In this document: in pieces, positions 1 through 58,824 of the stretch | How positions within the stretch are numbered: position 1 is the stretch's first letter | Layout of the letters: each line of letters opens with the position of its first letter | Source: Bacilli bacterium | GTDB lineage: Bacteria > Bacillota_I > Bacilli_A > RF39 > UBA660 | Length of the DNA: 58,824 bases | Direction: 5' to 3' | Assembly: GCA_017511945.1 (NCBI GenBank) | Contig: JAFWHR010000003.1 | Location: 1-58,824 of the forward strand | The notes under the pieces: model-generated | Told to the model about the DNA's origin: nothing | Databases searched by the model: none | What the model saw: the letters and a program-made list of their open reading frames with translations, nothing else | Program-made: the position numbers and the translations under genes

Positions 1-69
1 AAGCTTTAGATTAGTAAGGGTTATTCTTGAACATCTTAGCTTTCTATCCTTACTACGTGAGGTGATTTA

Positions 70-201
70 ATGGAAAAACTATCCAAAAAACAAAAATATA
101 AGTTAGATAGATTAAGCGAAAAGTATAAGATTCATGAAAATTTAAATAGTGAAATAGATGATAAATTATCATTAATAGAAAATGTTATCACAAAACAGTA
201 A
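70..201 (+). CDS. Small hypothetical protein, 43 aa (MEKLSKKQKY...VITKQ), not in ORF track
   Basis: Strong GAGGTG Shine-Dalgarno just upstream of ATG at 70; open to TAA at 199-201. Confidence 0.5.
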   Translation: MEKLSKKQKYKLDRLSEKYKIHENLNSEIDDKLSLIENVITKQ

Positions 202-282
202 AATGAAATGCCCCAAAATAGTAAAATGATATTTACTTTTTTTTTTCAATTTAGTAGAATATTTGTGAAAAGAAGGAATTAT

Positions 283-1158
283 ATGGTTATAGTTATTACA
301 GGGCCTACGGCTACTGGGAAAAGTGAAATGGGAATATATTTAGCTAAGAAGCTAAATGGTGAGATTATAAATTGTGATAGTACACAGATTTTTAAAGGAC
401 TTGATATATGTACTAATAAGGTAAAAGATAATGGTGGGATAGTTCATCATTTAATGGATGTTAAAGATTTAGATGAAGATTACAGCGTTTATGACTATCA
501 AAAGGACTGTAGGTATTTAATAGATGATATTATTTCTAGAAGGAAAGTTCCTATATTAGTAGGTGGGACTGGTTTATATATTAATGCTACTTTATACGAT
601 TATGAATTTGGTTTAAGTGATGATAATGAGTACGATAATTTAAGTGATGATGAAGTTTATGCTATGCTTATTAAAATTGATCCTAATACTAAAATTCATA
701 AAAATAATAGAAGAAGGGTTATTAATGCGATTAATTATTATAATGTAAGTGGCAGGCCTTTTAGTGAAAAAAAAGAGAGTGATACTCTTTTATATGATAC
801 TATTTTTATAGGTTTGACTACTGATAGAGACACGCTTTATGAGAGAATAAATAGAAGAGTAGATAATATGGTTGATGAAGGTTTGATAGATGAGGCTTTA
901 AAGTTATATAAAAGTGGAATTAGAAGTAAGGCTGTTATGACGCCGATTGGACCTAAGGAACTTTTCGATTATTTTGATGGTAAAGTAAGTTTAGATGAAG
1001 CTATAGATTTGATTAAGAGAAAAAGTCGAAGATATGCGAAAAGGCAGTATACTTGGTTTAATAATAAATTGAATTTAAAGTGGTTTAGTGTTAATTATGA
1101 TGATTTTAGTGAAACTTGTAATGAAGCGTTTGATTATATAAAGAATAAATGTAGTTAG
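283..1158 (+). CDS. miaA: tRNA dimethylallyltransferase
   Basis: GPTATGKS P-loop, DSTQIF, VGGTGLY, RRYAKRQYTWF; start moved to ATG 283 after AAGGA. Confidence 0.95.
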   Translation: MVIVITGPTATGKSEMGIYLAKKLNGEIINCDSTQIFKGLDICTNKVKDNGGIVHHLMDVKDLDEDYSVYDYQKDCRYLIDDIISRRKVPILVGGTGLYINATLYDYEFGLSDDNEYDNLSDDEVYAMLIKIDPNTKIHKNNRRRVINAINYYNVSGRPFSEKKESDTLLYDTIFIGLTTDRDTLYERINRRVDNMVDEGLIDEALKLYKSGIRSKAVMTPIGPKELFDYFDGKVSLDEAIDLIKRKSRRYAKRQYTWFNNKLNLKWFSVNYDDFSETCNEAFDYIKNKCS

Positions 1159-1409
1159 ATTTGAGTATTATAATAGAGTAAGTATATTTAAAAGTCGTGG
1201 GAAAAACCTGCAATGAATTCTTTAAAGTGTTGTAATTAAAAGGAAAAGATGAATAAAATGTTAGAGAGGAAGATAATTATATTTTTAAGCGATTGGAAAA
1301 TGTAAAGGGTTAAATTATGTTTACTTATTGAGGGTGCTATAATTGTTATATCTATAAAGATGAGAATGGTATAGAACACTATCCACTTTTTATGATTATG
1401 TTTATATAG

Positions 1410-1437
1410 AAAATACAAGGAATTTCCTTGTATTTTT
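1410..1437. terminator. Bidirectional terminator-like hairpin
   Basis: AAAATACAAGGAA-TTTCCTTGTATTTT palindrome at the end of the minus-strand 456-aa gene. Confidence 0.6.
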
Positions 1438-2806
1438 AAAATAACATTTTGAAGAAAGCGTATACAAATAGACCTGATATTAGACCGCTTATGAATGTTA
1501 CTAATGTAAGTTCTATGAAGGCATTTTTATCTTTAGGTGGTTCTATTTTTTTTACTTTGTCATTTTCTTTTACATTAGTTTTTGGGGTATATGATTTAAT
1601 TATTTCATCTAAAATATCTTTTAGAGATGGTGTTTGATATATAATTTTATCATATAAATCTGATGATAATTGGATTACTAGTTTTTCTTCAGATGGTTCT
1701 AAGTGTTCATCTGATGATAGTTTTTGATATATATTTTTTATACTATTTTCTAAGTTTTGTCTTTCTTTATCAGTTATAGTTTCATTTTCATTTAATTTAG
1801 ATGTAATGCATTCTATTTCTATTTCATTTGATATTTTATTTAATTCGTCTTCTACATTTTCTTTTTCAGTATCTTCTTTAGTAGTAGTTGATGTGTCTTT
1901 TTTACTTACTTCTTTTTTATTTGGAAATTCTACTTTTAAACTTCCGTTGTTTTCTCTACTTACTACTATTGGCTCGAAACCTTTATCAGTTTCTAGTATT
2001 AGGGCACCATCTATTTTATTATCTGATGGTTTAATGCCATATACTTTAGTTATGTCACTTCTAGTATTTAATACGTAAGATTTTATCTCATTTAATGTAT
2101 CATCCATTTTATCTGAATCTACAGTTTCATTTTTGGTATAAGTAAACTTGGCTTCTCTTTCCATAGTATCTTTTATTTGAGTATCAATTTCCCTTTGAAT
2201 GTTTTCTTTATTGGCATAATCAAATTGTAGACTTTTGACAATTATATCGTAAATAGGAATGTTTGGGTTGTTATTAATTACTGTATGTGGAATTCCATTT
2301 TTATCCTTATAAACTATTAGAGTATACGATTTAGATGGATTAATTTCATATTCGAATATTCCGTTTTTTTCAAATAGTTCTTTTAAATCTAAGTCGGTGT
2401 TTTTCTCTATCATATCTTTTTTTTCATCTACGTTATCTATGTTTTTTTGTAGTTCGGTTTTTAAGAAGTTTAATGTTTCTATGTACTTTTTATTATCTTT
2501 AATGTTTTCGAGATATCTTTTAATGTCTCTATTTTCAACTGTGTTAAATTTTTCTTTAAAGTCTTTTTCCATACTTTCTATAGAAGTATATTTATTATTT
2601 TTAATGTTTTCTAAGATTTCTCTTTTAAACATCTCAATTATTCCTAAACTTAAGAATTTTTTGGCTTCATTTTTGTTTTTAAATGTTGTAAAGTCTACTT
2701 TTTGTGGACCATTTTTGTACATAAATACATCAAGTCTTCTTCCTTTTAGATAAAATACAAATGTCTTTCCGTTAATGTTTATTATGTGTCTATTCACTTT
2801 TATCAA
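1436..2806 (-). CDS. Hypothetical protein with C-terminal membrane anchor
   Basis: 456-aa ORF, AGGAG RBS, charged body, C-terminal hydrophobic helix preceded by KVKKI. Confidence 0.75.
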   Translation of the reverse strand: MIKVNRHIININGKTFVFYLKGRRLDVFMYKNGPQKVDFTTFKNKNEAKKFLSLGIIEMFKREILENIKNNKYTSIESMEKDFKEKFNTVENRDIKRYLENIKDNKKYIETLNFLKTELQKNIDNVDEKKDMIEKNTDLDLKELFEKNGIFEYEINPSKSYTLIVYKDKNGIPHTVINNNPNIPIYDIIVKSLQFDYANKENIQREIDTQIKDTMEREAKFTYTKNETVDSDKMDDTLNEIKSYVLNTRSDITKVYGIKPSDNKIDGALILETDKGFEPIVVSRENNGSLKVEFPNKKEVSKKDTSTTTKEDTEKENVEDELNKISNEIEIECITSKLNENETITDKERQNLENSIKNIYQKLSSDEHLEPSEEKLVIQLSSDLYDKIIYQTPSLKDILDEIIKSYTPKTNVKENDKVKKIEPPKDKNAFIELTLVTFISGLISGLFVYAFFKMLF

Positions 2807-2898
2807 CTCCTAAGGTTAATTATACAATATTTTGATTATTTTATCAATTTGAATATTTTAGAAAATTGTGTATAATATGTACCTTGTGAGGGGATTAT

Positions 2899-3441
2899 AT
2901 GGATTATGAGTTAATGATTCCAGATTCTTATCATCCGAGTGTATATGACATTAATTATTCTTTGATTAGAGATAATGGAATTAAATATGCGGTTTTTGAT
3001 GTAGACTGTACTATTTTACCTTTTGATGATATTAATGTAGGTGATGATTTAATAAATCTTTTTGATTATATAAAGTCATTGGGGATTCAAAGTGTGTTAT
3101 GTAGTAGTGGTTCTAAAAAAAGGGTTGAAGTAGTTGGTGAGAAGTTAGATATTAATTACATGTATGGAGCTAGAAAACCATATGTTGGATTTAATAGTTT
3201 AAAAAGTTTGTTTGATGATGATTTTGAGAGAAAAAAATCTGTTTTTATTGGTGATTCACCATTTTTCGATATGTATAATGCTGGCAAGATTAATATGAAT
3301 AAAATTTTAGTTGATATGTTAATTCAAGGCTTTAATTTTAAGACTTATACTAATGAATTTATTAGGGCTGCTCTATTTAAAAGGTTAAGAGTTTACGGTT
3401 TGGAAGAAAAAAAATACTATAGAGGAAGTATAGAGAGATAA
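2899..3441 (+). CDS. YqeG-like HAD IIIA phosphatase
   Basis: FDVDCT motif I, ARKP, FIGD motif. Confidence 0.85.
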   Translation: MDYELMIPDSYHPSVYDINYSLIRDNGIKYAVFDVDCTILPFDDINVGDDLINLFDYIKSLGIQSVLCSSGSKKRVEVVGEKLDINYMYGARKPYVGFNSLKSLFDDDFERKKSVFIGDSPFFDMYNAGKINMNKILVDMLIQGFNFKTYTNEFIRAALFKRLRVYGLEEKKYYRGSIER

Positions 3442-3481
3442 ATCTATACTTTTTTTGATATAATTTATTTAGGTGGTCTTT

Positions 3482-4693
3482 ATGAAAATAATAATGCATA
3501 TAGATGTCAATAATGCTTTTTTATCTTGGAGTGCGATTTATTTATTAAATAATGGGTTTAAATATGATATTAGAAATAGTTATGCGGTTATTGGTGGTGA
3601 TGAGAAAAGTAGAAGGGGTATTGTACTTGCTAAATCTACTCCTGCTAAAAGAAGGGGAGTTGTTACTGGTGAAACTTTATATAGTGCGAGAAAGAAATGC
3701 ATAGGTCTAAAAAGTTATAAACCTAATTACAAGTTTTATAAAAAAATGAGTGATACAATGTTTAAACTTATAAAGGGATATTCACCTGATATAGAGAAGA
3801 TGAGTATTGATGAGTGTTTTTTAGATTACACTCCTGTTAAAAGATTATATGGGGATGAAATAGAGTTTGCTGAAAGAATAAAAAAAGAGATTTATCAAAA
3901 ACTGGGTTTTACTGTAAATGTTGGTATTGGAAATAATAAGTTATGTGCGAAGATGGCATCTGATTTTTCTAAACCTAATAAGGTTCATACTTTATTTTTA
4001 GATGAAGTTTCTAAAAAGATGTGGCCTTTAAAGGTCGGAAAACTTTTTGGAATAGGAAAGCAGACTGAGAAGAAATTAAACACTCTTGGTATTTATTATA
4101 TTAAAGATTTAGCTTGCTTTGATGAAAAAACGTTAAAAAAGTATTTTAAAAGCCAAGCTGCTTATATGATTAAATCTGCTAGGGGATTTGGCAGTGATGA
4201 GGTTATAAGTGAGGAATCTATTAGTAAGGGTATTGGGAATGAGACTACTTTAGATCATAACATTTATAGTAAAGAAGAATTATACCCTTATCTTTTAGGT
4301 CTTTGTGAAAATGTTTGTCTTAGACTTAGAAGAGATGATAGGTATGCTTTTGTGGTTGCGGTTACAATTAAGGATAAGTTTTTTAAGAGAAAAAGTCATC
4401 AAAAAAGGTTAGTTAATGCGACTAATATAACTGAGGAGGTATATAATTTATCTAAAGAGATTTTAAGTGAGATGAATGTAGAAGATGGAGTTAGATTGAT
4501 TGGGGTTAGACTAGATGGACTATCAGATTTTTCATATCATCAGACTAGTTTATTTGAAAATATAAATGATAGGGATAGCATTAATAATTTAGATAAGACG
4601 ATAGATGAGATAAAGGATAGGTTTGGGTTTAAAGTTATCGGTAAAGCGTCTTTAAATAATAGAGAGGTCAGAAATAAATATTTAGATAAATAG
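3482..4693 (+). CDS. dinB: DNA polymerase IV (Y family)
   Basis: HIDVNNAF, SIDECFLD, AKMASDFSKPN, LFGIG. Confidence 0.95.
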   Translation: MKIIMHIDVNNAFLSWSAIYLLNNGFKYDIRNSYAVIGGDEKSRRGIVLAKSTPAKRRGVVTGETLYSARKKCIGLKSYKPNYKFYKKMSDTMFKLIKGYSPDIEKMSIDECFLDYTPVKRLYGDEIEFAERIKKEIYQKLGFTVNVGIGNNKLCAKMASDFSKPNKVHTLFLDEVSKKMWPLKVGKLFGIGKQTEKKLNTLGIYYIKDLACFDEKTLKKYFKSQAAYMIKSARGFGSDEVISEESISKGIGNETTLDHNIYSKEELYPYLLGLCENVCLRLRRDDRYAFVVAVTIKDKFFKRKSHQKRLVNATNITEEVYNLSKEILSEMNVEDGVRLIGVRLDGLSDFSYHQTSLFENINDRDSINNLDKTIDEIKDRFGFKVIGKASLNNREVRNKYLDK

Positions 4694-4747
4694 TTGTATA
4701 TTTTATTATTAGATGTTATACTCTAGTTTAGAAAAGTAGGTGGATAT

Positions 4748-6568
4748 ATGGGAATTATTTATTTGATGACTTTTACTTTATTATTTTTAACTATTTTGCT
4801 TTTTAAAAAAAGTGATAAGAAACTTAATTTAGTTGTATGCATTATTTTTAGTGGATGCATTTTGTATTTTTATAGTTTACTTTGCGCTTCTGTCCTTTCG
4901 TTTTTAAATATTAAAAATACTCTTTTTAATTTTTCTATTTTAAATATTCTTACAGGTTTAATTGTTTATTTATACAATAGAAAAAAACATGATAAGTTTA
5001 CTTTACAAGAGTTTTATGTCAATAAGATAGAAGTAGTATGCGTTTTAGTTATAATTGTCTTATGTCTAGTGTTTGGCATTATTAGGTATTCTGGTTTTAC
5101 TTCAACTAATTACAGAATAAGTGATGCGACCGTTCACTTTAAGATGAGTCATGATTACAGCACTTATCAGAAACTTTTTGATAGTGGTTACAGTGATTCA
5201 TTTTATGAATTTAAAAATTCGATGTATGGATATTATGTTCCTTGTGGAATAGTTATGAACATTTTACCTTTTAACGGTGTTACTTCATATAACATTTTTA
5301 ATACTCTGTTTTTATGTTTACTTTCTTTAAGTTTTTATGCAGTTATACTTGTCATGAGTAAGGATGATAAACACAATATATTTAAGATTATTTTAGTTTT
5401 ACTTTATACACTTGCTTATCCACTAAATTACACTTTGTTTGGTTTTGGATATTTAGGACCTGGCATTTTATCTGTGACACTTATAATACTAACTTGGAAT
5501 TTGATTTTAAAAAGTGATAAAAAGTATTTATATTATCTACTATTTTTATTTAATTTCGGACTTTTTGTAAGTTACTATTTATTTGTTCCAGCGGTATTTT
5601 TAGCTGAAGGGCTATTTCTAATATATCTGTTTGTTAGTGGCAGGTATAAGTTTACTGAACTATTAAAATATGGAATTATATGTTTGATCATTCCAACTTT
5701 ATTTGGATTTTTCTATTTGATATATCAGGGTCTAGGAGCGAGCGAGGCAATAAATAGTTATAGTATTGATGGGTTTTCATATAAAAATTTAATTGGCAAT
5801 TACATTCTTTTAATTCCTCTTGTGTGCATTTCTATAATAGAGCAGATTAAGAAAAAAAAGGTAGATTTTAATTTAGTATTTATAATCTGTGAGGTTTTAT
5901 ATATTGTAGTTACATTTATTTTAATAGCAAACAAATCTGTCTCTCCATATTATTTTTATAAGCCTTATTACATTTTATGGATAATAGTTAATCTATTTGT
6001 ATTTAAACTCATAGAGATAAATAAGTATAAAACAGTTTTAATAGTTAGTTATTCATTTATAATATTCTGCATTGTATTTTCTATTTTTGATGTTGAAAAG
6101 ATGATCAGTAATAAAAATGGTGAGTTTCCTTATTCTGGAACGGTTCATCAACTTGGGGATATATATTCTTTTAATTATGACATGTTTACTAGAACTTTGG
6201 TCATTTCTAAAGGTGAGATAGAACTTATGGAAAGTGCTTCTAAATTTGCGAAAGCGTGCAATATTAATAGTAAAAATAATGATTTACCTTATGTTTCATA
6301 TTACTCACAGAGAAGATGGTTTTACATGATAACGGGAATTGTTCCTGCTATGGATTATAGAAAGGGAGATTCCAATGATGTATATACTAGGAATTTTGTA
6401 TATGACGACTTTATGAAAAGTGATAGAGTTTTATGTATAGCTGTTTCTAATGATTATATCGATGAGAATAATAAAGGTGATAATAAGATTAACATTGAAT
6501 ATGATAAGTTTGACATTCTATTTAAAAATAAGTATGGAAAGTTAATAAAAAAAACTAGAACTAATTAG
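4748..6568 (+). CDS. Polytopic membrane protein, possibly a GT-C-fold glycosyltransferase
   Basis: Many hydrophobic helices, DxxxH in the first external loop, soluble C-terminal domain; function inferred. Confidence 0.55.
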   Translation: MGIIYLMTFTLLFLTILLFKKSDKKLNLVVCIIFSGCILYFYSLLCASVLSFLNIKNTLFNFSILNILTGLIVYLYNRKKHDKFTLQEFYVNKIEVVCVLVIIVLCLVFGIIRYSGFTSTNYRISDATVHFKMSHDYSTYQKLFDSGYSDSFYEFKNSMYGYYVPCGIVMNILPFNGVTSYNIFNTLFLCLLSLSFYAVILVMSKDDKHNIFKIILVLLYTLAYPLNYTLFGFGYLGPGILSVTLIILTWNLILKSDKKYLYYLLFLFNFGLFVSYYLFVPAVFLAEGLFLIYLFVSGRYKFTELLKYGIICLIIPTLFGFFYLIYQGLGASEAINSYSIDGFSYKNLIGNYILLIPLVCISIIEQIKKKKVDFNLVFIICEVLYIVVTFILIANKSVSPYYFYKPYYILWIIVNLFVFKLIEINKYKTVLIVSYSFIIFCIVFSIFDVEKMISNKNGEFPYSGTVHQLGDIYSFNYDMFTRTLVISKGEIELMESASKFAKACNINSKNNDLPYVSYYSQRRWFYMITGIVPAMDYRKGDSNDVYTRNFVYDDFMKSDRVLCIAVSNDYIDENNKGDNKINIEYDKFDILFKNKYGKLIKKTRTN

Positions 6569-6720
6569 ATTTATATTAGTGGTATATAGATGAACTGTTA
6601 AAAAATGGATTCAAGGATTTTTGTATAATAAAACTCAATTTATAATATGATTAAGTTTATTAATTTACATCTAAAAGTATAAATGATATAATATTTGTGG
6701 AAATTAGAGGTGGTTTTATT

Positions 6721-7452
6721 ATGGAAGTATCTAAAATTAAAGAGGCACTTATTCTCCAAAGAAAGATGGGTTTATCAGGAAATTTATATCATAAGACACA
6801 GTTGGACTTTGCCTATAATACAAATCATATTGAAGGTTCTACCTTAACACCAGATGAAACGGCTAGTATTTATGACACTGGAACCATTTTGACAAGTAGT
6901 GAAAAAGTCATAGTTTTAAAAGATGTTACTGAAACAAAAAATCACTTTACTTTATTTAAATACATGCTGGATACTTTAGATGAGGAATTGACAGAAAAAA
7001 TGATTAAGAAGTTTCATTTTATATTAAAAGATGGAACATTGACAGATGAAGAAAAAGAATGGTTTAATGTTGGCGAATACAAAAAGAGAAAGAATTTTGT
7101 AGGCAATATAACTACAACTATTCCGAGCGAAGTGGGTAGTGAGATGAAAGCACTTCTAAAGTGGTATAAAGCAGTAGAAGACAAACGTGTGGAAGACATA
7201 ATTGAATTTCATGTAAGGTTTGAAAAGATACATCCTTTTCAAGATGGTAATGGTAGGGTTGGCCGTATGATAATGTTTAGAGAATGTCTTTACAATGATA
7301 TTATGCCTTTTTACATAGAGGATAGAAATAGAGATTTTTACATTCGTGGTATTAAGAAGTATCAAGTGGAGAATGAAAAAGGTTATTTAATTGATACTTG
7401 TTTAAACAGTCAAGATAACTATGAAAAATTAGCTGATTACTTTTTAGAATAA
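6721..7452 (+). CDS. Fic-domain AMP transferase with N-terminal inhibitory motif (class II type)
   Basis: HPFQDGNGRVGR catalytic motif; TNHIEG fits (S/T)xxxE(G/N). Confidence 0.9.
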   Translation: MEVSKIKEALILQRKMGLSGNLYHKTQLDFAYNTNHIEGSTLTPDETASIYDTGTILTSSEKVIVLKDVTETKNHFTLFKYMLDTLDEELTEKMIKKFHFILKDGTLTDEEKEWFNVGEYKKRKNFVGNITTTIPSEVGSEMKALLKWYKAVEDKRVEDIIEFHVRFEKIHPFQDGNGRVGRMIMFRECLYNDIMPFYIEDRNRDFYIRGIKKYQVENEKGYLIDTCLNSQDNYEKLADYFLE

Positions 7453-7614
7453 AGTATAAAATAGGTAAACATTTAATCTTTTTTATGGAAAAGACTTACA
7501 AATGGAATACAGTTATTTGGAAAAAGAATTATTCATGCAGTTAAATATTTAAAATAATATTGACAATTGATTTTTCTTTTTTTTTACATTATAATGGTTG
7601 TTGAGGTTAAGAAT

Positions 7615-9753
7615 ATGAATGAAAGCATAATTAGTGGAATATCAAAAGAGTTAAATGTAGGGGTTAATCAGGTTTCAAAGACTTTGAAATTACTCAGTGA
7701 GGGTAATACTATACCTTTTATTGCAAGGTATAGAAAAGAAGTTACTGGAGCTTTAGATGAAGAAGAGATTAGAAAAATATCTGATGTTTATGAGTATCAG
7801 GAAAATCTATTAAAAAGAAAAGAAGATGTGATTAGACTTATAGATGAGAAAGGTTTACTAACTGATGAGATTAAGGAAAACATTATGAAAGCTGAAAAAC
7901 TCTCTGAAGTTGAAGATTTATATAGACCTTATAAAGAAAAGAAGAAAACTAAAGCAACTGAGGCTATTAAAAATGGTCTTGAACCTCTAGCAAAACTCAT
8001 CATGAGTTATACTGATAGAGATATAGATGAACTTGTAAAACCTTTTTTAAATGAAAATGTTTTAAATAAAGATGAAGCATTAAAGGGTGCATCTTACATA
8101 ATTGCTGAGTGGGTTAGTGATAATGCTTTTTACAGAAAATGGATTAGAAGATTTGTATACAATGAGGGATTTGTCGTAACTAAACTTAAGAAAAGTGCAT
8201 CTGATGATAATAAGGTTTATGAGATGTACTATGAGTTTAGAGAGAAGATTAAGTTTGCAAAGGGTTACAGGATAATGGCTATTAATAGAGCCGAGAAAGA
8301 AAAAGTAATAAGTGTAAGTATAGATGTAGATAAGGATAAGATAATAGATTATTTAAAAAAGAGGGTTATTAAGAGAGATGGGAAATATAACTTTATTATT
8401 GAAGAGGCTATATTAGATAGTTTTAAGAGATTAATTTTTCCTTCAATTCAAAGGGAAATTAGATCTGATTTAATGGATAAAGCGTGCCGTGAGTCACTTG
8501 TCAACTTTGGAAACAATTTAGAGAAGGTACTTATGCAAAGGCCGATGAAGGAAAAGGTGGTTTTAGGTTTTGATCCGGCTTTTAGAACTGGATGTAAACT
8601 TGCGGTAGTTGACGGTACTGGTAAGATGTTAGAAGTTTCTGTCATATATCCTCATGAGCCTAAAAACGAAAAAGAGAAGAGTAAAAAAATTTTACTTGAT
8701 CTAATTGATAAATATAATGTCGATATTATAGCTATTGGAAATGGTACTGCATCTAGAGAGTCAGAGGCTTTTGTAAGTGATGTTATAAAAGATTCTAAAA
8801 GAAATACACAGTATATAATTGTAAGTGAAGCGGGGGCTTCTGTATATTCGGCAAGTAAACTTGCGATTGAAGAGTTTCCTTCTTTACATGTTGAGCAGAG
8901 AAGTGCGATAAGTATTGCGAGAAGACTTCAAGATCCATTGGCTGAACTTGTAAAAATAGATCCTGAAAGTATAGGGGTTGGAATGTATCAACATGATGTT
9001 CCAGATAAAGATTTAAAAAGTTCTTTGGACTTTACTGTGGAAAAGTGTGTGAATGGTGTAGGTGTCAATGTAAATACATCTAGTTATTCTCTTTTAAAAT
9101 ATGTATCTGGACTTACTAAGACTAATATTAATAAGATAATTAAATATAGAGATGAAAATGGTAAATTTAAAAGTAGAGATGAAATTAAGAAACTACTTTC
9201 TGATAAAGTGTACAAACAGGCAGCTGGTTTTTTAAGGGTAATAGGTGAGAATGTACTAGATAGAACGGCTATACATCCTGAGAGTTATGATATTACTTTA
9301 AGACTTTTAAGTATGCTCGATTTAGATTTAGAAAATATTGGAAAAGAAGAGTTTAATGATAAATTAAATATAAATATAGATGAATATGCTTCTATTTTAA
9401 AAACTGATAAATATACTTTAGAAGATATTATAAATAGTCTATTTAAACCTATGAGAGATCCTAGAGATGATATGCCAAGTCCTCTTCTTAGAAGTGACGT
9501 TTTGGATATTAAGGATTTGAAAATTGGTATGCAGCTTGAGGGTACTGTTAGAAATGTAACCGATTTTGGTGCCTTTATAGATATCGGTTTACACAACGAT
9601 GGACTTGCGCATATTTCTAAGTTAACTGATAAGTTTATAAAACATCCGATGGAGGTTTTAAATGTAGGTGATATAGTTACTTGCTATGTAGATGATGTTT
9701 TATACGATAAGGAAAAGGTTTCTCTATCTTTGATTAAACCTACAGGAATATAG
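7615..9753 (+). CDS. tex: Tex family RNA-binding transcription accessory protein
   Basis: GNTIPFIARYRKE, DPAFRTGCK, EAGASVYSAS, C-terminal S1 domain. Confidence 0.95.
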   Translation: MNESIISGISKELNVGVNQVSKTLKLLSEGNTIPFIARYRKEVTGALDEEEIRKISDVYEYQENLLKRKEDVIRLIDEKGLLTDEIKENIMKAEKLSEVEDLYRPYKEKKKTKATEAIKNGLEPLAKLIMSYTDRDIDELVKPFLNENVLNKDEALKGASYIIAEWVSDNAFYRKWIRRFVYNEGFVVTKLKKSASDDNKVYEMYYEFREKIKFAKGYRIMAINRAEKEKVISVSIDVDKDKIIDYLKKRVIKRDGKYNFIIEEAILDSFKRLIFPSIQREIRSDLMDKACRESLVNFGNNLEKVLMQRPMKEKVVLGFDPAFRTGCKLAVVDGTGKMLEVSVIYPHEPKNEKEKSKKILLDLIDKYNVDIIAIGNGTASRESEAFVSDVIKDSKRNTQYIIVSEAGASVYSASKLAIEEFPSLHVEQRSAISIARRLQDPLAELVKIDPESIGVGMYQHDVPDKDLKSSLDFTVEKCVNGVGVNVNTSSYSLLKYVSGLTKTNINKIIKYRDENGKFKSRDEIKKLLSDKVYKQAAGFLRVIGENVLDRTAIHPESYDITLRLLSMLDLDLENIGKEEFNDKLNINIDEYASILKTDKYTLEDIINSLFKPMRDPRDDMPSPLLRSDVLDIKDLKIGMQLEGTVRNVTDFGAFIDIGLHNDGLAHISKLTDKFIKHPMEVLNVGDIVTCYVDDVLYDKEKVSLSLIKPTGI

Positions 9754-9766
9754 AAAGGGGTATTTT

Positions 9767-10591
9767 ATGGAAATTATTAAAGCGATTTTATTTGGTATTG
9801 TTGAGGGTATTACTGAGTGGCTTCCTATTAGTAGTACTGGGCACATGATTTTACTTGATGAGTTTATCAAGTTAGATGTAAGTAAGGAGTTTTATGAACT
9901 TTTTGAAGTTGTTATTCAACTTGGTGCAATTATGGCTGTGGTAATATTGTTTTGGAAGAAAATATGGCCATTTTACAGTGCGAGAGGTAAAACTAGACTT
10001 AACCATAGCGTCATTTCTCTATGGGGTAAGATATTAGTTGCATGTCTTCCAGCAGCTATTATTGGTCTTGCATTAGATGATTTTATAGATGATCATCTTC
10101 ATACTGGAGTTGTAGTATCTCTTACTTTGATAATCTATGGTATTATATTTATTATAATTGAGTCTAAAAATATAGGAAGTAAGAGTGTCAAAGATTTGGG
10201 TGATATCACTTATAAACAGGCCTTAGGTATTGGTGGATTTCAACTTTTGTCTTTAATTCCCGGTACATCTAGAAGTGGATCTACTATTATAGGTGGACTT
10301 ATTTTGGGTCTTGAGAGAAGTATTGCAGCTGAGTTTACTTTCTTTTTAGCTATACCGGTTATGTTTGGGGCTTCTCTTTTAAAACTTGTCAAATATGTAT
10401 TAAAAGTTGGATTTACTTTTAGTGGTATGGAACTTGGAATTTTATTAACTGGATGTATAGTTTCATTTATAGTCAGTTTATTTGTAATTAAATTCTTACT
10501 AAGTTATATTAGAAAGCACGACTTTAAACCTTTTGGTTACTATAGAATTATACTTGGAATTATTATTTTAGTTTATTTTTGGCTATTTTAA
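9767..10591 (+). CDS. uppP: Undecaprenyl-diphosphate phosphatase
   Basis: GIVEGITEWLPISSTGH and PGTSRSG motifs. Confidence 0.95.
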   Translation: MEIIKAILFGIVEGITEWLPISSTGHMILLDEFIKLDVSKEFYELFEVVIQLGAIMAVVILFWKKIWPFYSARGKTRLNHSVISLWGKILVACLPAAIIGLALDDFIDDHLHTGVVVSLTLIIYGIIFIIIESKNIGSKSVKDLGDITYKQALGIGGFQLLSLIPGTSRSGSTIIGGLILGLERSIAAEFTFFLAIPVMFGASLLKLVKYVLKVGFTFSGMELGILLTGCIVSFIVSLFVIKFLLSYIRKHDFKPFGYYRIILGIIILVYFWLF

Positions 10592-10592
10592 A

Positions 10593-10621
10593 TTGACAAT
10601 AATTGGTTTATTATTTATAAT
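10593..10621 (+). promoter_or_regulatory. SigA promoter of the argS leader
   Basis: Perfect TTGACA-N17-TATAAT. Confidence 0.85.
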
Positions 10622-10629
10622 ACTTTAAA

Positions 10630-10832
10630 AAGTGATGACGAAGGAGTAGTAGTAGGATTAAACATTTTCAGTGAGTTAGTGGATGGTGTGAACTAATGAT
10701 GTTTACTTATGAACGAGCCTTTTGAACTTTGGTCTTGCCAGCATTATAGGGCTTATTTGAGTGCATAGAAAATTCTATGAATTAAGGTGGTACCGCGGAA
10801 TATTTCGTCCTTAGTTTATGGGATTTTTTTAT
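10630..10832 (+). promoter_or_regulatory. T-box riboswitch (Arg; putative specifier CGA at 10714-10716)
   Basis: AGTA and GGTGTGAA stem I motifs, GAA-CGA specifier loop, T-box AAGGTGGTACCGCG (~10784-10797), terminator with U-run, upstream of argS. Confidence 0.9.
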
Positions 10833-10854
10833 GGTTTTGAAAGGGTGATATGAT

Positions 10855-12522
10855 ATGAAAGGTAAAATAGAAGGTATTTTACAGGATGTGTTTAAAAGTC
10901 TTGGATATGATGAGACTATAAAAATTGTAAGTTCTAAGTTTGATGATTTTCAATGTGATGTTTTATTTACGATGGCTAAGAAATATCACGACAGTCCAAT
11001 TTCTATTGGAAAAAGGGTAGTAGAAGAGGTTTATAAGCTTGATAATTTTTCTCATTATTTTAAAAGTGTGGAAATTAAGGGAGCGGGATTTATAAATATT
11101 TGTGTGAGTGATGAGTTTATAAATGAATGTCTAAAAGATCTTATTGATGATTTTGGATTTAAGAGTAGGAATAAAACTGTTATTTTAGATTATGGTGGAC
11201 CTAACGTAGCTAAACCTTTACATGTAGGTCATTTAAGGTCGGCTATTATAGGTCAGGCTATTAATAACATTTTAAAGTTTACTGGTTATAAGACAATATC
11301 TGATGTTCATCTTGGTGATTTTGGTCTTCAAATGGGGCAGGTTATATATGGCATTTTACACGATTTTGAGAATGTTGATGATGCTTCTATTAATTTAGAT
11401 TATTTAAATGAAGTTTATCCTAAAATAAGTGCTTTATGTAAGGAAGATGATGATGTAAAAAATGAGTGTCTTTTAATTACTAAAGAACTTCAAAACGGTA
11501 ATGAGGTTTATAGAAAACTGTGGAAAAAAATATGTGACATTTCTGTATCTGACATTAAATCTACATATGATTATCTATCTGTTCATTTTGATTTGTGGCT
11601 CGGTGAAAGCGATTCTTATAAATATTATGATGAACTATTTAAAATATTTGAAGATAAAAAAGTTGTTAAAACAGATGATGGGGCTAAAATAATTGAAGTA
11701 GCTGAAGATGATGATAAAATTACTATTCCACCATGCATAGTTCAAAAAAGTGATGGGGCATATTTATATGCGACTTCTGATTTAGGAACTATTTATCAAA
11801 GAAAGAAAGATTATGATCCTGATAATATAATATACATTACTGATAATAGGCAAGAGTTACATTTTACACAGGTTTTTAGAGCTTGTAAAAAAAGTCAAAT
11901 ATATGATGGGGTTTTAGAGCACTATGGTTTTGGAACTGTAAATGGAACTGATAATAAACCTTTTAAAACGAGAACTGGCGGAACTATGAAGTTAAATGAT
12001 TTGATAGAAGAGGTAAAGAGAGAGTTTGTAAGTTTACGTGTAGAAAATAAAAATATGTCTTCAGAGGATATAGATATAATTGTGAATGCTATTATAAAAT
12101 TTGCGGATTTACAGAATGATTTAACTAGAAATTATATATTTGACATTAGTAAGTTTTGCAATGTGAATGGAAAAACAGGTCCATACATTTTGTATACTTA
12201 TTTGAGAATTAGTAAGCTTCTTTCATCTAATGATGGAATTCTTTCTAATAGTATTTATAATGATATTGATAGAAAACTTAGACTTAAACTACTTGATGCA
12301 CATGATGTAATTGAAATGGCTTCTTTGGAACGAAAGCCTCACTTTATAGCAAACTATCTATATGAACTATGTGTGATTGGTAATAGTTTTTATGAGAGTA
12401 ATAAGATGAGTGGGTTAGATGAGTTTACTAAGAATGATTATGACATTGTTTTGAGTTTTAATAATCATGTTATTGAAACTTTACTTGGACTACTTGGAAT
12501 AAAAATTCCTAAAAAAATGTAG
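10855..12522 (+). CDS. argS: Arginine--tRNA ligase
   Basis: PNVAKPLHVGHLRS, GDFGLQMG, KSDGAYLYATSD, PFKTR, GPYILY. Confidence 0.95.
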   Translation: MKGKIEGILQDVFKSLGYDETIKIVSSKFDDFQCDVLFTMAKKYHDSPISIGKRVVEEVYKLDNFSHYFKSVEIKGAGFINICVSDEFINECLKDLIDDFGFKSRNKTVILDYGGPNVAKPLHVGHLRSAIIGQAINNILKFTGYKTISDVHLGDFGLQMGQVIYGILHDFENVDDASINLDYLNEVYPKISALCKEDDDVKNECLLITKELQNGNEVYRKLWKKICDISVSDIKSTYDYLSVHFDLWLGESDSYKYYDELFKIFEDKKVVKTDDGAKIIEVAEDDDKITIPPCIVQKSDGAYLYATSDLGTIYQRKKDYDPDNIIYITDNRQELHFTQVFRACKKSQIYDGVLEHYGFGTVNGTDNKPFKTRTGGTMKLNDLIEEVKREFVSLRVENKNMSSEDIDIIVNAIIKFADLQNDLTRNYIFDISKFCNVNGKTGPYILYTYLRISKLLSSNDGILSNSIYNDIDRKLRLKLLDAHDVIEMASLERKPHFIANYLYELCVIGNSFYESNKMSGLDEFTKNDYDIVLSFNNHVIETLLGLLGIKIPKKM

Positions 12523-12671
12523 ATTTGAATTTGCTTGTAATTAAAGGGAAAACATTCTCTTTTTTTTATTTTGTTAAAAAAAAATTAAAAATTACTTGAA
12601 CCTTTTTAAAAAAAATGGTATATTATTTTCAGAGTAGGAAAGCTACTTAAAATTATAGAAGGAGGAAAAAT

Positions 12672-13277
12672 ATGGAATCTAAACACAAAAACGCGTTAAT
12701 AGGAGCATTACTTGCAGTAGTATTTGTTATGGCAGTAGGTTATGCCGCATTTGCACAACAACTTACAATTAATGGTACTGCTAACATTACAAGTAATTGG
12801 GATGTACACTTTGATCCAAGTGTACAGACAGTTACACCTGTTGCAGGAAAGCTTTCTGATGGTACTACACAATCAACTACATCACCATCAGGATCAGTTG
12901 ATACACTTACTGAGACAGAAGCAGAATTAAGTGCTGATTTAATCCAACCTGGTGATTCAGTAACATTTACTTTGAATGTTAGAAACTATGGTACTGGTTT
13001 ATATGCTCAGGCTACAAGTTCAAGTCCAACTTTATCAACTACTACTGGAAGTTGTGATAATTCTGCTAATACGTGTCAGATTGGTCATATTAAATGGACT
13101 GTAACTACTACTAAGAATGTACTTCAACCTGCACATGCAAATGCAGATGTTGTAACAGTTAAGGCTGAATATCTTAATAATGTTACTACAAATGAAGTAA
13201 TTCCTTCAAGTGAGAAGACTTCAAATATTACAGTTGTTATAAACTATGAGCAAGTAAACAATAACACTCAGCCATAG
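12672..13277 (+). CDS. TasA/CalY-like SipW-signal secreted protein 1
   Basis: Basic N-region, H-region, GYA^AF cleavage context, LTINGTANI..WDVHF, PGD..N.G core, terminal YEQ; next to SipW-type peptidase. Confidence 0.75.
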   Translation: MESKHKNALIGALLAVVFVMAVGYAAFAQQLTINGTANITSNWDVHFDPSVQTVTPVAGKLSDGTTQSTTSPSGSVDTLTETEAELSADLIQPGDSVTFTLNVRNYGTGLYAQATSSSPTLSTTTGSCDNSANTCQIGHIKWTVTTTKNVLQPAHANADVVTVKAEYLNNVTTNEVIPSSEKTSNITVVINYEQVNNNTQP

Positions 13278-13280
13278 TAA

Positions 13281-13310
13281 AGGATTTGCTAATTAGCAAA
13301 TCTTTTTTTT
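13281..13310 (+). terminator. Rho-independent terminator
   Basis: GATTTGCT-AATT-AGCAAATC hairpin followed by a T-run. Confidence 0.85.
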
Positions 13311-13440
13311 GCACAATGTAAAGTTTTTGTCTAAAATGTAGACTTTACATTCTTTTTTAGAAAAAACTATTGAATAATATAAAACATGATGATATATTTT
13401 TTTTAGAGTAGAGGGTTACTTGGAAAGAGGAGGAATGAAA

Positions 13441-14073
13441 ATGAAATCAAATCACAAAAACACGATTATAGGTGGACTACTTGCAGTAGTATTTGTTATG
13501 GCCGTAGGTTATGCTGCATTTGCACAGCAACTTACAATTAATGGTACAGCCAACATTACAAGTAATTGGGATGTACATTTTAATCCAGCTTTTACTGGAA
13601 CTACACAGGTTGACGGAGTTACTCCAGTATATGCAGTAACTGGAAAATTATCTGATGGAACTACATCAGCTTCAACTGCACCAACTGGATCTATTACATA
13701 TGATTCAACTAACACAGTTGCAACTTTAAGTGCTTCTTTAACTCAGCCTGGAGATTCAATTACATTTACTTTAAGACCAACAAACTACAGTACTGGACTT
13801 AATGCTAGAGCTGCTGGAAATTGTGTACTCGCACCAGGTACTGGTGAATCTGGTCTTTCAGTAGATGGACTTACTGCAACTAAAGGTCATATCAAATTTA
13901 CTGTAACTAATACTACTAACACTTTACAGCCTAATGCTACTGCTGCTTCAAGTTCATATGATAGTATTACTGTTAAAGCTGAATATACTGATGTGTCTAC
14001 AAATGAGTCTAATTTAGGACCTACTACTGCTGTTTTAAAGATTACAAGAACTTATAATCAAGCAAATTCATGA
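13441..14073 (+). CDS. TasA/CalY-like SipW-signal secreted protein 2
   Basis: N-terminus nearly identical to paralog 1; LTQPGDSITF; start ATG 13441 after GAGGAGG. Confidence 0.75.
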   Translation: MKSNHKNTIIGGLLAVVFVMAVGYAAFAQQLTINGTANITSNWDVHFNPAFTGTTQVDGVTPVYAVTGKLSDGTTSASTAPTGSITYDSTNTVATLSASLTQPGDSITFTLRPTNYSTGLNARAAGNCVLAPGTGESGLSVDGLTATKGHIKFTVTNTTNTLQPNATAASSSYDSITVKAEYTDVSTNESNLGPTTAVLKITRTYNQANS

Positions 14074-14081
14074 TATTAAAT

Positions 14082-14117
14082 AAACTGTAATGATATTAAG
14101 TCATTACAGTTTTTTTT
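14082..14117 (+). terminator. Rho-independent terminator
   Basis: AAACTGTAATGA...TCATTACAGTTT plus T-run. Confidence 0.85.
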
Positions 14118-14183
14118 ATTATATCTTGAATATAATTTTGAATGTGCTATAATTATTGTAGGATAAAGAATAGGAGGTTTTTT

Positions 14184-14747
14184 ATGAGAAAAGGACATAA
14201 AAATATTGTTATAGGTGTACTATTAGGGATTGTTTTAATTATGATAGTTGGATACGCTGCTTTTTCAAGTTCTTTAACTATTAATTCATCTGCTGAAATT
14301 GATTCAACTTGGGATGTTCACATTCAAAACATCAGTTTAAAAAGTAAAAGTGGTACTTCTACAAATGTAACAACTCCTGAGGGAGGAGTTTCTGGCGCAT
14401 CATATCCTTATGTTTCTACTGATGGACTTACTGCAACTTTTTATGCTGAACTTATGTCTCCTGGAGATACTATGACTTATACTGTTACTGTAATAAACAA
14501 CGGTACTTTAAAGGCTAAATTAGTTGGTTGTAATTGGGATTCTGCTACTAATTCTGTTGCAGATACTGGATATATTAGGTATACAAAAGTATGTCCTTCA
14601 ATTAACTCTGTAGTAAATCCTCAAAGTACACAGACGTTTGATGTCACTACTACTTATTATGATAATACAATGGGACAGATGCAACCTACTACTAGTGAAC
14701 TTGAAAAATCTGCAACTTTAGTTTTAGATTATGTTCAAGCAGAGTAA
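14184..14747 (+). CDS. TasA/CalY-like SipW-signal secreted protein 3
   Basis: GYA^AF, LTINSSAEI..WDVHI, LMSPGDTMTYTVTVINNGTL, LDYVQA; ATG 14184 after AGGAGG. Confidence 0.75.
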   Translation: MRKGHKNIVIGVLLGIVLIMIVGYAAFSSSLTINSSAEIDSTWDVHIQNISLKSKSGTSTNVTTPEGGVSGASYPYVSTDGLTATFYAELMSPGDTMTYTVTVINNGTLKAKLVGCNWDSATNSVADTGYIRYTKVCPSINSVVNPQSTQTFDVTTTYYDNTMGQMQPTTSELEKSATLVLDYVQAE

Positions 14748-14800
14748 AATTGTGTAAATAATTTAAGCATTTATTCTGATTATTTGTAAAAAAGCTCAAA

Positions 14801-14881
14801 TGAAAAGGTAAATGCAACTTCAGTAGTTTGAAAGGGTAAACGCAACATTCTACTTATATTAGGGTTGCATTTACTTTTTCA
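14801..14881. repeat. Three copies of an 18-bp motif (two direct, one inverted)
   Basis: TGAAAAGGTAAATGCAAC 14801-14818; TGAAAGGGTAAACGCAAC 14829-14846; inverted GTTGCATTTACTTTTTCA 14864-14881. Confidence 0.8.
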
Positions 14882-14999
14882 GTTAAGTTTATTTGAAAAA
14901 AATAAAAAAACATCATTTATTACATTGTAAATTGTTTGTTGATATGATATAATTTTTTATAGTAGTGGATAGTTTAACTATTCAAAAAGGGGTCATATT

Positions 15000-16142
15000 A
15001 TGAAAAAATTGTTTGTTTTGTATGGTCTTCTTTCCATATATTTGCTACTTAATGTTTTTGTATTGTCTCCGATGAATTTTCCATTATATAATGAGATTAT
15101 AAATCCTTTTGTTTGGATGTTTATAATGGGATGTTCCATATATTTAAGTATGGATTCAGGCCTTAGAATTAAAGGTGCTAGAGATAAGACACAGAGTTTG
15201 ATTATTTCTTTGATTATCTATATCATAGTATATTTTTTACTAGGTTTGATATTCGGCTTTGAGAAGACACCTTATGCAAAAGATGTACTTTCCATCTTGA
15301 AGAATCTATGGTCATTTGGCAGTGTAATTGTATGTCAAGAAATTGTACGAGAATCAGTAATTAAGGAAAATAAGAAGAAGACATTTAATTTTATTTTTGT
15401 CACTATTATGTTCATTTTAATAAATGTAAATTTCACCAATTATTTTAGTCATTTTGTCGATGTTAAAACTACATTTATTTATGTATCTACAACTATCATT
15501 CCATCAATATTTGAAGGTGCGCTTTTGACTTATTTGGTTTATACTGGTGGAAGTAGAAACGGAATAATATATAGATTATTTATGGTAGTGCCTCAGTTTA
15601 TAGTTCCAATAATACCTGATTTGGATTGGTTTGCAACTTCTGTAATTGGTGTTACTTTACCGATTGCAATATTTATATATTTGAATTATATACATGTATA
15701 CCGAAGTCAAAGACTTACAAAAAGGGAAAGGAAGAAATATAATCCAGCTATTTATGTTCCACTTTTCGTATTAATAGTTTTAGCAGCTGGATTTGTAATT
15801 GGATTATTTAAATATCAACCTATTGCGGTTGTTTCTGGAAGTATGTCTCCAACATTTAACAGAGGAGATGCAGTTGTTATTGAAAAGTTAAATACACAGG
15901 AGAAGAATCAACTTAAAAAGGGAGATGTAATTCAATTTGTGAGTGGAACTAAATATGTAATACACAGAATCGTTGATGAAGGCAATGATGAGTATGGAAA
16001 TAAACTATTTACAACTAAAGGTGATTATAATAATGCACCTGATGTTGACAAAGTTCATTTGAAGGATATAAAAGGAAAGGTTTCGTTCATTGTACCTTAT
16101 GTTGGTTATCCATCTGTATGGTTAAGTGGAGCGATTTCGTAA
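15000..16142 (+). CDS. sipW: SipW/ER-type signal peptidase I fused to an N-terminal multi-TM domain
   Basis: VVSGSMSPTFNRGD (Ser), VIHRIV (His), TKGDYN..D; about 270 aa of hydrophobic N-terminus. Confidence 0.85.
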   Translation: MKKLFVLYGLLSIYLLLNVFVLSPMNFPLYNEIINPFVWMFIMGCSIYLSMDSGLRIKGARDKTQSLIISLIIYIIVYFLLGLIFGFEKTPYAKDVLSILKNLWSFGSVIVCQEIVRESVIKENKKKTFNFIFVTIMFILINVNFTNYFSHFVDVKTTFIYVSTTIIPSIFEGALLTYLVYTGGSRNGIIYRLFMVVPQFIVPIIPDLDWFATSVIGVTLPIAIFIYLNYIHVYRSQRLTKRERKKYNPAIYVPLFVLIVLAAGFVIGLFKYQPIAVVSGSMSPTFNRGDAVVIEKLNTQEKNQLKKGDVIQFVSGTKYVIHRIVDEGNDEYGNKLFTTKGDYNNAPDVDKVHLKDIKGKVSFIVPYVGYPSVWLSGAIS

Positions 16143-16158
16143 GAAGGGGAGAGTAGAA

Positions 16159-17283
16159 ATGAAAAAAAAGAATGAGAGTAAAATAATAATTAAACAATGG
16201 GTTAGAGTATTTTTGCTTATAATTGTTATATCTGTTATGGTTACGTCAATTATTTCTGTAGTAAGGACTCTAAATCCAGAGGTGGTTACTAAGAAAAAAT
16301 TATATTCATATAATTATACTGCAGACATGAATTATAGAGTTTACATAAAACCGAATAATTTTTATACTGCACCTTATATGGGTATGAATAAATCTTATAT
16401 TGCTTCACTTATTGATCATTTAGAAGTAGATGCTAAATACAATTTTAAGAGTACAGAGGAAATTGATTATACATATAACTATTCTATAGTTGCAACTGCA
16501 AGAGGTATGGCTGAAGATAGTGACGGAAAGGATGTAGATGTTTGGTCAAAAGAATATCCTTTAGTTAATCTTGAAAGCAATTCTGGTAGTGGATCAGAGT
16601 TTAGTATCGCTAAAACTGTAAATATAGATTACAATACATATAATCGTGTACTTACTAGTTTTAGAGAACAGTTCGGCCTTTCTGTAGATGCTAGAGTTGA
16701 TTTAGCTGTTAAGATTAATGTAACAGGTGCTTTAAAAGGTAGTGGAGAGAATACTTTACAGGAATCTCAAACTATGACGCTTAAGATTCCACTTCTAGTA
16801 CAAACGTTTAAGATTACACCTGATTATGTAAATTCTGGTGGTGATACTGTATACAGTAAGGTTACACCTAATAAGCAGATTAATATTCCTCTTCTCGTAG
16901 GTAGTGTCGCACTATTGTTAATATCATTTGTTATATTTATTAAACTTGTTAAGAGTTTACTTGTGGTTACTAGAAAGAGTGAGTATGTTCTTGCTATTAA
17001 CAAGATATTTAAAGAATATGCTGATGTTATTGCTGAGACGCATAACATGCCTGATTTAAATAAATATGATGTAGTTAATATTAAAAATTTTGCTGATATG
17101 GTAGATATTGAGGAAGAGTTACATTCACCAATTATTTACTTTGAAATTGAGGAAAATACTAAATGTGTATTCTTGATTTTACATGAGAATACTGCATATC
17201 GATTCCTCATGAGAGAATCTGATTTTAGTCATTTTGGAAACAATAAAGATTCAAATGATGATTCTAAAAAGATGTTTAATTAA
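16159..17283 (+). CDS. DUF5305-like two-TM protein
   Basis: N-terminal TM, beta-rich ectodomain, second TM, cytoplasmic tail with [14 protein letters not shown] motif; family recalled, not searched. Confidence 0.65.
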
Positions 17284-17846
17284 AGTATTTTGTCGATGAG
17301 ACCATATTCTATTGCTTCTTTTGCTGTTAGAAAGTGGTCTCTTTCTGTATCTTTTTCTATAATTTTAATGTCTTTATTTGTGTTTTTACTGAGTATTTTA
17401 TTTAGTTTTAATTTTAATTTTATAATCCTTTCAGCAGCAATTTGAATCTCGGTTGCTTGTCCTTTAGCTCCTCCTAGTGGTTGGTGTATCATTATTTCAC
17501 TATTTGGAAGTGCAAATCTCATTTTAGTTTCTCCTGATGATAATATGAATGCAGCCATACTTGCAGCCATACCTATACATACAGTTGATACTTTACTTTT
17601 AACAAAGTTCATGGTGTCATATATGGCCATTCCTGATGTTATTGATCCGCCTGGTGAATTTATATATAAATTAATTGGTTCGTGGTTTAACGAATCTAAA
17701 TATAAAAGCTGCGCAACTATTATGTTAGATAGGTTATCATCTATCTCTCCTGAAAGCATGATAATTCTATCTTTTAACAGTCTAGAGTATATGTCATATA
17801 CTCTTTCTCCTTCGTTTGTTTTTTCTACTACTGTTGGTATTAACAT
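17280..17846 (-). CDS. clpP: ATP-dependent Clp protease proteolytic subunit
   Basis: [30 protein letters not shown]; start at MLIPTV. Confidence 0.97.
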
Positions 17847-17956
17847 ATTTTTACCCTCCACTAAATATAATAGGTGTAAAGGTATAAAAATATTCAATAA
17901 AGAAATGACAAAATAGTATATTTTTGATAAAATGTTTAATAGATAGGAAGGGTAAC

Positions 17957-19636
17957 ATGAAAAAGATAAGATTAAAATATAACAATTCTTATATAGAAGG
18001 CATTGAAGTTGGCACGAGTTTGTACGATATTTCTAAAATGGTAAAGAGTGATTTTAAATATCAAATTGTGGGTGCGAAACTTGGAACGAATTTAACTGAC
18101 TTAAATACTAAAGTTTTAAGTAATAATAGAGTTGAGTTTTATGATACTTCTAGTAGAATAGGAAATAGAATTTATACACGAAGTTTAGAATTTTTAACTA
18201 CGCTTGCTGTTAAAAAGGTTTTAGGAAAAGAAACTGATGTTATGATTAACTATTCAATTGATAATGGGATACACTGTCAGATAATAGGGAAAAAAATCAC
18301 CAGCATTTCTGTAAGTAAAATAGAAGATGAAATGAAAAGTTTAGTAAGTATGAAATTGCCTTTTGAAAACATAATAGTAGATAGAATTGAGGCAATAAAA
18401 TATTTAAGAAAAACTGGTCAGATTGATAAGGTAGGCATTTTAAAATATTTAACTGATGAGACTATTCAAATCAATCATTTAGATGATATGTATGATTATT
18501 TTTATGGACCTCTCGTTCCCAATACTGAGATTTTAAAGAAATTTTCTTTAAAGTATACAAGAGATAATACTTTTGTTTTAATCTATCCTACAGCTGATAA
18601 TCCTAACAGGTTAAAGCCTTATCATGATCATATTTTAACTAATAAGACTTATAAAGATTTTAGTGATTGGGGAATGAAGGTAGGTATACCTACTGTGTCT
18701 ATTCTTAACGAGGTAATATCTAAAGGTCAATCTGAAGCAGCTGTTAGGTTTTTTGAAGCTCATTATGATGAGGAGATATCTGATGTTATTGAACAGGTGT
18801 GCAGAAAAAAAGATAAAATTAAGATGATTTTGCTTGCTGGGCCTTCCTCTAGTGGAAAAACGACTACTTCTTTAAAGTTAGGCCTATACTTAAGAGTTAA
18901 AGGTATTAGGTTTAAAAAGATTTCTTTAGATGATTATTTTATGGATAGATCTAAAGTTCCTGTAGATGAGGATGGAAACTACGATTTTTCTGATATAAAA
19001 GCGCTTGATGTAAATTTATTTCAAAGACAGCTTCTTCGAATACTTGATGGACAGAAGGTTCTTATGCCAACTTACGATTTTGTCAATGGTAAAAAGATTT
19101 ATAAAGATAATTACATAAAACTTGATGAAGGTGACATGCTAATTGTTGAGGGGATTCACACTTTGAATGAAAAGATTACAAGTGTAGTTCCAAGAGATGA
19201 GAAATTTAAGATATTTCAGTCACCACTTGCAGGTTTAAAACTAGATAATCATAATAGACTTCATTCGACTGATATTAGAAAGATTAGAAGGATAGTTAGG
19301 GATAATACATTTAGAGGAACTAGTGCGGAAGAGACTTTAGCTATGTGGAAAAATGTGGATAGGGAAAATGAAAAGAATATTTATCCATTTCAAGATGATA
19401 TAGATGCGATTATCAATTCTTCTTTAGGTTATGAATTAAATGTTTTAAAAATATATGCTGAACCGCTTTTATTTGGAATTGATATAGATAGTGATGTATA
19501 TTTTGAGGCAAAGAGACTTTTAAAATTATTAAGCAGTTTTTTGACTATTTCATCAGAACTTGTTCCTAGAGATTCCATATTAAGAGAGTTTATTGGTGGA
19601 AGCATTTTTAAAGATTATAAGGAGGTAAACAAATGA
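17957..19636 (+). CDS. Nucleoside (uridine) kinase with N-terminal TGS/ThrRS-like domains
   Basis: [27 protein letters not shown]; N-terminus resembles ThrRS N1/N2. Confidence 0.85.
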
Positions 19637-20634
19637 TAAAAGTTGCGATTAACGGTTTTGGAAGAATAGGAAGACTAGTATTTAGAATAATGGAGGAAGA
19701 TAGTGATTTTGAGGTTTGTGCGATTAATGATTTAACTGATCCTGAGCAGCTTGCTTATCTACTTAAATATGATACATCACATAGAAAATATTTACCAAAC
19801 GAAATAAGCTACGACGAAGAGAATATCATAGTTAAAGGAAGAAGGATTAGAATATATAAAGAGATGAATCCAGAAAAACTACCTTGGAAAGAACTTGGAA
19901 TTGATGCGGTGTATGAATGTACTGGTAAGTTTACTGATAAAGATAAGGCAAGTTCTCATATAAAGGCTGGAGCTAAAAAGGTCATTATATCCGCACCTGC
20001 TACTGGAGATTTAAAAACAATAGTGTACAGTGTTAATGAAGATATTTTAACTGATGAAGATAATATTATATCTGCGGCATCTTGTACGACCAACTGTTTG
20101 GCTCCTGTTATAGATGTTATAAATAGAGAATTTGGTGTTGTTAAGGGATATATGACGACAACTCATGCTTATACTAACGATCAAAGTATTTTGGATTTAG
20201 CTCATCCTAAAGGAGCTAAATCTAGAAGAGGAAGAGCAGCTGCTAGTAATATAATACCTTCTTCTACTGGGGCAGCTAGTGCGATAGGAAAAGTTATTCC
20301 AGAGATGAATGGAAAGCTAGATGGTTTTGCTTTAAGAGTTCCTGTAACTACTGGTTCTGTAATAGATCTTACTTTGGAGTTAAATGATGAAGTTACTAAA
20401 GATATGATAAATGCTGCTTTTGAAAAAAATGTCAATGATTCATTAGGTTTTACTTTGGATCCTATTGTCTCAAGTGACATAATCGGAGATACTCATGGAG
20501 GGGTTGTCGATGGTCTTATGACTGATGTTTTAGATACTCCTTCTGGACAACTTGTAAAAGTTGTTGCTTGGTATGATAATGAATATAGTTATTCTTCACA
20601 GATGGTTAGAACTGTTAAGTACCTATTTAAGTAG
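19633..20634 (+). CDS. gap: Glyceraldehyde-3-phosphate dehydrogenase type I
   Basis: INGFGRIGR, ASCTTNCLAP, WYDNE. Confidence 0.97.
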   Translation: MIKVAINGFGRIGRLVFRIMEEDSDFEVCAINDLTDPEQLAYLLKYDTSHRKYLPNEISYDEENIIVKGRRIRIYKEMNPEKLPWKELGIDAVYECTGKFTDKDKASSHIKAGAKKVIISAPATGDLKTIVYSVNEDILTDEDNIISAASCTTNCLAPVIDVINREFGVVKGYMTTTHAYTNDQSILDLAHPKGAKSRRGRAAASNIIPSSTGAASAIGKVIPEMNGKLDGFALRVPVTTGSVIDLTLELNDEVTKDMINAAFEKNVNDSLGFTLDPIVSSDIIGDTHGGVVDGLMTDVLDTPSGQLVKVVAWYDNEYSYSSQMVRTVKYLFK

Positions 20635-20728
20635 GTACTTTTAACATGTAAATATGTGTAAAAGATAATAAAAAAAGTAACAAATATAAGGAAAATAATG
20701 TTAAAATTGTATTGAGAGTAGGTGACAT

Positions 20729-21022
20729 ATGAGTGTTCAGGATTCTTTTGATAAATATATAGATGCATATACCAAACTTAGTGAGGTGGATAAAAAGAAA
20801 GAGATTATAAATAAACTTAGGGATTTGATTTCTAATTATGCACTTATAGGTAATAAACTAAATATATCTCACGATTTACTTATAAATAAGGAACTTGCTG
20901 ATTTAAATAATGATCCACTTAATGAAAAAGATTTTTTAGAAGGTGTTTTTGTGTACATACATACTTTAGAAGATGAGGTTAGTGACATTATAAAGCATTT
21001 AATGAGTGGTGCTTATGAATAA
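20729..21022 (+). CDS. Hypothetical protein
   Basis: 97-aa ORF with AGGTG RBS. Confidence 0.7.
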   Translation: MSVQDSFDKYIDAYTKLSEVDKKKEIINKLRDLISNYALIGNKLNISHDLLINKELADLNNDPLNEKDFLEGVFVYIHTLEDEVSDIIKHLMSGAYE

Positions 21023-22097
21023 GTTATCTTATTATATATCTAATTACTGTGATGAAGATGATATTAATTATTTGAAAAAAATTCTTGGGAAAATAGATGC
21101 CTTGGATTTTAATTTTAATGATGATGCTGCGAGAAATATACTTAATGATATGGGAAGAGATGAGAGGTTTTTAACTATATTTCACAAACTCTATAATACT
21201 ATTGTTAATGATTTAATTTTTATAAGTAATGATATTTTAGGTGGAATAATAGTTTTTAATCAGGGTTATTATTCTCTCTTGGATAGATATGATAGAATAG
21301 ATTTAAAGAGAAAGAACAGTGAAGTGTTTTCTGATGAGCAAATGAAGAAAAGTCTACATGAAAGATTGGATAAATTAACTGAAAAAGTAGATGATCATCC
21401 ATTTAAAGAGGAATTTATTAAAGTTTTTAATGACAGAGGTAATTTTTCTTTAAGGGAAGAATTTAATCTTGAGAAAGGTAAGTTTTATTCTACTGATTTA
21501 AATGCGGCAAGTTTAATAACTCCTTCTCAGACTATATCTAGATTTAACGATGCCGAAGTTAATGGTATTGTAGGTTCTGGAAGTCATGATAAGAATTTTA
21601 GAGAGATAACTAGGGCAGTTTATGGAAAGAATTTTGGAATTTTAGGCACAAGCAGGCAAGATATAAAGATAAGGTATGTTAATAATGTTAGAGATGTAGA
21701 GGAACCTTTGTTAATTACTGTAGAGATACCTATTTATATCAATTCTTCTCAAAAGAAATCTTTAGAGTTGTTAAACGAAGAGATAAAAAGATTTGAAAAG
21801 GAAAGTGGAAGGGAAGTTAATGTAAATACTTTAATTGTCGATTATGATGAAGGGTTTCATGGTGCGATTACAATAGAAGATGAAGTAAATTTGGATGCGG
21901 CTATTAATAGTGTTAATGTGGATGATTCTCACGTGTTTTCAGAAAAAGAAGTGTATCTTGCTGGTTTTCCAAATGATGAGAGTCATTATGAGAGTAACTA
22001 TGTATTAGATTCTAAAAAAGTATATGATAAAACTAGAGATGTTTACTTGCAAAGTAATCCTAATTTGACAATTGTCTCTAATTCAAAATCTAAATAA
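21015..22097 (+). CDS. Hypothetical protein
   Basis: ~360-aa ORF overlapping the upstream gene. Confidence 0.75.
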   Translation: MNKLSYYISNYCDEDDINYLKKILGKIDALDFNFNDDAARNILNDMGRDERFLTIFHKLYNTIVNDLIFISNDILGGIIVFNQGYYSLLDRYDRIDLKRKNSEVFSDEQMKKSLHERLDKLTEKVDDHPFKEEFIKVFNDRGNFSLREEFNLEKGKFYSTDLNAASLITPSQTISRFNDAEVNGIVGSGSHDKNFREITRAVYGKNFGILGTSRQDIKIRYVNNVRDVEEPLLITVEIPIYINSSQKKSLELLNEEIKRFEKESGREVNVNTLIVDYDEGFHGAITIEDEVNLDAAINSVNVDDSHVFSEKEVYLAGFPNDESHYESNYVLDSKKVYDKTRDVYLQSNPNLTIVSNSKSK

Positions 22098-22153
22098 TTG
22101 ACTTTAAAAATATTAGTGTGATAGAATAGTTTTTGAAAAAATGGAGGAGTTTT

Positions 22154-23245
22154 ATGAAAAATATAATACTTACTGGTGATAGGCCTACTGGGAGATTACA
22201 CTTAGGTCATTTAGTTGGCTCTCTATCTCAGAGGGTTGAGATGCAAAATTCGGGAAAGTATGATGAAATATTTATTGAAATAGCTGATGCACAGGCTACT
22301 ACTGATAATTTTGGAAATATTCAAAAGGTTAAATATAATGTAATAGAGGTTGCTTTGGATTATTTATCTTGTGGTATTGATCCAAGTAAGAGTACTATAT
22401 TTTTACAGTCAGAAGTACCTGAACTTAGTGATTTAACTTTTTATTATATGAATTTGGTTACTCTAGCTAGATTAGAGAGAAATCCAACGGTTAAGCAGGA
22501 AATAACATATAGGGGTTTTGATAAGAGTATTCCTGTCGGTTTTATGACTTATCCTATAAGTCAAGCGGCAGATATAACAGCCTTTAATGCGAATATTGTA
22601 CCGGTTGGTGATGATCAACTTCCTATGATTGAACAAACTAGAGAGATTGTAAGAACTTTTAACAGATTATATGGTGATACTTTAGTAGAACCTAAGGCGG
22701 TTCTTCCATCTAAAAAAGCTTGTTTTAGATTAATTGGAACTGATGGTGGAGCTAAAATGAGCAAATCTATTGGAAATTGTATATATCTAGCTGATAGTCC
22801 TGAGGAAGTTGAAAAGAAAGTGATGGGAATGTATACTGATCCTAATCATTTAAAGGTTTCTGATCCTGGTAATACTGAAGGTAATCCTGTCTTTATATAT
22901 TTAGATGCATTTAGTAAAGATGAACATTTTAAAAAGTATTTTAAAGATGGTGAATATAAAAATTTAGAAGAGTTAAAATCTCATTATGAAAAAGGTGGTC
23001 TTGGGGATATTAAGGTTAAGAGATTTTTAAACTACGTTCTTCAAGATATTTTAGAACCCATAAGACTTAAAAGAAGTCAATATGAAAAAGATATTAAAGG
23101 AGTTTATGATATTTTGTTTAGTGGAAGTGATAAAGCTAGGGCTATAGCTTCTGAGACTTTATTTAAGGTAAAAAAAGCAATTGGTTTAGATTATAGAAAT
23201 GATGAAGACTTGATTATTAAACAAAGTAAAAAGTATGATAATTAA
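22154..23245 (+). CDS. trpS: Tryptophan--tRNA ligase
   Basis: TGDRPTGRLHLGH, YPISQAADI, VPVGDDQ, KMSKS. Confidence 0.97.
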   Translation: MKNIILTGDRPTGRLHLGHLVGSLSQRVEMQNSGKYDEIFIEIADAQATTDNFGNIQKVKYNVIEVALDYLSCGIDPSKSTIFLQSEVPELSDLTFYYMNLVTLARLERNPTVKQEITYRGFDKSIPVGFMTYPISQAADITAFNANIVPVGDDQLPMIEQTREIVRTFNRLYGDTLVEPKAVLPSKKACFRLIGTDGGAKMSKSIGNCIYLADSPEEVEKKVMGMYTDPNHLKVSDPGNTEGNPVFIYLDAFSKDEHFKKYFKDGEYKNLEELKSHYEKGGLGDIKVKRFLNYVLQDILEPIRLKRSQYEKDIKGVYDILFSGSDKARAIASETLFKVKKAIGLDYRNDEDLIIKQSKKYDN

Positions 23246-23288
23246 CTAGAGTTGTATAAAAAGGTGTTTTAATTTTATATTTGCTTTT

Positions 23289-23690
23289 ATGATTATCTGT
23301 TTTAATAAGAAAATAAAATTTTCTTTTGAATATGATAAGATGTATTTTGAAGTGTTATATGGAAAAAGAAATTACTATATAGATGGTATAGTTCCATCTT
23401 TAATTGTATTTTTTGAAGGAAATGACGGTAATTATCTCATCTTAACTTATAAAGATAGTAAGGTGCTTACTAGTGAAGAGGGTATCGTTTTATGGTTCAG
23501 ATAAAGGATGAATTGTCTGTGGTTGGTAGTGTTGGAAGTTTGTTTACTATTTACTCTGATATTATATACTGATAGTGGTCCTGTTTTAAAAAAACCGTAC
23601 GGTTTATGATGGAAAGTATCTGATTGATTATGGTGAAGTTTCTTTAGAAAAATTTGACAAATTTGTAACAGATTTTGATAAAGAAATTTA
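23289..23690 (+). pseudogene. Probable decayed gene fragment
   Basis: Short 71-aa ORF followed by coding-like sequence broken by stops. Confidence 0.3.
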
Positions 23691-23778
23691 AAGTTTTCTA
23701 AATATAATTTGAACAGTTAATGTATAATTGTTAAAAAATAAAAATGTGTTAGTATATGAATGATTGGGGTTGATAAAT

Positions 23779-24759
23779 ATGAATAAGGAAAAAATGGGAA
23801 AGTATTACCTTTTATATGAAATGATGATTAATTCATTAAATGATGATGATGTATTTGATGGTTTAAATAAGTCTTTATTGATGCTTAAATCTTATTTAAA
23901 TACTGCTAGTATTAATCTTTATAAAAAAGACAAACGTGGTATCTATGTTCAGAAAAATGGTGATACATCAGTGGATCATTTGAGCCGCACTATTTCAGGT
24001 ATCGTAAATAAAACGTATAATTTAACAGAACATAAAAAAATATTTAAACTTGATTTAAATCAAATAAAATCACTTAATAATATGTATTTGATGTCACTTG
24101 AGACAGATGAAAGTAAGTACATTTTGTCGATAAACAATTCTAAAAATCCTATTGATAGTAATTTTTTGCACATGATTCAAGATACATTATTAGTAATATT
24201 AAAAAGAGCTGAAATTCACGAGAGAAATATGAAAGCGATTAATATGGATTTACTTACTGAACTAGAAAATAGAAATTCATATGAAAAGAGAATTCAGAAC
24301 ATTAATGATTCAGAGGGCGAACTTGTATTTGCTATATTTGATCTTTTTAGATTAAAATATGTAAATGATAACTATAGTCATTCTTTAGGTGATGAATATA
24401 TTAAGAAAGCTGCAAAAATATTAAAAAAGTATTGGCCTAGTAGTGTGAAAAATATTGTGGATGGAGTAGAAAAAGATATTAAAACTGGGCATACTGTTTA
24501 CAGGACAGGTGGAGACGAGTTTATTCTTCTTACAAATAGTGAACAAATAGAAATGACAAAGGTTAAAGCAATGCTTGCTGCTGAAGAGGTTAGTATGTTC
24601 GACCTTGGAATAGATGGGTTACCACTTGGACTTAACTATGGTGTTGTAAAACATGATTGGTCTAGTTCTATTAAAGAGACGTATGAGCAGGCTGATAAGG
24701 CTATGTCAGAAAACAAGGAAAGAATGTATGAAACATTTGAATTAGAGAGAAGAAGATGA
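23779..24759 (+). CDS. Diguanylate cyclase with GAF-like N-terminus
   Basis: DLLTELENR, KYVNDNYSHSLGD, intact GGDEF. Confidence 0.9.
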   Translation: MNKEKMGKYYLLYEMMINSLNDDDVFDGLNKSLLMLKSYLNTASINLYKKDKRGIYVQKNGDTSVDHLSRTISGIVNKTYNLTEHKKIFKLDLNQIKSLNNMYLMSLETDESKYILSINNSKNPIDSNFLHMIQDTLLVILKRAEIHERNMKAINMDLLTELENRNSYEKRIQNINDSEGELVFAIFDLFRLKYVNDNYSHSLGDEYIKKAAKILKKYWPSSVKNIVDGVEKDIKTGHTVYRTGGDEFILLTNSEQIEMTKVKAMLAAEEVSMFDLGIDGLPLGLNYGVVKHDWSSSIKETYEQADKAMSENKERMYETFELERRR

Positions 24760-25560
24760 TAAGAGTATTTTATTTACCGATATCAAATTATTTTTAAATT
24801 ACTAATTAGTTTAGAAATAGATATATTTTAATAGTTATAAATTATATCCAATATAAGACATGATTGATGGAACCGATGATAATGGGTTCTTTTTCAATAT
24901 TATAAGAATATATTAAAATAATATAGAAGTGTTAAAAAATTATGTACGTTTGTAAATATTTTATTTTACATAAAACTAACAAATAGAAATTAAAAGTGCA
25001 ATTTTTATTTGGCTTTTACAACAATTTGGTAAAATATTGTTAGTGGAAATCTGTAAATATTTATTCATTATTTATCAAAAGAAAAAGATAAAGGTTATTA
25101 ATTTAAGTATAAAATAATTAAGGAGATAGATATGAAAAATAATTATATATAAATTAATGAAAATGATTCTGATTATAATAGAAGATTAAAAGATAAGTTT
25201 TTTTGAATTAAATACTTATCCCTCATCAAATCTTTTAATATATTTATTAATTTCATCATTATTTTTTTATATTTATAATAAATAAGACTATTGACTTGTG
25301 GTCTGAATTTACCTACAATTAAAACAGTAGGTGAAAAAAATATTCTAATATTTATCTAATCTGAAGGAGGGACAGCTTTAACCTCTATAATCAAATAGAT
25401 CCATTAATGTATCTTAATCAACCTGAGTAAGAAATTAAATATAGCGAATATCACAAAGTTTTTCGAATAGGGTTTTTGTTTTTTTAAAATAAGCTAATTA
25501 CCTTAAGAAAAAAATACAGTTGAAATTAAAGATACTTGTATATTGAAAGGCGGTAAGATT

Positions 25561-27933
25561 ATGAAAAATTATTTATCGGGAGAAAGTTTTGTAGATAATA
25601 TTTATCAAAATTTAATTAATAATATAGAAGTTAAAAATGCAATATTTAGGGAAAAAACTAAAATAAGTAGTAGAGAAGATGCGATTAAAGCATATATGAA
25701 TAGGTTAGAAAAAGCACACTCTACTGAAAGGAGACTTAATTTACTTAAAACCCTTTATTATAAAAGATATGTGATAAATCATTTGCCAGAAAGTTATATA
25801 CAACTTCAGCGTAAGATAGCCCGTGAGCAAGGACACGGTGATATTATATTTACCGAGAAAGTTAAAAAAGAGAAACTAAAATATATTCAAGATGAACAAA
25901 AAAAATCACTAAATTTATGGCTTACTTATTTAAATAGTGAAGATGCAATGTTTCCGATGTGGTTTAAATATTACGTATTTCAAGGAATGCTAAAATTAGG
26001 CAAATATGACAAAGAAAAAGGAAAATTTACTAAAAGAAGTAAAGATACAATATTACCTTTTATTGAGGTAAATCCTGAAATACTAGGACAAATGTATACA
26101 CTACTATCTAAAATGATAGAGGATAAAGAACTTAACAAAGAAGAACTAAATACATTAAATAATGGGAAATCATTTAATAGGCTTTATACATATATATTAA
26201 AAAATATGATAAATGATAGAAAAAGAATAGATTCACAAGATGGGATTTGGGTAAAGTACGTTCAAGGTGATGATTATAAAAAATTGTGGAAGTCTTTACA
26301 AGGTAAAAATACAGGGTGGTGTACAGCTGGAGCGGCTACTTGTAAAGAACAGATAAGACTAGGGGACTTTTATGTTTTTTATACAAAAGATGAAAATGAA
26401 GAATATAGGATTCCAAGAGTAGCTATTAGAATGAAAGGACATGATGAGATAGGTGAGGTAAGAGGAATCTGGAAAGAGCAAAATATAGAACTTGAAATGG
26501 TAAAGGTTGTAGATAAAAAACTAGATGAATTTCAAGATAAAGAAAAATATATAAAAAAAGTACATGATATGAAATTAATGACTATCATTGAAAGAAAAAC
26601 AAATAGTAATGAAGATTTAACAAAAGAAGAAATAAGGCATTTATATGAAATAGGCACTACAATAGAGGGCTTTGGAATGGAAAAGGATCCTAGAATAGAA
26701 GAGATTAAAGCAAAAAGAAATGTAAAAAAAGATTTATCTTATTTATTTGATTGTAAAGAAGAAAATATTGGAACAGAATTATCAGATTTTGGTAAAAATG
26801 AAATATTTGCATATATAGGTAATATATCATTACAAGGAACGACGGTTCCTGACATTTTTAAATCTCTTAATGTAATATTAGGTGATGCAGATTTTAGATA
26901 TTTAATCAGCAGCCAAGGTTTAGAAAACCTGCAAAGTATAGGCGGAACTGCGAATTTTGATAATTTAACTAGTAGCCAAGGTTTGAAAAATTTAAAAACT
27001 ATAGGTGGTGATGCAGATTTTAGTAGTCTAACTAGTAGCCAAGGTTTAGATAACCTGCAAAGTATAGGTGGAACTGCAAATTTTGATAATTTAACTAGTA
27101 GTCAAAGTTTGAAAAAATTAAAAACTGTAGGTGGAGATGCAAGTTTTTACAAATTAACCAGTAGTCAAGGATTAGAAAGCTTGCAGAGTATAGGATGGAG
27201 CGCATATTTTAATAATTTAACAAATAGCCAAAGTTTAAAAAATTTGCAAAGCATAGGCTTAAATGCCATTTTTAATAAATTAACCAGTAGCCAAGGATTA
27301 GAGAATTTGCAAAGTATAGATGGATATGCAGATTTTAGTAGTTTAACCAGTAGCCGAGGTTTAGTAAGCTTAGAAAATATAGGAAGAGATGCATATTTTA
27401 ATAATTTAACTAGTAGCCAAGGTTTAGAAAACCTGCAAAGAATAGGTGGATATGCAGATTTTAGAAATTTAACCAATAGTCAAGGTTTAGAAAACCTGCA
27501 AACTATAGGTTGGGTTGCGAATTTTAGAAATTTAACCAGTAGCCAAGGTTTAGAAAAACTGCAAAGTATAGGAAAAGATGCGAATTTTAGAAGTTTAACC
27601 AGTAGTCAAGGTTTAGTAAGTTTACAAAGTATAGGTGGAACTGCGGATTTTAGTTGTTTAAAAAGTAGCCAAGGTTTAGAAAACCTGCAAAGAATAGGTA
27701 GAGATGCAGATTTTAGAAATTTAACTAGTAGCCAAGGTTTAGAAAGTTTACAAAGTATAGGTAGAAATGCTCAATTTAAAAGTTTAACTAATAGCCAAGG
27801 TTTAAAAAGATTAAAAACTATAGGTGGATATGTATATTTTAATAGTTTAATTGATGCAAGAAGTATTAAACATATTAAAGCAGGCCATGAAATTATTTTA
27901 CCTAAAAATAGGTTACCGTTTAGGAAAAAATAA
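25561..27933 (+). CDS. Large protein: N-terminal domain with GWCTAG motif plus C-terminal 21-aa LRR array
   Basis: SLQGKNTGWCTAG..GDFYVFY..PRVAIRM..EVRG; LxxLxxIGxxAxFxxLTSSQG repeats. Confidence 0.85.
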   Translation: MKNYLSGESFVDNIYQNLINNIEVKNAIFREKTKISSREDAIKAYMNRLEKAHSTERRLNLLKTLYYKRYVINHLPESYIQLQRKIAREQGHGDIIFTEKVKKEKLKYIQDEQKKSLNLWLTYLNSEDAMFPMWFKYYVFQGMLKLGKYDKEKGKFTKRSKDTILPFIEVNPEILGQMYTLLSKMIEDKELNKEELNTLNNGKSFNRLYTYILKNMINDRKRIDSQDGIWVKYVQGDDYKKLWKSLQGKNTGWCTAGAATCKEQIRLGDFYVFYTKDENEEYRIPRVAIRMKGHDEIGEVRGIWKEQNIELEMVKVVDKKLDEFQDKEKYIKKVHDMKLMTIIERKTNSNEDLTKEEIRHLYEIGTTIEGFGMEKDPRIEEIKAKRNVKKDLSYLFDCKEENIGTELSDFGKNEIFAYIGNISLQGTTVPDIFKSLNVILGDADFRYLISSQGLENLQSIGGTANFDNLTSSQGLKNLKTIGGDADFSSLTSSQGLDNLQSIGGTANFDNLTSSQSLKKLKTVGGDASFYKLTSSQGLESLQSIGWSAYFNNLTNSQSLKNLQSIGLNAIFNKLTSSQGLENLQSIDGYADFSSLTSSRGLVSLENIGRDAYFNNLTSSQGLENLQRIGGYADFRNLTNSQGLENLQTIGWVANFRNLTSSQGLEKLQSIGKDANFRSLTSSQGLVSLQSIGGTADFSCLKSSQGLENLQRIGRDADFRNLTSSQGLESLQSIGRNAQFKSLTNSQGLKRLKTIGGYVYFNSLIDARSIKHIKAGHEIILPKNRLPFRKK
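26860..27860 (+). repeat. 63-bp tandem repeat encoding 21-aa LRR units (14 full plus 2 degenerate)
   Basis: AGCCAAGGTTT recurs with 63-bp period (e.g. 26911, 26974). Confidence 0.92.
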
Positions 27934-28005
27934 TGGTGGTGTATTGAATCATTTTTATAATCTCTATATTTGATACCTTTTTATGTTCTTAAATTAATTA
28001 AATCA

Positions 28006-28077
28006 CATATATTAGTTTAGGGGATAATATATTTGAATGATTTTAAGGTGGTTATTGATACTGGACATGGAGGATAA
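28006..28077 (+). pseudogene. Truncated duplicate of the amidase 5' end (IYLNDFKVVIDTGHGG*)
   Basis: 64/70 nt identical to 29462-29531; ends in TAA right after the GHGG codons. Confidence 0.85.
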
Positions 28078-28149
28078 AACTGACAAAGTAAAGTGTATGG
28101 AACTGACGAAAAATCAGTTCTTTTTTAGTACTTAAAGAAGGAGGTGAAA

Positions 28150-28215
28150 ATGATGCCGAATTGTAAAGTTATATCCGTAGCTAACCAAAAAATTGATTGG
28201 TGTAGATTCAAATAA
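28150..28215 (+). pseudogene. ParA/Soj N-terminal fragment
   Basis: AAGGAGGTG RBS, then MMPNCKVISVANQK, truncated just before the expected GGVGKT Walker A. Confidence 0.7.
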
Positions 28216-28407
28216 TATTGTTATTTTCGATTCTGCAACATCACATACGGATATGTGGAGCGCTTATGAGCCAAGTAGAACAAGTGGGTTTATTTATTTT
28301 AGAGTTAATTAAATAATTACATTATTTGCTCTTTATTTATACTGATTTTAGAAAATTGTGTTATAATTTAATTGATTTGCAAACTCTATCATATTTAGGA
28401 GGTGGAC

Positions 28408-28797
28408 ATGGAGAAAAATAATATAAAAGATATTTTTGAAAGTTTGTTAGATGACTTGAAAAAATCATTGACATATTTAACTGATGAAAAGGATAATATT
28501 GTAAGTCAGTTAAGGAAATGGAACTCTGAAATATCCTATGATGAATTATGTGAATCAATTAAATTAATTGAAAAACATATTCAGAAATGGTACAAGAATT
28601 ATTTAGTAAATAAGAGTACCAATATCATTGAATTAAGTGATTATCAAATAGTAAGTAAAGAAAGTGCTTATTTGATTGGTGAATGTTCACTGATAGATGG
28701 AATTAAAATTGAGGCGATTGATTGGCAAATTGGAATTATTGGTGATGGGATTGTAAAATCGATAAGAGAAAGGAATGGTAATAATGGGAGTGCCTAA
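28408..28797 (+). CDS. Hypothetical protein
   Basis: AGGAGG RBS; TGnTATAAT upstream. Confidence 0.7.
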   Translation: MEKNNIKDIFESLLDDLKKSLTYLTDEKDNIVSQLRKWNSEISYDELCESIKLIEKHIQKWYKNYLVNKSTNIIELSDYQIVSKESAYLIGECSLIDGIKIEAIDWQIGIIGDGIVKSIRERNGNNGSA

Positions 28798-29332
28798 GGA
28801 AACTAAAGGGGGAGTTTACATCAATGTAAATGAAGATAAAAAAGGGACTGATCATGTAAATATCTATTCTGATGATCCACGTGGTGATCATACATCTATA
28901 CATATTAATATCAATACTAAGGCAGGTAAAGGAAGTATTACTGATACTACAAACGGTGGTAAAGAAACAACTGATACACAATGTTATTTAACAACAGCAT
29001 GTATGAGACATTTTAATGAAGATTTTGATGATGCTGGTTATGAACTAACTGTTTTAAGATGGTTTAGAGATAAATTTGTATCTAAAGAAGATATTGAGCA
29101 TTATTACGAAATAGCTCCTACAATTGTTGAAGCTATAAATGAGTGTTTAGAAAGTGACGAAATATATAATTATATATACGAACATGTTATTGATGAATGT
29201 GTTAAAGCTATAGAAGCAGGTAACTATGATTTTGCATATAGTAGATATAAAAATAGCATTTTAGCATTTGAAGAAACTTATGCAAAACCAATGCTTGGAC
29301 AGAGATTAATTAAAGTTTTAAAAGCAAGATAG
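28784..29332 (+). CDS. CFI-box-CTERM domain protein
   Basis: CYLTTAC...ELTVLRWFRD...YYEIAPTIV matches the CFI-box pattern. Confidence 0.75.
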   Translation: MGVPKETKGGVYINVNEDKKGTDHVNIYSDDPRGDHTSIHININTKAGKGSITDTTNGGKETTDTQCYLTTACMRHFNEDFDDAGYELTVLRWFRDKFVSKEDIEHYYEIAPTIVEAINECLESDEIYNYIYEHVIDECVKAIEAGNYDFAYSRYKNSILAFEETYAKPMLGQRLIKVLKAR

Positions 29333-29479
29333 AATGTTTGCTCATTAAGAAGAAACATAGTGAAAGCATATTATCTTTCCACACTAGATATTATAGAACC
29401 CTATCAATGTATGGATTCTGCTTTTTATTTTTTTAATACAATATCATTTTTAGTTATAATTCATATATTAGTCTAGGGG

Positions 29480-30682
29480 ATGATATATTTGAATGACTTT
29501 AAAGTGGTTATTGATGCTGGACATGGTGGATCTGATAGTGGAGCGGTTAGTTCATCAGGGGTTAGGGAAAAAGATTTAACTTTACAAATTGCGCAGTATA
29601 TGTATAATCAGTTTAGATCTAAAGGGATAGATGCAACTTTAATTAGAAGTACTGATGAGACAATATCACCTTCGGATAGAGTTAGAAGAATACTAGATGC
29701 TTATGGTGATAATTCTAACGTTATAGTTATATCTAATCACATAAATGCGGCAGGTGGGGCTGGTGCTGAAGGAGCAGAAGTTATATATGCTTTAAGAAAT
29801 GATGATAAACTCGCTAAAAATATTCTTCAATCTTTAGGTAATGCTGGACAAAAGATGAGAAAGTTTTATCAGAGAAGACTACCAAGTGATACTTCAAAGG
29901 ATTACTATTTTATTCATAGAGAAACTGGGAGAAATACACAGCCAGTAATTGTAGAATATGGTTTTATAGATAATCCTACTGATTTATCTAAAATACAAAA
30001 TAACTATAGAAAATACGTTGATGCTGTTGTAGATGCCGTCATTGCAACAGAAAAGGGGCAAAGTGTGCCAATGGCACCACTTGGAGATAATTACTATATA
30101 GTGAAATCAGGGGATAGTTTATGGAGTATTGCAAACAAATATAACACGACAGTAAATGAGTTAAAATCTTTAAATGGTTTGACATCAAATAATTTAAGTA
30201 TAGGTCAGGTTTTAAAAGTTTCAATGAATAATGAAAGTGGTAATACTTATGTTGTAAAATCGGGGGATAGTTTATGGAGTATTGCAAATAAGTATAATAC
30301 GACGGTAAGTGAGTTAAAATCTTTAAATGGTTTAACATCAAATAATTTAAATATAGGACAGGTTTTAAAAATTCCTATGAATAATGAAACGGGTAATACC
30401 TATGTTGTAAAATCTGGGGATAGTTTATGGAGTATCGCAAATAGATATAATACTACAGTAAGTGAGTTAAAATCATTAAATGGTTTAACTTCTAACAATT
30501 TAAGTATAGGACAAACGTTAAAAATTCCTGAAAATAATTCAGGAAGAACATATACAGTTAAATCAGGAGATAGTTTATGGAGTATTGCAAATAGATATAA
30601 TACGACAGTAAGTGAGTTAAAATTATTAAATGGTTTGACATCAAATAGTCTAAGTATAGGTCAAGTTTTAAGGATTAGCTAA
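29480..30682 (+). CDS. N-acetylmuramoyl-L-alanine amidase (Amidase_3) with 4 LysM domains
   Basis: IDAGHGG, EKD, SNHINA, VEYGF; four YxVKSGDSLWSIA LysM repeats. Confidence 0.95.
   Translation: MIYLNDFKVVIDAGHGGSDSGAVSSSGVREKDLTLQIAQYMYNQFRSKGIDATLIRSTDETISPSDRVRRILDAYGDNSNVIVISNHINAAGGAGAEGAEVIYALRNDDKLAKNILQSLGNAGQKMRKFYQRRLPSDTSKDYYFIHRETGRNTQPVIVEYGFIDNPTDLSKIQNNYRKYVDAVVDAVIATEKGQSVPMAPLGDNYYIVKSGDSLWSIANKYNTTVNELKSLNGLTSNNLSIGQVLKVSMNNESGNTYVVKSGDSLWSIANKYNTTVSELKSLNGLTSNNLNIGQVLKIPMNNETGNTYVVKSGDSLWSIANRYNTTVSELKSLNGLTSNNLSIGQTLKIPENNSGRTYTVKSGDSLWSIANRYNTTVSELKLLNGLTSNSLSIGQVLRIS
30090..30680 (+). repeat. Four near-identical LysM-coding repeats (~150 bp period)
   Basis: GATAGTTTATGGAGTAT repeated four times. 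Confidence 0.9.
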
Positions 30683-31709
30683 TGTTTTTAACAAGGTCAA
30701 ATTTGTAGCCTTGTTTTTTCATTTCTGTTATAAATGACTCTAATGCTTCATAGTTTCCTCTATTATTTGGATGAATTAAATATATGGCTCCATTGTGATA
30801 TCTTTTTAACATTTCATTTAAAGCTTCTTCTTTCGATAATACTTTAGAAAAATCATCGTAATTTGCACTATAGAAAAATGTTTTATATCCTAAGTCTTTA
30901 ATGATTTGTAAGTCTCTAAAACTCCATTCGCCTCTAGGATCTCTATATACTTTATCCATATCTTTTTTAGTGATGTTATAGTATGCTTTTTCAGTTTCTT
31001 TTATCTCTGATAGGAATTTTTCAAAGTTTTCTTTAGTGGCTAGTGATGGCATATTTTCATGATGAAATGTGTGATTTCCTATGGAATGATTTAAAGACAT
31101 CTTTTTAATTAAATCAGGGTTTTTTTCAATGTAATTTTTACATAAGAAGAAAGTTCCTTTAACATCATTTTTATCTAAAACTTCTACAACTTTATCTAAA
31201 TATGTCTCATAGCTTCCTTCGTCAAATGTCAGATATATTGTTTTATCATCTTTACCTAAAAAGTAGGCATCATATTTTTTTAATTCATTTATATCTGCTC
31301 CTCCAGGTGGTCTTTGATGATCGAATTTATTTCCGCTCCACCAGCCTCTTGAAGTATTGTCAATTTTATCATAGCTGTCTTTGTAGGTTAAATTTTGTCT
31401 GCTAACTTTTACAAATCTATAGGCATTTGCCTTTTCTCTCTTTGAATTTGAGACACTGTACACTAGTTCATATATTCCTTCTTTATTGTAATTAACTGTT
31501 CCTTCTATTTTAACTTTATTTGTAATGTCTCCATCTTTTTTATCAGAGGCACTATAGCCAGGTTCTTCATATTTTTCACCTTCTATTAAATTTGTAATTA
31601 CTTTTCCTTTTAAAGTTATTTTGGGAATTGTATCAGTTTCTCGTTTGTTAGTAGATAATATAAGTGTCACTATAAAAATTAAAGGTATTATACATTTTAC
31701 TATTTTCAA
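30675..31709 (-). CDS. PdaA-like polysaccharide deacetylase with N-terminal Ig-like domain
   Basis: YLTFDEG, GNHTFHH, PRGEWS, GAIYLIH; EPGYSASDKKDGDIT Ig-like unit. Confidence 0.85.
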   Translation of the reverse strand: MKIVKCIIPLIFIVTLILSTNKRETDTIPKITLKGKVITNLIEGEKYEEPGYSASDKKDGDITNKVKIEGTVNYNKEGIYELVYSVSNSKREKANAYRFVKVSRQNLTYKDSYDKIDNTSRGWWSGNKFDHQRPPGGADINELKKYDAYFLGKDDKTIYLTFDEGSYETYLDKVVEVLDKNDVKGTFFLCKNYIEKNPDLIKKMSLNHSIGNHTFHHENMPSLATKENFEKFLSEIKETEKAYYNITKKDMDKVYRDPRGEWSFRDLQIIKDLGYKTFFYSANYDDFSKVLSKEEALNEMLKRYHNGAIYLIHPNNRGNYEALESFITEMKKQGYKFDLVKNIS

Positions 31710-31819
31710 GTTATTCCTCCTTTGTAAAAATTATATTTTTTTATAAAATATTTATTCTTTATGTAATCCTTGAACATTTTATAAAACTAATATATAATTA
31801 TAGTAGATGGAGGGGCAAT

Positions 31820-33196
31820 ATGAAGATAGTAAAAGATATTAATCCTAGAATATTTAGAGAATATGATATAAGGGCAGTTTATAAAGAAGATTTAAATGAA
31901 GATGTTGCATATACAATTGGAAGAGCTTTTGGCAGTTATGTAAAGAGGAGGGGAGAAAGTAAAGTTTTAATCGGTCATGATAATAGATCTAGTCATTCTA
32001 CACTGTATCCTGGCTTGATGCAGGGAATACTTGATTCTGGAGTAAATGTACTTTCACTTGGATTAATTACCACACCGATGCATAACTATGCGAAAATGTA
32101 TTTTGATGTTAATGCAGCTGTGATGGTAACTGCAAGTCATAATCCGAAAGAGTATAATGGCTTTAAGTTATCTGTTAAAAAAGATGATTCTCTATTTGGT
32201 GATGAACTTAGAGATTTTAAATCTTTTCTTGATAAATATGATTTTGATCAGGGAATTGGTTGTGTTTATGAAGAAGATATTTTTCCGGCTTATATGCAAC
32301 TTTTAAAAAGGTCGCTTGACTTTGGTGAGAGGAAAGTTAAAGTTGTTGTCGACTGTGGAAATGGAACTGGAAGTGTATTTATAGAAAATATTTTAAAAAT
32401 GTTTAATGTTGAGTATGATTTACTCTACTGTGATAGTGATTCTAGTTTTCCTCATCACACGCCAGATCCTGCTGTTAGAGATAATATGAAAGATTTAGGA
32501 GATAGAGTTAAGAGTTTAGGGTATGATGTAGGTCTTGCAGTTGATGGTGACTGTGACAGGTGCGGAATGGTTTTAGATGATGGAACTTACGTTCCAGCTG
32601 ATATGATTATGCTTCTATTTTACCGTGATATCGCACCTAATATGAGAAATAGAAAAGGTGTGTTTGATGTTAAGTGTTCAAAGTCTTTGATAGATGAACT
32701 TGTACTACTTGGAATTGAACCTGTTATGAATAGAACCGGAGCAGTTTATGCGAGAAAATATGTTTTAGATAATAAATTGGATTTTGGGGGTGAGTATTCT
32801 GGTCATTTGTTTTTTACAGATAGATATTTAGGTTATGATGATGGAATTTATGGAATACTTAGAATTGCTGAATTGCTTTCAAAAAGTGATAGAAAAATAT
32901 CTGAAATGTTTAAAGGTATAAATGAGTACTATTCTACAGATGAGGTTAGTTTAAAAAGAGAAGTAACTGATGATAATAAATTTGAAATTGTAAATGACGT
33001 CATTGATTATGTTAAGGAAAAGGGTTATGAGTATAATTTAATTGATGGTATAAGAGTAACCTTTAAAGATGGCTGGGCACTTGTTAGAGCGAGTAATACA
33101 TCACCAAGTCTTACACTTAGATTTGAGGCGAAGAGCAAGAAGAGACTTAAGGAGATTGAAAGAGAATTTAAAAAAGTGCTTGATAGAGAGAAATAG
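31820..33196 (+). CDS. Phosphomannomutase/phosphoglucomutase
   Basis: FREYDIR, TASHNP, DGDCDR, GEYSGH, RASNT. Confidence 0.95.
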   Translation: MKIVKDINPRIFREYDIRAVYKEDLNEDVAYTIGRAFGSYVKRRGESKVLIGHDNRSSHSTLYPGLMQGILDSGVNVLSLGLITTPMHNYAKMYFDVNAAVMVTASHNPKEYNGFKLSVKKDDSLFGDELRDFKSFLDKYDFDQGIGCVYEEDIFPAYMQLLKRSLDFGERKVKVVVDCGNGTGSVFIENILKMFNVEYDLLYCDSDSSFPHHTPDPAVRDNMKDLGDRVKSLGYDVGLAVDGDCDRCGMVLDDGTYVPADMIMLLFYRDIAPNMRNRKGVFDVKCSKSLIDELVLLGIEPVMNRTGAVYARKYVLDNKLDFGGEYSGHLFFTDRYLGYDDGIYGILRIAELLSKSDRKISEMFKGINEYYSTDEVSLKREVTDDNKFEIVNDVIDYVKEKGYEYNLIDGIRVTFKDGWALVRASNTSPSLTLRFEAKSKKRLKEIEREFKKVLDREK

Positions 33197-33244
33197 TTTT
33201 CTCTCTATTTACTTATGAATATAAATATTATATAATTTATATGA

Positions 33245-33318
33245 GCCGCAATAGTATAATGGTATTACGAAGCAATGGTAATGCTTTAATGTAGGTCCGA
33301 TTCCTACTTGCGGCACCA
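33245..33318 (+). tRNA. tRNA-Thr(GGT), CCA encoded, atypical T-loop
   Basis: Acceptor GCCGCAA/TTGCGGC, anticodon arm AAGCA-ATGGTAA-TGCTT, T arm GTAGG-TCCGATT-CCTAC, ACCA end; TTTACT-N17-TATAAT promoter. Confidence 0.9.
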
Positions 33319-33357
33319 TTTGAAAAAATTGTCGCACTAAGCGATATTTATATGACT

Positions 33358-33385
33358 AAGTCAATCTGATATAATTGACTTTTTT
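33358..33385 (+). terminator. tRNA terminator
   Basis: AAGTCAAT...ATTGACTT plus T-run. Confidence 0.7.
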
Positions 33386-33398
33386 AATATAATAAATA

Positions 33399-33478
33399 TT
33401 GTTATTAATCTAAAAATATGGTAAAATCGAATTAGATTTAAGCAGTATTAGAATCTATAATTTTAATACTGTTTTTTT
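33399..33478 (+). promoter_or_regulatory. SigA-like promoter followed by a terminator-like leader hairpin
   Basis: TTGTTA-N17-TAAAAT with TG extension; GCAGTATTAGAA...TTTTAATACTGT plus T-run just before AAGGAG. Confidence 0.55.
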
Positions 33479-33487
33479 AGAAGGAGT

Positions 33488-34069
33488 ATGTTGTTAATGA
33501 AAAGAAAAATATTCTTAAGTTTTAGACCTGAATTTTTTAGACCTATTTTATATGATATAAAAAAATATGAATATCGAAAACGTTTTTGTAAAGAACCAAC
33601 AACTGCATATTTATATTTAAGTGCACCTGTGCAAGAAGTAATTGGAATTATGGAACTGGGGCAACCTTTATATATAAATGAAGAGATACTTAAATATAAT
33701 GAAAGTACTGACGTATATAAAAGACTTAAACAAAATTTGAAGAATGGAGAATTGTTTGCTATTCCGATTGAAAGTTTAAAATTATATAAAAAACCAATTC
33801 CGATTTCTAAAATAAAAGAATTGGAACCAAGTTTTTCAGTGCCACAGTGCTATTTAAATATTGAAAATTATCCAAAAGTATTTAACTATCTTAATAGTAG
33901 AGAAATGTATGATAGAGAATTCTATAATGATCATAAAAAGGTATATGAAAATAATCTTGGTATGAGTTGTAAGGAAATGGAGACCACGTTAGAATTTATC
34001 AAAAAAGATAAAGAATACTTAACGGATAAAAAATATGATATTATTAAAAGTGGTTATTTAAATAAGTAA
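33488..34069 (+). CDS. ASCH/PUA-like domain protein with C-terminal extension
   Basis: LSFRPEFFRPILYDIKKYEYRKR..AYLYLSAPVQEVIG..PQCY, typical ASCH pattern (GxKxxExR with G replaced by D). Confidence 0.8.
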   Translation: MLLMKRKIFLSFRPEFFRPILYDIKKYEYRKRFCKEPTTAYLYLSAPVQEVIGIMELGQPLYINEEILKYNESTDVYKRLKQNLKNGELFAIPIESLKLYKKPIPISKIKELEPSFSVPQCYLNIENYPKVFNYLNSREMYDREFYNDHKKVYENNLGMSCKEMETTLEFIKKDKEYLTDKKYDIIKSGYLNK

Positions 34070-34075
34070 GGAGGT

Positions 34076-35182
34076 ATGTTTGTGAAAAACGTATATTATC
34101 CATTAGCAGGAATGAATTATATAATTAATGATTTAGCCCAAATAATAGAAAACAAAATGAACGATAAAAAGGAAATTGTGTTATGGTTATCAGCTCAAGT
34201 AAATTGTTATCCCCATATAGGGACATTAACTAACTTTATTTCTGCATTTGCTTTAGCAAAACACTTCAAGGAATATTTTAATGTCCCTGTTAAAATAAAA
34301 GTTGAATTATTAGAAAGTGTAACTGGTGAAGAGCAAATAATAAATGGTCATAAATATTACAAAAATTTAGATAATGTTTTAACTGAAGATGGAATAAGTA
34401 TTAAAGAAAAATATTTACCTTATTTTAAAGATATTTTAAATAGATTGAGTGAAAAAGATAAAATTGATTATGAAATAAGATTCTTTTATGATTATCAAAA
34501 AGATCCATTAGTAAAGCAATCCTTAATAGAGGTTATGAATAACTATGAACTATTAAAATATACATTAGATCCTAAGGATGGGCAAATAAGATTAAGGTTT
34601 CCATGTCCAAAATGTGGACTTACGGAAAAACATTTGTTAAATACAAAAATAGAAGATATTTCTAATGAACATATTAAAATGAAATCAATTTGTCCGTACC
34701 ATGGAGAATATAGCATTAATATTGATAAGAATAGTACAGATTTGTTTGATATGAATGTGCCATTAAGATACTTAGTAAAAATATTATACTTATTAAAAAA
34801 AGATAAGGAAGAAAATTCATTAAACGTAATTGTTGATGGTGGTGATTGGTCTGGAATTTGGCCTCTTAGAGTGTATATGGAACCATTATTAAAATTAAAA
34901 CATTCTGATGTTCCTAGTATTATATATACACCAACTATATTAGATTGGTCTGGAAGTAAATTATCTAAAAGAATGTATGTAGGCAATCAAGCTTATAGAG
35001 AATACTTAAAAGAGGGGTTAATTAATTATTCCGAGTTTTATAATCAATATGGTGAAGTTGGATTTCAAAGATTATACAATGAAATTAATAATTGGATATT
35101 AGAACCAAAAAAATTTATTAGAGATTATACAATTGAGTACATGGATGCCATACTGAATGATGAAAAAATAAATATTTTATAG
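34076..35182 (+). CDS. Class I aminoacyl-tRNA synthetase-like protein (LysRS-I-like catalytic domain only)
   Basis: PHIGT (HIGH), CPKCG...CPYHG Zn ribbon, GxD, DWSGSKLSKR (KMSKS); 368 aa with no room for an anticodon domain. Confidence 0.75.
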   Translation: MFVKNVYYPLAGMNYIINDLAQIIENKMNDKKEIVLWLSAQVNCYPHIGTLTNFISAFALAKHFKEYFNVPVKIKVELLESVTGEEQIINGHKYYKNLDNVLTEDGISIKEKYLPYFKDILNRLSEKDKIDYEIRFFYDYQKDPLVKQSLIEVMNNYELLKYTLDPKDGQIRLRFPCPKCGLTEKHLLNTKIEDISNEHIKMKSICPYHGEYSINIDKNSTDLFDMNVPLRYLVKILYLLKKDKEENSLNVIVDGGDWSGIWPLRVYMEPLLKLKHSDVPSIIYTPTILDWSGSKLSKRMYVGNQAYREYLKEGLINYSEFYNQYGEVGFQRLYNEINNWILEPKKFIRDYTIEYMDAILNDEKINIL

Positions 35183-35252
35183 GAGTACATATAAAATTTA
35201 TTGTATTAATCAAAATATTATTTATTGCAGTAAAATTATGTTATAATTTAAT

Positions 35253-35396
35253 CAGTTAGTAATTATTACTAAAACTATTTGTGTCATAAAAGTTGTCGTA
35301 CTTCATCTTTTATGACACCATAATGGATAGAAATTCGGAAACATTTTCCGAATAATAATAAAGGTATAGTTAAAATTAAAACTATATTTTTTTTGC
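35253..35396 (+). ncRNA. Putative structured small RNA (four hairpins)
   Basis: TGnTATAAT at 35239-35247; hairpins TTAGTAAT/ATTACTAA, GTGTCATAAAAG/CTTTTATGACAC, ATTCGGAAA/TTTCCGAAT, TATAGTT/AACTATA plus T-run. Confidence 0.35.
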
Positions 35397-35500
35397 CATA
35401 CTAAATTTAAGATTTTTGTTAAAATAGGATTACTACTTTATTTTGTAACCTTTTATGTATTTTTTTGTTTGTGATGTAAATACTAAATTTGGTGATTTAT

Positions 35501-36886
35501 TTGAAAAGAGTTAGTATATGGAAAGATGGTAATTATAAAAAATTTTCAAAATTAGATGAGGATAAAGATGTAGATTTACTCATTATAGGTGGTGGAATAA
35601 CTGGTTCGAGCTTACTTTATCATTTAAAAAAATCTAATTTAAAAGTTTTACTTGCTGAACAAAATAGAGTAGGTTATTCAGTAACTGGTAGTTCAACAGG
35701 AAAATTAAACTTTTTACAAAATGATTTAATAGATAGTATAAGAAATAATTATAATGATGAAGTGGCTAGGTTATATTTGAAATCTCAGATGGATTCTATT
35801 AGAAAGATAGTTGAGGTGATTAATAAAGATAATATAGACTGCGACATAAAAAAAGTAAATAGTTATTTATATACTAATAAGGATAATGAGATAGATAAGA
35901 TAAAAGAGGTTAAAAAGTTTTTAAGTGAAAGCGGTATAGAAGTTTTTGATGGTAAAAGTGATTTAGTTAAAAGTAAATATATGATATATGTAGAAGGTAC
36001 TTATGTTTTTCACCCTATTAAGTTTATTCACGGCCTTATAGATGATTGTGATAATGTATACGAAAAAACAAGTATAAAAAAAATAGAAAAAAGGGGAGAA
36101 AAGTACATTTGTCATACAGGTCGTAATGTTATTAAAACTAAATATGTTGCAGTATGTAGTCATTATCCTTTTTTTAACATTCCATTTTTATTTCCCATTA
36201 AAGGCAGTTTGGAAAAATCTTATTTGAGCGCATGTAAAAGTAGAGTTAATCCCATTTCTTTAATAAGTTATTCTAAACCGTTTATATCTATTAGAACTCA
36301 TAAGAATTATCTGATATATTTAAGTAATTCTGACAGTTTAAATAAATGTACAGATGATAAGAAAAATTTTGGTGAACTATGTAAAAAGGTATCTGATTTA
36401 AATATTAATCCTGATTACCTTTGGAGTAACATAGATATAATGACTAACGACTGTCTTCCTTATATTGGAAAAATTAAAGATAATATGTTTATTGCGACAG
36501 GTTATAATACGTGGGGTCTTACTAATGGATTTTCGGCTGGAAGTATCATAAGTGATATACTTATGAACAGAGATAATGAATACGTTAAACTATTTAATCC
36601 TAAGAGGGTAAATGCTATTAAATATTTAAAAACTATAACTGATATTTATGAAAATATAAGTGGTTATGTTAAGGGATTTAATAGTTCTAATAAATCTATT
36701 AAAAAGTCTAAAGATGGTAAAAGCACCTTAAAGGTGCATGGTAGTAGTTTATCAAATAAGTGTCCGCATATGGGATGCGGTTTAATTTATAATTGTATAG
36801 AAAAAACTTTTGACTGTCCTTGTCATGGGTCAAGATTTGACATAAAGGGAAGATGTTTAAGTGGGCCTGCTAATAATGATATTTAG
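35501..36886 (+). CDS. YhfW-like FAD-dependent oxidoreductase with C-terminal Rieske domain
   Basis: IIGGGITG, TGYNTWG, CPHMGC...CPCHGSRF. Confidence 0.9.
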   Translation: MKRVSIWKDGNYKKFSKLDEDKDVDLLIIGGGITGSSLLYHLKKSNLKVLLAEQNRVGYSVTGSSTGKLNFLQNDLIDSIRNNYNDEVARLYLKSQMDSIRKIVEVINKDNIDCDIKKVNSYLYTNKDNEIDKIKEVKKFLSESGIEVFDGKSDLVKSKYMIYVEGTYVFHPIKFIHGLIDDCDNVYEKTSIKKIEKRGEKYICHTGRNVIKTKYVAVCSHYPFFNIPFLFPIKGSLEKSYLSACKSRVNPISLISYSKPFISIRTHKNYLIYLSNSDSLNKCTDDKKNFGELCKKVSDLNINPDYLWSNIDIMTNDCLPYIGKIKDNMFIATGYNTWGLTNGFSAGSIISDILMNRDNEYVKLFNPKRVNAIKYLKTITDIYENISGYVKGFNSSNKSIKKSKDGKSTLKVHGSSLSNKCPHMGCGLIYNCIEKTFDCPCHGSRFDIKGRCLSGPANNDI

Positions 36887-38946
36887 AGTATTATTCTAGT
36901 ATTTGTGTCTATTTTATCTTTGATATCTATATTTTTATAGTGAAGTACTCTATTATTTATGATAGGGAAGATATTTCCAAATTTATCTTTAATTTTAATG
37001 TCTTTTCCTTTTGTGTGGAAGTCTTTTAAAATCATGAGTTCTAACTTTCCTTTGACAATTATCTCTGTATTTTTTGTGTATTTTAGTATTTCATAGTTTG
37101 GTATTTCAGGAGATAGAGTAGTTAAAATTACGTTATATTTTTGAAGAAATAATACACTTTCACTATTGGCTATATTTAAAGAATAATCGGTTATTATTTT
37201 ATTATTTTTGTAGTATCTATTTAATGAACCTAGATCATTTATTAAAAGTCTTTCATCTTTGTAATCTGGAAATTTATTCATGATATTATCAAGTCTATAG
37301 TAGATGTTTAAGTGTTTATATTTTGTATATAGTTCATAATTATCTGTGTACATTATATTGCATTTATCTCTATATTTGATTATGTCTTTTTCATCTTTAA
37401 CAAATACGTTTATATTATGTGATTTGTAGTTTGTTTTAATCTTTTTATAATTAAAGTTAACTTTGTTTTTACATTCTACTCTCTTTTTTATAAGTTCATC
37501 TATAAGTGCATGTTTTAGTTCATTTAAGTATTTAAGAGGTATAAACACGTCTTCAATATCTATATTTATATTTTTAATTTTGAATGGAGTATTGTTTATT
37601 TTACTGAGTTTTTCTTTTAACATTTTTTTATCCATTTTTACATTTTTACTTCTATCTAAAATGATAGATTTTTTTATAATTTCATTTTTTCCATCATATA
37701 TTTTTAGTGTTAATTCTTTTCCAATATGTCCTTTTAAACTAAATGTTATATCCATTTTCTTTTGACTTGTTTCATCTATACTTTTAAGTAGTTTTCTATC
37801 TATGGTTTTATTAACTGCATCAATATGTTTTAAGCCAATCTTATTGTCGACGCTTATTATTTTATTTTTTAAAGCTTTATTTGTAAGTAGATTTTTATCA
37901 TCATATATTTTATTGACTATCATTCCTCTATTTGAATTTACAAATCTAATTCCATCTTCTAGATTTAGATCATCAGAAAGTTTTATAAAAATTTTTTTAT
38001 CAGTTACTTTTGTTACTTTTCCGAGAGGATATCCTAAGTGATTTGAGGAATTGGTATTATAGATGTTACTATTAAATAAGTATCCTTCTGTAAAATCTCT
38101 ATTAAACAGTTTAGAAAGATTAATCATTTCTTCTTTTTTAACTGTTATCTTTTTGTCTTTATAATATTCATCTATAAGTCTTCTATATACCTTTGTAACG
38201 TATCCAACGTATTCTTTGGATTTCATTCTTCCTTCAATTTTGAGACTTTGTACATTTGAAGATAGTATTTTACCTAGTTTATTTACAGTACATAATTCTT
38301 TAGTACTTAGAGGATACTTGTCTTTTAACTTTTTACCTTCTTTATAAAGTTCATAGGGAAGTCTACATGATCCTGTGCATCTTCCTCTGTTTCCACTTCT
38401 TCCACCATTTAGACTGCTAAATAGGCATCTTCCACTGTAACTTACACATAGTGCGCCGTGAATAAATATCTCTTTATCTATATCGGTTTTTAGATTATTT
38501 ATAGTATCTATATCCATCTCTCTTGCTAGAACAACTCTTTTGACTTTCATCTTTTTAAGTAGTTTTAGGCATTCGTCATTATGACAGTTAATTTGAGTAG
38601 ATGCATGTATTTCTAAATTTGGAATTAATTTTTTAGTAAGGCTAATCATTCCTATATCTTGCATGATAACGGCATCTACTCCTATTTCGTATAGATATTT
38701 TAGATAATCAAGACATGGCTCTATTTCATCTTCAAATACTATAGTATTTACGGCAACATACAGTTTTACATCATATAAGTGAGAGTAATCTACAGCTTTT
38801 TTTAACTCTTCTTTATTGAAGTTTTTCGCGTAAGCTCTCGCACTAAATTCTTCTCCTCCGACGTATATGGCATCTGCTCCACAGTTAATAGCCATTTTTA
38901 AAGTATCCATATCACCAGCAGGTGATAGTAGTTCTGGTTTTTTCAT
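36883..38946 (-). CDS. Long U32-family protein (RlhA-like RNA hydroxylase)
   Basis: PELLSPAG, HASTQ, HGALCVSYSGRC, NRGRCTGSCR, KIEGRMK. Confidence 0.9.
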   Translation of the reverse strand: MKKPELLSPAGDMDTLKMAINCGADAIYVGGEEFSARAYAKNFNKEELKKAVDYSHLYDVKLYVAVNTIVFEDEIEPCLDYLKYLYEIGVDAVIMQDIGMISLTKKLIPNLEIHASTQINCHNDECLKLLKKMKVKRVVLAREMDIDTINNLKTDIDKEIFIHGALCVSYSGRCLFSSLNGGRSGNRGRCTGSCRLPYELYKEGKKLKDKYPLSTKELCTVNKLGKILSSNVQSLKIEGRMKSKEYVGYVTKVYRRLIDEYYKDKKITVKKEEMINLSKLFNRDFTEGYLFNSNIYNTNSSNHLGYPLGKVTKVTDKKIFIKLSDDLNLEDGIRFVNSNRGMIVNKIYDDKNLLTNKALKNKIISVDNKIGLKHIDAVNKTIDRKLLKSIDETSQKKMDITFSLKGHIGKELTLKIYDGKNEIIKKSIILDRSKNVKMDKKMLKEKLSKINNTPFKIKNINIDIEDVFIPLKYLNELKHALIDELIKKRVECKNKVNFNYKKIKTNYKSHNINVFVKDEKDIIKYRDKCNIMYTDNYELYTKYKHLNIYYRLDNIMNKFPDYKDERLLINDLGSLNRYYKNNKIITDYSLNIANSESVLFLQKYNVILTTLSPEIPNYEILKYTKNTEIIVKGKLELMILKDFHTKGKDIKIKDKFGNIFPIINNRVLHYKNIDIKDKIDTNTRIIL

Positions 38947-39024
38947 ATGAAATTTCCTTTCTAAATTAATTATATCACATTGACTTTAAGTGTTAAATAA
39001 TTTATAATTTATATAGTATGAGGG

Positions 39025-39420
39025 GTGAAAAGTAAATTGAAAAAAGGTTTTACTTTAATTGAATTACTTACAGTTTTAGTTATATTAGGTTTAATAGGTA
39101 TGATTGCCTATCCGGTAGTTTTAGGTGTTTTAAATGATTCAAAACAAAGTGCCTATGATTCACAAGTAAAGCTAGTTCTAAAGGCTTCTAAAGAGTGGGG
39201 GATAGATCATATAACTGAACTTCCAGAGTGTGGTTCTGGTAGTAATAAAAGATTAGAACTTAATGATCTAATATCTGGAGGTTATATAAACGGGACGGTT
39301 ATAAATGGAAATGAAGTAATTGAAAACCCTAAGAAAAAGGGAAATAGTTTGAGTGGATATATAAGTATTACTTGCAGTTCAAACAAATATGAGTATAAAT
39401 ATATTTCTAATGGTGATTAG
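39025..39420 (+). CDS. Type IV pilin-like protein (class III signal peptide)
   Basis: KKG^FTLIELL prepilin motif; two Cys. Confidence 0.9.
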   Translation: MKSKLKKGFTLIELLTVLVILGLIGMIAYPVVLGVLNDSKQSAYDSQVKLVLKASKEWGIDHITELPECGSGSNKRLELNDLISGGYINGTVINGNEVIENPKKKGNSLSGYISITCSSNKYEYKYISNGD

Positions 39421-39463
39421 TTTACAAATTATTATAAATTAAGTATAATTATAAAAGAGGTGG

Positions 39464-39922
39464 ATGAGAGTGAAAAAGTTTTTAAAAAACAATAAACTTT
39501 TGGTTATAATAGGTGTTTTAATAGTAATTTTAATTTTATTTATAGTTTGGTTTTTTATAGTACCAAGTTTTAACGGAAATAAGTATGGGAATAGACTTAA
39601 GGAAGAGTCTAAACATAAGATTTCTTCGGAGACTATAGATAAAATTAAAGATAAGGCAGATGATAATGAAAGTGTAGATAAGATTGAATATCATAAGGAA
39701 GGAAGAATTCTTAATTTTACTGTTTACGTAAGTTCTAGTTTTACTCCTGATCAAGCTAAAGAATTTGGAAGCAGTTTAGTAGGTGAGATAGATGAGGATG
39801 ATAGAAAATACTACGATATTCAGATATTAATAGATTCAGATGAGAAGAGTGACAACTATCCGATTATAGGTTATAAGAGTAAAAATGAGGACAAGATCAA
39901 CTATGGAAATGTAGGTGGATAA
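39464..39922 (+). CDS. Membrane-anchored hypothetical protein
   Basis: N-terminal TM, KYGNRL motif. Confidence 0.75.
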   Translation: MRVKKFLKNNKLLVIIGVLIVILILFIVWFFIVPSFNGNKYGNRLKEESKHKISSETIDKIKDKADDNESVDKIEYHKEGRILNFTVYVSSSFTPDQAKEFGSSLVGEIDEDDRKYYDIQILIDSDEKSDNYPIIGYKSKNEDKINYGNVGG

Positions 39923-39925
39923 TTT

Positions 39926-41935
39926 ATGAAAAAAGGTAAGGTTTTAACTTTAATAGTAATAGTTTTAATTTCTATTTTTGGGCTAACTTACTTTTTTGCT
40001 TTTAAGGATGAAAAAACTTCTTTAACTTTATCGCAAAAAAAGTGGATTGAAAACAATAAGAATAACATAATAGATTTTGCTGTTATAAATGGTGTTCCTA
40101 TAGTAAATGAAAATGGTAAAGGTGTGTTATTTGATTTTTTAGATTCTATGGAAAAAGATACTGGACTTGAGTTTAATAAGATATCATATAGTGCAGGAAG
40201 TGATGTATCTAGTGAATACGCTCTTAAAGTAGGCGGAGAAGGACTTAAACTATTTGAAGACGAATATGTCATAATTACTAAGGAAAAAGTATTTTATAAT
40301 AGGCCTGAAGAGATAAAAAATTTAAAACTTGGATATGTTAAAGATGAAGTTAGTGATTTTACAGCTTATTTAAAAGGTAGTGAGAATTTAATATTTAATC
40401 CATATGAAAGTGCCGCACCTATGATAGAAGATATTAAAAATGGGGTAATTAATGGAGCAGTTGTGCCTAAATTAGATTATTTGGATGTCATATTTACAAA
40501 TAAATTTAATATTTCATACAGTATAGATGAGTGTTCTAAAGATTATGTTATTTCTTTGGGAAGTAATGTCGAGTTAAATAAGATAATTACTCAATATTTT
40601 GAAAATTATAAAAAGAGTAAGTATAAAAAATCATTTGATAAAAACATATCGGATGTGTATTTTAAATTGAATAAAATTGATGAAAAACAGCAAACTAAAT
40701 TTAGAAGTAAGAGGTACAACTACGGATTTGTCTTAAATAGTCCTTTTAGTTTAAATGTTAATGGAAATTTAAAAGGGTTAAATACGTCTTTTGTAAAAGA
40801 CTTTTCTAATATGGCTGGAGTTGAGATTGCATTTAAAAGGTATTCATCAAATGAAGCTTTGATTAATGATTTTAACAATAATAATTTAGATTTAGCATAT
40901 GGAGATATATCTGGTAAGTTTGATGTAGACATTTTTAAAACATCACCACTTTACAATAATGTTTTTGATGTAATTTCTAAAGATAATACTTCTTTTGAAG
41001 TCAATAATTTATCTTCATTTAAGGGAATGGAAGTTTTATGTATCAAAGGTAGTGATGAGGCTAGAATACTTAAGAAAAATGGGGCAAAATTAAAAGAATA
41101 TAGTACACTTTCTGATCTAATCTCTAACGTTGAAGGTGAAAAAATAGCTTTAATTGATAGTTACAGTTATGATTATTATGTGAGAAATGAATTAAAGAAT
41201 GCATTTAAGATTAAGGCTATAGATTTAAATGTAGATTATGGTTTTATAAATAGGAATGTATCTGAAAATAAAGTTTTTAATACTTTTATGAATTTCTATT
41301 TTACTTTTATAAATCAGGAAGAGATTATAAATAATAGTTATAAAGAGATAATATCATCTAACAATAATATTATGATTTTAGAGATTATTTTAAGTATTTT
41401 GGTGTGTGCATTTTTAATAGTAACTTTATTTTTCATAGTCAAGTTTATTAAGAAAAGAAAGAAATTTGGATATAAGTTATCTAAATCTGATAAACTAAGA
41501 TATATTGATTCTCTTACCTCTTTAAAAAATAGAAATTATTTAAATGACAATATATCTAATTGGGACATGAGTAAGGTATATCCTCAATCAGTTATAATAA
41601 TTGATTTAAATAATGTCGCTTATATTAATGACAACTTTGGTCATAAAGAAGGGGATAAAGTTATATCTGAAGGAGCTTCGGTTTTAGTTAATAATCAACT
41701 TAGTGATAGTGAGATTATTAGAACTAATGGTAATGAATTCTTGGTTTTTACTATTGGACATGATGAACGTGATATTATAACTTATATTAGAAAAATTAAT
41801 AAAGGTCTTAGGGAACTTTCTCACGGATTTGGGGCTGCGATAGGTTATAGTATGATATATGATGAAATTAAAACAGTTGATGATGCGATTAATGAGGCAA
41901 CTAGTGATATGAGGAGTAATAAGGTAGAAGAATAA
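39926..41935 (+). CDS. Membrane sensor: two solute-binding-like domains, TM, degenerate GGDEF
   Basis: DSLTSLKNR, INDNFGHKEGD, active site NGNEF. Confidence 0.85.
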   Translation: MKKGKVLTLIVIVLISIFGLTYFFAFKDEKTSLTLSQKKWIENNKNNIIDFAVINGVPIVNENGKGVLFDFLDSMEKDTGLEFNKISYSAGSDVSSEYALKVGGEGLKLFEDEYVIITKEKVFYNRPEEIKNLKLGYVKDEVSDFTAYLKGSENLIFNPYESAAPMIEDIKNGVINGAVVPKLDYLDVIFTNKFNISYSIDECSKDYVISLGSNVELNKIITQYFENYKKSKYKKSFDKNISDVYFKLNKIDEKQQTKFRSKRYNYGFVLNSPFSLNVNGNLKGLNTSFVKDFSNMAGVEIAFKRYSSNEALINDFNNNNLDLAYGDISGKFDVDIFKTSPLYNNVFDVISKDNTSFEVNNLSSFKGMEVLCIKGSDEARILKKNGAKLKEYSTLSDLISNVEGEKIALIDSYSYDYYVRNELKNAFKIKAIDLNVDYGFINRNVSENKVFNTFMNFYFTFINQEEIINNSYKEIISSNNNIMILEIILSILVCAFLIVTLFFIVKFIKKRKKFGYKLSKSDKLRYIDSLTSLKNRNYLNDNISNWDMSKVYPQSVIIIDLNNVAYINDNFGHKEGDKVISEGASVLVNNQLSDSEIIRTNGNEFLVFTIGHDERDIITYIRKINKGLRELSHGFGAAIGYSMIYDEIKTVDDAINEATSDMRSNKVEE

Positions 41936-41949
41936 AGGGGAGAAGTAAG

Positions 41950-42792
41950 ATGGTAAAGAGCTATTCTAAAAGAGTATTTGAATTAATAACAAAACCTGAG
42001 ATGAAAATATTACCAGGTCATCTTGCTTTTTTTCTCATACTTTCTGTCTTTCCACTTTTAACTTTAATTGGGTATATTATTTCTAATTTGACAATGTCAA
42101 TTGTTCCTTCTACAGCTATTCTTGAGAAATTTATTCCCGGTAATGTATCTAACATTTTAATAAGTTTTTTATCGGAAAGTCATTTAACTGAAAATATAAC
42201 TTTAGTAATGATAATAGGTTTTGCTTTAGTTTCTAATGGAACTTATTCTATCATTACTGTATCTGATGAAGTATTTGGCATTAAATCTAAAAGCGAGATA
42301 AAAAAGAGAATTAAATCAATACTTATGATATTTATTTTCATGTTTTTATTTTTGTTTGTCTTAGTTGTTTTAGCTTATGGAAGTAACATAGTAAAATATG
42401 TAACTGTCTTTAGTGTTTTTAGTAGTATTAGTGATCAGATAAGTTTTGTATACCAACTAATAAGGTGGCCAATCGCATTTATCATTCTCTTTGGGATTTT
42501 AAAGTTCTTTTATACAATTTCCCCCGATGAAAATATTCCTTCAAAGTATATGAATAAGGGAAGTTTATTTACAACTGTGGGATGGATTATAACTACTTTT
42601 ATATATTCTTTTTACGTAAGTCACTTTGCCGATTATACTTTGTTTTATGGAGGACTATCTGGAATAATTGTTATGATGGTTTGGGTGTATATGCTTTCAT
42701 TTATTTTTGTCATGGGGATTGCGATTAACGCAGATGAGTATTTGGATCATAAATATGCGAATAAAAACAAAAAAAAAGTTAAAGATATTTAA
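41950..42792 (+). CDS. YihY/BrkB family membrane protein
   Basis: LAFFLILSVFP, YGGLSGII..W.Y. Confidence 0.9.
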   Translation: MVKSYSKRVFELITKPEMKILPGHLAFFLILSVFPLLTLIGYIISNLTMSIVPSTAILEKFIPGNVSNILISFLSESHLTENITLVMIIGFALVSNGTYSIITVSDEVFGIKSKSEIKKRIKSILMIFIFMFLFLFVLVVLAYGSNIVKYVTVFSVFSSISDQISFVYQLIRWPIAFIILFGILKFFYTISPDENIPSKYMNKGSLFTTVGWIITTFIYSFYVSHFADYTLFYGGLSGIIVMMVWVYMLSFIFVMGIAINADEYLDHKYANKNKKKVKDI

Positions 42793-42973
42793 TGGGTACA
42801 TATTTTAAATTACCTGGTATGTACTTACCCCCAGACTACTAGTACTTCATGTTTTCTTTATTGAATCCTAAAAAGTATTATAAGGTAATGGTTTAGACAA
42901 AGATACGTTCTTTGTCTTTTTGTATACTTTTTAAGTTAAAAGTGTTATAATGTTGTATGATTAGAGGTGAATT

Positions 42974-45022
42974 ATGAAGAGATTTAGTAAAAAAGTTAAC
43001 AGTTTACTAATTAAGATAAAAAAACAGGTAATTTACTTTTTTAAACATAATGTTTTATTTGCTTGTTTTGTCTTTTCATCTTTGATAAATGGATGTTTAC
43101 TTAGATTTTTAACGGTTAAAAATTTCACTAATTTAAGTCCTATATTTGCCGATTTAGCTTTTGTTTTGCTTGTTGGTTCGTTGGGTTATTTCTTTAAACC
43201 TAAAAATAGATTTAGATATTATATAGTTTGGTCTATTATTTTAACGTTAGTTTGTCTGATTAATTCTGTTTATTATACTAACTATATTTCATTTACGTCT
43301 TTTTCACTTTTGGCAACTAGTCTTCAGATATTCGGCGTGAGTGATGCACTTCAGACTATTATGGAACTCAAGGATTTTTGTTATATATGGGCTCCTTTGA
43401 TGCTTATATTTGTTCACTTTAAATTAAAAAGAAGAGGTTATTATTCTAAACTTAAAGTTAATGAAAAATCTTATGTAAGTGTACTAAAGGTGGTTGCAGC
43501 TGGATTTGTATTTTTGGCTATTTTTGTATCTACTTTGACAGGAACTGATATAAGTAGATTATATAAACAGTGGAATAGAGAATACGTTGTAATGAAATTT
43601 GGAATATATGTATATCAGGGTAATGATTTAATTGCAAGTATTAAACCGCAGATTAGTCCACTATTTGGATATGACAAAGCGGCTAGGGAGTTTAGAGATT
43701 ATTATGAAGAAAACTCTAATGAGAAAAAGAGTAATGAATACACAGATGTATTAAAAGGAAAGAATTTAATAGTTATCCATGCTGAAAGTATTCAAAATTA
43801 TCTTCTTACAACTAGTATAAATGGTAAAGAAATTACACCTAATATTAAAAGACTTGCAGATGAGGGAATGTATTTTTCTAATTTTTATGCACAGGAAAGT
43901 GTTGGAACTAGTAGTGATACGGAGTTTACTTTTTCAACTTCTCTTCTTCCTGCGAGTAGTGGTACGGTATTTGTAAGTTACTATGATAGGTATTATCCTT
44001 CTATTCAAAAACAAATTAAAAAAGATGATTATTATGTATTTAGTATGCATGCTAATAAAGGTAATTATTGGAATAGAGAAGCAATGCATAAGAATTTAGG
44101 TTATGATAATTTCTATTATTATGATAAAGATTATAAATTGGATGATATGATAGGTCTTGGACTTTCTGATAAATCGTTTTTTAAGCAGTCTTCTAAGATT
44201 ATTAAAGATGTATCTGATAAACATAGTAAGTTTTATGGACTTATGATAATGCTTACCAATCATACGCCATTTGATGGTTTAAAAGATTCAACTGATTTAG
44301 ATTTGACTTATAAGTTTAATAAAAAAGATGAGGCTACTGGCGAAGAGAATGAGGTTGTAAATAATTATTTAAAAGATACAACTTTGGGTAATTATTTCAC
44401 TACTGCTCATTATGCTGATGAGGCTATTGGAGAATTTATAGATGAACTTGATTCTAATGGTGTTTTAGACAATACAGTAATTGTAATTTATGGTGATCAC
44501 GATGCGAAGATTAAAAGAGGAGAGTATGATTACTATTATAACTATAACCCTTTAACAGACTCTAAAAGAGAAATTGATGATCCAGAATATAAGGAATTTA
44601 CTAAATATGACTATGAGTTAAATAGAAAAGTTCCGTTTATAATTTGGAGTAAGGATGAAAAGGTTAAAGAAAAGATAAATAAGGAAATAACTTCTGTTAC
44701 GGGAATGTATGATGCTTTTCCTATTTTAAGTAATATGGTTGGTTTTGATAATAGTAAATATGCACTTGGACATGACGTGTTTAGTACTGATGAGCATTAT
44801 GTTATATTCCCTAACGGTAGCTGGGTGACTGATAAGATGTATTATGACAATCAAAATGGTGAGGCTATTATGTTAGATGCTGAATCTTCTATAGATAAGG
44901 ATTACATAAATAAATATACTGATTTAGCTGAGAAGGAAATTGCGGTATCTAATGATATAATAGTTCATGACTTAATTAAAAAAACTAATGAATCTAAAAA
45001 GATAATAAAGGGTGATAAGTGA
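42974..45022 (+). CDS. ltaS: LTA synthase family protein
   Basis: About 5 TM plus sulfatase-like domain: HAES, GTSSDTE, MHAN, TNHTPF, YGDH. Confidence 0.9.
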   Translation: MKRFSKKVNSLLIKIKKQVIYFFKHNVLFACFVFSSLINGCLLRFLTVKNFTNLSPIFADLAFVLLVGSLGYFFKPKNRFRYYIVWSIILTLVCLINSVYYTNYISFTSFSLLATSLQIFGVSDALQTIMELKDFCYIWAPLMLIFVHFKLKRRGYYSKLKVNEKSYVSVLKVVAAGFVFLAIFVSTLTGTDISRLYKQWNREYVVMKFGIYVYQGNDLIASIKPQISPLFGYDKAAREFRDYYEENSNEKKSNEYTDVLKGKNLIVIHAESIQNYLLTTSINGKEITPNIKRLADEGMYFSNFYAQESVGTSSDTEFTFSTSLLPASSGTVFVSYYDRYYPSIQKQIKKDDYYVFSMHANKGNYWNREAMHKNLGYDNFYYYDKDYKLDDMIGLGLSDKSFFKQSSKIIKDVSDKHSKFYGLMIMLTNHTPFDGLKDSTDLDLTYKFNKKDEATGEENEVVNNYLKDTTLGNYFTTAHYADEAIGEFIDELDSNGVLDNTVIVIYGDHDAKIKRGEYDYYYNYNPLTDSKREIDDPEYKEFTKYDYELNRKVPFIIWSKDEKVKEKINKEITSVTGMYDAFPILSNMVGFDNSKYALGHDVFSTDEHYVIFPNGSWVTDKMYYDNQNGEAIMLDAESSIDKDYINKYTDLAEKEIAVSNDIIVHDLIKKTNESKKIIKGDK

Positions 45023-45666
45023 TGTCTAGAAAGAGGAAAATAAAAAAAGGTAGAGTATTTACATTACTATTTTTAATAATTATTGTCGGTGTTTTACTCT
45101 ATTTTGCATATCAGAAATGGAATTCAAATTCTAAAGATATTAAAAAAGTTAAAGATATTTCAACTATTAAAGGTTATGGATATACTTTAAGAGAAGATGC
45201 GACAGATTACTATAAGGGATTATTTAAAAAGTTATCTAAAGTTTTATCTTCAGATGAAGTTGATATGGATAAATACGCTTCTTTAGAGTGTCAGATGTTT
45301 GTTTCAGATTTCTTTAATTTAGATAATAAGCTTTCTAAAAGTGATGTAGGGGGAACTGAATTTGTTTATTCACCATATAAAGTTGATTTTAGTAAATATG
45401 CGATGGATAGTGTATACAAGAGTGTTTTAAGTAATGTATATGGTAATAGGAAGCAGAAATTACCGGTAGTATCTGAAACTACTTGTGAAAATGTTAGAAA
45501 TGAATCATTTAAATATGGGGATGGTAGTGATGATAATGCATATGTCTTTAATTTTGATGTTAAATACAAAGAAGATATGGATTATCAATCTAAGGGAAGT
45601 TTAATTATAATTCATAGTGATAAAAAACTTGAGGTAGCATCTATGAGTGAAAATAAGGTTAATTAA
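45019..45666 (+). CDS. Membrane-anchored hypothetical protein
   Basis: Basic N-terminus plus TM; overlaps ltaS stop. Confidence 0.75.
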   Translation: MMSRKRKIKKGRVFTLLFLIIIVGVLLYFAYQKWNSNSKDIKKVKDISTIKGYGYTLREDATDYYKGLFKKLSKVLSSDEVDMDKYASLECQMFVSDFFNLDNKLSKSDVGGTEFVYSPYKVDFSKYAMDSVYKSVLSNVYGNRKQKLPVVSETTCENVRNESFKYGDGSDDNAYVFNFDVKYKEDMDYQSKGSLIIIHSDKKLEVASMSENKVN

Positions 45667-45716
45667 GAGGTCTTAAATGACTTCTTTTTTATGTTAATTT
45701 GAATATAGTTTAATAG

Positions 45717-46058
45717 GTGAGTATATTGGGAAAGGAAAAATTTAAGGAGTTTGTTAAAAAAAATCCTTCTTTAATAAAACATGTTCAAAATGGTTCGATG
45801 TCGTGGCAGAAATTTTATGAGATGTATGATATATATGGAGAAGATGAAAAGATTTGGAATGAATATTTAAGCAGCAGTGTAGGTAGTATAGGTATTTTTG
45901 AAATGTTTAAAAATTTAGATGTTGAAAGCATACAAAATGGAATTAATAGTGTTCAAAGAGTATTGGGATTGATTCAAGAGATGGGAAGTAAAAATAAGAA
46001 TGAGGTTAGTGAAGATGAGTATAAACCTAGGCCTCTTTATAAACATTTCGAAGATTGA
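45717..46058 (+). CDS. ylbD: YlbD-like spore coat protein
   Basis: FKEFVKKNP..WQKFYEMYDIYGED..W; synteny with ylbE and rsmD. Confidence 0.75.
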   Translation: MSILGKEKFKEFVKKNPSLIKHVQNGSMSWQKFYEMYDIYGEDEKIWNEYLSSSVGSIGIFEMFKNLDVESIQNGINSVQRVLGLIQEMGSKNKNEVSEDEYKPRPLYKHFED

Positions 46059-46276
46059 TTTTACCTATTCAATTTAAAATTAGAGAAAACAATTACTATT
46101 TGAGGTATTTGAGGTCTCATTCTTATTGGTATAAATATTTAAATAGAGATCCTAAATCTTTTAAGATGTTTGAACATGAAGCTAAGAGTTACTATAAACT
46201 ATCTCCTGCTGATAGGATAGAAAATGTATTTAATACTTTTGAGATGATGGAAAAGATTTTGTCAGCTTTTAAATAA
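46055..46276 (+). CDS. ylbE: YlbE-like protein
   Basis: YLR..SYWYKYLNRDP motif; synteny. Confidence 0.75.
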   Translation: MILPIQFKIRENNYYLRYLRSHSYWYKYLNRDPKSFKMFEHEAKSYYKLSPADRIENVFNTFEMMEKILSAFK

Positions 46277-46303
46277 TGTGCTATTATAAATTTGGTGATT
46301 GAT

Positions 46304-46825
46304 TTGAGAGTAATTAGTGGAAAATATAGAGGAAAGAAATTAAAGGGATTTGATATTGATGGAACAAGACCTACTATGGATAGAGTTAAAGAGTCTTTAT
46401 TCGGTATGATTCAAGAATATGTTAATGATTCTATTGTTTTGGATTTATTTGCTGGAAGTGGGGCACTTGGAATAGAAGCTATTAGTCAGGGAGCTAGAAA
46501 GTGCATTTTTATAGATAATAATGTAAAGTGTATTAAAACTATTATGGATAATGTATCTAATTTTGATGAGGATATTAAAGTCATTAATTGTGATTATAAG
46601 AATTTTTTAAAAAATACTGATTTAAAGTTTGACATAATATTTTTAGATCCACCTTATAGGGCAAATGTTTTAAATAAATCTATTAAAATAATTGAAGAAA
46701 GAGGTTTGTTAAAAGGTGGTGGAATTATTGTCTGTGAATATGAAAATGTACATTTAGAAACTAATTTAAAAAAGATTAAAGAAAAAAGTTATGGACCTAA
46801 GATCATAAGCATCTTGAGTTTATAA
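46304..46825 (+). CDS. rsmD: 16S rRNA m2G966 methyltransferase
   Basis: RVISGKYRG, TRPT.DRVKESLF, DLFAGSG, DPPY. Confidence 0.95.
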   Translation: MRVISGKYRGKKLKGFDIDGTRPTMDRVKESLFGMIQEYVNDSIVLDLFAGSGALGIEAISQGARKCIFIDNNVKCIKTIMDNVSNFDEDIKVINCDYKNFLKNTDLKFDIIFLDPPYRANVLNKSIKIIEERGLLKGGGIIVCEYENVHLETNLKKIKEKSYGPKIISILSL

Positions 46826-46841
46826 CTTTTTTTTATTAAAA

Positions 46842-46881
46842 AAAGGAAATGTGTATTTTTATATCGAATGTTATATATAGA
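46842..46881 (+). promoter_or_regulatory. SigH/ComX-like promoter
   Basis: AAAGGAAAT-N14-CGAATGTTATATATAGA; same element at 58231-58270. Confidence 0.65.
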
Positions 46882-46893
46882 GGGGGTGATTAT

Positions 46894-48906
46894 ATGAGAA
46901 AGTATCCTTTTGTAAAACAAAGTGGACTGAGGGACTGTGCGTCTGCATGCATTTTGATGATTTTAAAATACTATGGTGGATATGTAAGTATGGAAAAGAT
47001 TTCTGATCTTTTAAAAATATCTAGGGATGGAGCTGATGCATATCACATAGTAAAAGTATTTAGAAATTTTAATTTTAAATGTGATGGATACAAATATGAT
47101 AACTTATCTTCTTTAAAACTTCCTTCAATTGTACACATAAAAAAACACTCCTACAATCATTATGTAATCATTTGGGAGGTAAATTATAAGAAGAAATGGG
47201 TTTTGATTGGAGATCCTGATATTGGGAATGTAAAGGTATGTTTAGATGATTTTATGAAAATGTGGACAGGTAACAGTATAATTATGTCTTTAAATGGGAT
47301 CATTCCAAAGGAAAGAGAGGTTAATGTTTATAAATTTTTATATAGGATGTTAAAACCTAGAATGAAGAGATTAATAATTATAAGTAGTCTTTCTTTAATT
47401 GCCTCTTTCTTATCTTTTGTTTTTTCTTTTTTTATTCAGGCTTTTATCTCTTATATAACTGATGATGAAATTTTAAAAATAATAATTTTGACTTTTTCTA
47501 TTTTGTTTTTACTTAGTGGTTTAATAAATTACTTCAGAAATCTATTTATCATTAAATTTAATATGGATTTTGATAGTGATTTATCATATGATACTTTTAA
47601 AAATATAATTTCACTCCCTTATACATCTTATAAGAGAAAAACTACTGGTGAGGTTTTAAGTTATTATAATGATTTATCTATCATTAAAGATTTTGTAGTT
47701 AAGTTTTCTATATCTTTATTTATAGATATTCCTGTAATAATATTTATAACTATCTATTTATTTTTTACAAGTAAGCATCTTCTATTTATATGTATGTTTA
47801 TTATGGGTTTACTATTTATCATATATTATTTATATAAACGTAAGAATTATCATCTATCTTCTGAATGTTTGAGGCAAAAGGGATTAGTTAACTCTTTTGT
47901 AACTGAATGTGTATCAGGCTTCAAAACTGTAAAAAATGCGGATTTAGATGATAAAGTAATTAGTAAATTTAAAAGTAAATATGCTAGATTTATGGACTTA
48001 AAATATTCTTTAGAAAAAAGTTTTATAAAACAGTATTTACTTAAAGATTATATCCTTAATTTATCTATAGTTTTAACTATAATATATGGAATATACAATG
48101 TAAAAAAAGGTTTACCTATTCAGATGTATATAACTTTGTACTTTTTATCCTCTCTTTTATGTTCGTCATTTAAAAATACTTTAGATTTTAATTACGATTT
48201 TTCTTCTGTAAAATCGGCTATATGTCATATAGATGGTATAGTTAAAGAAAAAGATAGGAAAATAAAAAGAGTTAAAGGGAATATTAATATTAATAATTTA
48301 TTTTACAGTTTTGATGATGTAACTTATGCACTTAAAAATGTAAATTTGTCGATAAACTCTTCTGAGAAAATTTTTATATCTGGAAGTAGTGGTTCTGGCA
48401 AATCCACATTAGTAAAAATAATAAAAGGATATTATGATAATTATTTAGGAAGTGTTTTAACTGGTGGATATGAAATAAGAGATTATCATTTAAGTGGTAT
48501 CAAATACGTATCTTTAAAAGAGACTTTATTTACTGGAAAACTCTATGATGATTTAAATATAACTAACGGTTTTGAAGGTGATTGTGAAATAGATTTTAGT
48601 TTTGACGATATGTTAATAGAAGAAGATGGTTTTAATCTTTCTGATGGGCAAAGGCAGAGAATATCTTTAGCTAGAGGTTTAAAAGATTTTAACATTCTCA
48701 TAATTGATGAGGGACTCAGCAATATCGACACTAATATGGAAAGGAGAATATTAAAAAAATTAATTAGTAAATATAAGAATAAAACTGTTATTTTTATATC
48801 TCATAGGTTAGACAATTTAGATCTTTTTGATAGGCTTATTAAACTTGAAAAAGGAAGAGTAGTTTTAGATGAGAAAAGATGTGAAATTGGAAAGGAGATT
48901 ATATGA
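46894..48906 (+). CDS. Peptidase C39-containing ABC transporter (ComA/SunT type)
   Basis: Q..DCASAC and HYV catalytic motifs, TMD, GSSGSGKST, LSDGQ, IIDEG, ISHR. Confidence 0.92.
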   Translation: MRKYPFVKQSGLRDCASACILMILKYYGGYVSMEKISDLLKISRDGADAYHIVKVFRNFNFKCDGYKYDNLSSLKLPSIVHIKKHSYNHYVIIWEVNYKKKWVLIGDPDIGNVKVCLDDFMKMWTGNSIIMSLNGIIPKEREVNVYKFLYRMLKPRMKRLIIISSLSLIASFLSFVFSFFIQAFISYITDDEILKIIILTFSILFLLSGLINYFRNLFIIKFNMDFDSDLSYDTFKNIISLPYTSYKRKTTGEVLSYYNDLSIIKDFVVKFSISLFIDIPVIIFITIYLFFTSKHLLFICMFIMGLLFIIYYLYKRKNYHLSSECLRQKGLVNSFVTECVSGFKTVKNADLDDKVISKFKSKYARFMDLKYSLEKSFIKQYLLKDYILNLSIVLTIIYGIYNVKKGLPIQMYITLYFLSSLLCSSFKNTLDFNYDFSSVKSAICHIDGIVKEKDRKIKRVKGNININNLFYSFDDVTYALKNVNLSINSSEKIFISGSSGSGKSTLVKIIKGYYDNYLGSVLTGGYEIRDYHLSGIKYVSLKETLFTGKLYDDLNITNGFEGDCEIDFSFDDMLIEEDGFNLSDGQRQRISLARGLKDFNILIIDEGLSNIDTNMERRILKKLISKYKNKTVIFISHRLDNLDLFDRLIKLEKGRVVLDEKRCEIGKEII

Positions 48907-49046
48907 GACTAAGTAATGAAGAATTATTAAGAATTAAAGGTGGAGAAGGAAGTACAATCGGAATAATTGCCGGTATTGGAGCGGCAATAGCGTTTTTAAT
49001 AGGGGTTTTTGATGGTTTTTTTAATCCTAAAAGGTGTGAGGTATAA
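48903..49046 (+). CDS. Double-glycine leader peptide A, 47 aa (not in ORF track)
   Basis: MRLSNEELLRIKGG|EGSTIGIIAGIGAAIAFLIGVFDGFFNPKRCEV; AAGGAG RBS; ATGA overlap with transporter stop. Confidence 0.85.
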   Translation: MRLSNEELLRIKGGEGSTIGIIAGIGAAIAFLIGVFDGFFNPKRCEV

Positions 49047-49047
49047 G

Positions 49048-49209
49048 ATGAAATTAAACGATAGACAACTTTTAAAAATTAAAGGTGGATCTCTAAGTGC
49101 ATCTTTGATAAATGGTCTAGTAAAAGGTATTAGTATAATATGTGATTTAGGGAGAAGTTTAGGTTCTACTATTAGAAGAATTTCCGAAAACAAACCTTGT
49201 GGTATATAA
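49048..49209 (+). CDS. Double-glycine leader peptide B, 53 aa
   Basis: MKLNDRQLLKIKGG|SLSASLINGLVKGISIICDLGRSLGSTIRRISENKPCGI; GAGGT RBS; start at 49048 rather than 49009. Confidence 0.85.
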   Translation: MKLNDRQLLKIKGGSLSASLINGLVKGISIICDLGRSLGSTIRRISENKPCGI

Positions 49210-49212
49210 TTA

Positions 49213-49245
49213 TGGGAAGCTCATGTGCTTCTCTTTTGTTTTTTT
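49213..49245 (+). terminator. Terminator of the peptide operon
   Basis: GGGAAGC...GCTTCTC plus T-rich tail. Confidence 0.65.
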
Positions 49246-49324
49246 TAAAAACTTAATAATTTTTCTTTAAAATAAAGGTAAAACGTGATATAATGAAGGT
49301 AAGTCAGAGAAGGGAGGGATTTTT

Positions 49325-49519
49325 ATGACGAAGGTAATGGTTAGAAATGGAAATGTCGATGGTGCACTTAGAACGCTTAAAGTCGATAAAGATGGCTCCC
49401 GTAAAAAAATTAGAGAAAACATCGAAGGTTATTTAAAACCTGGAGTTAGAAGAAGGAGAAAGAAAGAAGAAGGCATCAAGAATACTAGAAGAAGAATGAA
49501 AAGAGAGAATAGATACTAA
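49325..49519 (+). CDS. rpsU: 30S ribosomal protein S21
   Basis: KVMVRNGNVDGALR..YLKPGVRRR; upstream of yqeY. Confidence 0.85.
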   Translation: MTKVMVRNGNVDGALRTLKVDKDGSRKKIRENIEGYLKPGVRRRRKKEEGIKNTRRRMKRENRY

Positions 49520-49554
49520 GACCTTTAAGGTCTTTTATAGTAAGGAATGATACT

Positions 49555-50136
49555 TTGGAATTTAATTATATATCAGAAAGACTTGATCCTAGACGTGTTA
49601 GAGAAAATATGTCTTTAATACAAGATGTAAGTTTACTTGAAAGACAGAGACTTAAAAAATGTAGAGATTATTTTGAAAATATAAATCATACATATTTAAA
49701 ATTAGATGATGTTAAAAATATTGATGGAAGTAAAATGTTTTTGGCTGTTATTGATTTTGAAGATAGTATATTATTTAGACAGTCTAAACATTTTAATGAA
49801 ACACTTTTTCCATATTCTACTATATTAGGTAATATAGGTGGAATTATATACGATTTTACTCAATATCTTTATTTAGATTTGAATAAATATAGAATTAACT
49901 ATGCAAGAAATTTTTCTTCTATAGTAGTTGATGACTATTGGCATTTTGACTATGATGGTAGTAAGGTTAATATAAAAACTAATACTGTTTATAGTGATTC
50001 TAAGAATGTGAATGGAAGAAGGATGATAATTATGGATAAATTTCATTTGATAAGATTAAATATGGGTTTAGAATGTGATAAGTTATATGATGAAGATGCA
50101 CTATCTAAGGTATTATTAAAGAGGAAAGAGGGATAA
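49555..50136 (+). CDS. Hypothetical protein inserted between rpsU and yqeY
   Basis: 193-aa ORF with AAGGA RBS. Confidence 0.65.
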   Translation: MEFNYISERLDPRRVRENMSLIQDVSLLERQRLKKCRDYFENINHTYLKLDDVKNIDGSKMFLAVIDFEDSILFRQSKHFNETLFPYSTILGNIGGIIYDFTQYLYLDLNKYRINYARNFSSIVVDDYWHFDYDGSKVNIKTNTVYSDSKNVNGRRMIIMDKFHLIRLNMGLECDKLYDEDALSKVLLKRKEG

Positions 50137-50137
50137 A

Positions 50138-50575
50138 ATGAGAAATCAAATTTTAGAAGATTTAAAGACTGCGATGAAACAGAGAGATAAGTTAAAACTT
50201 TCAGTAATTAGGATGGTTAAATCTGCCATTCAAATGAAAGAACTCGATTTAAAAAGAGAACTTAATGATGATGAGGTTATTGAAGTTATATCTAAGCAGA
50301 TAAAGACTAGAAATGATTCTATTAAAGAATTTGAAAAAGCATCTAGAGATGATTTGATAGAGACAACATCTAAAGAGATAGAAATACTTAAAACATATCT
50401 ACCTAAACAATTAAGCGAAGAAGAGATTAATGACATAATAGATAAAGTATTCGATGAAGTAAAACCTGAAAGTTCTAAAGACATGGGTAAAGTTATGAAA
50501 GAGATAAGCCCACTTGTAAAAGGAAAAGCTGATATGGGAATGGTCAGTTCAATTATAAAATCTAGATTAAAATAG
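50138..50575 (+). CDS. yqeY: GatB/YqeY domain protein
   Basis: DLKTAMK, YLPKQLS, KDMGKVM. Confidence 0.92.
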   Translation: MRNQILEDLKTAMKQRDKLKLSVIRMVKSAIQMKELDLKRELNDDEVIEVISKQIKTRNDSIKEFEKASRDDLIETTSKEIEILKTYLPKQLSEEEINDIIDKVFDEVKPESSKDMGKVMKEISPLVKGKADMGMVSSIIKSRLK

Positions 50576-50595
50576 AGTAGTACGGAGGGTTTGAT

Positions 50596-51507
50596 ATGGC
50601 TAAAAAGAAGGAAGAAAAAGAAGAAATACAGGAAGAAAAAGTAGAAAAGCAGGAAGAGAAAGCCAAAGAAAAAAGAGTCAGTATAATTGATTCAGTCGAG
50701 TTTAACGATTATTTAAAGGGTAAAATAGATAAAGAAGTTAAATTAGAAGTAGATAGAGAAATTAAAAAAATTGTTAGAAATAAAAATTTGATTATAATAA
50801 AAAGAGACATAATAATATTGGTGCTTTTAGTGTGCTGCTTTTTCTTAGGATACAATTTGTATAAGGTATCTGATATTAGAATAGATATTACGAAAAATGA
50901 TAAAGGTTCTAATAATAGCGAAATAAAAAAAGAGAAGACCGAAGAAGTAAAAGATGAATTAAAAGAAAAAATTTCTAAATATGGCAAATTATTAGATGAC
51001 ATTTTCATATGTGATGACAGTGCATATTTAGATGATTATTATAAAGGAAAACTTACAGATGAGTTAAAACTCTATTTAGCTTATAATCATATGGATTCTG
51101 AAAAAGTAATGGTCGATGGAAAAATTGTATATGTCAATTCTGAGGATTTAAAAAATAGTTTTGAAGATATTTTAGATGGTGAATATAAAGCAGAATCTTT
51201 TAAATGGGGATCTGACAGTTTTAAATATTTATCTAGTAAAGATTTATATTTGTATTCAGGTGATCATTTAGAAGAGAAGTGTAATATTAAAAGAGATATA
51301 ATTGATATTGATGATAGTGATAATTTGGTTATTGAAGCAGTTGAAGGTAAAATTAAAGATGGTAAGTTATACAATATTATTAGTAATACTGAAGTAAAAG
51401 ATTATAAGGATAAAAAAATAGACGAATATAAAGATTTATTAACAACTGTTTCATATCATTTTAAAAAAGATAATGATAAGTTTAAATTATTTAAAATTGA
51501 AGTATAG
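50596..51507 (+). CDS. Single-TM hypothetical protein
   Basis: Charged N-terminus, central TM, acidic ectodomain. Confidence 0.75.
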   Translation: MAKKKEEKEEIQEEKVEKQEEKAKEKRVSIIDSVEFNDYLKGKIDKEVKLEVDREIKKIVRNKNLIIIKRDIIILVLLVCCFFLGYNLYKVSDIRIDITKNDKGSNNSEIKKEKTEEVKDELKEKISKYGKLLDDIFICDDSAYLDDYYKGKLTDELKLYLAYNHMDSEKVMVDGKIVYVNSEDLKNSFEDILDGEYKAESFKWGSDSFKYLSSKDLYLYSGDHLEEKCNIKRDIIDIDDSDNLVIEAVEGKIKDGKLYNIISNTEVKDYKDKKIDEYKDLLTTVSYHFKKDNDKFKLFKIEV

Positions 51508-51535
51508 TAAAAACTCCTAGGTGATAGGAGTTTTA
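51508..51535. terminator. Bidirectional terminator
   Basis: TAAAAACTCCTA...TAGGAGTTTTA between convergent genes. Confidence 0.75.
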
Positions 51536-52285
51536 GTTATTTAACATTCTAGACATCGTCTTAGAACTTATAATTGCATCCTTACTTATAGAAGGATTTA
51601 ATCTTCTTTTTATTTTTGGTTCACTAACATATTCAGTAGAATCAGAATAGTCAATATCATCAAACGAAAAATCATTTACGGGATATTTTAATATAATTAA
51701 ACCTAATTTATTATTATCTCTCATTATTTTCATGCTATTTACATTTAAAGATTTACCATTAGATTTGATGTATAATACTTTTTTTTCAAAGGTATCAACG
51801 TTTTCCATTTCTCTGTCTATGTCTAAAAGTTCCCCTTTTTGTGATAATACGGCTATGCAACTTCGAGTTTCAGCTTTAATAAGGTTTATGAGATTGTATT
51901 TGGTTAATTTAAATTTGCTTCCACCGTAAAGTTCTGGTTTTATTAATTTACTTATTAAAATACCTTCTTTTGTCTTTTCATCTTTAAGTGCGAGTTTAAT
52001 AAATACGTGACCATCTTTAATAACGATGTATTTTTTATTAAAATCGTATAGTTGATTAATGTAATGTATTTTTCCATCTATATCTTTTTCAATATGAGAT
52101 GGAATATTATAGTAAGGAAAAGCAAATCTTCTTCTGTCATCTTTATAACTATCATGAGTTATTTCTTTTGACATGTTAAAAACTATTTTATCACTTATTA
52201 CTGTTAAATTATCTTCTCTTGTTCCTTCCATATATTGTAGACAATCATCTGCAACGTAACCTTTTTTAATTCTTTCAATATTCAT
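51533..52285 (-). CDS. Hypothetical protein
   Basis: 250-aa ORF with GGAG RBS. Confidence 0.7.
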   Translation of the reverse strand: MNIERIKKGYVADDCLQYMEGTREDNLTVISDKIVFNMSKEITHDSYKDDRRRFAFPYYNIPSHIEKDIDGKIHYINQLYDFNKKYIVIKDGHVFIKLALKDEKTKEGILISKLIKPELYGGSKFKLTKYNLINLIKAETRSCIAVLSQKGELLDIDREMENVDTFEKKVLYIKSNGKSLNVNSMKIMRDNNKLGLIILKYPVNDFSFDDIDYSDSTEYVSEPKIKRRLNPSISKDAIISSKTMSRMLNN

Positions 52286-52409
52286 TATTATTCATCTCCG
52301 TTCAGTTACGATATACTAACACGTTTTACTTTTTCTGTCAAATTAACACTTAGTGCAAAAAAATGTTTGAAAATCATATATTTATGGTATAATATTGTTG
52401 GCTTTTTTA

Positions 52410-52500
52410 AAAAAACATGGGTGTGGATTTTCATGCCTAGTGCCTAATTAGGGTGGTGTGAAAGAGGAAATGCTCAGAAGTTATAACAAAAGGAGGATGA
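52410..52500 (+). promoter_or_regulatory. Structured rpsB leader (candidate S2 autoregulatory element)
   Basis: TGnTATAAT at 52385-52393; stem TTTCATGCC/GGTGTGAAA in the 5' UTR. Confidence 0.4.
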
Positions 52501-52504
52501 AAGT

Positions 52505-53557
52505 ATGGCCGTTGTGTCAATGAATTTACTGTTAGAAACTGGTGTTCATTTTGGACATCAAACTAAGAGATGGAACCCTAAGATGAAGGAGTACATCTTT
52601 ACTGCTAGAGATGGTATATATATTATTGATTTGCAAAAAACAGCTAAAAAGATTGAAGAAGCTTATGCTGCTTTAAAGGAAATAGCTGCAAATGGTGGAA
52701 AGGTTTTATTTGTCGGAACTAGAAAACAAGCTATGGATGCTGTTAGAGATGAAGCACTTAGAAGTGAGTCATTCTACGTTAACCAAAGATGGCTTGGAGG
52801 AACACTTACAAACTTTAAAACTATTAGAAGAAGAGTTAGAAGACTTGAACAAATTGAAAAGATGGAAAAAGATGGTGTGTTTGAACTATTACCTAAAAAA
52901 GAAGTTATACACATTAAAAAGGAATACGATAAATTAAACAAATTACTTTGTGGTATTAGAGATATGTACAAACTTCCACAAGCTATGTTTATCGTAGATC
53001 CATCTAAAGAGGAAATAGCTATTAGAGAAGCTAGAAAGTTAAACATTCCCGTATTTGGTATAGTTGATACTAACTGTGATCCAGATATGGTTGATTATGT
53101 AATCCCTGGTAATGATGATGCGATTAGAGCGGTTAAATTAATTACTGGTGTAATTAACAATGCTATTGTTGAAGCTAATGGTGGAAAAGTTGTAGATTAT
53201 GTAAGTGGAGGTAAAAAAGAAGAAGGCGAAGAGATAATGAAAAAAGCCTTAGAGACTGTTAAGAAAAAAGAAGACAGAAGACCTAGATTTGAGCGTAAAA
53301 ATGGAAGATTTAATAATAGATCATCAGAAAAAGTAGAGAGAAAATTTGAAAAGAAAAAGGAAGGTTTTAAACCTAAGAAGGAAGAGAAACCTGTAGAAAA
53401 GCCAAAGAAAGAAGTTAAAACTGTTACAGAACCTAAAAAAGCCGATGTAGATTTAACTACAAAAACTGTTGCAGAACTTAAAGTTATGGCTAAGGAAAAA
53501 GGAATCAAAGGAATTTCTACTATGAAAAAAGCAGAACTTATCGATGCTTTAAAATAA
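52505..53557 (+). CDS. rpsB: 30S ribosomal protein S2 with long C-terminal extension
   Basis: [31 protein letters not shown]. Confidence 0.97.
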
Positions 53558-53600
53558 AGGTGACTGTGGTTACCTTTTTTAAAATAAAAGGAGGAGAAAA

Positions 53601-54470
53601 ATGATTAGTGCAAGTTTAATTAAGGAACTTAGAGAAAAGACTGGAGCTGGAATGCTTGATTGTAAGAAGGCTTTAGAAGAAAATGATGGGGATTTGAATA
53701 AGGCTACTGATTGGCTTAGAGAAAAGGGTATTTCTAAAGCTATGAAAAAAGCTGATAGAGTGGCAGCTGAAGGTGTTTCAGCTATATTAACTGAAGGCAA
53801 TGAAGCTGTTATCATTGAGATGAATAGTGAGACAGATTTTGTCGCTAAAAATGATAAGTTTTTAGATTTGGTCGATACTATTTTAAAGACTTTAATTAAA
53901 ACTGATGTTAAATCTTTAGATGAAGCTTTAGAAGTTTCTACTGATAAAGGAACTATTAATGATTTAATAGTATCTAATACAGCAACTATTGGTGAGAAGT
54001 TAAGCCTAAGAAGGTTTGCTAGAGTAACTAAGAGTGATTCTGATTCATTTGGTCAGTACATACATATGGGTGGAAAAATTGGTGTGTTAATTGTAACTGA
54101 AGGTACTAATGAGGAGTGTGCTAGAGAAATAGCTATGCATGCAGCAGCAATGAGACCTAAATATGTAAGAATTTCTGACGTTCCAAAAGATGAAGAAGAA
54201 AGAGAGAGAAAAGTTTTAACTGAGCAGGCTATGAATGAGGGTAAACCTGAAGAAATAGCTAAAAAGATGGTTGAAGGAAGAATTAAGAAATTTTATAAAG
54301 AAATATGTTTGGAAGAGCAACCTTTTGTCAAAGATGGAGATATAACTGTAAAGGCTTTTGCTTCAAATAATGGTGGAAGTATTAAGGAAATGTACAGATT
54401 CGAAGTTGGAGAGGGAATCGAGAAAAAAGAAGAAAATTTTGCTGAAGAAGTTGCTAAACAGATGAAATAA
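53601..54470 (+). CDS. tsf: Elongation factor Ts
   Basis: LREKTGAGMLDCKKAL, NSETDFVA, RFEVGEG. Confidence 0.97.
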   Translation: MISASLIKELREKTGAGMLDCKKALEENDGDLNKATDWLREKGISKAMKKADRVAAEGVSAILTEGNEAVIIEMNSETDFVAKNDKFLDLVDTILKTLIKTDVKSLDEALEVSTDKGTINDLIVSNTATIGEKLSLRRFARVTKSDSDSFGQYIHMGGKIGVLIVTEGTNEECAREIAMHAAAMRPKYVRISDVPKDEEERERKVLTEQAMNEGKPEEIAKKMVEGRIKKFYKEICLEEQPFVKDGDITVKAFASNNGGSIKEMYRFEVGEGIEKKEENFAEEVAKQMK

Positions 54471-54510
54471 AGTATCTATCAAAGATGCTTTTTTTCATAT
54501 ATTATTTTGG

Positions 54511-55071
54511 GTGATTATTATTGATATTTTAATTGTCGACAGTTTACTTAAAAAAATGTATGTGTTTTCTAAAGGTGAGATTGTAAAGTGTTTTGACGTA
54601 ATAATTGGTAAAGAAGGAGTATGTGAATACTATTTGAAAAAAGAAGGTGATATGAAAACTCCACTTGGTCTATATAACTTAGGTGTATGTTTTGGGAAGA
54701 AGTCTATATCTAATAGTTATCCATTTGTTTTAATTGATGAAAATACTTATTTTGTAGATGATGTAAATAGTAAGTATTATAACTGTTTTGTTCAGATTGA
54801 TAAAAAGGTAGAGACATATGGCAAATCTTATATACATTTTACTGATAAAAAAGAGTTTAATTCAGCTGAGCACATGATAGATTATGATGAATATGAGTGT
54901 GGGATATTTGTAGAATATAATGTTAATCCTACTATAAAGTCAAAAGGCTCTGCAATATTTATACATATTAAAGGCAATAGTTATACTTTAGGATGTATTG
55001 GAGTATCTAAATGTGATATGGAATATTTGATCGATAACATTTCTTTAAAAACTAAAATATTAATAATTTAA
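54511..55071 (+). CDS. L,D-transpeptidase (YkuD) family protein
   Basis: KKEGDMKTPLG, GSAIFIH...TLGCI. Confidence 0.85.
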   Translation: MIIIDILIVDSLLKKMYVFSKGEIVKCFDVIIGKEGVCEYYLKKEGDMKTPLGLYNLGVCFGKKSISNSYPFVLIDENTYFVDDVNSKYYNCFVQIDKKVETYGKSYIHFTDKKEFNSAEHMIDYDEYECGIFVEYNVNPTIKSKGSAIFIHIKGNSYTLGCIGVSKCDMEYLIDNISLKTKILII

Positions 55072-55119
55072 GAGGTTTAAAATAATTATTTATTCATATA
55101 TTATTAATAGGTGATTGAT

Positions 55120-55569
55120 TTGAAATGGAAAAGACTTATAATTAGTATAATCATACCAATTGTAATTGGATTTTTAGGAAGTTTAATCGGTAATGTTCAA
55201 AATGGATTTGACGGAATTTCCAAACCTTCTTTTACTCCTCCTATGATAGTATTTCCAATTGTTTGGATTGTACTATACGTTTTGATGGGAATATCTAGTT
55301 ATCTTGTGTATGAGAATGGAGATGATGAAGGAGCATTATTAATTTATGGCATTCAGTTAATAATTAACTCTCTTTGGACATTTTTCTTCTTTAATTTAAA
55401 ATGGTTTTTATTTTCGTTCATTTTAGTTTTAGTGATACTAGGTTTAGTAATAGTCATGACTATTAAGTTTTATAAAGTAAATAAAATAGCTGGATATCTT
55501 CAAATACCTTATATTATATGGCTTATATTTGCAGCTATTTTGAGTCTAAATGTGTATTTTTTAAATTAG
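55120..55569 (+). CDS. tspO: TspO/MBR family protein
   Basis: KPSFTPP..FPIVW..LY.LMG, PY..W..FA. Confidence 0.9.
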   Translation: MKWKRLIISIIIPIVIGFLGSLIGNVQNGFDGISKPSFTPPMIVFPIVWIVLYVLMGISSYLVYENGDDEGALLIYGIQLIINSLWTFFFFNLKWFLFSFILVLVILGLVIVMTIKFYKVNKIAGYLQIPYIIWLIFAAILSLNVYFLN

Positions 55570-55688
55570 AAGTTACATCATTTATGGTGTAATTTTTAAA
55601 TGTGTTAAAAAGTGTTAAGTAGTTAAAAGAATTTTTATTAAAATGTTTAAAAATGTGTTATAGTATTATTGATAAGAGTATTTAGGAG

Positions 55689-57866
55689 ATGATGAAGATG
55701 GACAATAGGATGATTGAGGCGAAGTATTATTCAGCTAATAGAGCGTACGATGAGATTTTTTACTATAGTGATATGTTAAAAAAGGTAGATGGTTTTGAAG
55801 AAAAAGATGGTTATTCTACTGATTTAAAAGAGATAAAAGAAGATTTAAAAAGAGATATGAAAGTTTTGTATGATTATAATCATGAGCTTTTAGATGCTTA
55901 TGTTAATCAAAAACCATTTTTCTATTATCTACATGATGAAGATGAGTATGCAAATCCTGAAGATGATAATTATGATGAATGTTATTTTGATCTTTCTGAT
56001 CAACTTTATGAAGCAATAAACGAATCTAGAGATCTACTTGATAATTATTTTAAAGATGATGTAAAAAAAGATAATTTAGAAGATGAAGTTTCTAACATTG
56101 TAAACAGTATTCATGATAATTCATTAGAAGTTTCTGATGATGATGTGGATAACGTCATGAGTGAGGTTAATAACAGTTCAGAAGAACTTGACTCAAAAAT
56201 TGAAGAAATAAGAGAGTTATATTCAAATATAGGTAAAATACTTGATAATTCTTCTCTATCTGAGATAGATAAATCTATAAAATATATAAATGATGTTTGT
56301 GAAAAAATTAATTCTTTTAAAGATGAACTTGATAATAATTATTCTAAATTAAAAGCACTTATTACCGTTTCAAATGGTGATGATATTTCTAATTTGTCGG
56401 TTAATGTCATTTATTCTAATGACTCTTCATATTCTTTAGAGTATGAAACTCAAAAAAGAAATTATGATTATGTATTAAATTATTATAAAGAATATAGAGA
56501 AAAATTAGAAAATAAAAGAAAATATCTTCTTGAAAAAGAAAATAATGAGGTGTCAAAAGATGATTCATCTAAGGATAATGCACTTACAAAACATGATTTA
56601 ACTGTTCAGAATGTTATTAACGCATGTTTAAGTAAGGAATCTTTAACTAAATTATTTGAAGAAAATGGTGTATCTAATGTATGGATTTTTATTAGAGAAT
56701 CTTTGGATAAAAATGAGTTGAAAATGACAGACTTTGTTAATTTATCTAACAGTTTTGATAAGTATTTTGATGCTGATGAGATAGTTAATCTCGGTTTATA
56801 TGATGATGAGTATAAAAAGACTATTTCAAAGTATCCTCTTCCAGAACCTGATGTTAAGAGAGTTTTTAGAACTGCTAAATATGGGATTAAAGGGCCTTTA
56901 GAGGGTATTGTAAAACTATTTGGTGGATATGAAAACTTTTGGTATAGTGTTAAAAATGATTTGGAAGATGGGGCTATATCTAAAGAAAGTGTTGCTTCTT
57001 TTGTAGAAGATTTAAAAGTTATATATAGTGAAGAAGAGTTAAAGAATATTCTTAAAGGTGGATATAACGATATATTTAATGAAGTAAAAACTGAAATTAT
57101 TAATGAAGATCCTAAGAAAGATGATGGAGTTCAATTTGACGTTTTACAAGAAGACCCTATGAAGGATAAAAAAGATGCTAAAAAGAAAAAGGGATTTTTT
57201 GAGAAACTTAAAGATTCTATAACAAATACTTTTGGTGGGGAAAAACCTAACGGAAGGGTGATAAAAAGAATTAAACTTAAATCTGACCAAATTAAGAAAA
57301 TTAAGGATAGTATAAGTAAAAAGGATATATTTACAGTTGCTCTTACAAGTTTAGGTATGATTACTGCTGGAGGTTTAGTTCATGCGGCTAATGTAAGTAG
57401 CATGAGTTCTAATTTGAACAATGATGAAAATGTATCTAAAATGCTTGATGATTTAAAAGATGATAAAGTTAAACCAGAAATAAGCATTAATAACGATGAG
57501 TCAATAGATGTATCTAATAAAAATGATGAGGAGATTAAGCCAGAAATTACTGATAAAATAGATGGGGTTAATAGTAAAAAAGTATATATATCTTCTTCAG
57601 ATGCCGTTAATGGAGAGAATGCGATAGAGCCTTCTGATGATTTTGTCTATTATAAAGTTGCCGCATTTGATACAGAAACTGGTGAGTGGATACTTCTTAC
57701 TGAAGATCAGTTAAATGATGAAAACTACATGAGAAAAGAAAATGAAAAACATGGTGGAAGACTTGCTATGCTGTTAGGTGATGATTATGGGAATGTTAAA
57801 GATAATATTGAGAATGCAGATGGATGGGTTCCCGCACCTAAGGATGAAGGGGGTAGAAGTAGATGA
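55689..57866 (+). CDS. Large acidic coiled-coil hypothetical protein with one hydrophobic segment
   Basis: 725-aa ORF, AGGAG RBS. Confidence 0.8.
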   Translation: MMKMDNRMIEAKYYSANRAYDEIFYYSDMLKKVDGFEEKDGYSTDLKEIKEDLKRDMKVLYDYNHELLDAYVNQKPFFYYLHDEDEYANPEDDNYDECYFDLSDQLYEAINESRDLLDNYFKDDVKKDNLEDEVSNIVNSIHDNSLEVSDDDVDNVMSEVNNSSEELDSKIEEIRELYSNIGKILDNSSLSEIDKSIKYINDVCEKINSFKDELDNNYSKLKALITVSNGDDISNLSVNVIYSNDSSYSLEYETQKRNYDYVLNYYKEYREKLENKRKYLLEKENNEVSKDDSSKDNALTKHDLTVQNVINACLSKESLTKLFEENGVSNVWIFIRESLDKNELKMTDFVNLSNSFDKYFDADEIVNLGLYDDEYKKTISKYPLPEPDVKRVFRTAKYGIKGPLEGIVKLFGGYENFWYSVKNDLEDGAISKESVASFVEDLKVIYSEEELKNILKGGYNDIFNEVKTEIINEDPKKDDGVQFDVLQEDPMKDKKDAKKKKGFFEKLKDSITNTFGGEKPNGRVIKRIKLKSDQIKKIKDSISKKDIFTVALTSLGMITAGGLVHAANVSSMSSNLNNDENVSKMLDDLKDDKVKPEISINNDESIDVSNKNDEEIKPEITDKIDGVNSKKVYISSSDAVNGENAIEPSDDFVYYKVAAFDTETGEWILLTEDQLNDENYMRKENEKHGGRLAMLLGDDYGNVKDNIENADGWVPAPKDEGGRSR

Positions 57867-58150
57867 GTGGACTTAATAATATAGTTAGTTTTGATGAGAA
57901 TGATAGATGGTTTGTTTTATATACTGGTATGGTAGATAAAAATGATTACAGTTATCTAGTTAAACTAGATGGTGAAGATCCAACTGATGAGTATAAACTT
58001 TTTAAAAGTGAGTATTCTTTAGGTGATGAATATATGGATGAAGTGTTAGATAACGATGAGAAAAAGAAAGTACTTTCATCTTTAATACCTGAGATAAAGG
58101 AGTATATCGATAATCCTGATAAAATTAAAGAATTAGTAGAAACGTCTTAA
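57863..58150 (+). CDS. Small acidic hypothetical protein (possibly DUF1292-like)
   Basis: ATGA overlap with upstream gene; terminator follows. Confidence 0.65.
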   Translation: MSGLNNIVSFDENDRWFVLYTGMVDKNDYSYLVKLDGEDPTDEYKLFKSEYSLGDEYMDEVLDNDEKKKVLSSLIPEIKEYIDNPDKIKELVETS

Positions 58151-58230
58151 TAAAGGCGTTTCTTTATGTTTTAGATGGGAAAATGACTTTTTTGAAATTT
58201 CAATTTTTTTAAAACTTTTTTCTTAAATAA

Positions 58231-58270
58231 AAAGGAAATAGGACCTTCTACACCGAATGTTATATATAGA
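58231..58270 (+). promoter_or_regulatory. SigH/ComX-like promoter (second copy)
   Basis: AAAGGAAAT-N14-CGAATGTTATATATAGA. Confidence 0.65.
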
Positions 58271-58308
58271 AGGGAAAATATTGTTTTCTAAAAAAAGGAG
58301 GTTTTAAA

Positions 58309-58824
58309 ATGTTAAATGAGAAAATGTATACTAAGTATTTAAAAATGGATGAGTACTTAGAAAAAGAAGGTAAAATAATGTATCCACTGATATATGATAA
58401 AGTTGCTTGTTCTTTCTTTAAGAAGTGCCCTAAATATTTGAGAAAGTTTTTAAATAAAGAAGTAGGAAAATATTTTGAAATTGACTTTGAAGATGAGGGT
58501 AATAAATTATTCTTTAGTGATACTAAAATACCTGTAAGAAATAAATATTTCCATCAGAATAAATTAGATTTCGTATTATATGTTAAAACTGAGAACTGCA
58601 TTTTAAATATCGAGTTTAATACTGAAGAGTATTCATATGTAAGTGCGAGAAACTATTACTATGGACTAAATCTTATTGTCTCTACATTTAGAGAGAGTGA
58701 TAAATATAGTGATATTAAAAACAGAAAGGTCATTCAATTAAATATAAATGGAAATAAAAAAGATAATAAACAGCCAGAAATAGTAGAAGATGTTTTTAAT
58801 TTAAATATTTTGCCAAAAAAACTT
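58309..58824 (+). CDS. Rpn/PD-(D/E)XK nuclease family protein, 3'-truncated by window end (not in ORF track)
   Basis: AAGGAGG RBS; open frame MLNEK..PLIYD..KLDFVL..ILNIEFN..RNYYY..Y.DI..KVIQLNI, typical of PDDEXK_2. Confidence 0.7.
   Translation, partial: MLNEKMYTKYLKMDEYLEKEGKIMYPLIYDKVACSFFKKCPKYLRKFLNKEVGKYFEIDFEDEGNKLFFSDTKIPVRNKYFHQNKLDFVLYVKTENCILNIEFNTEEYSYVSARNYYYGLNLIVSTFRESDKYSDIKNRKVIQLNINGNKKDNKQPEIVEDVFNLNILPKKL

Follow-up and report, generated by a model that had tools for sequence, protein, structure and literature searches.

A candidate donor-strand fibre operon with a membrane-fused signal peptidase in small-genome gut Bacilli

Gene content and conservation of the locus

The window analysed here is a stretch of 58,824 nucleotides from a Bacilli bacterium (GenBank assembly GCA_017511945.1, contig JAFWHR010000003.1). 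Between positions 12672 and 17283, it carries five genes on the forward strand that code for three secreted paralogs, a fused Ser/His signal peptidase and a two-TM DUF5305 protein (Table 1). The initial annotation had described three tandem secreted paralogs followed by a Ser/His-type SipW and a two-TM protein; all five ORFs were located and the last two match TIGR02228 and PF17231, respectively. Its mention of a reduced-genome lineage agrees with a host genome of 0.91 Mb at 85% completeness. For paralog 2, the most likely start codon is ATG 13441, with GGAGG 7 nt before it, and not TTG 13420; for paralog 3, it is ATG 14184, with AGGAGG 6 nt before it, and not 14142. The likely start of the DUF5305 gene is ATG 16159, 16 nt past the peptidase stop, the ORF being also open from 16126. 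Terminator-like sites in 12300-18000 number 6, versus 1.6 (sd 1.5) expected.

Table 1. Features of the locus (positions in the window).
Feature	Position	Strand	Description
Subunit paralog 1	12672..13277	+	201 aa; ORF and RBS
Layout of paralog 1			Signal peptide 1-25 (...VGYA/AF), predicted donor strand 26-41/45, beta-sandwich 45-195
Subunit paralog 2	13441..14073	+	210 aa; recent tandem duplicate of paralog 1
Terminator-like hairpin, paralog 2/3 gap	14082..14112	+	13-pair stem then T run; consensus match only
Subunit paralog 3	14184..14747	+	187 aa; second, older subunit type
Peptidase, N-terminal eight-helix membrane domain	15000..15749	+	Residues 1-250; AF2 helices
Peptidase, TM anchor and catalytic domain	15750..16142	+	Sec11/SipW-class signal peptidase I; TIGR02228
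DUF5305 protein	16159..17283	+	374 aa; PF17231; TM, outer domain, TM, cytoplasmic tail

Neither an SLH nor an LPXTG anchor gene lies within the locus, and no TapA-like gene of the operon came up when its five ORFs were scanned against Pfam and NCBIfam. The C18 protein, encoded elsewhere in the genome, is a possible functional stand-in for TapA. Contig C8 codes for a separate general signal peptidase of the LepB type (175 aa).

The cassette is conserved in related genomes, as a synteny survey showed. Among 75 related loci fetched from gut Bacilli genomes with the subunit profile, and scanned for subunit, peptidase and DUF5305 genes only, 53 are intact: 1-10 tandem subunit genes are followed on the same strand by the fused peptidase (355-400 aa) and, directly after it in 53/53 cases, by the DUF5305 gene (344-382 aa). 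The remaining loci contain subunits only (21/75) or have the peptidase cut by a contig end (1/75).

Paralog 2 is 60% identical to paralog 1, and paralog 3 is 37% identical; at the DNA level, paralogs 1 and 2 share 89% identity across their first 150 nt. In a tree of 162 tips, these two are sisters (support 0.73) inside a clade of 8 tips (support 0.95). The tree is split into two major groups of 75 and 87 tips (support 1.0), with paralog 3 on the opposite side from paralog 1. Paralog 3 belongs to a clade of 23 tips, of which 15 stand just before the peptidase gene; the usual position of this type is thus beside that gene.

The subunits and their predicted strand exchange

The three paralogs have in common ...VGYAAF, then L-T-I-N-x-x-A-x-I-x-S-x-W-D-V-H, a PGD...N-x-G/S core (S replaces G after N-x in paralog 2) and a terminal Y-x-Q. 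These motifs had all been recognized previously, but the alignment gives a PGD-x9-N spacing instead of x8. In a 42-sequence alignment of the family, mean column identity is 0.96 in the signal peptide and 0.85 in the strand 26-45, versus 0.42-0.62 in the body. Conservation in the family is therefore highest in the signal peptide and in the strand that follows it, and the motifs are not due to chance. Over about 17 positions after the cut, hydrophobic residues alternate, in a segment conserved in all paralogs.

Affiliation of the subunits to the TasA/CalY superfamily, as first proposed, is weakly supported. A profile search of the PDB gave TasA (5of1/8aur) as the top two of 15 matches, with E 0.018-0.019. 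With hhalign, a set of 12 TasA-like proteins, taken from genomes of this class and including 9 that match PF12389, was aligned to the subunit profile at 94.7% (E 6.1e-8), over 99 columns that run from PGD to Y-x-Q. This link is not specific, since DUF11 repeats align at 91.0% (E 1.1e-6), barely behind. None of the three paralogs reaches the PF12389 cut-off (22.5 bits) in Pfam. Weak matches among the 42 members are to DUF11 (11), CARDB (8) and Peptidase_M73 (8), and one paralog passes the CARDB cut-off. Structural comparison did not bring a clear relative either: Foldseek returned no match to the subunit model at E 0.001 or better. With VIA, the best Z is 5.6-5.9; the TasA fibre 8aur_A (Z 4.9, rmsd 4.3, 131 aligned), which ranks level with many unrelated sandwiches, and AbpA 7ueg_A (Z 4.3, rmsd 8.5, 134 aligned) are both tied with adaptin ears and MSP domains.

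Modelling of the mature subunit, as had been suggested, places the predicted donor strand in the neighbour. In the AF2 monomer of paralog 1 (pLDDT 83.9, pTM 0.73), the confidence is good in the sandwich but low in residues 29-44 next to it (pLDDT 62-63). When three copies of residues 26-201 were modelled from a custom alignment, residues 26-41 of one copy were predicted, with low error, to sit in the sandwich of another. The homotrimer scored 0.48 (runs 0.46, 0.48, 0.62), whereas none of the 3 controls exceeded 0.00; contacts agree between runs to at least 83% and partner pLDDT is at least 82. The predicted interface brings residues 26-41, 43 and 45 against residues 43-47, 82-92, 140, 142, 161-167 and 182-194 of the neighbour. 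In calibration, the mark was reached by 20/30 proteins with structures solved as one-chain pairs and by 1/23 with structures solved as single chains, counts that are only rough here because of the use of a custom alignment and of three copies. The modelled acceptor surface is enriched in columns conserved to at least 90% (9/45 versus 7/111; one-sided Fisher p 0.015). The score may reflect a likeness to donor-strand fibres of known structure, in which case the model shows resemblance rather than binding.

The fused peptidase and the DUF5305 protein

The peptidase ORF (15000-16142, 380 aa) matches TIGR02228 (sigpep_I_arch) with 94.4 bits over residues 250-378, above the cut-off of 51.85, and the SipW equivalog NF046067 with 73.7 bits, under its cut-off of 190. 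Foldseek matched its catalytic domain to human SEC11C/SEC11A (7p2q_A, E 2.2e-4; 7p2p_A, E 3.7e-4). The catalytic residues Ser281, His322 and Asp342/348 are invariant across 28 peptidase homologues.

As modelled, the fold of the membrane domain is Rce1/SpdC-like (CPBP), with a degenerate active site. VIA-align retrieved 4cad_C (Z 11.2, rmsd 4.5, 217 aligned) and 6u0o_A (Z 11.2, rmsd 4.5, 221 aligned), both of the Rce1/SpdC set; the next helical structures have Z values of 7.4 or less. Model residues 1-234 align with the eight-helix fold of these CPBP/Abi proteins. At the sequence level, no Pfam match to PF02517 was obtained for this domain at E 1 or better, and hhalign against a CPBP alignment gave 16% only. 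At the place of the CPBP motif E-E-x-x-x-R, the peptidase has Q-E-x-x-R, where E114 and R117 are invariant in the homologue alignment. Unlike Rce1/SpdC, the domain is fused to a signal peptidase and misses the motif-2 His, and a later His (H232) is not invariant. Because of these histidine features, the eight-helix domain is probably not a protease.

The DUF5305 protein, the only copy in the genome, matches PF17231 with E 6.2e-22 (78.6 bits, above the cut-off of 29); its hydrophobic segments lie at 28-46 and 254-272. In the AbpX preprint (bioRxiv 10.64898/2026.01.04.697558) and in the Tafi papers (PMC11821415, PMC12337348), the existence of DUF5305-peptidase fusions leads to DUF5305 being regarded as a peptidase helper. 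By analogy, the protein encoded here is a probable accessory subunit of the peptidase; the role of anchor or nucleator that the initial annotation had considered is not supported.

A proposed fibre operon and its published counterparts

Considering the gene content, the synteny, the trimer model, the segment left unplaced in the monomer, the conservation pattern, the profile links to TasA and the published layout of AbpX and Tafi loci, the locus is probably a self-contained operon for a donor-strand extracellular or cell-surface fibre of the AbpX/Tafi/TasA kind. In such a model, pre-subunits would be exported by Sec. The fused peptidase would recognize the near-invariant signal peptide and cut after G-Y-A (residue 25); its probably non-catalytic Rce1/SpdC-like domain may dock the signal peptide, with DUF5305 as accessory subunit. 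Cleavage would free an amphipathic N-terminal strand, A-F-A-Q-Q-L-T-I-N-G-T-A-N-I-T-S, whose insertion into the next subunit, with strand 82-92 on one side and the C-terminal strand 183-194 on the other, would chain subunits head to tail without a chaperone. Paralogs 1 and 2 would likely be shaft subunits, and paralog 3 a second, older type. Ten further members of the family share the signal peptide and the strand, several of them with unknown C-terminal domains, and could be added to this fibre as tips or decorations.

Another possibility would be that the paralogs are monomeric secreted or membrane-tethered surface proteins, forming a variable coat or acting as adhesins, with a dedicated peptidase and no polymer; the N-terminal segment would then be a recognition or sorting tag. 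This idea finds some basis in the thirteen family ORFs (the three at the locus and ten elsewhere) present in 0.91 Mb, with their variable bodies and varied C-terminal domains, in a generic sandwich body related to DUF11/CARDB adhesin repeats, in giant multi-repeat proteins matching the same core, and in the signal peptide itself being the most conserved part. We nevertheless consider it rather unlikely, in view of the conserved segment of alternating hydrophobic residues after the cut, which is unplaced in the monomer model but placed in the neighbour's sandwich in the trimer. Moreover, small subunit genes in tandem, up to 10 of them in the surveyed loci, are typical of the fibre loci presented in the preprint (bioRxiv 10.64898/2026.01.04.697558).

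That the N-terminal hydrophobic helix is retained as a filament core, as in type IV pilins or archaellins, is very improbable. The helix is near-invariant and precedes a sandwich in the model, archaellins appear weakly in VIA (5tfy_I, Z 4.6; 9eq7_J, Z 4.8; 7txi, Z 4.5) and the genome encodes three T2SSE-type ATPases. However, these are on other contigs or distant, the sequence (MESKHKN-ALIG...) has neither a short Gly-ended leader nor a Glu at +5, the helix of every paralog leads into a small-x-small site, G-[YF]-[AS], and the neighbour is a signal peptidase I in 53/75 loci, within a scan of subunit, peptidase and DUF5305 genes only. Scarcely credible, finally, is the view that the paralogs are camelysin-like proteases (Peptidase_M73) and not structural proteins. 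The PF12389 matches that would suggest it (14 bits for paralog 3; 8/42 members at E 1 or better) all remain under the cut-off and span only the PGD...N-x-G strand motif, the invariant columns hold no metal-binding motif, and the solved relative TasA is, according to PDB entry titles, a fibre-forming biofilm matrix component.

The fibre operon proposed here can be compared with several known systems. As in the B. subtilis tapA-sipW-tasA operon (8aur, 5of1), a SipW-class Ser/His peptidase adjoins its substrates, an aromatic-Ala pair precedes the cut and x-Phe follows it, PGD...N-x-G aligns, and an N-terminal donor strand is predicted. In contrast with that operon, the peptidase has an extra eight-helix domain, DUF5305 is present, and about 20 extra residues separate the donor strand from the segment aligned to the TasA N-terminus. 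In chaperone-usher pili (PapG, FimH pilin domains, Caf1), an incomplete Ig-like sandwich is completed by the N-terminal strand of a neighbour, as predicted here, and such pilins are the top VIA matches (3me0_B, Z 5.9, rmsd 4.1, 114 aligned), tied with unrelated sandwiches; here, however, there is neither chaperone nor usher and the host is of the Gram-positive type.

Layouts of this kind have been published for AbpX and Tafi, and the candidate new system of the initial annotation is not supported as such (bioRxiv 10.64898/2026.01.04.697558, PMC11821415, PMC12337348). Haloarchaeal Tafi resemble the present locus in having several paralogous donor-strand subunits (TafA, TafC, TafE), a polytopic signal peptidase (TafD) adjoined by and paired with DUF5305 (TafG), and variable structural genes beside conserved enzymes. 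They differ by their archaeal hosts, by mostly Tat instead of Sec-type signal peptides, and by a TafD described as having four TM regions plus two outer domains instead of an N-terminal eight-helix domain. The preprint describes TasA-superfamily subunits with a signal peptidase I of about ten TM and DUF5305 in bacteria and archaea, including AbpX of Pyrodictium abyssi and homologous loci found across Thermoproteota, Bacillota and Chloroflexota (bioRxiv 10.64898/2026.01.04.697558). Compared by description, AbpX loci share with ours one or more small, secreted jelly-roll subunits whose donor strand is N-terminal and whose mature position 2 is aromatic, a dedicated many-TM signal peptidase I (ten helices there, nine modelled here), a DUF5305 protein with an outer domain, two TM and a cytoplasmic domain, and extra minor or tip subunits. 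Unlike them, our locus has no SLH/LPXTG anchor, kinase or c-di-GMP gene. At mature position 4, where the preprint ties an acidic residue to calcium-mediated insertion of the strand, our subunits have Q or S, and they contain 5.9-9.3% Asp+Glu (pI 4.35-5.10) versus about 15% (pI about 4.0). The hosts also differ from those of AbpX. Thus, the locus would represent, in small-genome gut Bacilli, a variant of a kind of fibre first described in 2025-26.

Organization of the locus and its subunit family

In the window, three tandem genes for secreted, putative fibre subunits (paralogs 1 to 3) are followed by the genes for a signal peptidase with an extra N-terminal membrane domain and for a DUF5305 protein. 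From the observations discussed here, this cassette is a real and conserved one, and probably a functional fibre operon. It is flanked by housekeeping genes (argS, clpP, uppP/BacA, Tex, GAPDH) and the G+C content is even along the whole window, on which grounds an origin from a mobile element is rejected. The host assembly, in which the window is contig C4, amounts to 0.91 Mb, with 85% completeness and about 28% G+C. In this AT-rich DNA the promoter scan is uninformative (43 promoter-like sites found, 35.9 expected, sd 6.3), and none of the 20 sequencing runs listed provides RNA data for the locus. Beyond clpP, positions 17924-19636 encode a protein of 570 aa in which residues 302-499 form a uridine kinase/PRK domain; its long N-terminal part has no assignment.

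Features of the locus and other members of the subunit family in the same genome (plain coordinates, window; C, contigs of the genome; L, fetched loci with family members or relatives)
Feature	Position	Strand	Remark
argS	10855-12522		5' flank of the five-gene locus; Pfam
Paralog 1	12672-13277	+	good ribosome site ahead of likely start
Paralog 2	13441-14073	+	likely start preceded by good ribosome site
Paralog 3	14184-14747	+	likely start preceded by good ribosome site
Peptidase, 380 aa	15000-16142	+	
DUF5305 protein	ATG 16159 (most likely)-17283	+	start 16 nt past peptidase stop
clpP	17280-17897	convergent	3' flank of the five-gene locus; Pfam
Subunit module with Cys-rich C-terminal domain	C7:855-1898, C20:5526-6521, C24:9727-10719, C26:6769-7695, C10:18928-19782		L005-L008, L088, L091-L093
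459-aa member with DUF6273 C-terminus (E 4e-10)	C25:301-1680 (L004:301-1677)		Pfam
Member with 74-residue cytoplasmic extension before a hydrophobic helix	C28:5737-6447 (L089:2738-3445)		
496-aa member	C18:2895-4385 (L087:2895-4382, - strand)		

Identity to paralog 1 is 60% for paralog 2 and 37% for paralog 3. All three have a basic start followed by a hydrophobic stretch up to V-G-Y-A-A-F, then a common segment, L-T-I-N-x-x-A-x-I-x-S-x-W-D-V-H, in which hydrophobic residues alternate. They also have in common a PGD-x9-N-x-G/S core, where the initial annotation had counted eight intervening residues instead of nine, and a terminal Y-x-Q. Conservation is concentrated at the N-terminus. In an alignment of 42 family members, mean column identity is 0.96 for the signal peptide, 0.85 for the next 20 residues and 0.42-0.62 for the body. 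At the DNA level, paralogs 1 and 2 have 89% identity over their initial 150 nt (12669-12818 and 13438-13587), compared with 72% over a 99-nt segment deeper in the genes. When contigs from four gut metagenome runs are aligned with the window, depth peaks at 12603-12803 and 13407-13607; these peaks only reflect the many short contigs that have the conserved 5' module in common, so this module occurs in many genes or strains of the gut community.

A search with paralog 1 retained 491 of 920 candidate proteins at E ≤0.001; among the 120 matches listed, "hypothetical protein [Bacilli bacterium]" is the only name and no Pfam domain occurs. The profile built from the 42 sequences matched 6,187 cluster representatives at E ≤0.001, 2,382 at 1e-10 and 109 at 1e-30, including many proteins of 330-550 aa with the module at their N-terminus, as well as giant proteins that repeat the core motif only. 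NCBIfam gave only stray matches at E ≤1 for paralogs 1 to 3 and no SipW-cognate signal-peptide model. A tree of 162 subunits, restricted to those encoded in a contiguous array upstream of the peptidase gene, has two major groups (support 1.0): one of 87 tips, where paralogs 1 and 2 pair as sisters, and one of 75 tips, where paralog 3 falls within a 23-tip clade. In 15 tips of this clade the gene lies directly before the peptidase. A distinct subunit type of 166 aa (13-tip clade, support 1.0), absent from the array of the window, opens many related arrays (L013, L014, L017, L024, L027, L028, L030, L031, L033, L040-L042, L050, L053 and L056).

The fused peptidase, DUF5305 and the spread of the cassette

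The catalytic part of the peptidase (residues 250-378) matches TIGR02228, the archaeal/ER-type signal peptidase I model, with 94.4 bits for a cut-off of 51.85. All 28 homologues compared keep S281, H322, D342 and D348, and the best Foldseek matches are human SEC11C/SEC11A (7p2q_A, E 2.2e-4; 7p2p_A, E 3.7e-4). The B. subtilis SipW equivalog NF046067 remains below its cut-off (73.7 bits, cut-off 190). Since a separate 175-aa LepB-type peptidase is encoded on contig C8 of the genome, the fused enzyme is a second, dedicated one.

Residues 1-250 are modelled as eight helices (AF2, pLDDT 74.6), followed by an anchor helix at 253-266. The top VIA-align matches of this N-terminal domain among 48,161 chains are Rce1 (4cad_C, rmsd 4.5, 217 residues aligned) and SpdC (6u0o_A, rmsd 4.5, 221 aligned), both with Z 11.2, a range (below about 13) in which helical bundles can reflect a common arrangement. 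Both structures cover the whole domain and the next helical matches do not exceed Z 7.4. At the sequence level no link was detected: Pfam gave no PF02517 match, and hhalign of the peptidase alignment with 15 true CPBP proteins of related genomes gave 16%. In those 15 proteins, E149, E150, R154, F178, H182, H220 and N224 are invariant (motifs EExxxR, FxxxH and HxxxN). In the weak alignment, a Q-E-x-x-R motif of the N-terminal domain, with E114 and R117 invariant, falls on the CPBP E-E-x-x-x-R and is one residue shorter. The histidine of motif 2 is missing and the later one is variable; the domain contains no invariant histidine. Taking model and motifs together, the N-terminal domain may be read as having the fold of Rce1/SpdC but an active site that no longer works. 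Such a domain might offer the conserved signal peptide a docking site. The ESM Atlas returned only unnamed clusters for it (0.89-0.90), and a word-seeded search found 182 proteins, of which all the 120 listed are close relatives with at least 55% identity.

The DUF5305 protein is assigned by PF17231 (E 6.2e-22, 78.6 bits, cut-off 29), has hydrophobic segments at 28-46 and 254-272 on either side of an outer domain, and exists as one copy only in the genome. That these genes belong together, as the initial annotation had it, was borne out by a synteny survey in which species-representative genomes were scanned with the subunit profile. The resulting 75 distinct loci come mostly from genomes labelled Bacilli bacterium, Candidatus Coprosoma, Firmicutes bacterium CAG:822 and uncultured Tenericutes, with a few under other bin labels. 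An ORF and HMM scan recovered the complete cassette order in 53 of them: one to ten tandem subunits, a fused peptidase of 355-400 aa and a DUF5305 protein of 344-382 aa, all on one strand. In each of these 53 loci the fusion is kept and the DUF5305 gene adjoins that of the peptidase. Subunits without peptidase or DUF5305 occur in 21 of the 75 loci, many at contig ends or as second arrays, and in the last one a contig end cuts the peptidase. When 250 genomes were sampled evenly over the class, 20 of them encoded the fused peptidase at full length, that is 15 of 27 genomes of the window's own family, 3 of 8 of a second one and 1 of 14 of a third; it was not found in other families of this sample.

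Predicted assembly and relation to TasA

The AF2 monomer of paralog 1 (pLDDT 83.9, pTM 0.73) shows the signal helix at 6-28, a low-confidence stretch at 29-44 and a sandwich at 45-195. The donor-strand complementation proposed in the initial annotation found support in multimer modelling. Three copies of residues 26-201, beginning after the predicted signal-peptide cut, scored 0.48 (runs at 0.46, 0.48 and 0.62), the best of three controls reaching 0.00. In calibration, 20 of 30 proteins with a solved one-chain pair attained the mark used, as did 1 of 23 solved single chains, counts that are only rough for the trimer because it was modelled with a custom alignment and in three copies. Over the runs, contact agreement was at least 83% and partner pLDDT at least 82. 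In the modelled interface, residues 26-41, 43 and 45 of one copy face residues 43-47, 82-92, 140, 142, 161-167 and 182-194 of another; the pairs predicted with the least error are formed by A37 and I39 with A88, L90, I140 and A165, and by L31 with 189-192. Positions conserved at 90% or more make up 9 of 45 on the modelled acceptor surface versus 7 of 111 otherwise (one-sided Fisher p 0.015). These predicted contacts support, without proving, a donor-strand arrangement, and the trimer score may derive from likeness to donor-strand fibres already solved.

What kind of protein the subunits are can be considered from several sides. Pilins of the type IV and archaellin kind are rejected, as no paralog carries a class III signal peptide (short leader, Gly at -1, Glu at +5) and the neighbouring enzyme is a signal peptidase I and not a prepilin peptidase. 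The camelysin protease family (PF12389, Peptidase_M73) is rejected as an identity because all its matches lie below the cut-off. None of the three paralogs attains it (best, paralog 3, 14.0 bits for 22.5). At E ≤1 the model picks up 8 of the 42 family members, the best at E 0.0065; neither the genome itself nor 13 others of the window's own family show a match at E ≤1e-5. For TasA, the signal is real but weak. In a PDB profile search TasA comes on top (5of1 and 8aur, E 0.018-0.019), the match being limited to the G-T...L-x-PGD...N-x-G stretch. With hhalign, the subunit family aligned at 94.7% (E 6.1e-8), over 99 columns that run from PGD to the final Y-x-Q, to 12 TasA-like proteins from genomes of the same class, nine of which match PF12389; short SipW-like genes adjoin those of the 12 proteins, whose signals end in forms such as ...TYA-L/W-F-S-D/E. 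The control, 16 DUF11 repeats, gave 91.0% (E 1.1e-6, 75 columns), and the TasA-like proteins aligned to DUF11 at 46%. Weak Pfam matches over the 42 members are spread among DUF11 (11/42), CARDB (8/42) and Peptidase_M73 (8/42), and one family paralog, on contig C28, exceeds the CARDB cut-off with its body (26.1 bits, cut-off 22.7).

Fold searches do not discriminate. For the subunit model, Foldseek gave no PDB match at E ≤0.001 and the TasA fibre at rank 14 (E 0.066). With VIA-align, 8aur_A (Z 4.9, rmsd 4.3, 131 aligned) and 7ueg_A (Z 4.3, rmsd 8.5, 134 aligned) are tied with unrelated sandwiches; after a wide search and a second look, no match exceeds Z 5.9 and no structure of the TasA superfamily stands out. 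An assignment of the subunits to the TasA-type world would thus be based mainly on gene context and on the predicted mode of assembly. Elsewhere in the class, 7 of 151 genomes sampled (L094-L100) have canonical Peptidase_M73 (TasA-like) genes next to genes for short SipW-like peptidases, none of the seven belonging to the window's own family; two different fibre-type cassettes are therefore present within the class.

A wider family and its place among published fibre systems

The family profile matches 13 ORFs in the genome, four of them cut by contig ends; together they sum to 3,703 codons, about 1.2% of the genome DNA. Five dispersed paralogs end in a Cys-rich domain of about 150 aa (TRTID-TFVPQYYEYH...) with no Pfam match and no usable ESM Atlas match. 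Several of these Cys-rich-tailed paralogs are located at contig ends, as if repeats broke the assembly. On the long paralogs, Pfam recognized only DUF6273 (C25) and CARDB (C28). With its cytoplasmic extension, the C28 protein could be a candidate membrane-held base subunit. The C18 protein matches only profile positions 9-81, the N-terminal part; after the family's signal peptide and a strand reading A-F-Q-T-A-I-T-I-N it continues with unrelated residues and ends in the Cys-rich domain. TapA is said to donate a strand to TasA without accepting one (PMC11821415). By analogy, the C18 protein could be a putative strand donor without acceptor sandwich, acting as a TapA-like starter or cap. The genome also holds three sortases and three T2SSE ATPases, none near the locus.

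A further-reaching scheme would have these elements work together. A signal peptide that hardly varies would form, with DUF5305 and the inactivated Rce1/SpdC-like domain of the peptidase, a dedicated machine for recognition and hand-over, "signal peptide plus donor strand" would be a universal plug, and at least 13 paralogs would fit one fibre, including the Cys-rich- and DUF6273-tailed proteins and the C18 starter or cap. We regard this scheme as rather unlikely. If true, gut symbionts with small genomes (about 1 Mb) would have a surface display system whose parts can be exchanged. To our knowledge, the small-genome gut Bacilli are uncultured and essentially nothing is known of their surface biology. 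A family of 13 ORFs with a dedicated processing enzyme points to a main route of contact between these cells and their surroundings or host.

The initial annotation had presented the locus as a candidate new system. Its architecture of peptidase, DUF5305 protein and subunits is, however, already in print. According to a recent preprint, abpX loci occur in archaea, Bacillota and Chloroflexota, comprise minor and tip subunits and encode a DUF5305 accessory protein besides a signal peptidase I that has ten TM helices, fusions of peptidase and DUF5305 also being noted (bioRxiv 10.64898/2026.01.04.697558). For Tafi loci, TafD/TafG have been described (PMC11821415, PMC12337348). No description of the gut Bacilli subunit family was found in the literature, the preprint's supplementary locus tables lying outside the scope of this search, and no AbpX-named chain is among the 15 PDB matches of the subunit profile at E ≤10.

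The present locus resembles the AbpX-type loci of the preprint by a dedicated signal peptidase I with many helices (about ten TM there, eight plus an anchor here), by the DUF5305 gene beside it and by the aromatic residue at mature position 2, F here if the cut is after A25. The subunits are set apart by other markers from the preprint: position 4, acidic in AbpX as a calcium site, is occupied by S in paralog 3 and by Q in the other two; the pI, about 4.0 in AbpX, is 4.43, 5.10 and 4.35 for mature paralogs 1 to 3; and Asp/Glu, about 15% in AbpX, account for 8.5%, 5.9% and 9.3%. The locus is a variant of the AbpX/Tafi/TasA kind from small-genome gut Bacilli and not a new kind of system. It offers a compact case, from bacteria, of the recently described fibre machinery that combines a peptidase with DUF5305, one in which the subunits do without the calcium-binding residue reported for AbpX and the peptidase bears a putative Rce1-like domain.

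Follow-up and report, generated by a model that had tools for sequence, protein, structure and literature searches.

The stretch of DNA analysed here (the window, 58,824 nucleotides from a gut Bacilli bacterium) carries, next to a tRNA gene, two genes that encode an ASCH-fold protein (hereafter A) and the stand-alone catalytic core of a class I aminoacyl-tRNA synthetase (aaRS; hereafter B). A and B are inherited together, sometimes as a fusion, have a patchy distribution and are found on integrative or mobilisable elements. The evidence tentatively suggests, at somewhat less than an even chance, that they form a mobile, accessory writer/eraser conflict module acting on a nucleobase, a nucleotide or an RNA.

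The left edge of this variable islet is a tRNA-Thr(GGT) gene (33245-33318; this and all the features below are on the forward strand), detected by ARAGORN and by Rfam (RF00005, 64 bits). A terminator-like hairpin follows at 33330-33346; it is a pattern match only and the sole site of this kind that a consensus scan returned within 33100-35600. The two genes of the pair come next, as ORFs of 193 aa (33488-34069) and 368 aa (34076-35182). ARAGORN, Rfam and the ORFs confirm the original prediction of two genes 6 nt apart after tRNA-Thr, the gap being measured from the ATG codons at 33488 and 34076. The likelier starts, judging from the sequence, are an ATG at 33497 for A (33497-34069, 190 aa) and a GTG at 34082 for B (34082-35182, 366 aa), since their Shine-Dalgarno spacing fits better and the proteins then have the same lengths as their closest homologues (190 and 366 aa); the start at 33497 is also favored by the Atlas entry of A, which begins at residue 4. 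Downstream of B there is a structured non-coding tail (35225-35400), for which RNA folding gives three hairpins, the last of them followed by a T-run (-42.9 kcal/mol, z -6.07). The tail contains an inverted repeat (35281-35295 / 35304-35318) and matches no Rfam family. The right edge of the conserved islet lies around 35321: at 35320-35321, contigs from three runs either stop or part from the window, and the match of further metagenome contigs is restricted to 35232-35321. The left edge is apparent from a genome of the same genus (G130), in which the amidase, deacetylase, PGM and tRNA-Thr(GGT) genes are kept and an ABC transporter lies 3' of the tRNA instead. In a metagenome contig (X13, record 9), identity to the window is about 98.6% over 33245-35321 and about 84% over the PGM flank. 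The proposal of a tRNA-adjacent islet is supported as regards the islet, but adjacency to a tRNA is not a general trait of the pair, as a tRNA gene directly precedes it in only two of the 25 scanned loci (L013 and L020). The link to tRNA-Thr looks like that of an insertion site and not like a functional tie. No recombinase or defence genes flank the pair within the window.

A has the ASCH fold, is of the GKER type and keeps the Lys/Glu dyad. Its identification as an ASCH protein, already put forward in the original prediction, is borne out by its fold, by a sequence search of the PDB, by PADLOC and by phrog_3136, although Pfam is silent (no match to PF04266 at E<=1). The ASCH domain spans approximately residues 6-125 (193-aa numbering). 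The best fold match of the model (pLDDT 95) is ZmASCH (5gus, E 7e-8, TM 0.70 on the target), followed by TTHA0113, TRIP4 and EOLA1. By sequence, an ASCH protein of the PDB is matched with E 0.012, the PADLOC model PDC-M11B with E 5.4e-14 over residues 7-127, and phrog_3136 with E 8e-16. The motif K25-x-x-E28-x-R30 (same numbering) is invariant across 25 homologues, in which the G position of the GxKxxExR octapeptide varies (D/N/G). The Lys and the Glu of this motif are essential for the deacylation of tRNA ac4C by GKER-type ASCH proteins, according to a preprint (10.64898/2026.02.27.708502). The sequence comparisons place A in the same clade as PDC-M11B, the ASCH partner labelled GevA antitoxin. 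The C-terminal extension of A (residues 128-193, about 65 aa) is conserved and has no match.

B is a free-standing class I (GluRS/LysRS-I-like) catalytic core with its ATP-binding signatures and zinc ribbon intact. The best structural match of its AlphaFold (AF2) model (pLDDT 88, pTM 0.88) is the class I LysRS 1irx (Foldseek E 1.5e-9; TM 0.53 on the query, 308 aligned columns, 11-12% identity), and GluRS, MetRS and CysRS come next. There are 164 Foldseek matches at E<=0.001 and, among the matches listed (ranks to 50), all but BshC (4wbd) are class I aaRS or aaRS-like chains. The HIGT, KLSKR and CxxC/CxxH motifs on which the original prediction relied are present in B and conserved in its homologues. 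The HIGH-type signature (P46-H-I-G-T50, 34211-34225) and the KMSKS-type loop (K295-L-S-K-R299, 34958-34972) were read from the sequence; between them lies the CxxC...CxxH zinc-ribbon insertion (C177, C180, C206 and H209, 34604-34702). Across 22 homologues, conservation reaches at least 90% at P46, H47, G49 and T50 and is complete at K295, S297, K298, C177, C180, C206 and H209. The full-length representatives of the family tell a similar story, with the HxG motif in 83 of 84, KxSK in 77 and the zinc pattern in 72. In a profile alignment, the KLSKR loop of B is aligned with the 'G.KLSKR' loop of GluRS. The earlier claim that B is too short for an anticodon-binding domain agrees with our reading of the model, in which there seems to be no room for one: B has 366-368 aa against 380-573 aa in the best-matching synthetase chains, and only a few helices follow the KLSKR loop. 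No Pfam model (PF01921 and PF05636 included) and no PADLOC model matches B at E<=1; at the same threshold NCBIfam provides three chance-level matches, none of them to an aaRS and none to GluQRS. Phage databases label the B family just as 'tRNA synthetase'.

It is highly improbable that B serves as an ordinary housekeeping synthetase (a class I LysRS or a GluRS) or is the dead remnant of such an enzyme. Its closeness to 1irx and the truncated PF01921 clusters found among its near neighbours in the Atlas would suit such an identity, but B matches no aaRS model, is too short, and coexists with canonical LysRS and GluRS. The same genome encodes a class II LysRS (G000:C1:18205-19671; TIGR00499, 651 bits, over the cut-off), a canonical GluRS on contig C20 that is the sole PF00749 match, and TmcAL (G000:C14:262-1335; PF05636, 391 bits). 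A scan of the genome with PF01921 returned only two matches, both elsewhere than B and both below the cut-off. B is not the LysRS, GluRS or TmcAL of this cell. Since these proteins have their own genes and only 10 of 201 genomes (9 of the 98 genera of the order) contain a member of the B family, B is accessory rather than housekeeping. The original prediction of a truncated aaRS paralogue distinct from the LysRS of the cell is upheld: B does not align as a full-length LysRS-I, and the genome, having a class II enzyme, does not depend on it for this function. A decaying aaRS fragment was also rejected, as full length and intact motifs are conserved in the 457 representative clusters of the family.

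The pairing of A and B is real and old. In the arrangement seen in the window (type 1), the ASCH gene lies directly upstream of B in all 19 intact loci, so that linkage to ASCH is not rare, as the original prediction needed. In a second subtype (L042-L047) the order is reversed and the ASCH gene lies directly downstream of B. The reversed order is also found in the Streptomyces phages Picard and Mojorita; in the latter, gp28 is 24.5% identical to B (E 8e-30) and gp29, its downstream neighbour, matches Pfam ASCH (1e-10). On a Macrococcoides plasmid, B is directly followed by an ASCH-like protein. Both parts are fused in P0278, P0293 and P0249 (Pfam ASCH 1.5e-8 in P0278 and 4e-7 in P0293), and three actinomycete plasmids carry B and ASCH in frame with no stop between them. 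A chance adjacency can be rejected because the pairing recurs in either gene order, across phyla, and in phages, plasmids and fusions. Our literature search found no paper on the pairing of an aaRS-like core with ASCH.

The two partners are not lost symmetrically. Full-length A occurs without B in five genomes (G079, G049, G187, G191 and G056), and none of the 19 intact type-1 B genes lacks A. Seven of 27 loci have a broken or truncated B, a count to be read with the caveat that gene breaks in MAGs can be assembly errors. A is intact in three of these seven loci, which are all those where it is fully readable; in a fourth, only the 3' end of A is seen at a contig edge. The existence of A without B, the lack of intact B without A and the frequency of broken B make up the asymmetry that one would predict if B were harmful and A protected the cell against it. 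The neighbours of type-1 loci include a serine recombinase, Mob_Pre, an AlwI restriction-modification (R-M) system, Fic and RhuM.

The preferred explanation, a writer/eraser conflict module, would work as follows. B would use ATP to adenylate an amino acid or another carboxylate, and would pass the acyl group to a nucleobase, a nucleotide or an RNA (tRNA), where an amine or a hydroxyl would accept it. The most economical guess for the acceptor would be an exocyclic amine, for example N4 of cytidine. A would bind the same acylated target and hydrolyse the amide, keeping the product of B in check in the carrier cell. If B writes and A hydrolyses, the pair would amount to cargo of the toxin-antitoxin, addiction or anti-phage kind; it could be seen as a variant of GevT/ASCH (PDC-M11) in which the toxin has been replaced by an ATP-dependent aaRS-like ligase. 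The idea of a writer and its eraser receives indirect support from the conserved K-x-x-E-x-R motif, the GevA clade of A, the TmcAL precedent and the occurrence of A without B but not of intact type-1 B without A. The choice of a nucleotide or nucleobase as acceptor is suggested by distant relatives of B that lie beside, or are fused to, NDT, AdoMet_dc, thymidylate kinases, MazG, LOG and Ham1. Nevertheless, erasure is not the only possible activity for A, since ZmASCH, the closest solved ASCH, is described in the same preprint (10.64898/2026.02.27.708502) as a ribonuclease of ssRNA with no activity towards the free ac4C nucleoside. The absence of a PADLOC match for B, and of recombinase or defence genes beside the pair in the window, also speaks against a conflict module. 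A bolder version of the preferred explanation, possible but doubtful, would make of these genes an unrecognised class of mobile conflict systems. The aaRS core would use ATP to aminoacylate or acylate the exocyclic amine of a base, in tRNA, other RNA or the nucleotide pool, and so poison translation or replication of the cell or of an incoming phage, the ASCH amidohydrolase would erase the mark as antitoxin or immunity protein, and the relatives found with LOG, NDT, MazG, kinases and AdoMetDC would build aminoacyl-nucleobase metabolites.

Several other scenarios may explain these data. The contexts of the distant relatives call to mind a pathway for a nucleoside or nucleobase metabolite that bears an acyl or aminoacyl group (an antimetabolite or a signal); B would ligate the acid to a nucleotide, and ASCH would be a self-resistance or maturation hydrolase. 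B is found with NDT, AdoMet_dc and two thymidylate kinases (L040), with NDT and MazG (L041) and with MazG (L028), and P0209 is a B-AdoMet_dc fusion. A Pantoea cluster comprises a methyltransferase, B, LOG (PF03641), a DMT exporter and Ham1; on the Macrococcoides plasmid two ATP-grasp ligases accompany B and the ASCH-like protein, with an MFS transporter near. These last two contexts suggest that some members of the B family take part in making small molecules. Yet the nucleotide-enzyme contexts come from relatives whose identity does not exceed about 30%, and which may put the same chemistry to a different use. The type-1 module consists of two genes only, it lies among recombinase, R-M and Fic genes, and no transporter, kinase or glycosidase lies beside it in the 19 loci. 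For the pair in the window, this scenario seems unlikely.

A benign RNA-modification enzyme of two subunits, sometimes fused, is rather unlikely as well. In that case ASCH would target the RNA in place of the anticodon domain, and B would aminoacylate a modified base or a ribose of a specific tRNA or rRNA, much as GluQRS acts on tRNA-Asp. The KLSKR loop aligned with that of GluRS and the tRNA gene that adjoins the islet are compatible with this scenario, as are the in-frame pairs, and the fusions of B with ASCH are more easily understood as one enzyme that has a targeting or editing domain than as two antagonists. The contrary evidence is that A keeps its catalytic dyad and occurs in five genomes without B, that the module is restricted to 10 of 201 genomes, is often broken and travels on mobile elements, that tRNA adjacency is limited to the two loci mentioned above, and that at E<=1 B finds no aaRS match in NCBIfam, the GluQRS model included. 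More improbable is a hypermodification of DNA bases carried by phages and mobile elements, in which B would add an amino acid to a DNA base as a protection against restriction and ASCH would read or trim the mark. The fold matches of A include complexes of the TRIP4 ASCH domain with dsDNA, a temperate Streptomyces phage carries the pair, an R-M system lies next to it in L010, and a dNMP kinase, NDT and MazG are found beside B relatives. But the phage pair adjoins a serine integrase and is not in the replication module, host genomes carry the pair with no phage genes nearby, and no DNA-modification enzyme family is matched in Pfam or NCBIfam.

If B indeed marks a nucleobase with an acyl or aminoacyl group that ASCH removes, the pair would represent a new reversible modification of nucleic acids or nucleotides and a new toxin or defence mechanism. 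The coupling of B with ASCH offers a testable hypothesis on the roles of bacterial ASCH proteins beyond ac4C turnover, and it bears on what the ASCH 'antitoxin' of GevT/PDC-M11-type systems neutralises. Cultured carriers exist: the Macrococcoides bohemicum plasmid p19Msa0383-2, the Streptomyces phages Picard and Mojorita, and actinomycete plasmids.

New chemistry has come to light with each of the aaRS paralogues that lack an anticodon domain, such as GluQRS and MshC, and with the aaRS-like TmcAL. GluQRS (YadB) is a class I GluRS-type core devoid of the anticodon-binding domain, with a zinc site in an insertion and a KLSK-type loop, which transfers the activated amino acid to a modified base (the queuosine of tRNA-Asp) and not to the tRNA 3' end. 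B is likewise a class I core, apparently without anticodon domain, with a zinc insertion and a loop aligning with that of GluRS; it differs in that its fold is nearest to LysRS-I, it is coupled to ASCH, it is patchy and mobile, and it matches no Pfam model and no aaRS model of NCBIfam. Class I LysRS (1irx, PF01921) is its best structural match, but the identity is only 11-12%, PF01921 does not match B, the anticodon domain seems to be missing and the LysRS of the genome belongs to class II. TmcAL (tRNA-Met cytidine acetate ligase, PF05636), a class I aaRS-like fold that uses ATP, provides the precedent for a cytidine acyl writer of this kind and the model for a writer with an ASCH eraser; unlike B, which is accessory and does not match PF05636, it is a conserved housekeeping gene. 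The preprint cited above calls TmcAL an aminoacyl-tRNA synthetase that carries out an acetate-dependent acetylation to ac4C, and adds that all 19 ASCH proteins assayed removed ac4C from tRNA (10.64898/2026.02.27.708502). E. coli YqfB hydrolyses N4-acylcytosine derivatives, as stated in PMC6972931. A shares with the ASCH amidohydrolases (YqfB, TthASCH, EOLA1 and TRIP4-ASCH) and with ZmASCH the ASCH beta-barrel and the GxKxxExR motif with its Lys and Glu, and departs from the amidohydrolases by its additional conserved C-terminal domain of about 65 aa and by missing the Pfam ASCH model.

The closest known system on the side of A is the PADLOC candidate system PDC-M11, that is GevT/GevA of the lambdoid phage PhiR47_2. 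The PADLOC model PDC-M11B matches A (5e-14), the type-2 ASCH (8e-17) and GevA (7e-52), and A is 32.5% identical to GevA (tblastn). The 'antitoxin' label of GevA is a GenBank annotation in one phage record, and our literature search found no paper behind it. GevT matches PDC-M11A (2e-133) and is unrelated to B; the A-B pair is not a PDC-M11 system, since B has no PDC-M11A match (BLASTP E 0.14 against GevT; no PADLOC match). Pfam finds no domain in GevT, which we guess from its name and from PMC7641849 to be a GNAT-EVE protein, and PDC-M11 probably corresponds to the GNAT-EVE and ASCH operons of Bell et al. 2020. GevT/GevA and the A-B pair resemble each other in being two-gene modules of temperate phages and mobile elements that join a larger, presumed acyl-transfer enzyme to a small ASCH protein of the same clade.

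The only tRNA gene that ARAGORN detects in the window is a tRNA-Thr(GGT) at 33245-33318, with which Rfam concurs. It is followed by two genes on the forward strand, ORF A (33488-34069), coding for an ASCH-fold protein, and ORF B (34076-35182), coding for a class I aminoacyl-tRNA synthetase (aaRS) core. Their longer readings measure 193 and 368 aa, respectively, and provide the residue numbering used here; starts at ATG 33497 and GTG 34082 would yield 190 and 366 aa. Both genes are preceded by a GGAG-type Shine-Dalgarno, the spacing of which, as read from the sequence, favours these shorter starts. The closest homologues of A and B have the matching lengths (190 and 366 aa) and the Atlas entry for A begins at residue 4. 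Directly 3' of B lie ~300 nt of non-coding DNA, including a structured tail with three hairpins (35225-35400) that folds far better than shuffled sequences (-42.9 kcal/mol, z -6.07). It contains a 15-bp hairpin (35281-35318) as well as an AT-rich one with a T-run behind it, and could mark the end of an element, encode a small RNA or act as a shared terminator. In two metagenome runs, separate contigs match the sub-segment 35232-35321 and the depth spikes there, indicating that it is also present in other contexts; the own genome contains no second copy of the 35190-35400 element. Around the pair, the tRNA is the sole Rfam match, with no T-box, riboswitch or other family, and the number of promoter-like sites (24 observed vs 22.7 expected) is so close to expectation that it is uninformative.

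B has no meaningful match in Pfam or NCBIfam, but PHROGs aligns it over its whole length with phrog_35625, a "tRNA synthetase" (E 1e-27). In an alignment of 22 homologues, P46, H47, G49 and T50 of the PHIGT motif are nearly invariant (at least 90%), and G255, D257 and W258, the KLSKR residues K295, S297 and K298, and C177, C180, C206 and H209 are invariant. For the AlphaFold model (pLDDT 88), Foldseek ranks the class I LysRS 1irx at the top (E 1.5e-9, TM 0.53 on query) and then lists numerous chains of GluRS, MetRS and CysRS; when PDB sequences are searched with a profile, the alignment is confined to the "P.IL...G.KLSKR" loop, which pairs with GluRS. Motifs, fold and loop alignment together identify B as a class I catalytic core of GluRS/LysRS-I type that has diverged very far. 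Since B is short (366-368 aa vs 380-573 aa in the matched synthetase chains) and its model has only a few helices beyond the KMSKS loop, no room is seen for an anticodon-binding domain. The original prediction, which described an ASCH gene and an anticodon-domain-less core with HIGT, KLSKR and CxxC-CxxH motifs after tRNA-Thr, is thus confirmed by motifs and by the Foldseek matches of both proteins.

An exhaustive profile search recovered 457 representative clusters of the B family at E<=1e-3 and 151 at E<=1e-30, mostly of 350-370 aa. Full-length representatives largely retain HxG (83/84), KxSK (77/84) and CxxC...CxxH (72/84), so that the family looks like active enzymes rather than debris. The N- and C-terminal extensions of eight longer members have no Pfam match. 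Despite the LysRS-like fold, it is scarcely credible that B is a housekeeping or dead aaRS. The own genome (910 kb, 85% complete) has genes for GluRS, TmcAL and a class II LysRS that scores over the curated cut-off, the class I LysRS model PF01921 gives no match to B, and the family occurs in 10/201 genomes of the order (9/98 genera). A role as the genome's LysRS-I or GluRS is therefore ruled out; GluQRS and TmcAL were also rejected, as no family model matches B. We firmly conclude that B represents a new family of putative aaRS-core ligases without an existing model.

A is likewise not matched by Pfam. Phmmer against the PDB retrieves ZmASCH (E 0.012, residues 6-122), PHROGs retrieves phrog_3136 (E 8e-16), and the model of A (pLDDT 95) best matches ZmASCH (E 7e-8, TM 0.70 on target), then TTHA0113 and the ASCH domains of TRIP4 and EOLA1. 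It has a GKER-type ASCH octapeptide, in which K25, E28 and R30 are invariant in 25 homologues. A 2026 preprint (10.64898/2026.02.27.708502) reports ac4C removal from tRNA by all 19 ASCH proteins assayed, finds the Lys and Glu of the GKER motif essential and, in its introduction, terms TmcAL, which makes ac4C from acetate, an aminoacyl-tRNA synthetase. The conserved C-terminal extension of A (~65 residues; invariant E144, F145, H149, N156, C161, E165 and D174) matches nothing.

The pairing was surveyed in 27 loci from species-representative genomes. Intact B of the window-like subtype (type-1) is present in 19 of them and A lies directly upstream in 19/19, two of these A genes being truncated by a contig end; the linkage to ASCH on which the original prediction depended is therefore not rare. 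In a second subtype (type-2, ~250 bits; L042-L047) the order is reversed and a short ASCH gene follows and overlaps B. Two of these loci (L042 and L044) carry an extra downstream ORF of 120 aa, ASCH-like by eye, which neither Pfam nor PADLOC matches; for a related ORF in L045, Pfam gives ASCH at E 5.8e-4, narrowly missing the cut-off. A B homologue (24.5% identity, 96% coverage, E 8e-30) is also present in the Streptomyces phages Picard and Mojorita; beside the serine integrase, it overlaps by 4 nt the downstream gene, whose product Pfam assigns to ASCH (E 1e-10). This assignment is based on Pfam, since A and Mojorita gp29 have no pairwise similarity (BLASTP E 3.2). On a Macrococcoides bohemicum plasmid, B comes after two ATP-grasp genes and before a gene that a local HMM scores as ASCH-like (E 4e-10). 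B-ASCH fusions also exist: P0249, and P0278 and P0293, which carry a C-terminal Pfam ASCH domain. On three plasmids of actinomycetes, B and the annotated ASCH gene share a reading frame uninterrupted by a stop. These plasmids, from Prauserella, Streptomyces and Amycolatopsis (L063, L065 and L066), share a four-part arrangement: a ~295-aa hypothetical protein, a ~190-200-aa "ATP-binding protein", the B-family ligase, which is missing from the PLSDB gene table, and the in-frame ASCH; the first two genes might encode additional components. In the Atlas, a cluster of 491-aa "ASCH protein" sequences (246 members, score 0.88) is a lead only. The functional tie between B and ASCH proteins is firm. 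In the main texts searched, the A-B pairing is not described, ASCH is never combined with class I LysRS or aaRS paralogues, and no paper connects "aminoacyl-tRNA synthetase-like" proteins with anti-phage activity.

B is broken or truncated in 7/27 loci. A is intact beside an in-frame stop near codon 34 (L013), a frameshift at 223/224 (L025) and an internal deletion with a stop (L026); L022 has a stop at 129 and only the 3' end of A at the contig edge, and L021, L023 and L027 hold B fragments. A search for A in the same 201 genomes gave matches in 29. In five of these, a full-length A has no B gene within 1.5 kb: type-1 copies in G079, G049 (contig 1), G187 and G191, and a more diverged one in G056. 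Intact type-1 B without A was not found in the survey. This asymmetry would be expected if B activity were costly and A protective, with the caveat that the loci are few, the MAGs related, and assembly errors can mimic breaks. The orphan A of G049 (L069, reverse complement 1453-2869 and 3128-3565) is followed by genes for a 249-aa Fic-motif protein (HPFGDGNGRVGR) and a serine recombinase-like protein, and that of G079 by a Nudix-like gene, all named by eye. Short ASCH homologues in G144:C20, G158:C3 and G055:C25 (L079, L081 and L082; same order) contain one or two in-frame TGA and no other stops; TGA could be read as an amino acid there, or the genes could be broken.

Several observations indicate that the islet moves. 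The congener G130 keeps the amidase, deacetylase, PGM and tRNA-Thr(GGT) genes, but its tRNA is followed by an ABC transporter. A contig from another metagenome spans 33245-35321 with 27 differing letters and two gaps (~98.6% identity), whereas its PGM flank is only ~84% identical (19/110, 27/182 and 38/236 differences); the islet must therefore have moved or recombined recently. Contigs from three runs end or diverge at its right edge, near 35321. A tRNA gene lies directly upstream of the pair only in L013 and L020 among 25 loci scanned, so that tRNA-Thr looks like an integration site; around the islet, the search for att-like direct repeats of the tRNA 3' end returned none, and 8 short chance-level repeat families. 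Further downstream, a 465-aa FAD-dependent oxidoreductase (DAO, E 7e-25) with a C-terminal Rieske 2Fe-2S domain (E 4e-10), encoded at 35489-36886, is absent after the tRNA-Thr of G130 and may also belong to the variable region. Elsewhere, a large serine recombinase and a Mob_Pre relaxase lie upstream of the pair in L009-L011, which share the element front from recombinase to pair despite different MAG species; the 421-aa gene that follows has no Pfam match. An AlwI-type R-M system lies downstream in L010, where a D12-class adenine methyltransferase and an AlwI-family restriction endonuclease are found just past the pair (8689-12712). In L024 the pair is flanked by Fic on the upstream side and by a serine recombinase on the downstream side; a serine recombinase is also a neighbour in L015, and RhuM in L019. 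The pair is firmly regarded as accessory and mobile.

More distant B relatives occur without ASCH, beside nucleotide enzymes. In L040 (G026:C75, 218-3329, minus strand), a nucleoside 2-deoxyribosyltransferase (NDT), a 112-aa AdoMet_dc-like protein, B and two thymidylate kinases are encoded together, which, with the B-AdoMet_dc fusion P0209, suggests a nucleotide-modifying pathway. L041 has NDT, B and MazG, and L028 HTH, B, an unmatched gene and MazG, its 282-aa and 464-aa genes having no Pfam match. On the Pantoea sp. JZ29 plasmid pJZ29-01 (L064, 3264-7044), a SAM methyltransferase, B, LOG (PF03641), a DMT transporter and Ham1, an NTP pyrophosphatase, form what looks like an operon for modified-nucleobase synthesis and export. 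Together with the amidohydrolase precedent of ASCH, these neighbours point to a nucleobase or nucleotide amine as the putative acceptor of B. They also keep alive, for part of the family, a role in a nucleoside or nucleobase metabolite pathway, which for the pair is unlikely but must be reckoned with. DNA hypermodification seems quite improbable. A benign RNA-modification enzyme with ASCH as its targeting or editing module is likewise an improbable reading. The original interpretation is supported in part, in that B is a truncated aaRS paralogue tied to ASCH. Its writer/eraser part, in the form of a conflict module, is a reading that we favour tentatively and that may well prove wrong.

A comparable pair is PDC-M11, a PADLOC candidate system. 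The record of the lambdoid E. coli phage PhiR47_2 holds, between cI and kil, genes for a "GevT toxin" and a "GevA antitoxin", which PADLOC matches to PDC-M11A (E 2e-133) and PDC-M11B (E 7e-52). A matches PDC-M11B as well (E 5e-14), as does the type-2 ASCH (E 8e-17), and GevA, a Pfam ASCH protein, is 32.5% identical to A. In contrast, GevT is unrelated to B (BLASTP E 0.14). Among the main texts searched, there is no paper on GevT/GevA, PhiR47 appears only in an unrelated context, PDC-M11 only as listings, and no paper after 2020 deals with GNAT-EVE and ASCH. Bell et al. 2020 (PMC7641849) state that (PIN-)GNAT-EVE operons almost always encode an ASCH protein and predict a toxin-antitoxin function; our guess is that GevT is a GNAT-EVE protein of that kind. 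Since A falls in the GevA clade and B is unrelated to GevT, the A-B module looks like the same kind of pair as GevT/GevA, in which the large enzyme would have been swapped for a different one.
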